Source: Octopus sinensis
Lineage: Eukaryota
Direction: 5' to 3'
NCBI RefSeq assembly: GCF_006345805.1
Contig: NW_021835735.1
Coordinates: 1-40,228 of the forward strand
Length of the DNA: 40,228 nt
How positions within the stretch are numbered: the first letter of the stretch is position 1; every line of letters begins with the position of its first letter. A model generated the notes under the pieces. That model saw only the letters and a list, made by a program, of their open reading frames with translations. It had not been told where the DNA came from and did no database searches. Made by a program: the position numbers and the translations under genes. Shown in pieces: positions 1 through 40,228 of this stretch.

Positions 1-1459
1 CGGATGCAGAAAATCAACACGGGATGATTATACCGTTAGGTCTCCAGTTCTGTGGTGTAGGTTGTTTTATATTTTCTCGTTCACGCCGCTAACCGTCTAA
101 AAAATATAAAAATCGGTGAATGAAAACTTACCGATGTTTCCCGGACGAATTACCAGCCATTATATGCAATAGAAGCTCTAGCTGATTAAATTAATCACCC
201 ATCTATCATTCCTCATCATGATCTGAAAATTTACTGCGATATTCACCCGGAGATAATATGGACATACTGTGAGATTAGACTCACAGTATATATCGGAGGT
301 AAACTTAAATGTTCCTGGCTGCAGTTTCTGAGATTGCTAGATATACATTTGCAACACGTTGTGCATTGTCTTACTCGGTATCACACCCAATTCGCAAGCT
401 CAGACGAAATTTTTTGTCAAAGATATAGAAAAACAATGCGTGAATAGTTACTACTGTTGCTAAAAGCCTCCCAGCTGATTAGAGTTCCGTTACATACAAA
501 GCATGCAGTATTAGATTAAAGTAACCACTTGCGCATCATATCTACTACGAATAGTTCTTTAATATGAATAGATCTATCTTTCTTTCTTCCTTTCTCTCCC
601 TCTCATCTCTTCTTTATCACACTCACACAGACGTACTCATATAAATACGTATTATATATATTTCCATATCCAAATGGAATAGGAGCAACGACACATATAG
701 CAAACGCATTCTGATTCACAGAGGTGTATTGCTTCGAACACCATGGAGTGGACATGGAATAGAGCAGAAAATATCTAGTATGCGATGGCAAATGACATGT
801 GCACACTAATGGGAAAAGAAGCTAGGTTCAAGGTAAAATGAAGACTCATAGAAGACAAAATGAAAATAGCGCAAGCAGTGAAATATTATTGGTTTGAGAT
901 ACCTACTAATCAATTGACACCATGATATTATAAACATAAATAGAGTTGGAAAACGAAAGAAATTCGTAGTAGAGATTTAGCTGTGTGCAGTAAATCGTAA
1001 ACTACATTGGGCAATTTTCTTATTTCAATCTTCTTCATTATAACATTTAATAATACTTTCTCTTTCGCTGTTATGTTTTCTTCTTCATTGTAATAACTGT
1101 TTATTGCAATACTTAAACACAATTCATATATGTAGTAATTTTCGTATAAAGGAAAAGAACACTGCTGAGTGTCACAGTTTGATAAAATCAATGTAAGTAA
1201 ATAGAAAAATAATTTGCTAGTAGATATGTGTGCGATGATTAATGGAATAGAAAAACTCAAACAAGAATTTTAATCGAAATATCAATGTAAATGTTATTTT
1301 ATTTAATTTTATCTGCTGTCTGTTCTGTAAATAATGTTATACTCAGAAGATGGAGACGATATCGTATTAGTTAATCGTGCACACATTCTTCTAAACGCCA
1401 ACAATTACATACGCACGCGCACACTTTTACATGTTTATGGATGTGTGGTGTATAAGTAT

Positions 1460-1864
1460 ATTCTTTTACTCTTTTATTCTTTTACTTGTTTCAGTCATTT
1501 GACTGCAGTCATGCTGGAGCACCGCCTTTAGTCGAGCAAATCGACCCCAGGACTTATTCTTTGTAAGCCTAGTACTTATTGTATCTGTCTCGTTAGCCGA
1601 ACTGCTAAGTTACGGGACGTAAACACACCAGCATCGGTTATCAAGCGATGTTGAGAAGAAAAACACACGACACACACTTACATATATAAATACATATATA
1701 CGACGGGCTTCTTTCAGTTTCCGTCTACCAAATCCACTCACAAGGCTTTGGTCGGCCCGAAGCTATAGTAGAAGACACTTGCCCAAGGTACCACGCAGTG
1801 TGACTGAACCCGGAACCATGTGGTTGGTAAGCAAGTTACTTACCACATAGCTACTCCTACGCCT
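1460..1864 (-). mobile_element. tRNA-derived SINE, family A (octopus-type), near full length
   Basis: Reverse complement has a tRNA-like head (A-box-like TAGCTATGTGG, B-box-like GGTTCAGTCAC), an internal (TA)/(TG) tract and a 3' tail GGCGGTGCTCCAGCATGACTGCAGTCAAATGACTGAAACAAGTAAAAG; aligns by eye to copies at 9294, 12022 and 23722. Confidence 0.9.
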
Positions 1865-1881
1865 TTCAAAATGTGACCTCG

Positions 1882-2066
1882 TGTGTACCATTGGCGATTT
1901 CTTTTCCTCTGTCTTCCCTTCTCTGGATCTTTCCTTCTCCTATTTTTCCGACGAAGAGCTCAACTCGAAACGTTAAACCCTCCTTCTTTCCTGAGCGCCC
2001 AATAATACTATATTTGTTCCACGTCCTCGCGTTGTTGTGTTTCTTGTGCTTTCTTGTTTGGATTAA
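1882..2066 (+). mobile_element. ~185-bp Penelope-like (pLTR-type) short repeat carrying a hammerhead motif
   Basis: Closely similar to the reverse complement of 28476-28663 with the same boundaries (TGTGTACC...GGATTAA); contains CCGACGA-A-GAG-CTCAA-CTC-GAAACGTTAAAC. Penelope assignment is inference from the HHR and the T-rich tail. Confidence 0.6.
1944..1978 (+). ncRNA. Minimal type I hammerhead ribozyme motif, degenerate (U4 to C)
   Basis: TTTT CCGACGA A GAG ctcaa CTC GAAA CG T T AAAC: stem II GAG/CTC, palindromic ACGT stem III, short stem I; the core CUGA is mutated to CCGA. Confidence 0.5.
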
Positions 2067-2112
2067 AATTATCAATAAATACATCGATATAGATTTAGAT
2101 ACATATATACAT

Positions 2113-2300
2113 ACATCTATTATATAAAATCCGTGTGTGTGTGTGTGTGTGTGTCTTCAAGGATCTCGGGCATCCTCCATCCGATTGCGCTCAAATTTGA
2201 TATGTAGATACTGACGTATCAGGGCGTGTATAACTCTTCGAAAAATTACAAAAATCGACCCCAGGAGAGAATGCGATCGATAAAGCCGTTGGAACGTGCA
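2113..2300 (+). mobile_element. DINE-1/HINE-like (Helentron-associated) non-autonomous element fragment
   Basis: (GT)n tract followed by GATCTCGG...CCATCCGATTGCGCTCAAATTTGATATGTAG, resembling the conserved core that follows the microsatellite in DINE-1/HINE elements (recognised from memory). Confidence 0.4.
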
Positions 2301-3889
2301 TTTGTAAAATCGTTTTAGAATAGAAAAAAAATCTATCTTTATTTCTTCTTTTGCTGGTGTCTCAAATTTAGGCTAAACTATTGTTTCTCAAAGGGGAGGC
2401 CTATGGGATGGTCGGACAAGTTGTTTTGAGAAAATTTGGTTTAAATCTTTGACAACTCAACGCCGTTCATAGATACATATGTGTGTGTATGTATGTGTAT
2501 GTATACATATATATGTATATGTATACATATGCTTGAGCGGGTCTGTATGTATGTGTGTGTATGTGTGTGTGTGTGAGAGTGTGCATGTTGGCTTGCGTAT
2601 CAAATGATTTGTATATGACCACTTGTGTAATGTATAATAGAGTTTTATATATATATCAATGTAAGCGTATTACTTTGTATATGTGGCAAGAGTAATTGTT
2701 TATATTTATAAATGTATGTTTGTAAGCAAGCCCAATAAAATATTTCTTTTTGACATGTGGATCTTTAGTCTATAATCGTAACACAAAACACTATTACGTT
2801 AGCATGAGAAAGTTTTGGTATCCCAGAATTTTCTATGACAAATTTTACATTGTAGATCTGCTTAACAGATAAACAATTCGGAAGTCAAGAGGAAACGGAG
2901 CAATATGTCTTTCAGGTGGGCTATCCCCTTATGAAACTTAAAACCGTTTTTACAAATTAACAGAAAATCCGCAAATTATATTTCTGCCGTGCAGAATTAA
3001 TGCTAGAAATTGAAGATCGGAGCATATAATTTTTATTTTATATTTCACGATTGTTTGAACGATAGAATGCTTATTCGTCATGCATTTTTCTTGTAAATGT
3101 ATCCAGTGTTAACGACCTAGTTACAAATGCTACCGTCCATGGAAATTCTTTCATCAGAACTTTACATCAAACACAATACGCAGAAACCATCTGGTATTTC
3201 ACTTAAATACGTTTTATTCAACCAACATAGAACTTAATTATTGCAATTCCAAAGTACATGGTATCCTACAACAACAGTATGTGATGTCCTATTATTTCTT
3301 TAGGAAAATGTCATAAAATCCGTGTCCTTTAAACCAAGTGACCATGAAAAAGAAGGTTGCAAATATATTTCCACAAGTCTAAGAAGCAAGAAATAACACC
3401 AATGTGGATACGAAGGATATTATTTCAGTAAACTTTCAGATTATGTGGAACTTTCTCACTGTCTAGACACTTTCTGTAATCGAATGTATTGAGGAGGACA
3501 CATTATACAAAATATGGAAACTTTAGTCGATAATAAGTCAATCGACAAAATCAGTCGGCCGTTATTAAATATATGGTAATAAGAATATGGAAACAAAAAT
3601 ATGATTAAAAAATATAAAAAGTAAAAACAAGTAGAATAGCATTTGATATATGGAAGTTGATTAATGTCTTATTTTAATCAACCAATATTACTGTAATCAA
3701 TTAGGTCTTGTGTTAATTAATCTGGACATTAGCAAGTTTGTTACATTAGAGCATTGATGTAAAATCGTATCTGGGAGACGCGTCAAGTGAAATACATACT
3801 GAATTTTTTGTCTTTTTACGTACGTGTTTAGGAAATCAAGCAGGTATGTACATATGATACTACATACATACATATCTAGTCTCTCTCGC

Positions 3890-3893
3890 CATA

Positions 3894-3960
<67 letters not shown>

Positions 3961-4243
3961 ATATATATATAATATATATATATACATGTATATGTATATA
4001 TATTTGTATGCATATATTATATGTATATGTATATATATTGTATGTATATATATATATATGTATATATTTGTATGTATATATATATATAGTATATATATTG
4101 TATGTAAATATATTATGTATATATATTGTGTATATATATATATATACATGTATATGTATAATATATGTATGTATATATTTATATATTACATGTATACATG
4201 TATATGTATATAATATGTATATATTTGTATGTATATATATTTG

Positions 4244-4279
<36 letters not shown>

Positions 4280-4342
4280 CATGTATATATATATATACAT
4301 GTATATATATATACATGATAATATATATAACAGTATATATAT
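3890..4342. repeat. (CT)n plus compound AT-rich micro/minisatellite
   Basis: (CT)n then (AT)n interrupted by CATG and TTTGTATG motifs, the same vocabulary as 6281-7305. Confidence 0.95.
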
Positions 4343-6206
4343 GAAGACCCTCATCAATAACCAAAGATCAGCTGAGGAGAAGTGGGCCATTGAAAAAATC
4401 AAACTCAACCCCAAAGTGTTCTTTTCATTTGCGAGGAAACGCAGGGTCACTGTCTCCACTGTAGGTCCTCTAATTGACGAAACTGGCACTCTCCAAGATA
4501 ATGCCAAATCCATGGCCGAGATACTGCAGAAACAATACTGCTCTGTTTTCAGCAATCCTGATATGGCCGATCTGGGCTGTATCAGTGATGTCAACCCCCA
4601 ACACACTATATCGGACATAACGTTTAGTGCCCCTGATGTCTTAGCGGCGATAAACGAAATAAAACGCAATTCAGCAGTAGGCCCCGATAGGTTCCCTGCT
4701 TGTGTCCTGAAGGTGTGTCGACACCAACTTGCATCTCCCCTTGATAATCTGTGGAGAAACTCACTGGATGCTGGCTATATTCCAAAAAATCTCCTGTCCC
4801 AGTCTGTTGTCCCAGTTTTCAAAAAGGGAAACAAGTCCCTTGCAGTGAATTACCGTCCGATCTCACTCACCTCTCATATCATCAAGGTATTTGAGAGGGT
4901 GGTGAGATCTCGAATAACCCAATTTCTGGAAAGCAACAGACGGCTGATCTCCAACCAACATGGGTTCCGTAATGGAAGGGACTGCCTAACGCAGCTCCTG
5001 CATCACTTTGAGGACATTTTGAGAGCTTTGGGAGAGGGCTCCAACACCGATGTCATCTCCTTGATTTCAGTAAGGCCTTCGACAGGGTCGATCACAAGAT
5101 CCTATTGAAAAAACTATCCAACATTGGTGTCTCTGGAAAGTTACTGAAATGGATTAAGTGTTTCCTGACAGACAGATCTCAACATGTTGTAGTTGAAGGG
5201 GTAAAATCAAGCCCAGCCAAAGTCAGTAGTGGCGTTCCGCAAGGCACTGTGCTGGGCCCACTTCTTTTCATCATTTACATTAATGACATTAATGACATCA
5301 TCAAGCACAGCAACATAAAAATCTTTGCAGATGACTCCAAGCTACAGAAGGTCATAAATGAGGCGAGTGACCGGACATGCCTTCAGTCAGATCTACTGGC
5401 TGTTATCCAATGGGCAGAAAAAAACAATATGCTGCTGAACGAGGATAAATTTGAGCTAATCCACTTTGGAAAAGAGGATGCCCTGAAACTCCCATACTCC
5501 CTTCCTCCAGGTGAAACTCTCGCGGCGTCCAACAACATCAGAGACTTGGGAGTAATTGTGGACAACAACGTAAGCTGGGCCACTCATATAAACACAAAGT
5601 GGACATGGCCCGCAGAATGTGTTCCTGGATTCTCAGAACTTTCCAGTCGAGAGATATCCACACCATTATCCTTCTCTTCTCCACTTTTGCCCGACCCCAC
5701 CTTGAATACTGTTGTCCACTGTGGTCTCCCCACACAATACAAGGTATCATAAAAGTTGAAGCACCACAAAGGGCAATCACAAAAAAGATAGATGGCATGA
5801 CAGGCCTCGACTATTGGGGTCGACTAGAAAAGCTAAAACTCTATTCTCTCCAACGTCGTCGTGAGCGCTACATCATCTGCATGATGTGGAAAATATTCCA
5901 TCAGCATTGCCCAAATGATGTTGGCATCACCTTTAAGGTACATCCAAGCTTGGGCCCCGTGCCATCCGCCCAAAACAAAAATCGCACTCTCATCTCATAA
6001 CAACAATACGGCACAATTATTTCACCTCAATTGGCCCCGCTCTCTTTAACATTACACCAAAACACATTAAAACAGAAACTGACCCTATAGGGTTCAAGAG
6101 TCTTTGGACAGATTCCTTCAAAATCCCGGATAAACCCCCTACACCCGGATATGTCTCTGTAAACAATAACTCTCTACTTGAGTGGGTCATAGTGCCCAAA
6201 TTCTGA
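4341..6206 (+). pseudogene. LINE ORF2 (reverse transcriptase and C-terminal region), frameshifted
   Basis: Continuous RT protein can be reassembled across 1-bp deletions at about 5059, 5597, 5957, 6098 and 6121, ending ...PGYVSVNNNSLLEWVIVPKF* (TGA 6204-6206); no in-frame stops in the reconstructed frame. Confidence 0.88.
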
Positions 6207-6280
6207 CTTGAAAGACTTCACCAGGTGGTGCTATTAAGTTAGACATGGCCTGGGCCAATAATGGCCGAAACCTATCAAAG
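4343..6280 (+). mobile_element. 5'-truncated CR1-clade non-LTR retrotransposon (LINE)
   Basis: RT-region motifs [85 protein letters not shown]; ends in a short 3' UTR with stem-loop GGCCA-ATAA-TGGCC-GAAAC. No endonuclease domain present. Confidence 0.92.
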
Positions 6281-6543
6281 TATATGTATATATATTTGTA
6301 TGTATATAATATATATATATATATTTATATATATATATATACATGTATATGTATATATATTTGTATGTATATATATTATATATACACATGTATATGTATA
6401 TATATTTGTAAGTATATATATATACATATATATATACATGTATATGTATATATATTTGTACGTATATATATATACATATATATATACATGTATATGTATA
6501 TATATTTGTATGTATATATATATTACATATATATATACATGTA

Positions 6544-6574
<31 letters not shown>

Positions 6575-6607
6575 ATATATATACATGTATATGTATATAT
6601 ATTTGTA

Positions 6608-6639
<32 letters not shown>

Positions 6640-7305
6640 CATGTATATGTATATATCTGTATTTATATATATATATATATGTATATATATTGTATGTATA
6701 TATATATATATTTGTATATATATACATGTATATATATATATATATTTGTATGTATTATCTATATATATATGCATGTATATATATATATATTTGTATATAT
6801 ATACATATATATATATTATTTGATATATATTTGTATATATATACATATATATATATATATATTTGTATGTATATATGTATATATGTTCATGTATATATAT
6901 TATATATATATATATTTGTATGTATATATATATATATATATTTATGTATATATGTATAATATACATGTATATATATATATCTGTATGTATGTATATATAT
7001 ATATATATGTATGTATATATATATATATATTTCTATGTATATATATATACATGTATATATATATTATTGTATATATATGCATGTATATATATATGTGTAT
7101 GTATGTATGTATATATATATATATATATGTATATACATGTATATGTATATATATTTGTATGTATATATATATATATTTATGTACATGCATATGTATGTCT
7201 ATATATAAATGTATATATGTACAAATATATATATATACACAACCTCTTATATATATATTTATATACACACATATATCTAAATATCTCTCTCTATATATAT
7301 ATACA
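6281..7305. repeat. AT-rich higher-order minisatellite (~50-bp unit) decaying to (AT)n
   Basis: CATG recurs at 6387, 6437, 6487, 6538 and 6586 within the unit CATGTATATGTATATATATTTGTANGTATATATATATACATATATATATA. Confidence 0.92.
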
Positions 7306-7863
7306 TCATCTGACAAACGGAAGGAATGCAACTAAATAAATAAAACTCAGTATACCTTTGATTTTATTATTTGTAGCTAAGAAGATGTGTTCGTGACACC
7401 TCAGCGTAGAGTTTCTTGGAAACTTTCGTATTTCACAAACGGCAAGTTTTTGAACCTATCATATATATACGGTGATAAAATTAGAAATAACTCCAGTATA
7501 AGAGAAACATTTTAATTCTCTCATTATAGTTCTGTATTTCGGTAGACAATTGGATATGTATAAATGTTAACAAAGCGTACGCATTTATATTACCATTAAA
7601 AATTAGAGATACATATATTCATTCTATATTACATCAGCTTCATATAAAATCTACAACACTTGAGGAATTAATCAGACATGATTATTCAGTAGAGTGTGGT
7701 TCTCAGTGAAATGTGAATGAAATGAAATAATATTAAAAGAAACTTCTGAACGATTTTAAACGTATAAGGATATCTTCAATTTAAGTCTGTTATCTTACAA
7801 TGAGAAAATACATACCACTCAACGTATCAGTAATATGTAGTTGTATGTTCAACACACCTATGA

Positions 7864-8038
7864 ATTATATATATATACATACCTATATATATATATATAT
7901 CTATATATATATATATATGTATGCATATATTATATATATATATATATATAATATATATATATGTATGCATATATATAATATATATATAATATATATATAT
8001 ATATGTGCATATATATATATATATATATATGTTGCATA

Positions 8039-8076
<38 letters not shown>

Positions 8077-8102
8077 CATATATATATATATGTATGCATA
8101 TC

Positions 8103-8135
<33 letters not shown>

Positions 8136-8157
8136 CATATATAGATATATATATGTA

Positions 8158-8193
<36 letters not shown>

Positions 8194-8194
8194 C

Positions 8195-8230
<36 letters not shown>

Positions 8231-8285
8231 CTATATGCATATATTATTTATTATATATGCATACATATATATATATATATATATG

Positions 8286-8324
<39 letters not shown>

Positions 8325-8343
8325 TACATATATATATGTATAC

Positions 8344-8379
<36 letters not shown>

Positions 8380-8390
8380 CATATACATAC

Positions 8391-8460
<70 letters not shown>
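7864..8460. repeat. (AT)n microsatellite interrupted by GTATGCAT motifs
   Basis: Direct reading of the sequence. Confidence 0.95.
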
Positions 8461-8463
<3 letters not shown>

Positions 8464-8884
8464 TAAATGTAAGCATAAGCAAGTTAGGCAAGTCGATGCA
8501 CAAAAAATATTGAATAAATTTAATATAATAAATGTACCTATGTTTACATATAGTCATGTCCGACTTACACAAAATAAAAATGATATCAAGAAAGAAAGGG
8601 GTTGATTAAGAGTTTTCCGAGGCCGTCAACTGATACTGGGGGCTTGGTGGTCCCAAATAATAATTGTAAATTGGTTCAATCAGCTGATAATTTTTTACTT
8701 TCTTCCCCATAATATTTGAATCACTCTTTATAATTCTTTAATATACTTTATTCTTTAATATACTCAAAATTCTCTTGCCGTGTTGCTGCCTAGAGAAATT
8801 GTCTTTCATAAATTATGCAAGAGTCTCAAAATAAGCAATATTCAATCAAAATTACTTTCGTTTAATAATAATAATAATAATAAT

Positions 8885-8935
<51 letters not shown>

Positions 8936-9012
8936 AACACAATTCTGCCGTCAAATTCCACAAAATATTTCATCATCACCGCCATATTTATTTCTATTAA
9001 ATAATCCGTCGC

Positions 9013-9270
9013 CATTCACTCCCTCATAACTACCAAACAAGAGGCATTGCTGACTTGAATTTTGAGACGCCCTTTTGTCGAGTATCAATTTATTTAAAAA
9101 GCGTTGTTCATACCAGTATTAGCATATGGAATAATATGTCACCGCGTAAGCTAAACAACATCTTTTCGTTGTCAAATTTCAAAAAGACATCATTAAAAAC
9201 CCACCTTCTGCAGAACGAATCTAGTGCTTCAAATTCAGAGTACCAAGGAGTCTCAAACGAAATCTTTTGA
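9013..9270 (+). mobile_element. 3' end of an L2/Crack/Daphne-type LINE ORF2 (old fragment)
   Basis: In-frame translation HNYQTRGIADLNFETPFCRVSIYLKSVVHTSISIWNNMSPRKLNNIFSLSNFKKTSLKTHLL matches the typical H-x-Y-x-TR...WN...FKK-x-LK-x-LL C-terminus of these ORF2 proteins. Confidence 0.6.
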
Positions 9271-9293
9271 ACCATATATATATATATATATAT

Positions 9294-9678
9294 AGGTGCA
9301 GGGGTGGCTGTGTGGTAAGTAGCTTGCTAACCAACCACATGCTTCCGGGTTCAGTCCAACTGCGTGGCATCTTGGGCAAGTGTCTTCTGCTATAGCCCCG
9401 GGCCGACTAATGCCTTGTGAGTGGATTTGGTAAACGGAAACTGAGAGAAGCCTGTCGTATATATGTATATATGTGTATGTGTGTCTGTGTTTGTCCCCCT
9501 AGCATTGCTTGAGAACCGATGCTGGTGTGTTTGCGTCCCCGTCACTTAGCGGTTCGGCAAAAGTGACCGATAGAATAAGTACTGGGCTTACAAAGAATAA
9601 GTGCCGGGTTGATTTTCTCGACTGAAGGCAGTGCTCCAGCATGGCCGCAGTCAAATGACTTAAACAAGTAAAAGAGTA
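9294..9678 (+). mobile_element. tRNA-derived SINE, family A
   Basis: Head AGGTGCAGGGGTGGCTGTGTGG...GGGTTCAGTCC; tail GTGCTCCAGCATGGCCGCAGTCAAATGACTTAAACAAGTAAAAGAG. Confidence 0.9.
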
Positions 9679-10049
9679 TATAAGATTCAGTTGAGTTAGG
9701 TACTTAAATTGAGGCACCTTGCTAGGTCGATCTAATTTGCACACCCAAATCATATCACGTGAATATGAAATTTTTTGCAGAAGTATTTGCATCTGATCTT
9801 CTTGCTGTCCATACATACATACACATATAAGTATGCATGCATGTGAATATAAATGCTTATACAAAATAAAATAGAGACGTGCATATACATTTATACACCG
9901 CATACGCAATTGTATAGTTACGTGTATATGCGAAAACAGGTCATCTAAATCAGAGTGGGTCGACTAGAATCTATTTGTTTTTTTTAAAATATATTTAAGA
10001 CTTCATTGCATCAGAAAACGCGTTCATAACTAATGTGTAGTTTGGCATT

Positions 10050-10390
10050 TTAAGAAAACTTAGATATTATTTCAATCAGATAAATTAGATAAGGAGCAGT
10101 TTTTGTTCTCTTCTGAGTAAATTTACTGCATAACATGTGTAATTGCTGCTGTTCTCTAAAGACAAAGCGAATATCCTGCAATTCTAAAATAAACATTTTT
10201 CCAGCCGTGACCATCCAGTTTTATTTTATTACAACTGTTTTGTCAGCAACCGTGAATATATTGAACTATAAACATCAAATGTGTGTCACTCGTTTTATAA
10301 GAGAGTATTGTGTAGGAGCGGAATGAGTTTCGCTTACACTTTAATGCGTGCTTAGTAAACACAGATGGGTGTGCCCTGCATTTTTGATAT
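10050..10390 (-). mobile_element. Decayed hAT (Charlie/ZBED5-like) transposase fragment
   Basis: Minus-strand pieces AHPSVFTKHALKCK (CxxH-x-x-AL region) and NWMVTAGKMFILELQDIRFVFREQQQLHMLCSKFTQ...APYL resemble the RWLSRGK...ELRxEIxxFL...LAYL segment; stops and frameshifts present. Confidence 0.4.
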
Positions 10391-11018
10391 TGTTCTGTTG
10401 TGTCATAATGTAATTTGTTCTTTATATATAACATATCCTTTAACCATTATAATGCTGTTGATATATTATCATTATTATAATGTTTTAGGATAGGAGACAT
10501 ATAAATCCAACGCTTTGTCGAAGTACAAAAGGAAAATATTATGAACATTAGCTTTGTGATATGCTGTGATATTCGTAATGTGAATACTACAGATATAACG
10601 ACTCCATAAATAAATAAATATATTGATCTTAAAACAAGCGGATGAATGGTGAGTCACAACGTGATGTAATGGGCTTTGCATTTGTTCAGGAACTAAGTGT
10701 TGTGAGTTTTCTTGTATTTGATCTTACACTATGTGAGTTTATATAGATTTCATTTCTTCATTCAATATCTCAGTGCTATAAAACCCATTGACGCTCTCCC
10801 CACCATTTACACACGCATAATGAAACATATGAAGATATACACACACAGACACACACACACATGGGCACACGCACACACATTCCCACCAACGCCCGCTTAT
10901 ATATATATATGCATATGTGTTATATATGTTTTTGTAGGTGCAAATACACCAATACGAACGTGTTAATATACATATATGCATACCCCAACCAACACAAATA
11001 CTCATACAGAAATATACA

Positions 11019-11064
<46 letters not shown>

Positions 11065-11661
11065 CTTTTTATGTATGTATGTATAAATAAATATATATAT
11101 CGTGTTACTTATATAATAAGCTCGAATGCACACACTCACATGCAAATTTATATATGTATGCGTACGTGTAAAACAAACTTTGATCTGTACATGAACAATA
11201 ATGGAATCACTATTTTCAACACCAAAATGAGTGGAACGCCACTAGGTGGGGACATTCGGATAGCAAGCAGAGGATTACCTGCATATGACGTCCCTGACCA
11301 CGTTTCGATTCTCAGTTGAGTCGTAATTAACGTTACTGACGTCATTTCCGCTTTTGTCGGTGCCATAAATACTACAAATCCCTATTTCGCTCATTTAAAA
11401 AAGTATTGCTCTACAACTGGGTAAAAGAAAAAGAAGTACTTTCTGACCATATGATATGTCCATATAGATATACGCATACACGTGTTCACGCTCAAACACA
11501 CACGCAGACACAAACAAACACACAGATAGATAGACACACACAAACACATACACGCATTTCTTCGTGCTTAAATCTTATAAACTTGCTGAGATAGTAAATA
11601 ATCATCATGAATTATTATATACAAACATCTCTTCCGTTTGCACACATCCGTACGTGCAGGT

Positions 11662-11819
11662 CTGTGTGTGTGTGTGTGCGTATGTATGTATGTATGTATG
11701 TATGTCTGTATGTGTGTGTGTGTATGTATGTATGTATGTATGTATGTATGTATGTATGTATGTGTGTATGTATGTATGTATGTATGTATTATGTATGTAT
11801 GTATGTATGTATGTATGTA

Positions 11820-11850
<31 letters not shown>

Positions 11851-11975
11851 ATGTTGTATGTATGTATGTGTGTGTGTATGTATGTATGTATGTATGTATG
11901 TATGTATGTATGTATGTATGTATGTATGTATGTATGTATGTATGTGTGTGTGTGTATGTGTGTGCATGTGTGTAT
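11662..11975. repeat. (TATG)n/(TG)n compound microsatellite
   Basis: Direct reading of the sequence. Confidence 0.97.
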
Positions 11976-12021
11976 GCATACATGTACTGAAGACACTGCG
12001 ATTAAAAAGAATTCTTCTTTA

Positions 12022-12415
12022 ACTTTTTTACTTATTTCAGTCATTTGACTGCGGCCACGCTGAAGCACCGCCTTTTAGTCGAGCAAATCGACCCTTTGTA
12101 AGCCTAGTACTTATTCTATCGGTCTCTTTTGCAGAACCGCTAAGTGACGGGGACGTAAACACACCAGCATCGGTTGTCAAGCGATGTTGGGGGGAGAAAC
12201 ACAGACACACAAACACATACACACACATACATATTTATATATACATATATACGATGGGCTTCTTTCAGTTTCCGTCTATCAAAACCACTCACAAGGCTTT
12301 TGTCGGCCCGAGGCTATAGTAGAAGAAACGTGCCCAAGGTGCCACGCAGTGGTATTGAACTCGGAACCATGTGGTTCGTAAGCCAGCTACTTATCACACA
12401 GCCACTCCTACGCCT
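12022..12415 (-). mobile_element. tRNA-derived SINE, family A
   Basis: Reverse-complement match to 9294-9678 and 23722-24124; short internal deletion near 12095. Confidence 0.9.
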
Positions 12416-12707
12416 ATATGCGTTGTCAGTTTTAATTTGAACCTCTAATGTGCGTAGCTGCATTCACTCTTCTATTACTTATTGGCGTCTTCTTTTGAAT
12501 AAAGTTATGCTATTGGCGCTATATGTTTTGCAACATGCACAAAGCCACGGTGGGCATAATGTTGTACCTAATTATTTCATTATCGTCGTATTAATATTGT
12601 TGTATTTAGGAATGGTCATTTTGCCAGTTTAACCAATAAAAACATATATATTTGGTGTTACTTTGCTTCAGCGTTATTCATTTTTTTCATTAATCTTAAT
12701 CTTATTT

Positions 12708-12753
12708 CGGCCAGAGTTCTTTCGTCACACTCCTGTGACCTCATCAGTGGTCC
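12708..12753 (-). ncRNA. Type I hammerhead ribozyme motif, intact core, minimal stem III
   Basis: Minus strand reads GGACCA CTGATGA G GTCAC aggagt GTGAC GAAA G aa C T C TGGCCG: perfect 5-bp stem II, stem I CCA/TGG, cleavage triplet CUC. Confidence 0.72.
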
Positions 12754-13441
12754 TTTACTTTCTTCTTTCTTATTTGTGTGTCTCTCCTTACTAACGGTCA
12801 GCCATGTTGTATTTTGTATTCCTAGTGTATGTGTCTTCATTTGCGCATGCGTATACCTCTATGTGTGTCTATGTCTAGTTAGTGTGTGTGTGCGTGTGTG
12901 GGGAAGAAATGCCTGTAATATTTGTATCTTCTGTTTATATACATAAGCCCTAGCCAGGCTAGCAAGACGAAATCTTGCAAGACAAATATATAAACGTATT
13001 AATATTATGTAACAGAAAACATCTGGTTTCTTTCATAATTTTTGCCACTGTGTTGCACTTCTTCTGTGAGATTTGTGTTTCAGTTTACTATTTATAAATC
13101 ATATACAGTAATAATGGCATTTATAAACATTTGTATAGAGAATATTGTGTTTCGAAAGAGTCTTTCTTATCTAGTCGTGTGTGATTCGTGTTTTGTTTAT
13201 TTACCTATTGTAAATGCATGACCAAATGAATAAAAGTTGTCTTATGCTTGTGTCCGACAAAGCGGTTGATGTAACAATGTTTACAACTTTTATATTTAGA
13301 CGGAAATTTTATATTGCACATTTGTCATAACAAAGTTCAGTGCCTGATTTGATGCCAATGAGAAGTTTATTTCTCAATCGTATTACTTTTAATTAGTATT
13401 TTGTGGTAAGTTATGATATGTATTTCTTTATTGCTTACAGT

Positions 13442-13957
13442 GTGCTAAACATAAAGGGGACAAACAAGGACGGACAAAGGGTTTATGTCTATAACACCGA
13501 CTCCAGTGCGTAACTGGTACTTAATTTATCGTCCTGGAATGGATGAAAGGCAAAGTCAACCTCGGCGGAATTTGAACTCAGAACGTAACAGCAGACGAAA
13601 TAACTATTTCTTTACTACCCACAAGGGGCTACACGCAGAGGGGACAAACAAGGACAGGCAAACGGATTAAGTCGATTATATTGACCTCAGTACGTAACTG
13701 GTACTTATTTAATCGACCCCGAAAGGATGAAAGGCAAAGTCGACCTTGGCGGAATTTGAACTCAGAACGTAACAGCAGACGAAATACCTATTTCTTTACT
13801 CCCCACAAGGGGCTACACACAGAGGTGACAAGCAAGGACAGACAAACGGATTAAATCGATTATATCGACCCCAGTGCGTAAGTGGTACTTAATTTATCGA
13901 CCCCGAAAGGATGAAAGGCAAAGTCGACCTCGGCGGATTTCGAACTCAGAACGTAAC
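13442..13957 (-). repeat. Tandem array (~2.8 x 184 bp) of SINE family B internal units
   Basis: GAACTCAGAACGTAAC recurs at 13574, 13758 and 13942 (period 184); unit is the reverse complement of the repeat in 17665-18068. Confidence 0.9.
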
Positions 13958-14774
13958 AAGCTGTTCAGTTTGTATCCAGTTTGTTTAATATTTTACCTAC
14001 TTTTTTCCATTATATAACAGTAATACAAACACTATATCTATCCTTAGCTGAAATGTTTCTATTTTGTTATAACTTACGAATTAGTGTGAGGAATGTATAA
14101 TATATTCTTCAGACAAATTTTTTGTTATGATTCTGTGCTTTTGTTTAACTATTCAACACCTTGGTTTGCTTGTTTATGTACTGATAGACCTACGGGTGTT
14201 ATTCTCTTTATGAGCCACTATGGTGCTATCGATGCATATGTGTTTAAACTTTATTTTTATATACTGAAAAGATAATAGATCTTGTCAGTGAGTTTAAGGC
14301 CGCAAGTCATTGTGCTCTCTTTTCGCTCCTGGGTATTGTCTTACCTAATTTTGTAACATTTTCTGTCCACATAACATGTTGTTTTCATATAATTTATTTT
14401 CATTCTTAATGACTAGTTCATTGCACAAAAAATGGGCTTTTAAATGTTACAGCTCATTCCGTGATTTTCAAATCTTCACTTTGTTTTTACTTTTTTTGCT
14501 GAAATTATATATCTCTTGTTTCCACATGTGAATGCGTCTCGTACATTACCGCTTCATAAAACAGAATTCGAATTCTACCTATTTAAATTTGAATGTTTTA
14601 TTTCCTGCCCTGGCTTGTAGCTAAGATCGAAAAGCAAAGTGCCTGTCCTACTCAATTGCCAACCAAAATCAATCTTACTCTAAAATCATATATCAAATAT
14701 ATATTACATTATGTACAAAATTAAGACTTTTTAAACATTAGAACTATAAAGAAGCTGTCAGCTATGGTAACTCT

Positions 14775-14945
14775 GCCTTAGCGAAAGCGGAGGTATTGTT
14801 TTAAGTCGTGTTTGTTTGTTTGTGAACAAGATATCCCAAGAAGCTCTTTGTGGATTCGGATGAAACTTTCGCGACTGGCACGAACTGATTAAATTTTGGA
14901 ATCGATCTGGTTCGGACAAAGATTCTGGATTATTTGTTATATTTA
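14775..14945 (+). mobile_element. HINE/DINE-1-like non-autonomous Helentron-type element
   Basis: AACTCTGCCTTAGCGAAAGCGGAGGTATTGTTTT, then (GTTT)n, then GGATTCGGATGAAACTTT...TTAAATTTTGGAATCGATCTGG; architecture typical of HINEs (recognised from memory). Confidence 0.5.
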
Positions 14946-15129
14946 CTTTACTTTACATGAAGTATTAAGATCTGTGATTATCTCCTTTGAAAACAAACTC
15001 AGGGTTTCCAAGTAAATTATGGCGGCGTTGATGTTTCCAAAGTTTTATTTTCGTTTCTATATTATTCTAACTCGTGTATCTATCTTAGTAGAAAATGATG
15101 GATTAAGAAATCAAGCAACAGGAATTACA

Positions 15130-16490
15130 ACCATGTTCTCCTACCACAACATCTCCTTTATAGGATCCAGTTAGCTCAGACATCATCTGGAGGAACCACG
15201 TCCGGTTTCGCTCCCTACTCCTCTACTGTTTTGACGTGGCGGGGCCCCCCTTTCGGAGGTGTCTTCAGCTCTGGTGTTGGGTGCATGTCTTCTTTCTTCT
15301 TTCTTCTGTTCCCTGGCCTTTTCTATGTAGCGTCAGCGGGTCTCAGCGAGCGACTCACTGACTTGTCAACTGTTTTCCCTTTAAACACCTGCTGCAATGC
15401 TCTAGCAGGCAGCCCCAGAACGTTGTCACGTGACACTGTCTCAACTTTAACTGACCAATGAAGGCGCGTAGTTTTAGCCCACGCATTCTCTAAACGAGAC
15501 CGTCGCCGGTCAATCAGCGAAGCTAATTCAGTGTCAGCTTGTCTCACCTACTGATGTTATTTTCCTGCCAGCGTGTTATGACTTTCAAGCCATTTTTGGT
15601 CTTCCCGCTTCAGCCATATATAGAAGCCTCCTGTAATCTCCTTATTAATTTTCTCAGCTCCGTGCTAGAAAAAAAAAGAAAACTTCATATGAATAGCGTT
15701 GTCATTTTTCTCTCAATGAAGCCCCTAGCCCCCACTGCCAGGTGGTAATACCCGACATTCCATCCCTGTTCACTGCACTCTTCGATTAGATTTCCGTACA
15801 TCTTCTCCTTTCGCTTCTCTGCGTTGTCGATATTCTCTTCCCATGGCACTGTCAGTTCTAGCAAAATTCCTATTCTCCGTTCTCTGTCCCATAGGACTAA
15901 ATCTGGTCTTTTTGTGGTTTTCATGAGTGGAAATATTACTAGTCTTTCCAAATCCGTAACCAGCTCACAGTATCCCTTCCATCTTTTGTCTATCTCGTAT
16001 ATTTTATTTGTAGGCCTGGTCTTATGGCCTTTTCCCTCCTTCTGGAAGTATACATTCCTACGCTTTTCCACTTTTGGGTACTCTCCCATATTGTATCCCT
16101 CGATCTTCTCCTTGAGCGCTGCGCTTATGACGCCGAGGACATGATTATGACGCCATGTGTACCTTTCTAGTGCTAGTCTGCAGTTTGACAGAACATGTCT
16201 AACCGTCGCTTTCTCTCCGCATCTACATTCACCAGTTATTTTTATGTTCCACCGGACTAGGTTCGCCGGTGAGGGTAGAACGTCGAAGGTAGACTTGATC
16301 AGGAAGGATGTTCTTGCTTGTTCCCAAGCCCAACGTTCCTTCCATGATATTCTGCGACTGATCACATATTCCTCCTATCTCAGGCACTGTCCCTGTTGAC
16401 TACATTGCACCAAATGTACATTTCGCCTTTCTTCTTCCCCCTTTCTCACTTCGTGTACCACTGCCTCTTTCATCTCTTTTATACTGCTCT
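15130..16490 (-). mobile_element. 5'-truncated HERO/R2-group non-LTR retrotransposon (zinc knuckle plus restriction-like endonuclease and 3' UTR)
   Basis: Translation EAVVHEVRKGEEERR..VQCSQQG, FLIKSTFDVLPSPANLVRW, CRCGEKATVRHVLSNC (CCHC), RYTWRHNHVL, KRPDLVLWD...ILLELTVPWEE..AEKRK (PD..D/ExK REL), VGARGF, then IWLKREDQKW. One stop near 16372 and a frameshift near 15680. The 3' boundary is approximate. Confidence 0.85.
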
Positions 16491-17584
16491 TTCTATATAA
16501 AACCTTTCAGAAATTAAATAACACTGCCATATTCAGTAACAATAATAAATTTATTTTATCCTCGACAATTTTACCAATTTTGAATATATCGTCCCTGTTT
16601 AATATATATCGTCCCTGTTTCATATAATTTCATGGTGTATCTTCGATAACGCACATACATTAACACTTGCAAATATATAATGTTATGTTCAGCCAATTCC
16701 ACTCACACCTATGTTTGTGTCAGTGTACGTTTAATATAATCCCTTCTTTCGAATTAAGTACAAATCCAATACTTTGCTTACACACATCGGGTCATGCATA
16801 TATATATATATATATATGTATGTATATAAATGCATACATATATAATTGTGTATGTGTGTGTGTAAATGTATTCGACATTCAACTCATAATTGCGTTGAAA
16901 TATTAACACAATAGTACAAATCTTAAATATATCCGATAGTAAAGCGTATTCACAGGAGCTAATATTGCACCATTTATTTCGTATATTTACTCGAGGCAAC
17001 TTCTCAAATATTCTTTTATCTTAATAGTTCTTAACGCATTTCGAATCTTACAAATCATGAGATGCATGTGTGGCTATTATATTATATGGATATATTTCGA
17101 GGTAGATGATAGAAAGCTATTTAACCTGATGCAAACATTGTTACCGAATGGTTGCGAGGAAACCCTGCAAGGAATGTAGATTCATATATATTGTGCATCG
17201 AAATCTTCAACAGGAAATAATTTAACAGACCACATAACATTTATCGCTACACGTTAAAATGAATGTAGCTGATAGTTCACATATAGATTCGGAAATTGAA
17301 TTATTCTTAATCGTCCCAGGAATCATTTGTGCGTTTTCATAATATTTAATGACACCTTCCTTTATGCTACAGATGTGCAATATAAAGATTGTTGGAATAT
17401 TCTAGTAATAAAGTTATCTTACATTTAAGATATCATGCCGAAAGTCATGATATAACAAATAAAAATTTAGATAAATAAATATATAAATAAACCAACAAAG
17501 CCAAACAATTGGAAACATAATAAACGAAAAAGAAAATAAATTGTGAATCAGAAAATAACTTGCGAACACTAAGTATTAGTACTG

Positions 17585-17660
17585 ATTTCAAATTTTGGCA
17601 CAGGCCAGGAATTTCGGGTGACGGGCTCAGTCGATTTCATCGAACCCAATGCTCAATTGC
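17585..17660 (-). mobile_element. 3' tail fragment of SINE family B
   Basis: TTTCAAATTTTGGCACAGGCCAGGAATTTCGGG...AGTCGATTTCATCGAACCC matches 18412-18480 and the reverse complement of 30355-30420. Confidence 0.55.
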
Positions 17661-17664
17661 AGAA

Positions 17665-18068
17665 GGCGGCGTGCTGGCAGAAAGGTTAGCACGCCGGGCG
17701 AAATGCTTAGCCGTATTTCGTCTGCTGTTGCGTTCTGAGTTCAAATTCCGCCGAGGTCGACTTTACCTTTCATCCTTTCGGAGTCGATAAATTAAGTACC
17801 AATTACGCACTGGGATCGATATAATCGACTTAATCCGTTTGTCTGTCCTTCTTTGTCCCCTCTGTGTTTAGTCACTTGTGGGTAGTAAAGAAATAGGTAT
17901 TTCGTCTACCGTTACGTTCTGAGTTCAAATTCAGCTGAGGTCGACTTTGCCGTTTATCCTTTCGGGGTCTATTAAATAAGTGCCTATTACGCACTGAGGT
18001 CGATATAATCAACTTTTGTCTGTCCTCTCTGTGTTTAGCCCCTTGTGGGTAGTAAAAAAATAGGTATT
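17665..18068 (+). mobile_element. tRNA-derived SINE family B with head plus two 184-bp tandem units
   Basis: A-box-like TGGCAGAAAGG, B-box-like GAGTTCAAATTCC; TTCTGAGTTCAAATT at 17733 and 17917 (period 184). Confidence 0.85.
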
Positions 18069-18200
18069 TATTTTATCGGCACTGAAAGAATGAAAAGCAA
18101 AATCCAAGTGAGCAGGAATTGAACTTGCAACGTAAAGACTGACGTAATGCTGCCAGCCATATGTCCTGGCGTGCTACCGTTTTCGCCAAGTCTCCGTCTT
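18068..18200 (-). mobile_element. Old SINE family B 5' fragment
   Basis: Diverged reverse-complement match to the head and B box (GGAATTGAACTTGCAACGTAAAGAC...GGCGTGCTACCGTTTTCGCCAAG). Confidence 0.55.
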
Positions 18201-18246
18201 AACACTAACTATCATATTGTTCTATATTTTAGAGAAGAGGAATTCT

Positions 18247-18402
18247 GTTCATTATTTGCCTGATTTACCTTGGACGGATATGTATCCTCATCTTGTTTGT
18301 TGACACCTGATGAAGCCTGAAGAGTAAACCAGCTGAAACGTTGTGGTAACAAACAAGATAGGGACACACATCCGCCCAATGTAAATAATGTAAGTAATGA
18401 AC
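18247..18402. repeat. ~55-bp imperfect inverted repeat enclosing a hammerhead motif (Penelope-like inverted pLTR structure)
   Basis: Left arm 18247-18301 reverse-complements to AACAAACAAGATGAGGATACATATCCGTCCAAGGTAAATCAGGCAAATAATGAAC; right arm 18348-18402 is AACAAACAAGATAGGGACACACATCCGCCCAATGTAAATAATGTAAGTAATGAAC. Confidence 0.75.
18302..18347 (+). ncRNA. Type I hammerhead ribozyme motif, intact core, weakened stems
   Basis: GACAC CTGATGA A GCCTG aagagtaaac CAGCT GAAA CG T T GTGGT; palindromic ACGT stem III; one mismatch in each of stems I and II. Confidence 0.62.
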
Positions 18403-18411
18403 TATCGTGTT

Positions 18412-18625
18412 AGTTTCAAATGTTGGCACAACGCCAGGAAGATCGTGGGAGGGAGCTAAGTCGATTACATCTACTCTAGTTCTCAACTGGTAATTATTTT
18501 ATCATCCTTTCAAGGATGAATTGCAAAGTCGACCTCGGTGGAATTTGAACTCAAAACGTGAAGACGGACGAAATGCCGCCAAGACTTTTGCCCGGTATGC
18601 TAATGATTCTGCTAGCTCGCCGGCT
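18412..18625 (-). mobile_element. SINE family B, full-length monomer, diverged
   Basis: Tail TTTCAAATGTTGGCACAACGCCAG..., core GCAAAGTCGACCTCGGTGGAATTTGAACTC, head ...CGGTATGCTAATGATTCTGCTAGCTCGCC. Confidence 0.75.
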
Positions 18626-19429
18626 TAACACTAAGTATAATATTAAGTAGAATATTTAAATCTGATGATTATTAAATCCATAACTGGTGGGGTCTTTGTG
18701 TCTACAAATTTTACTTACTCCCGTTATATCGAGCGTTGTTTAAATTTTTATATTCACTAAGAATATATATTAGCAAAATGTAAGTACTGATGACTCGGGG
18801 ACGACTTTGGCTTGGTAACATGCGCTTTGTTTTCGTTAAATGTGTAGTGGCCTATGTCATCACCAGCCTCTCTCACAGTTGACAACTCAATTTTCTGAAT
18901 GAGACAGCAGGAGTGATAGAGAACCTCATTTGCAGCTGATTAGTACTCCTTACAAATGAGAAAACAGGGGCAACGATAACTGAAGTACCGTGCTCAGTGC
19001 ATGATTTGGATCTGTGATTAAAATTATGATATTATGACCATGAGCTGAGCAGCGTTACCAGAAGTCCACTGCTTTCACTAGAAAGGATATTGTTTTAAAT
19101 TTTCTAATGGCTAACATAAGCATTTAAAAAATTTACTTTTGTCCTGTGAGTTGAGAGAGATCTAATAGGATTTATTGCGCCTACGAAATACGTATTAGCC
19201 ATATTTTACTTAATTACTTTCCTCTAACTTGTTAACCGTCGTTATTTAGCTCATTTAAAAGCATAGTGCTATATATTTCAGTAAAGTAATTTAGGAAATA
19301 GAGATAAGACAAAAGAAAAGAAGTGTTTGTAAATATTCGCTCGATCTAGCATAATGTTTTAAATGTAAAGGCGTAGAGGAGAACAAGCATGAGGGCGCAT
19401 AAGAAATAAAGGAAACTATATGAATACAC

Positions 19430-20284
19430 ATACACACACCACACACAAACATAAACACACGCAAACAAACACACCCACACACGCACAAAGACATAAGCCC
19501 TGCCACACGCAAACACACACACACACAAATATATACATATGCTTACATATGTTTCTGTGAGTGTATGGGTGTGTATGTGTACGCGCATGTACAAAGGCAC
19601 GCACACACACACACTCACACACACACATATATATTAATGGAGAGGAAAATAATGGGAAAGAGTGAGAAAGTACAAGAACAGCTTATTATAAGAAGCGAAT
19701 TATTCATTGCTAAACAGCTTGATAGTTTTATAGCGTATGGATAGTTATATGGCATGAGAAAGTAAAAAGACCAGCAAGGAGAGAAAAACAACATTTGGGA
19801 TTATAAAAAGAAACTATCGATTCATTGCTAATGAGTTTTATATTGTAGGGATCGTTATATATCAAAAAGAATAATGAGAAGAAACAATGGAAAGTAGTTT
19901 TTGATTCATTGCTAATGAATTTGCGAGTTATATAACGTAGGGATCATTATAGATTAAAAATGTATAAATTACCAGACAGAGAGAATATCTGTTGATTCAT
20001 TGCTAATGAGTTTAAGAATATTATAGCGCATGGATTTTGATAATTAGGCATTTAAGAACGGATTACAACCACAATGATGTAGTTTGTAGAATAACCGATT
20101 TAAAGATGTGTTGGAGTAGGAAAAATCCTTAATTTCATAGTTAATTAATGAAGCAATTTATCATACAATTCGACTTTAAATTAATCAATATTTCCTTTAC
20201 ATATGAAAATATGAGAACAAAAATAAGAATAAAGATGACCTCGTTTATAAATAGTCTCTCGTCGCCCGAGAAAGAAAGAGGAAC

Positions 20285-20318
<34 letters not shown>

Positions 20319-20553
20319 CTGAGAGGAGGAGGGAGAGATGGAGAGAGAAAGAGAAAACTAAGAACAGAACATTTATTAATTTTGTTCTATATTATTATAT
20401 ACAGATTCGATTGAATTTTGTGAACATTAACGTCATTGCTTACAGACAAATGACAGATTCACATAATTAAACACTCTAAGAGTATAATTCGGGTATACGA
20501 AACGTTTGACGTTTCACATACGTTATTGTTCGATACTCATCTGCAAACGTCAA

Positions 20554-20584
<31 letters not shown>

Positions 20585-21422
20585 CACACACACACACACA
20601 CACACCACACACACACACACACACACACCACACACAAACATAACACACGCAAACAACACACACACACACAATATATACATATGCTTACATATGTTTCTGT
20701 GAGTGTATGGGTGTGTATGTGTACGCGCATGTACAAAGGCACGCACACACACACACTCACACACACACATATATATTAATGGAGAGGAAAATAATGGGAA
20801 AGAGTGAGAAAGTACAAGAACAGCTTATTATAAGAAGCGAATTATTCATTGCTAAACGCTTGATAGTTTTATAGCGTATGGATAGTTATATGGCATGAGA
20901 AAGTAAAAAGACCAGCAAGGAGAAAAACAACATTTGGGATTATAAAAAGAAACTATCGATTCATTGCTAATGAGTTTTATATTGTAGGGATCGTATATAT
21001 CAAAAAGAATAATGAGAAGAAACAATGGAAAGTAGTTTTTGATTCATTGCTAATGAATTTGCGAGTTATATAACGTAGGGATCATTATAGATTAAAAATG
21101 TATAAATTACCAGACAGAGAGAATATCTGTTGATTCATTGCTAATGAGTTTAAGAATATTATAGCGCATGGATTTTGATAATTAGGCATTTAAGAACGGA
21201 TTACAACCACAATGATGTAGTTTGTAGAATAACCGATTTAAAGATGTGTTGGAGTAGGAAAAATCCTTAATTTCATAGTTAATTAATGAAGCAATTTATC
21301 ATACAATTCGACTTTAAATTAATCAATATTTCCTTTACATATGAAAATATGAGAACAAAAATAAGAATAAAGATGACCTCGTTTATAAATAGTCTCTCGT
21401 CGCCCGAGAAAGAAAGAGGAAC

Positions 21423-21456
<34 letters not shown>

Positions 21457-21688
21457 CTGAGAGGAGGAGGAGAGATGGAGAGAAAGAGAAAACTAAGAAC
21501 AGAACATTTATTAATTTTGTTCTATATTATTATATACAGATTCGATTGAATTTTGTGAACATTAACGTCATTGCTTACAGACAAATGACAGATTCACATA
21601 ATTAAACACTCTAAGAGTATAATTCGGGTATACGAAACGTTTGACGTTTCACATACGTTATTGTTCGATACTCATCTGCAAACGTCAA

Positions 21689-21730
<42 letters not shown>
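19430..21730. repeat. Near-identical ~1.14-kb tandem duplication with junctions in (CA)n tracts
   Basis: GCTTACATATG at 19541 and 20683 (offset 1142); AAACGTCAAC at 20545 and 21680 (offset 1135); the copies differ mainly by short deletions in copy 2. Confidence 0.95.
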
Positions 21731-23721
21731 AACAAAATCTCATACACTATAGCTGCCACAATTTACCCAATCATAAATGTATATAACGGGTGTGGACCTA
21801 CATCACATCTCTATCCCATCTTTCTATTTTCAACATTTTCTGTATATACTTATATAATATAAATACAGAACATAAGTCAGACGACACACTTCTAAGCATT
21901 TTGCTCAGCTTGCTAACAAGTCTAAACGTTTTTCAAACATTATAAGATCTTTTGTCATTTATATTTTTTTAATAATTTCGCCATGACATTTGATAATTTG
22001 TGAGATAAATATGCTTTGTTGCAATGTGATTGTGTGTTTTATGTTCTTTTGTATAGTTTTATAAGGTTATGGGAGTCCACGCCTTCGATATCTATACATT
22101 AATTAACAACGGGTGTACTGACGATATATCGTTTTGTTGTAAAGAGATTATAACCCTAATACGGTGCTATTGCTGAGCGGTTAATCCCTGTAAAGATTTT
22201 ATCGCATATTTCTTTTCGTTGTTATTTTGAATCGCCTCCTTGTTATTTTTGAGTCGGGATATTTTTATATATATGTACAAGGTGCAAAATAGATGGATAA
22301 ATAAATAATAAAGGCTTAATCTACTAAGAAAACAAGAATACTTTCTGCAGTACGTATTGACTTATTATTATTGACTGATAAGGACAGGCTACATCTTTAA
22401 ATATTTAGAGATTGGAACAGCCAAAGATATAGTACTGCGTTCATCACAATCTTGCAGTTACTTCTGTAACACTTTCTAGGATTCATAGATGCAGTGCAGC
22501 CCTAATTAAACCGCTTACTCTTTTCTTGCGATATAGCCTGTTTCTTAATTTATGCAGTGAAAAGATGAACCGTGAAAGAGATTATAAATTGCAGTGCCGC
22601 CCTGTGATGAAAAAGGGACTCACGAACATTTTCGATCAAGGGAGAATATGGCATTTAGATAAAGTACCACGTTCGAATATTCCTAGAAAGTAATTGTGCA
22701 CGCTAAGGTCATGGAATAAAGATAAACGTAACTACAAGGGAATTGACGGCTTGGGATGAGGTTCAGAGAAATTGCAAATCCGTTATAGATTGCAGTACTG
22801 TGTCCAGTCGGCGGCACAACTTTACGTTATTTTATTACTATTTTTATTACTATTCTAAAATTATTTTGCCCTTCCTGATGACAACGACGAAAATCTCATC
22901 ACATTCCATTGCAATGTACTTTGCCGTCGTTAAGCACCAATGGACTTCATCAAACTCGAGGGGGAAATGTTATTTGCAAGCATTATGTCTTAGAGTGTAA
23001 GCGATCAAATACAATAGCTGGAACAAACAATGTTGTTATATAAGGCTGTCTTTTAAATCACTAATACTACACTACAGCAGAATCTGGGTACTAGGTCGTA
23101 ATTAATGTGAGCAACGCTTGTGGTAGCTACCTATCTGCCTTGAACAATTGCAGAGAATTTCTCTTTGTTGTGAGTTCACATTGAAACAAAAGTATTCAGA
23201 AAACAGACTTGTATTCTCTGATATATAAACTTACATATGAAATCTGAAATCTGAAAATTACATCTGAAATCTTAAGTAGTGGAAGTGAAAAAAAAAGACA
23301 AGAATTTATCTGCTCAAGTGGATGACCAAAGACTGGGAGATTATTTCTGTTGCTCGATCTGTACATTGAGGCTGTACCTCATTTGAAACTATATTGCAGT
23401 TCAAAGCACGCATCTTCTAATGCTAATGTTTTTTGTCGTTAAAATCTAGCAGCCAGGTGTCTAAAGCTGTACAGGATTTCATGGTGTCTCTATGTTGAAG
23501 ACGACACTATCGTCCATGTGATGTTTTTAGCTGACTAAAACTTGAATGAAGCCATTCTGCTCAGCTGAGCCAAATGTTTCCGTTTATCATTTATCTCTCT
23601 GAATTGCATTCTAAGTAGTGTTAATTTGAATTTTAAGGATGACATGTCTTACGCCTATGCTTGCATTTCCAAGCAAAGACGTAAGAGTGAGAGCTATTTT
23701 GGTGGAATTATTAATGCATAG

Positions 23722-23868
23722 TTGCAGGAGTGGCTGTGTGGTAAGTAGCTTGCTTACAAACCACATGGTTCCGGGTTCAGTCCCACTACATGGCACCTTG
23801 GGCAAATGTCTTCTACTACTCCTCGGGCTGACCAAACTGAAAGACGCCCGTCGTATATATATTATATA

Positions 23869-23932
<64 letters not shown>

Positions 23933-24124
23933 TTGTGTGTCTGTGTTTGTGCCACTCAACATCGCTTGACAACCGATGCTGGTATGTTTACGTCCCTGTA
24001 ACTTAGCGGTCCAGCAAAAGAGACTGATAGAATAAGTCCTGCGGTCGATTTGCTCGACTGAGAGTCGGTGCTCCAGCATGGCCGCAGTCAAATGACTGAA
24101 ACAAGTAAAAGAGTAAAAAGAGTA
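23722..24124 (+). mobile_element. tRNA-derived SINE, family A
   Basis: Head GCAGGAGTGGCTGTGTGGTAAG...GGGTTCAGTCCC; expanded (TA)n(TG)n middle; tail CATGGCCGCAGTCAAATGACTGAAACAAGTAAAAGAGTAAAAAGAG. Confidence 0.9.
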
Positions 24125-25092
24125 ATGGAATCATCAGAGACGGAAACATAGATAAAGAGAAAAGAGAGAAGAAAAAACTCTAAACAGAAATGCGTATAGA
24201 CAAGCAGTTCACATATTTGTAAATCATTATCATGATTTGTGAATGAAAATAGTTTGCAAACGTCATGATTGAGTGTCGAATTTGAGTAACAGTAGACAAT
24301 AATAAAATAAACACTGGACAATGAAGAGAGAGCAGTAGAAAAACAAAAGCGAAGAGATGGAAGAGATAGAGAAGAGGAGAGAAATGATAAGCAAAGTATA
24401 AAGGAGAGAAAAATATTCATGTAGGTAAGTGACAGGCGTCCGTTATATAAAGAAAGACTGGGGTAAGAGAATTTCAAGTGTGTAGAGTAGTAGCAGAGGA
24501 ATAAAAGCCAACGATGGGAAAGATGAGGCAGCAGCGAAGGAAACAGCAAAATATCAATTAGGTGCTTCTAGAGGAGAAAAGATAAGACAACGATAGGCAG
24601 ATTGAGATCGAGAAAACTCAACAACATCACGGTGGAAGGGAAATAGAAAAAAATAATAAAGTTGACGTTTAAAGTTTTAGAGTGTTTATTAAAAGAAATA
24701 GGGAGGATAAAGCTAAAAGGGAAAATCAGAGATATAAAAAAAGAGAGATAAGAAGACAAAAGGGAAAATACGTAGTGGGGAGAGCGATAGATAAAAGATA
24801 GTAACTGGAAAATGAAAACGATTTAATGAGAAGCTGGAGGAAATACACAGCTAAACGTTATCAATTCAGCACGTTTTTGGTAAAAGAATAACAGGCTATG
24901 GCTACAAAAAATAAGAGATTGAGAAATTTGACTTCCAGGAGGAATAGGACGAGATACTTAAAGAAATTCATTACAGATCAGATAGGGAAGGATCGCCATA
25001 AACACATATATATAGTATTCATCCAATATAAGTGCATGTGTAAGTGTTTATATAAGTGTGTATTATATGATATATATGTATACAAACACACA

Positions 25093-25156
<64 letters not shown>

Positions 25157-25284
25157 GCATATATGTATAATCAGCCGAAATTGCGAGGGTGATCCGGTTC
25201 TTGACTGGAGATTAAAGGGTTCGAATGACCCGTCCGTGTTTTTTGTATCATCTTTTGGATGTTTTGCGTTCTTGTCCCATTTTG

Positions 25285-25331
<47 letters not shown>

Positions 25332-25522
25332 TAAACACATACACTAATACACACATATATGTAGATACATACATACATACATACATACATACATACATTT
25401 ATTTATTTATTTATTTATTTAAAATTGAGGATAATATCTTTATAAGAAATTATCAGTAGATAGCGTGAAAAACCTCGTAAGAGAAAAAATCCGTAAATTT
25501 TTCCACTTTGAAAATATTTATC

Positions 25523-25777
25523 TATAGTATATAGAGGATACTACTATTCATAGATACCGCACTATTCATAGATACCGATTGTTGCACTGATGAGCATAGA
25601 ATGCATATTCTGCATGAATTGCGAAATCACAGGTGATATGTAACTAAATTCTTTTTTTAAATGTCTTGCTTTGAAGTTTTGCATTCGGTACAATTTTGTT
25701 TATTTTAGTAGTTTTGACCGCAAGGGTCCCTCCTAGCGTGCGGTATCTATGAATAGTAGTACCCTCTATATAATATA
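25523..25777. mobile_element. 255-bp element bounded by 40-bp inverted repeats and containing a hammerhead ribozyme
   Basis: Left arm 25523-25562 TATAGTATATAGAGGATACTACTATTCATAGATACCGCAC matches the reverse complement of 25738-25777 at 38/40; a 17-bp piece of the arm (25543-25559) is duplicated at 25561-25577. Confidence 0.75.
25581..25644 (+). ncRNA. Type I hammerhead ribozyme, complete (core and stems I, II, III)
   Basis: GTTGCA CTGATGA GCA-(internal loop)-ATGCA tattc TGCAT-(loop)-TGC GAA ATCA cagg TGAT A TGTAAC. Stem I is 6 bp (one G-U), G10.1-C11.1 is kept, stem III is 4 bp with a tetraloop, cleavage triplet AUA (predicted cut between 25638 and 25639). Confidence 0.8.
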
Positions 25778-26269
25778 AATATATATGTATATATATTTAT
25801 ATATGTACGCAACCGCACACACATTCACAAACAAATATGCATAATAATATAGTTTCGTTCAATTTTTTCAAACCATATTTTCGTATATTTCTCACTCTTG
25901 TAGACGTGTAAATACTTCTTTCTAATAAAATCTGAAGAGGCGAAAAACCTGTAAGTGTGAGGAGAAGATGTAGTGTTAACAATCAACAAACACCTTACCA
26001 GATCAGATATTTTCTTACAGGCAAACTGTCTACAAATGTATCTATCCACGTGTCTAGCTATCTCTGTTTCTATTTACCTCATTATCAAACTCTGTATCTC
26101 TCTTGTCATATACCTATACACTCACAAACGCACACACACTCACACACACACGCACGCACACACACAGTCACACACATACACACGCATCTGTCGTGTATTA
26201 TAGGTAACACCCAGAGAAAGGTGCTTCTTTCCCACTCACTAAAGTGAATGGAGAATTGCCCAGGAGAAA

Positions 26270-27150
26270 CTCGTCTGATCAGATGGTATCCAACGATCAT
26301 CAGATATTTCAAACCTTAACCCTATCCCCCACTCCATCGGTGGGTCAGTAGATGTGGCCAATTATCTGCTCACTATTTCGTCCAATTTCATGAGAAACGT
26401 TTCTCTCTTGCTCCATAACCAATAAGAAACACTTTCTTTCTGCAGCCATTTCCAACTCTTGCAGACACACTCTTAGCACTTCTCTCATATCAATGACCAT
26501 AAGCATATTCTTTGCCGACTGGGCAAGGAATACTCTACAGCCAACCACGACTAAAAAAAGCCATGACTTACATTGTTTCTTATAGCAGGCTCTCATATTC
26601 TCCAAAGACTCTCGTATTTGACAGGCTTCCGTTCGAAATACTGATCGCACCATTCTTCCCACAGAACTGGAAGGACGATGAAGATTATTTTCCCCGCCTT
26701 TTTCAAACCACAAAAATTACATTCGGCTTCAGAAGAAACTGGAGAGAAACTGTAGACTTTTCTACAGGTCCTCTTCAATATTCCGGGACTGGGCCACATG
26801 TGGTAATCTACTGTTCTTCTTGGTGTCCTTAATGGAATTAATCCTTCTTTCGTGATCTGGATAGCTGCTATTGTTTTCCAATTTGATGGTGCTTCTTGAG
26901 CCTTTCTTATTACAGAGTGTGATTGTGCCTGCAAGCAACTTGTCAAAGAGTCACATATGTCTCCCTTGAACAGGTGCTATTCCTCAACCTGACCAGATGC
27001 TTGCTAGCGTGCCACATTCTCTACAAAATCTACCCATCTGCTTTCTTGCAAGCCCCATCTTTGCAGTGTTGTTGGCTTTGGGAAGTTAGCATACACTACG
27101 AACATCGGGAGCTCCTGATGTCTTGACAGCCTTTCTCCCTTCTACTTAGA
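26270..27150 (-). mobile_element. Second, more decayed HERO/R2-group retrotransposon 3' fragment
   Basis: Minus-strand pieces PKPTTLQRWGLQE, CRECGTLASIWSG*..QGRHM*LFDKLL, KIIFIVLPVLWEEWCDQYFERKPVKYESL, VVVGCRVFLAQSA...AAERK, collinear with the protein at 15685-16365; many stops and frameshifts. Confidence 0.75.
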
Positions 27151-27181
27151 CAAATAAACACACACACAACCTGACCACACT

Positions 27182-27229
<48 letters not shown>

Positions 27230-27515
27230 AACTATAACTAAGGGTATTTGAGAGATACCACCATGCCGAAATAGCAGTCAAAACTCTGGTCTTGAATTAT
27301 CCAGTAAAATCTTTTTTGCTAGTTTATTTTGTCTCTCTGTCTTATCTCATCGCGCGTTATGAACATTTAAGGTGATTTTTAGGATCAAGGTTTTGAATGC
27401 TATTTCTGAGATACCTTTATTTATAGCTTTAATAAATTATTACGTTTGTATGGTATTTATTCCCATGCTGGCCACTAGATAAGATCGATATTTGAATATC
27501 AATAGTATCCTTATT

Positions 27516-27559
<44 letters not shown>

Positions 27560-27712
27560 AACAAAAATTTTCTGTGATTTCGAACTACATTTTTCTAGCA
27601 ATTATCTCGCCATTTTACCCCGCGTTCTTCATCACCAAGTGAATAATCAAATTTCTGATGAACTTTTCTTTTGAAATGTTAAATATGAATCAGCTCTACT
27701 AATAGGTATGTA

Positions 27713-27915
27713 GAGGCGCCTGATCTAGCGTTGGGCGTGCTGCACTCATGACCGAGCGATTCAGGTTTCGATTCCTACATGGATTTATACATAGTATTCT
27801 TGAGGAATAGGTTGGCTAACTGTGCGACGTATTGGGGTCCCGGTTATGAGTCGGATCTAGAGAAAAAATGTACGTCACGGTATCCAGGAAAACGGTTCTG
27901 TGAGCCTATGACTCG
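27713..27915 (+). mobile_element. Old tRNA-derived SINE (third family), decayed
   Basis: GAGGCGCCTGATCTAGCGTTGGGCGTG (A-box-like) and GGTTTCGATTCCT (B-box-like), followed by TATTCTTGAG and a diverged body. Confidence 0.45.
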
Positions 27916-28189
27916 GTAATAAACTTTTTTCAGTTTACTTTATCTATATATATATATATGTGTGTGTGTGCATGCGTGTGTGTATGCGTGTGTGTGTGTG
28001 CGCGTTGTGTAAGTTACAAATGGTTTCGTACCATCTCCATACGTCCAGTTTACGCGAGAATATTACGTGATTTCTCTTTAAGAATTTTCGCGTAAACTGA
28101 TGTTGCAAATAGAGACTGTAAGGAAATATTTGTAACTTACAATTAAAGATGTGTTAAAGAATTTTCTCTGTCTTCATTTTCTTGGGTTA

Positions 28190-28430
28190 TTTACTCCTCG
28201 CCAAACCATATGACGGTATAATCCCCGTGTAACTTCTACACCAGAAGTATTCCGGCTTTGGCTTGGATCCCGTCAGTGTTGATAGCCCAGTATTTGGGTC
28301 GAGTCCTTCTCTGGAAATATTCCAACTTCACAAGTTGACCATTTGCAATATACTGTTTATAAAGAGAAAGTCATCTTATAGTTCTGAAGGTAGTCTTACA
28401 GTCTTATAAATGTCCTACAATTTTCACGCT
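28190..28430 (-). mobile_element. Possible RTE-type LINE 3' coding remnant
   Basis: Minus-strand fragments KIVGHL, NGQLVKLEYFQRR, WAINTDGIQAKA loosely follow the RTE C-terminal pattern WxGH...GRPxLRxKD...GINTDxWExxA; heavily disrupted. Confidence 0.3.
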
Positions 28431-28475
28431 GTCTTGTCTTTGTTGTCTCATGTTATTTAATATATATATATAAAG

Positions 28476-28663
28476 TTAATCCAAACATGAAAACACAAAG
28501 AGAAAACACAACAACACGAGGACGTGGAACAAGTATAGTATTATTGGACACTCAGGAAAGAAGGAGGGTTCAACGTTTCCAGCGGAGCTCTTCGTCAGAA
28601 ACATAGGTAAAGGAAAGATCCAAAGAAGGGAAGACGGAGGAAAGAAATCGCCAACGGTACACA
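28476..28663 (-). mobile_element. ~185-bp Penelope-like short repeat with hammerhead motif (sister of 1882-2066)
   Basis: Reverse complement aligns end to end with 1882-2066. Confidence 0.6.
28568..28602 (-). ncRNA. Minimal type I hammerhead motif, intact core, stem II closing-pair mismatch
   Basis: Minus strand GTTT CTGACGA A GAG ctccg CTG GAAA CG T T GAAC. Confidence 0.55.
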
Positions 28664-28713
28664 GGCATTCCTATGTGTGTGTATCGATCTATATATATCT
28701 ATCCTTATGTAAA

Positions 28714-28928
<215 letters not shown>

Positions 28929-29294
28929 TGCATACTAAGTGTCACTAAGGTTGCCGGAGACCCTACATTGCTATTAATAAGAGAAAAAAATACCATTAAT
29001 GCTATAGGAAGAGCACAATGTGTATACACACAAGCTAACAATGGAGGCAACCACCTCATCATCGCTTCGAGGATCCCCAGATTACATCTAATTTCGCCTA
29101 TGACTGTAGGCATCAACAGTGAGGTTATCCAACGACTCAAGATACGCTAATTCCCTCAATCAAGGTACATGATTAGATCTAGTCTTCCTATAACCGGATC
29201 TAGTTCCGTTGCTTTATGATATACAATTGCGCCGAGCTGTTCATATTAATCTTTATTGTATATATTTAGTGCGAAAAAGATAATACAAGCAGAG

Positions 29295-29680
29295 GAAACA
29301 CCCCTCCGTAACTGCTCCATGAAGGCCAAGATCATTTTATATATGGTCACAGTTTTTTAATGTTTATTGACTATCTTCACAAAGGCCACGGCTTCATTCA
29401 AGAGAATCACGATAGCTTGTTGAGGCATTTACGAAAGGCTATCAAAACCAAAGGCTCAGGATATCTGACGAAAGGGTCATGTTTTATCAGGACAATGCTC
29501 TAGCTCACAACTCTTTGGTTTCGATGGCTAGAGTGCATGACTACACCTTCTAACTTGTTGATATTCATCCCTATTATTGATTCGGCCCATTGGATTCTCA
29601 TCTGCTGCCCAGCACGAAAAAATACTTTGCTGGGAACCAGTACCACAATGACGATGTCATCATATCTGCTGTGACCAAAC
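29295..29680 (+). mobile_element. Mariner (DD34D) transposase catalytic-domain remnant
   Basis: MFIDYLHKGH...SLLRHLRKAIKTK..GYLTKG / VMFYQDNALAHNSLVSMARVHDY / GPLDSHLLPSTKKYFAGNQYHNDDVIISAV matches the mariner pattern IDYL.KG...LFHQDNAPAH...DLAPSD..LF..LKK.LAG; stops and frameshifts present. Confidence 0.85.
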
Positions 29681-30290
29681 TTCATTTGGTCACATTCCAT
29701 GAGGGTATTTCGTCAGCTTATGAATGTTTCATCCAAAATTCCTATGTGTGTGTGTATCGATCTATATATATCTATCCTTATGCGTAACCATCGAATTTTC
29801 AACGATTTAGATATTTTTGTAACTATCTAATCTTTCTTAATATTACCCTCTCTTTCCATATACATTCATACACACACGCGCATAGGTGTGAACGGATATA
29901 CGGATAGGCAAACATACAAACACACGTTAAAGGACTGTGAACTAAATATCTTAACACAGTATATAACAGTAAAATGTATCTGCTAGAAGATATTGAAGTA
30001 AACCAAGCGATGAGAGTTTGCATCTGTGAAAGATAGGAAGAGATAATACAAAGAAATTTAGTTTATATTTGTGAAATAACACTCTTGGAGATACTACAGA
30101 ACGAACTTGTGGGTTATTTTTTAAAATTTAATCTGGCAAATAATATGTATAGAGGGATGATTACTCTGTTTAAATTCTTAAACAAAGCATACTTTACTCA
30201 AACTTACAGACCGATATATATCGCATTTCTGTGTAATAAAAGAAATACTAGAAAAATAAAACCTTAATACCAATGACGTCATTGTTGATA

Positions 30291-30424
30291 AATCCACCGA
30301 GGTTGACTTCGCCTTTGATCCTTTCGGGTTCGATAAATTAAGTACCAGTTGCTTACCGGGGTCGATTTAGTTGACTGCCCCTATCCCCAAAATTTCTGGC
30401 TTTGTGCCTAGAGTAGAAAAGATC
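30291..30424 (+). mobile_element. 5'-truncated SINE family B with 8-bp target-site duplication
   Basis: Body CCACCGAGGTTGACTTCGCCTTTGATCC...GTGCCTAGAGTAGAAAAGAT, flanked by TTGTTGAT at 30282-30289 and 30426-30433. Confidence 0.8.
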
Positions 30425-31057
30425 CTTGTTGATGAATTCTGGGAAAACGCAGTGATTTCTTTATTTACTGAATCTTCTCTCTGTATAAGAGAAATAAAAG
30501 AAAATATGACCAGTAACTGTAAAAGACGAACTTGAATACTATGAGGACTGATACGCCTTTTGAAAGGTCATCATGTCGCTGTAACCGGTTAATTTAAATC
30601 TACTAAATTATGCGATCAAATGTTGTATTGTCCCTTTCATACGGTAGATAACACGACTGATCGATTTGGATGAGGAATAAAACTTGAAATTCGCAGGTGA
30701 TGCTACACAATACCTATGATATGTTCTTCCAGATTAAATATATATACGATATTCTAAATTAAATAATTCTGGGTGAAATGCGATTCCAGTAAATAGGTCA
30801 CTAGTATTTCTCAGTTCCTACTTACTCCGAGTGTACTAATTTAGGGGGACAACATTTGTAATGTTGCTGTTATACGGTTTACAACAATCTCGGGATTTGA
30901 ATATCTCGAGCGATGTAATAACTTTTCCATCAGTTTTACTTTCTTCCATTTTTCTTCCTTCACCTTAACTCTGGCTGACTCTCTCTCCTTCCCCCTCTCT
31001 CTTTTTCTGTATATATATATATATATACACACACACACCACACACACACACACACAC

Positions 31058-31107
<50 letters not shown>

Positions 31108-32513
31108 ATATATATATATATGTGTATGTATACATATACTCTCGTCTAAGAAGCGAAAGCTATAATGAACCAATGACATTTTTTTAATTTGAAGCTCCTA
31201 GACGCCAGCTATATTATCTCGTTTCTACCTAATATCGTTACTACACTTATCTATGTAATAACAGGGTTAGATAGAAAATAAACTACTAATTCGTGGGTTT
31301 TCCAATAAAGAAGAATAAAATCTGATGGCATATACTTCGTAAACAGTCGAGACATATACACATACATAGAAGTAATGGAACACATACATGTACAAATGAA
31401 AAGTACAGGCATTACATGAGGGCAGGCTGTTCTCACAATCACACATATGCATAAAGTAACTCGCATTCAGATAATCATAAATCTAGGGAAGTTCATGGTT
31501 TCAAGCAAAACATGTAAAAGGGATTGCCAATCGGTTTGGATTTTGTGAAATTTCCAAGTGAGAGAAAGCACGGTTCTAGTAATAAGTGTATCTGTCTAAT
31601 CAACACTTATTCTCTGTTACATAATATCTTATTGTAAATTCTATGTTTTGTATTACAAGAAGAAGTTCAGTAAAGATACAGTAAAGATACAGTGAAGACC
31701 TTAAATACTCAACATGCAACAGAAAATATTGACTATGAAACATATTTCTGGAAGATATTCTATGTATAAGCAGCTATCCAATAATGTCATTGTGACATGA
31801 GGATTTTTGTAAAACAATACACAATGCCATCCGTAGGAAGGACTGCCCTACGAAAAATAAAAAAAATATATATGCGGTGTGGAATACATAACTATACTCC
31901 AAAAACAAGATACATTGATGGACCATTCCCTAAACTCACACCAAATGCAAACACAATAGAGTTGGCATTTTAGACTGGGAGAAAAAATAGAAAAAATTCT
32001 ATTGAATGTTATAGAAGTTTTCTGCCGTGAATGTTTCTTTGAAAATAAGTCGAAAAGAGAACAATGAGAGATAACATCTCTGAAACGTATAGCTTCTCTA
32101 AGAACATTATAAATTTATGTGTGTGCCCATAATTATTTGTGCATTTGGTTGTGTCATTAAGTATTTAGGAAGTAATCTCGAAAAGCTGCAGAGATCAAGG
32201 AAGGAAAGAGACCAGTTAACACGCAACGTATAAGCTGAACAGGGGAATTCGATGCAAGACTTTTCTGTAATGAATATGTAATAGGGAACTGTTATTGTTA
32301 TTCTTCTTATTTATTCCATCGAGAAAGTTTTGTTTCTTTGTTGAGGAGAATTTAAGCATGAATATAGCATCTGAATGTAGATAAAAAAAAAATTGATATA
32401 TACATATATACATATACATACATACATATATACATACATACATACATATACATATATATATAATTTAAATAATGAGGTGTCTAAACATATACGCACTCAT
32501 ACACACACACACC

Positions 32514-32584
<71 letters not shown>

Positions 32585-33299
32585 TTATATGCTTACAAGT
32601 TTCAAATCAACACTGTTATACACCAAAATGGTAACAAAGACGAAGAACGTAAAAAAAAATCAATTTAACCAAATTTTGATTCTAAATTAATATCTTGACG
32701 GTAACCTATGCTGCACCAACTACCACTGCACTATTTCTCATTTGAAGGGCACACTTTTACTATTCAGAAATAAGTAATATCCAAATTCTTGATGCAGATA
32801 CAGGTAAAATGCCGCCATGCGGCAACAGATTCGTTAACTATGAAAGTCGCTCATTTTTTTAAACAGGTGTCTAAAGATGTCATCATGTCTTTATATATAT
32901 ATGAGGAAGATGTCATAGCAGAAATATTGCACAATGGAATCCACATCAAGGATAACAATATGAGAAGTTACAAAGATGTGAGGGGCTTAATGATTCACAA
33001 TATCGAGAATACATACACAGTTTTCAAACTATGAATTAGTTCAACGTCATAAACAAATATCCGTAAAATAGATAAAAATCAATCTTAAGTTTATATAGAA
33101 CCTAAGTTTATATATTATGCCATAACATAGTTACATGCGACGAGAACAGTTATTACCATGTGAGTTTTTAGAGATCAATTCCTTCCATACGTTAACATTT
33201 CTATAAAAGTCGACTAGAAAAGAAATATTTACAGAGATGTACTTAGAAACTACGTCTTTGTAACTCAGATTACAAAGACCTATAGACACCTGTAATTAC

Positions 33300-34730
33300 A
33301 CCATAACAATGAAAAAGGAAACGAAAAGGAGAATAATCTTTTCTAGGGTTGTTTTCTATATCACGAATATAACATCCGTCTTCTTTCTCTGTGACATCCA
33401 CGTTATCGTAAATTACTGTCTTGCTTACATTAAATGCACTAATGATTCCGTAGGAATTGAGTGCAAACAGGATAGGGCCGAAACGGACAGCTCTAAAGGT
33501 TATGAACGGATTTGGATAAAACTTTTAATGGAATGAATGTTCCTAAGGTATTTGTCAACATAACATATGAAAATTATAAAAGTACACTCAATGTTTTATA
33601 GTTATATGGGTCCAAATCCGTGGTAAATCTGACAAGAAACCACACCTCATCACCGTACCTGAACTCAGTGATCTGGCTCGTATTCTAACACTTACTAAGA
33701 AATAGAAGGAAGTTCTGGCCTCACGTTGGCAACAATGGAACCTGTTGGATAAAGATGCTCAAATTACAGTATTTAGGGCGCATTCTGCAGATCTACAGCA
33801 ATTATTCCCTTTGGAAAACCACTTGATTTATTGAAATATTCAATGACCTTCAGCTGACCTATGAACCAAATGAGTGAAGGTTATCCATAGATGCATCCAT
33901 TTACAGCATAAAAGGGGTTATGTTGCCCATTGGGAACACCATGCCGCCAATTTCAGTTGCTCACTCATTCTAAGAGAGATATATGAAAACCTCACTTTTA
34001 TTTTAGACCGCATAATTTACAGGGAGCATCAATTGCTAATTTATGTTGGCTTCAGAGTAGTAGCCCTACTTAATGGGCTACGTATTGGATACACCAATTA
34101 TGTTCTTCCTTTGCAAGTGGGAGATTAAGGCCAGATAAGAACCTCAAGTACTCTCAGAATGACCACCTCGGTAAAAAAAAGTACATCATCTGGATGCCAT
34201 TATGTAAATCATGAGTCACTAGTTAAGAAGGAGGTAATTATTGTGTCACCACAGAATATAAAACTTGGTGTAATGAAGCAATTTAACAAAACACTGCAGC
34301 ATATCAAGTCACGTTTAAAGTACCTCAAGGCGAACTTCCCTAAGATAAGTGATGCAAAGATTAAAGAGGGCATATTCGTAGGCCCTCATTTTCGTTAACA
34401 TATATAGCTGATGAGAAGTTCAAGGCGACAATGGATGAAATTGACCTAGCGGCCTGACATGCATTCAAAGAGGTATCCAGAGGACGTCTGAAAAAGCACC
34501 AAGTAGCTCACCGAGAGTGGATAATGGAGGATCTAATCAAGTGCTACCAAGATCACAGATTCGCATCTGTCCTTCTTCCCAGAGAATGCAGGAGATGTGA
34601 GTGATGAACATGGAAAGAGGTTTCATTAAGATATAGTGTCAATGAAAAACAGGTGTAAGGGAAATGGCCGACTTCTGCTGGAACCTGAAACGTGACACGT
34701 GTAAGACGTCATATAAACGAAGTAAATATT
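33300..34730 (+). mobile_element. Decayed DNA-transposon transposase, Chapaev3-like (CMC group; family name from memory)
   Basis: KPHLITVPELSDLARILTLTKK*KEVLASRWQQWNLLDKD, LKEIYENL..IL..I.Y..HQ, NIKLGVMKQF, FPKISDAKIKEGIFVGP, DSHLSFFPENAGDVSDEHGKRFH*DI, MADFCWNLKRD; multiple stops, frameshifts and deletions; TIRs not confidently found. Confidence 0.7.
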
Positions 34731-35454
34731 AAAATGTAAGTTAATACATTATATAATGCTAACAAGCATGCCGATTCATTATATATTTATGAATTAATTA
34801 GGATGGACATATTTAATCTGATTTTGGGAGCAAAGGATATTTGTGGTCTCGTGGAAATTGATATATATTACATAGTTTTTTATGCCGGTAATTTACAAGA
34901 AAATGTAATGTGAAAGGAAACTTTTGTTATATAATTCGAATTTAGCACAATCAATTTCGTATTAATATGTACATGGGAACTAAGTTTTCAATTTCTTGTC
35001 TGTGAAAGGGAGAGCAGTGATGGATAAGGCCCTGTTCGCACGCACCCAGGCAGTGCCACCCGCCCCACTCTTTCCCTCGTTCATCTATACATCCATACAA
35101 GTATACGCATTGAAAAGAGGAAAATAGGAGTGTCTTGGGTCAATGTAGAGGTACAATAACTGGAATATACCAACGCGTGTATACTAGAGTGCATTTTAAC
35201 TTCTCGGTGTTTTTTTGTTTGTTATGTGTATAGGTGGACAATCCTAAAGCCGTGTGTTTCCAAGGACCTAGTCAGTCATACGCAGGACGTCTAGCGTCAC
35301 TCGCACACACATACACACACACACACACACTCACAAACATACACACACACGCACACACATATTGACACACGTTTTTTTTGTTATGCAAACACTCACTGGA
35401 ATGCACATTACAGAAGGGTGGTGATGCATTCATATAGTAACGGAAAGTGTTCCG

Positions 35455-35645
35455 CTCTCTGTCTCAACCTCTCTCTCTCACCCTCTCTCTCTCGCTCCCT
35501 CTCTCCCTCTCTCTCTCCCTCTATCTCCCCTTCGCGCCCATTCTCTCCACCTTTCTCCCTCTCTTTCTCTCTCCCTCTCTCTCTTCCTCTCTCTTCCTCT
35601 CTCTCCACCTCTCTCTCCCTGTCTCTCTCTCTCTCTCTATATATA
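35455..35645. repeat. Degenerate (CT)n polypyrimidine tract
   Basis: Direct reading of the sequence. Confidence 0.93.
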
Positions 35646-38600
35646 TATGTGTACGATTGTGTGTAATTGTGTGCGTTTGTGTATGTTTATGCATGCACGA
35701 GTATGTGTATGTGTGTGCATGTATCTTTGTGTGCATATGCATGAGCACGAATGCGTCCATCACAGACACTACCTCTTCTCTTCCATGCTTTTTCGCTAAA
35801 CAATTCCCTGTTATCTTAACCGCTACCACCTCCTGTTATGATATACCAACCTGCTTACCAGAATATGATCACTGCATAATATTCATTTATAATACGAAAT
35901 AAGTGTGTCAGCTGGATTAGGTAACATGTGAACAAGATTGCTCAACACTGACAATGGGCGTGGCTATATATGTGTATGCGTTTGTATGTGATAAGTGAGA
36001 GTATTAGTATATATCTACTGGCATATGTGCGTAGTAACATGTACAAATTTATTGAACGAATTAGTTTACATTTTTATGAAATTCTGTATTTGACGAAAAG
36101 CCGCGTGGAAAAACTGAGGCAAACTAATGCAATAACTGTAACGAACAATGCCCCAACCACAAATTCTGTTGAGAAACACCAACATAAAACTCAATCAGAC
36201 TGGTGTTGTTAATTTGCCGTCTGTATTATATATTTACCACAAAATTAGTCCCCCACAGCTAGGTAGTAATACCGACTCACCTCCTCATATCTTTTTCAAT
36301 GGAAATCAGTATAACTACGAGTGTAAAATTATGTTAAAGAAAAGATTACTAAGTTCTGCTCTAACTTTTTAACGTATGTGAGTTCTACAAATATAAAGTT
36401 ACATGTGAGCAAACAGATTTTTCTTGAATGAACAATATTTATAACAAAACATGAGAAATGTTGCTACTTCTATAGGAAGCCATATGAAAGAAAATCTTGC
36501 AAAAGGCATAATAATCTATGTTACCGAATATATCGTTTCGGTTAGATTTCATTTATTTTCACTTATTTCTTGTCATATGATTTTTCTTTGGCTAGTCTAG
36601 TGCAGTGTACTTGCTCTGAGGCTGATGCTGCTTAAGTGTAACGTCTTTGTAAATATGTCAATTGATTTGACTTAGCCACAAAATAAAATTAGATATTTTG
36701 TAACATACATACAAGTACGACTCTCTCTAGTTGGTTTATAAGACAAGGCTATTATACCGAATTATAAGACAGTTCCCGAAAACGAATTATATTGCAGTGC
36801 ATTCGATAACTGTCATTCCTTTTAATATTTTTTTCTGGTGCACTTCTGCCGCACTAACATGACAAAAAGAATAATTACAAACAACAGCCTATTTATCGCT
36901 CTAACATTAGTGACCTCGTAGTTACCACTACTTCTGCAGCTGGTACACATCTTTTCCCCAATTCCCAAGTACTGCGTCCATATCCATGGCAAACAAATTT
37001 CAATATGTAGCAGCAACATCGTCAACCCGACTGTCACTGACATCGTCATTAACACCATTATCATCATCGTCTACTTCTGCATGCTAGTACCACCTCCGTC
37101 AACATAGATAATATAAGAAATAATTTTTTCTCTCTTTTAAACATCTGCTAACGTTAGAACGCCACTAAATTTTCTTACTGCACGGGCATGAGTTTATCCC
37201 GTCAGGGCTTGTACACAAGGCTAGATGCTGGCTCACAAGGGAGAGGAAAAAAACACACCCTCATCAGCTTGATAAATATACCTAAAAGAAAGATCATATT
37301 AAATACTGCTGGCAGCAGCAACCGCTCTCGAAAAATGCAATAGTAGATACGTAAACCAAATTTCCGTTCCTTTATAAAAACTTGCATTAATAATGAATGG
37401 GTCACCGAGGAAGAATGGGTCATAGCGAAAATTAGACACGTTACCAAATAATTCTGTTAATTTGCCAAATGGCATAGGAGCACTGTATAATCTATTGATC
37501 GACGAAACAAATTTCTTGATAACTATGTCAAAAATATGGTGGCCATTCTAATGAATCAACACTATTCTCTCTACAGTAGTCCAGATGCGGTTGACTTTGA
37601 CAATATTCCTGAAGTATATCACAAAACATAACATTTAGTACAGCGGATAATCTTTTCGGCAATTAATAAAATTAATGAAAATCATTTATATTTAGCAGCC
37701 GTCGCCGATAGAATCCTTGCTCATACCATCCAAACCTGCAGGGTACAACTTACTTCTTCTTTACCAAATAACTGAAAGAATTCCCTGGGCTCAAATTTTA
37801 CACCTACCTATTTTATGTTCAATACTGTTATATCAGTTTTAATGTTTTTTTTTTGTTTTTTTTTTGAAGAAATAAGTTACTCGCTCTGAATTTCTGCTTT
37901 GTATTAGTAACGCTTCAACTTGTGTCGTTTTTGATTTCCAGGGACTGGGGCAAGGATTTTGGGAAAATTCAAAGGAGTTCTATTTCAATTGTCATAACTT
38001 TCTGATAGATGGGTATGTCTTAATAAATATTTCAACAACTTACCTATCAAAGTGTGTAGCTTACGATTATATCGGTATTTGAAATGAAAAAAAATGGTGA
38101 GCATGCACAAAAACAAGCTGACACACATCATTTCCTGTTTCAAGTTTTATTTTCGTAGATACATATCATCTAGGTCAGTGTTTATGAACGAGAGCCCACT
38201 AACGTCTATATATGCGTGCATGTGTGTGTATGTATGTTTGTGTCTATGTGTGTGTGTGTGTGTGTGTGGTGTGTGTGTGTAGATACAGAGAATGCTATAT
38301 CTATATCTATCTATCTATCTATATATCTCTCTCTATATATATGCAGAGAGTGTGTGTGTTAGAGAGAGATAAAGAGATAGGTAGATAGATAAATGGGTAC
38401 ATACATACGTACTTACATGCATACATACCTACATACATACGTATATATTTAATAATAGACATTATCTGAAAGTTTCAGAATACACATTTTTCTACGTTAC
38501 GAGGAAGCAAATTCGCGATAGGGGCACACATCTGTTTTATGCATTCTGATTAAAGAATCAAAAAGTATTAGCACACTGCTGAACGAGGCAAACCTTGAAC

Positions 38601-38939
38601 AAATGTTGTATGGAAATATTCTTTAATTGCGAGAGAACTTTTTTAGCGTGAAATACTATCAGAGATTTTGGTGTTGAGCACCCATCGAAATATAATCGTT
38701 TTGGCCCACAAAATATTCTCATGGACCATTCAACTAATCTTCGTTTCCTCTACGTTAGCTACGTCTCACCTACTTTTCGGCTATCCACTGTGCTCTCCGT
38801 CTACAAAAAACCAAAACGATGCCAAGAAAATCATTAAGAGATTTGCACCCAATAATTGCTGAAAATTCCGAAATCAAAATTGGCAGTCTCAAATTAACAA
38901 GCGGACATTGATTTATTTCAGCGGTGCTACACCACGAAG

Positions 38940-39110
38940 ATTGCATCAGTGGAACAGCTGAGCTACTGGGAGATACTGAAAGAGTTCCGACACTCTGCAC
39001 TGGTGTAAAGCGAGTTAGAAGTAGCGCTTAATTCCTGTTTTATGGTCGATATGCATGACTTTCTCGGTGGGAGATATTTTGACTCCTAATTCTTGTTTTA
39101 TAGTTTGGGG
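38940..39110 (+). mobile_element. Possible hAT C-terminal dimerisation-domain remnant
   Basis: Across frameshifts LSYWEILKE / RVPTLCTGVKRVRSSA / LFSVGDILTPN resembles LxWW..RFPTL..A+++LS.PA+S...ERLFS.AG.ILTP.R. Confidence 0.4.
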
Positions 39111-39363
39111 TATCAAACAGTACTAACATGATAAATGATCAAGATTTAGTAACTTTCAAAACTGTCAGTAATATCCTGCACAATAAGAAAGGCATAACTT
39201 CCCAGGATCGGGGCACTATTTATGACTCACCCTATACAGAAGATTTTGAAAGGATCGGCACTAAACTTTGGCGTAGATAATTATACCAGTCCCAGAACTG
39301 GATCATGTACTGCAATGGCTTGGAATGCAAACGCCCAGAGCTATTTAATATCTTGTAAGAGAT

Positions 39364-39365
<2 letters not shown>

Positions 39366-39414
<49 letters not shown>

Positions 39415-39760
39415 ATCCTGCTGCTGCTACTACTAGTGCTACTGCTGCTTCTGTTGCTACTACCACTACTACTACTACTACTGCTGCTGCTGCTACAACT
39501 ACTACAAATCCTGCTGCTGCTGCTGCTGCTATTACTAGTGCTACTGCTGCTGCTGTTGCTATTACTACCACTACTGCTGCTACTACTACTAATCCTGCTG
39601 TTGCTACTACTAGTACTACTGCTGCTGCTACTACTACTACTGCTACTACTACTACTACTACTATCACCACTATCCAACCACTGACTAAGCGTTACCGCTG
39701 CTTTTTGTGAGACTGACAAGGCCAGGACTACGGCACCACTACCGTTGCTGCTACTACTAC
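39366..39760. repeat. (ACT)n/(GCT)n trinucleotide compound repeat with recurring AATCCTGCTG
   Basis: Direct reading of the sequence. Confidence 0.95.
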
Positions 39761-40228
39761 TAGACACTCCTTTATATCAACAATGTCTGTAAGGAACAGA
39801 AGACAACTGCTTCAAATAAAACTTTTACTTCTACTATTACGACCCAATTGCCACCAGGAGAGAGAAACAACCAGCCTTATGTGAATTTTGTAAAGAAAAA
39901 CCATTCAAATATATAAAATTGATAACATGAAAATTTTATTAAATATTTTCAGTTTAATTCATTTTCTTCTACAGCATGATTGAATTGACTTAAATCAATT
40001 GAAACCAGTAGACTGTTTTCACAAAAATTGAAATATTCCCTTTTTTTTATCAAGATATTTTATCAAAGTATTTTCTTCTGTTATTTTTGTGCTATATATA
40101 TTTACTCGAACACACACAAAAAAAACATACATAATATATATATATATATATAATATATATATATATAATATATATCTATATATAAATATATATATATATA
40201 ATATACACGTATATGGGAGGATGTATTC

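What the first reader, a model, noticed from the sequence alone, without database searches (positions are those of the whole stretch)
25523..25777. Complete hammerhead ribozyme inside a 255-bp mini-element with 40-bp inverted termini
Seen in sequence: 25581-25644 satisfies every canonical type I HHR position (C3U4G5A6U7G8A9, G10.1-C11.1, G12A13A14, A15.1-U16.1, H17=A). It has a 6-bp stem I, a 4-bp tetraloop-capped stem III and an extended stem II. It starts about 20 bp inside a 38/40 inverted repeat, and a 17-bp piece of the arm is locally duplicated. Established: type I HHRs occur in Penelope-like pLTRs and in retrozymes, but animal versions are often minimal with a vestigial stem III, and Penelope insertions leave inverted partial pLTRs. 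Inference: this is a non-coding, self-cleaving mobile unit able to cut as a monomer, either a truncated Penelope end or a distinct ribozyme-carrying fold-back mini-element whose transcript forms a long hairpin with the HHR in the loop. An alternative stem II fold (25594-25613) could act as a switch or inactivate it.
Basis: partly seen in the sequence, partly recalled or inferred. Interest (0 to 1): 0.85.

Follow-up and report, generated by a model that had tools for sequence, protein, structure and literature searches.

The report
Orphan hammerhead motif in octopus mini-element
A 255-bp non-coding element with 40-bp inverted ends in an octopus-like genome carries a sequence that matches every consensus position of a self-cutting hammerhead RNA, but I could find nothing beyond that match to show it is an evolved ribozyme rather than a lucky one.

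Summary
25581-25644(+) fits the full type I hammerhead consensus: helix I has 6 bp, helix II has 3 bp, a 4x4 internal loop and 5 more bp, and helix III has 4 bp with a tetraloop. Predicted cleavage is at 25638/25639. The motif lies 19 nt inside a 38/40 inverted repeat (25523-25562 / 25738-25777) whose left arm holds an 18-bp tandem duplication.

The interpretation stays open.
- No Rfam hammerhead model scores it, even at E<=10 on 84 nt.
- The nearest-neighbour model puts about 0.1% of molecules in the hammerhead fold, because the core pairs with helix III.
- It is not tandemly repeated, and no Penelope-like ORF lies in the window.
- No other copy could be reached. The window is octopod, and the searchable collections hold no octopus repeats.

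In a 30.7-Gb null, equally good helices arise at 6.3e-9 per base. That is about 5e-4 per window and tens per octopus genome, or about 1-4 per genome if G10.1-C11.1 and fold competence are also required.

My best reading (0.5) is a real MITE-like or fold-back element with a fortuitous, at most weakly active, hammerhead match. The main rival (0.3) is a truncated Penelope/retrozyme unit joined to a short inverted partner. A BLAST against the source genome would decide.

The parts
25523..25562 (+). Left terminal inverted repeat arm (38/40 with the right arm). A TA at 25523-25524 could be a target-site duplicate rather than part of the arm.
   Evidence: (I1)
25543..25578 (+). 18-bp tandem duplication (ACTATTCATAGATACCGC x2; the last base of the second unit differs). 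It straddles the inner end of the left arm. The right arm has one copy only.
   Evidence: (D2, I14)
25581..25586 (+). Hammerhead helix I, 5' strand (GUUGCA)
25587..25593 (+). Core C3-A9 (CUGAUGA). In the predicted MFE fold it pairs with 25627-25632 instead.
25594..25622 (+). Extended helix II: 3 bp, a 4x4 internal loop, 5 bp and a 5-nt loop. GCAU recurs every 9 nt.
   Evidence: pair probabilities 0.86-0.99
25623..25625 (+). Core G12 A13 A14
25626..25637 (+). Helix III (A15.1-U16.1 plus 3 bp, loop CAGG). Predicted pair probability is <=0.006 without tertiary terms.
25638..25638 (+). H17 = A. The predicted scissile bond is 25638/25639.
   Evidence: hammerhead numbering from established knowledge
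25639..25644 (+). Helix I, 3' strand (UGUAAC)
25645..25737 (+). Unique AT-rich interior with no recognisable feature. It includes a T7 run at 25652-25658 and a small GACC/GGUC hairpin near 25716-25728.
25738..25777 (+). Right terminal inverted repeat arm. A TA at 25776-25777 could be a target-site duplicate.

Best explanation
A short, non-coding element bounded by terminal inverted repeats (MITE-like or fold-back, about 251-255 bp) sits in TA-rich microsatellite DNA of an octopod genome.

Inferred mechanism: it was mobilised as DNA by a transposase supplied in trans that recognises the roughly 40-bp termini. The ends can be read as TA|TAGTATATAGAGG...CCTCTATATAATA|TA, which would fit a Tc1/mariner-type TA target. 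Later the left arm gained an 18-bp slippage duplication.

Any read-through transcript would fold into a roughly 40-bp hairpin with a 175-nt loop.

The hammerhead match in that loop is complete at the level of the minimal consensus. It might therefore support slow, Mg-dependent cleavage at 25638/25639 in vitro. It is most likely a fortuitous match, not maintained by selection and not needed for the element's movement.

Shown: the inverted repeat, the duplication, the consensus match, the absence of coding capacity, and the octopod origin. Inferred: DNA-level mobility, the TA target, and the fortuitous nature of the motif.
For: - The inverted termini are highly significant, and the element folds as a hairpin with z = -8.8.
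- The window is octopod and repeat-rich. The LINE RT has its best hits in Octopus sinensis and Argonauta hians, and the window shares repeat families with O. sinensis at 76-91%.
- Tc1-Mariner is the largest TIR superfamily in O. vulgaris, and MITEs are annotated there (PMC13282606).
- No Rfam hammerhead model scores the motif, even at E<=10 on 84 nt.
- The hammerhead fold is -10.9 kcal/mol against an MFE of -14.3. It takes 1e-3 of the ensemble (8e-6 in loop context).
- Helix II has only 3 contiguous bp and spans 29 nt, which is typical of chance descriptor hits. Canonical metazoan hammerheads have a 4-bp helix II and a 1-2-bp helix III (PMC4209133).
- A single hammerhead cannot release a unit-length RNA. 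Published surveys discard motifs that cannot be grouped into families or tandem arrays (PMC4209133, PMC7229834).
- The null gives about 34 equally good helices per 2.7 Gb.
Against: - Per window the chance rate is low: 5e-4. It falls to 2e-5 to 6e-5 if G10.1-C11.1 and a fold gap <=4.3 kcal/mol are also required.
- The candidate is more fold-competent than about 96% of the chance hits with the same helix lengths.
- Every core position is intact, including the preferred U7 and G10.1-C11.1.
- Octopus genomes carry many Penelope-like elements, and these normally carry hammerheads. Real hammerheads should therefore be common in this genome.
- The Rfam miss may only reflect the 29-nt helix II insertion.
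- The TA target-site duplication cannot be told from the TA-rich background.
- No second copy has been seen, so mobility is unproven.
Confidence: 0.5

Rival explanations
1. The hammerhead is genuine and inherited from a retroelement. About 25563/25579-25777 would be a 5'-truncated monomer of a Penelope-like pLTR or of a Penelope-mobilised non-LTR retrozyme. The 40-bp left arm would be a very short inverted, 5'-truncated partner copy laid down in the same integration event, so that the two 3' ends face outward. The ribozyme would originally have processed multimeric or read-through transcripts of the family.
For: - Penelope-like insertions often carry an adjacent inverted 5'-truncated copy and 30-40-bp tails. 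Some clades prefer microsatellite, including (TA)n, targets (PMC8557442). The element abuts a (TA)n-like tract at 25767-25804.
- Most Penelope hammerheads occur as single motifs in truncated copies, sometimes as pairs on opposite strands (PMC4209133).
- Octopus genomes have many Penelope families.
- The arm divergence of 2/40 implies a fairly young event, which would explain an intact core.
- The chance rate per window is low, and the fold competence is above most chance hits.
- A second motif of the Penelope minimal type may lie at 12709-12753(-).
Against: - No RT/GIY-YIG remnant is present anywhere in the window.
- The helix geometry is unlike metazoan Penelope minimal hammerheads, which have a 1-2-bp palindromic helix III and a 6-8-bp helix II with a bulged base.
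- There is no tandem arrangement as in retrozymes (PMC7229834).
- No Rfam hit.
- The hammerhead fold is disfavoured.
- No family member was retrieved.
Confidence: 0.3
2. A new kind of element: a fold-back or MITE family bounded by inverted repeats, of which the hammerhead is an integral and conserved part. The ribozyme would cut the hairpin transcript once in its loop, for example to shape a small-RNA precursor or to end read-through transcripts.
For: - The complete core lies 19 nt inside the arm.
- The helices are better than about 96% of chance matches of the same helix lengths.
- The long hairpin leaves the ribozyme in the loop.
- No paper in the searched library describes a hammerhead inside a MITE, so it would be unrecognised rather than excluded.
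Against: - There is no precedent and no evident benefit of RNA cleavage to an element that moves as DNA.
- Only a single copy is known.
- In the loop context the hammerhead fold is predicted at about 1e-5 of the ensemble.
- All the evidence against a selected ribozyme listed under the best explanation applies here too.
Confidence: 0.1
3. The inverted repeat is a local rearrangement, such as a replication fold-back or a template switch, and not a mobile element at all. The hammerhead match would be fortuitous.
For: - No second copy exists in the window or in any reachable collection.
- An 18-bp slippage duplication lies at the inner edge of the left arm.
- The microsatellite-rich context is prone to replication errors.
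Against: - The 175 bp of unique spacer and the clean 40-bp arms ending in TA-rich DNA look more like an insertion.
- Local fold-backs usually have short spacers.
Confidence: 0.1

Closest known systems
Canonical metazoan type I hammerhead ribozymes (Rfam RF00163; Schistosoma Sm-alpha, newt satellite 2, non-LTR retrozymes of corals, mussels and axolotl)
   Same: Type I topology, all conserved core nucleotides, a 6-bp helix I, G10.1-C11.1, an AT-rich host repeat of about 250 bp, and non-coding.
   Different: - It is not scored by the Rfam model.
- Helix II is 3 bp plus an internal loop plus 5 bp, instead of 4 bp plus a loop.
- Helix III is 4 bp instead of 1-2 bp with a palindromic loop.
- The cleavage triplet is AUA instead of the usual GUC.
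- No loop 1/loop 2 contacts are recognisable.
- It is solitary rather than tandem (PMC7229834, PMC4209133).
Minimal hammerheads of Penelope-like element pLTRs
   Same: They occur mostly as single motifs in truncated copies, sometimes with inverted partner copies. Penelope-like elements are present in octopus and insert near microsatellites.
   Different: The Penelope minimal motifs have almost no helix III, a 6-8-bp helix II with a bulged 5' base, and a 4-5-bp helix I. No Penelope ORF or pLTR is identifiable here.
MITEs / Tc1-mariner-derived (Stowaway-like) miniature inverted-repeat elements
   Same: About 250 bp, roughly 40-bp terminal inverted repeats, AT-rich, non-coding, a possible TA target duplication, and a hairpin-forming transcript.
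   Different: Copy number and an autonomous partner are unknown. The target-site duplication is ambiguous. To my knowledge and in the searched library, MITEs are not known to carry ribozymes.
HDV-like ribozymes at the 5' ends of non-LTR retrotransposons (R2, RTE, L1Tc)
   Same: A self-cleaving RNA embedded near one end of a mobile element, which could trim co-transcripts.
   Different: The ribozyme class is different. Those ribozymes cleave at their own 5' edge, so the ribozyme stays with the element RNA. A type I hammerhead here would leave most of itself on the upstream fragment.

Membership tests
Hammerhead ribozyme, type I | Conserved core: C3 U4 G5 A6 N7 G8 A9, G12 A13 A14, A15.1-U16.1, H17 not G | tested here: met
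   Read; descriptor scan
Hammerhead ribozyme, type I | Three helices around the core, with helix I open and helices II and III closed | tested here: met
   Helices of 6 / 3(+5) / 4 bp
Hammerhead ribozyme, type I | Score at or above the threshold of a curated covariance model (Rfam clan of hammerhead families) | tested here: not met
   No hammerhead family at the gathering score, nor at E<=10 on 501 nt or 84 nt. The miss may be caused by the 29-nt helix II.
Hammerhead ribozyme, type I | The active fold is thermodynamically accessible | tested here: inconclusive
   1e-3 of the ensemble, with a gap of 4.2 kcal/mol. Tertiary energy is not modelled.
Hammerhead ribozyme, type I | Helix I / helix II tertiary contacts | not testable with these tools
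   Unpaired nucleotides exist at compatible distances: the helix II internal loop and the flanks of helix I. No conserved loop motif could be checked.
Hammerhead ribozyme, type I | Conservation and covariation in homologues | not testable with these tools
   No homologue was reachable.
Hammerhead ribozyme, type I | Site-specific self-cleavage | not testable with these tools
   Needs a bench assay.
Penelope-like element (pLTR hammerhead) | The motif lies in a direct repeat flanking an RT + GIY-YIG ORF, or in a recognisable fragment of one | tested here: not met
   The only RT in the window is an APE-type LINE at 3858-5997. No GIY-YIG or Penelope RT motifs were found. Similarity to an octopus pLTR consensus could not be tested.
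Penelope-like element (pLTR hammerhead) | Minimal architecture: helix III 0-2 bp with a palindromic loop, and a long helix II with a bulged 5' base | tested here: not met
   Helix III has 4 bp and helix II has no bulged 5' base (compared with PMC4209133).
Non-LTR retrozyme | Head-to-tail repeats of about 170-400 bp, each with a type I hammerhead | tested here: not met
   Single unit. No tandem repeat beyond the 18-bp duplication. Monomers exist in known families, so this does not exclude descent from one.
Non-LTR retrozyme | Expressed as small circular RNA | not testable with these tools
   No transcriptome access.
MITE (non-autonomous TIR DNA transposon) | Terminal inverted repeats bounding a short non-coding unit | tested here: met
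   38/40 arms, 255 bp, and no ORF with relatives.
MITE (non-autonomous TIR DNA transposon) | Target-site duplication | tested here: inconclusive
   TA at 25523-25524 and at 25776-25777 fits, but the flanks are TA-rich. No 3-bp, 4-bp (TTAA) or 8-bp duplication was found by inspection.
MITE (non-autonomous TIR DNA transposon) | Multiple dispersed copies, and termini shared with an autonomous element | not testable with these tools
   No other copy in the window or in 20 kb of O. sinensis. No transposase in the window.

The most novel reading that the evidence does not exclude
The hammerhead is a conserved, functional part of an octopus repeat family bounded by inverted termini. That would make this the first ribozyme-carrying fold-back or MITE-like element, or a new inverted-tail form of Penelope-mobilised retrozyme. 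It would cut as a monomer thanks to a stable helix III and an extended helix II.
Probability: 0.12. Interest if true: 0.7.

Novelty: new member of a known kind. Interest (0 to 1): 0.35.

Why it matters
If the motif proved conserved across copies, it would extend hammerhead-bearing mobile elements to cephalopods and to an inverted-repeat architecture not described for ribozymes. It would also give a monomer-active animal hammerhead with an unusual helix II.

If it is fortuitous, as I think slightly more likely, it is a useful calibration. A consensus-complete hammerhead with 6/3/4-bp helices is expected tens of times by chance in an AT-rich genome of gigabase size. Orphan motifs therefore need family, covariation or cleavage evidence before they are believed.

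Tried and rejected
- Rfam at the gathering threshold on the whole window, and at E<=10 on 501 nt and 84 nt, gave only weak snoRNA and miRNA look-alikes driven by UGAUGA and TA-rich sequence. I rejected these as chance.
- A C/D-box snoRNA reading is rejected: there is no box D (CUGA) or terminal stem (by inspection).
- No tRNA-derived SINE: ARAGORN found nothing.
- Exact scans with the 17-nt arm sequence in metagenome, viral and prokaryotic genome contigs returned 63 loci. All matches are only 17-24 nt long, so they are chance.
- Reaching other copies through translated ORFs of the element failed. The 45-aa frame over the hammerhead has no word-sharing protein. The 43-aa frame over the right arm has no hit among 1.84 billion representatives. 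Exact look-ups were not on record.
- 20 kb of O. sinensis fetched through the LINE hit contains no copy.
- The supplements of two papers hold no matching sequence.
- I looked for Penelope RT/GIY-YIG motifs and for any transposase in all long stop-free frames and found none.
- I considered a memory-based Penelope consensus query for the last protein search and dropped it. Octopus hits would be unlikely among the best 120, and the query itself would rest on recall.

Full report
**Context.** The window is AT-rich (about 35% GC) and full of microsatellites and interspersed repeats. Its only clear coding remnant is a frameshifted APE-type LINE reverse transcriptase at 3858-5997. The best relatives of that RT are annotated in Octopus sinensis (71% identity) and Argonauta hians. 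A 20-kb O. sinensis locus fetched through that hit shares several repeat families with the window at 76-91% identity. The window is therefore octopod nuclear DNA, either intergenic or intronic.

**Observation.**
- 25581-25644(+) reads GUUGCA-CUGAUGA-[29-nt helix II]-GAA-AUCACAGGUGAU-A-UGUAAC.
- My own type I descriptor required CUGANGA, helix II of at least 3 bp, GAAA, an A15.1-U16.1-closed helix III, H17 not G, and helix I. It finds this site and no other on either strand.
- Helix I has 6 bp with one G.U.
- Helix II has G-C, C-G and A-U, then a 4x4 internal loop, then a 5-bp helix with a pentaloop.
- Helix III has 4 bp with a CAGG loop.
- Cleavage would fall between A25638 and U25639.
- The motif begins 19 nt inside the left arm of a 38/40 inverted repeat, 25523-25562 / 25738-25777.
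- The left arm carries an exact 18-bp tandem duplication at 25543-25577.
- As RNA the whole unit folds into a long hairpin (-86 kcal/mol, z = -8.8).

**Is the motif more than chance?**
- Within this window, yes. No dinucleotide shuffle out of 300 gave helices of at least 5/3/3 bp.
- I then built a null of 30.7 Gb from random 10-mers of the window, with the element excluded. Helices of at least 6/3/4 bp arise at 6.3e-9 per base (193 hits). A third-order Markov null gave the same order of magnitude.
- This corresponds to about 5e-4 per 40-kb window, but about 34 per octopus-sized genome. I assume about 2.7 Gb from general knowledge.
- Requiring G10.1-C11.1 as well gives 6.8e-10 per base, about 4 per genome.
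- Requiring in addition that the hammerhead fold lie within 4.3 kcal/mol of the free ensemble gives 2.3e-10 per base, about 1 per genome.
- The match is therefore unusual for one window but not beyond what an AT-rich gigabase genome produces by chance.

**Independent tests of ribozyme identity.**
- No Rfam hammerhead family matches. This holds at the gathering score on the whole window, at E<=10 on 501 nt, and on 84 nt, where the threshold is about 12.5 bits. The 29-nt helix II may account for the miss, so this is weak negative evidence.
- Thermodynamically the hammerhead fold (-10.9 kcal/mol) is not the MFE (-14.3 kcal/mol). In the MFE the core CUGAUGA (25587-25593) pairs with UCACAG (25627-25632), which abolishes helix III.
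- The three-helix junction takes 1e-3 of the ensemble in the 64-mer and 8e-6 in the 175-nt loop.
- A laboratory Schistosoma-type hammerhead gave 0.78.
- On the other side, the candidate's gap of 4.2 kcal/mol is better than about 96% of chance hits with the same helix lengths (8 of 193 at or below 4.3).

**Comparison with known hammerhead-bearing elements.**
- According to PMC4209133, canonical metazoan type I hammerheads have a 6-bp helix I, a 4-bp helix II with conserved loop contacts, and a 1-2-bp helix III with a palindromic loop.
- The minimal hammerheads of Penelope-like elements have a 6-8-bp helix II with a bulged 5' base and almost no helix III.
- Motifs that cannot be grouped into families were discarded in that survey.
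- PMC7229834 describes animal retrozymes as tandem repeats of 170-400 bp and accepts hits only with tertiary contacts and a tandem context.
- The candidate shares the core and helix I length with these. It differs in helices II and III, uses an AUA triplet, is solitary, and has no Penelope ORF within 40 kb.
- PMC8557442 notes that Penelope-like insertions often carry an inverted 5'-truncated partner and 30-40-bp tails, and that some clades target (TA)n.
- Octopus genomes carry many Penelope families, and also many Tc1-mariner elements and MITEs (PMC13282606).
- Both a MITE reading and a truncated Penelope/retrozyme reading are therefore anatomically possible. The (TA)-rich flank at 25767-25804 fits either one.

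**The decisive comparison could not be made.**
- No other copy exists in the window or in the 20 kb of O. sinensis.
- The DNA collections that can be scanned are prokaryotic, viral or metagenomic, and gave only chance matches of 17-24 nt.
- The protein collections hold no ORF calls from octopus repeats. Translated frames of the element found nothing.
- No paper in the searched library reports hammerheads in octopus or in MITEs.

**Verdict.**
- The element with inverted termini is real, and the hammerhead consensus match is real and complete.
- Whether it is an evolved ribozyme cannot be settled here.
- For a real ribozyme: the low per-window chance rate, the intact core and the above-average fold competence.
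- Against it: the Rfam miss, the non-canonical helices, the competing core/helix III pairing, the lack of any family, tandem or Penelope context, and the expected number of chance matches genome-wide.
- I put about 0.5 on a MITE-like or fold-back element with a fortuitous motif.
- I put 0.3 on a truncated Penelope/retrozyme unit with an inverted partner.
- I put 0.1 on a truly new ribozyme-bearing family bounded by inverted repeats.
- I put 0.1 on a non-mobile local fold-back.
- A single BLAST against the source genome, followed by a covariation count and a cleavage assay, would resolve it.

Noticed in passing
window 12709-12753 (- strand): A second hammerhead-like motif: GGaCCA-CUGAUGA-g-GUCAC(AGGAGU)GUGAC-GAAA-GAAC-U-C-UGGCC. 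[quoted passage not shown] PMC4209133 lists these traits for the minimal hammerheads of Penelope-like elements. The relaxed motif has a high chance rate, and no Penelope ORF lies nearby.
   Followed up: partly
window 19426-21729: A tandem duplication of about 1.17 kb at 97.6% identity (19426-20595 against 20571-21729), rich in CA/TG microsatellite.
   Followed up: no
window 1470-1864, 9290-9685(-), 12013-12419, 23726-24125(-); L064 1592-1970: Four copies of a SINE-like repeat of about 400 bp at 78-86% identity. It is also present in the O. sinensis locus.
   Followed up: no
window 13421-13958 and 17663-18069 (inverted); L064 16742-17577: Short arrays of a tandem repeat with a period of about 180-300 bp, in opposite orientations 4 kb apart. 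The same family forms an array in O. sinensis.
   Followed up: no
window 3858-5997(+) and 15688-16374(-): A frameshifted APE-type LINE reverse transcriptase (RVT_1 split over two ORFs), partly overlapped by a TA/TACA microsatellite. A separate weak zf-RVT remnant lies on the other strand.
   Followed up: partly
window 6200-8600 and 39200-39780: A very long TA/TATACA-type microsatellite block, and a trinucleotide repeat that produces homopolymeric L/S/A/V reading frames.
   Followed up: no
window 25594-25622: Helix II of the candidate shows GCAU recurring every 9 nt (GCAUAGAAU GCAUAUUCU GCAUGAAUU GC). This hints that its length and self-complementarity may come from small local duplications. 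TRF did not call it.
   Followed up: partly
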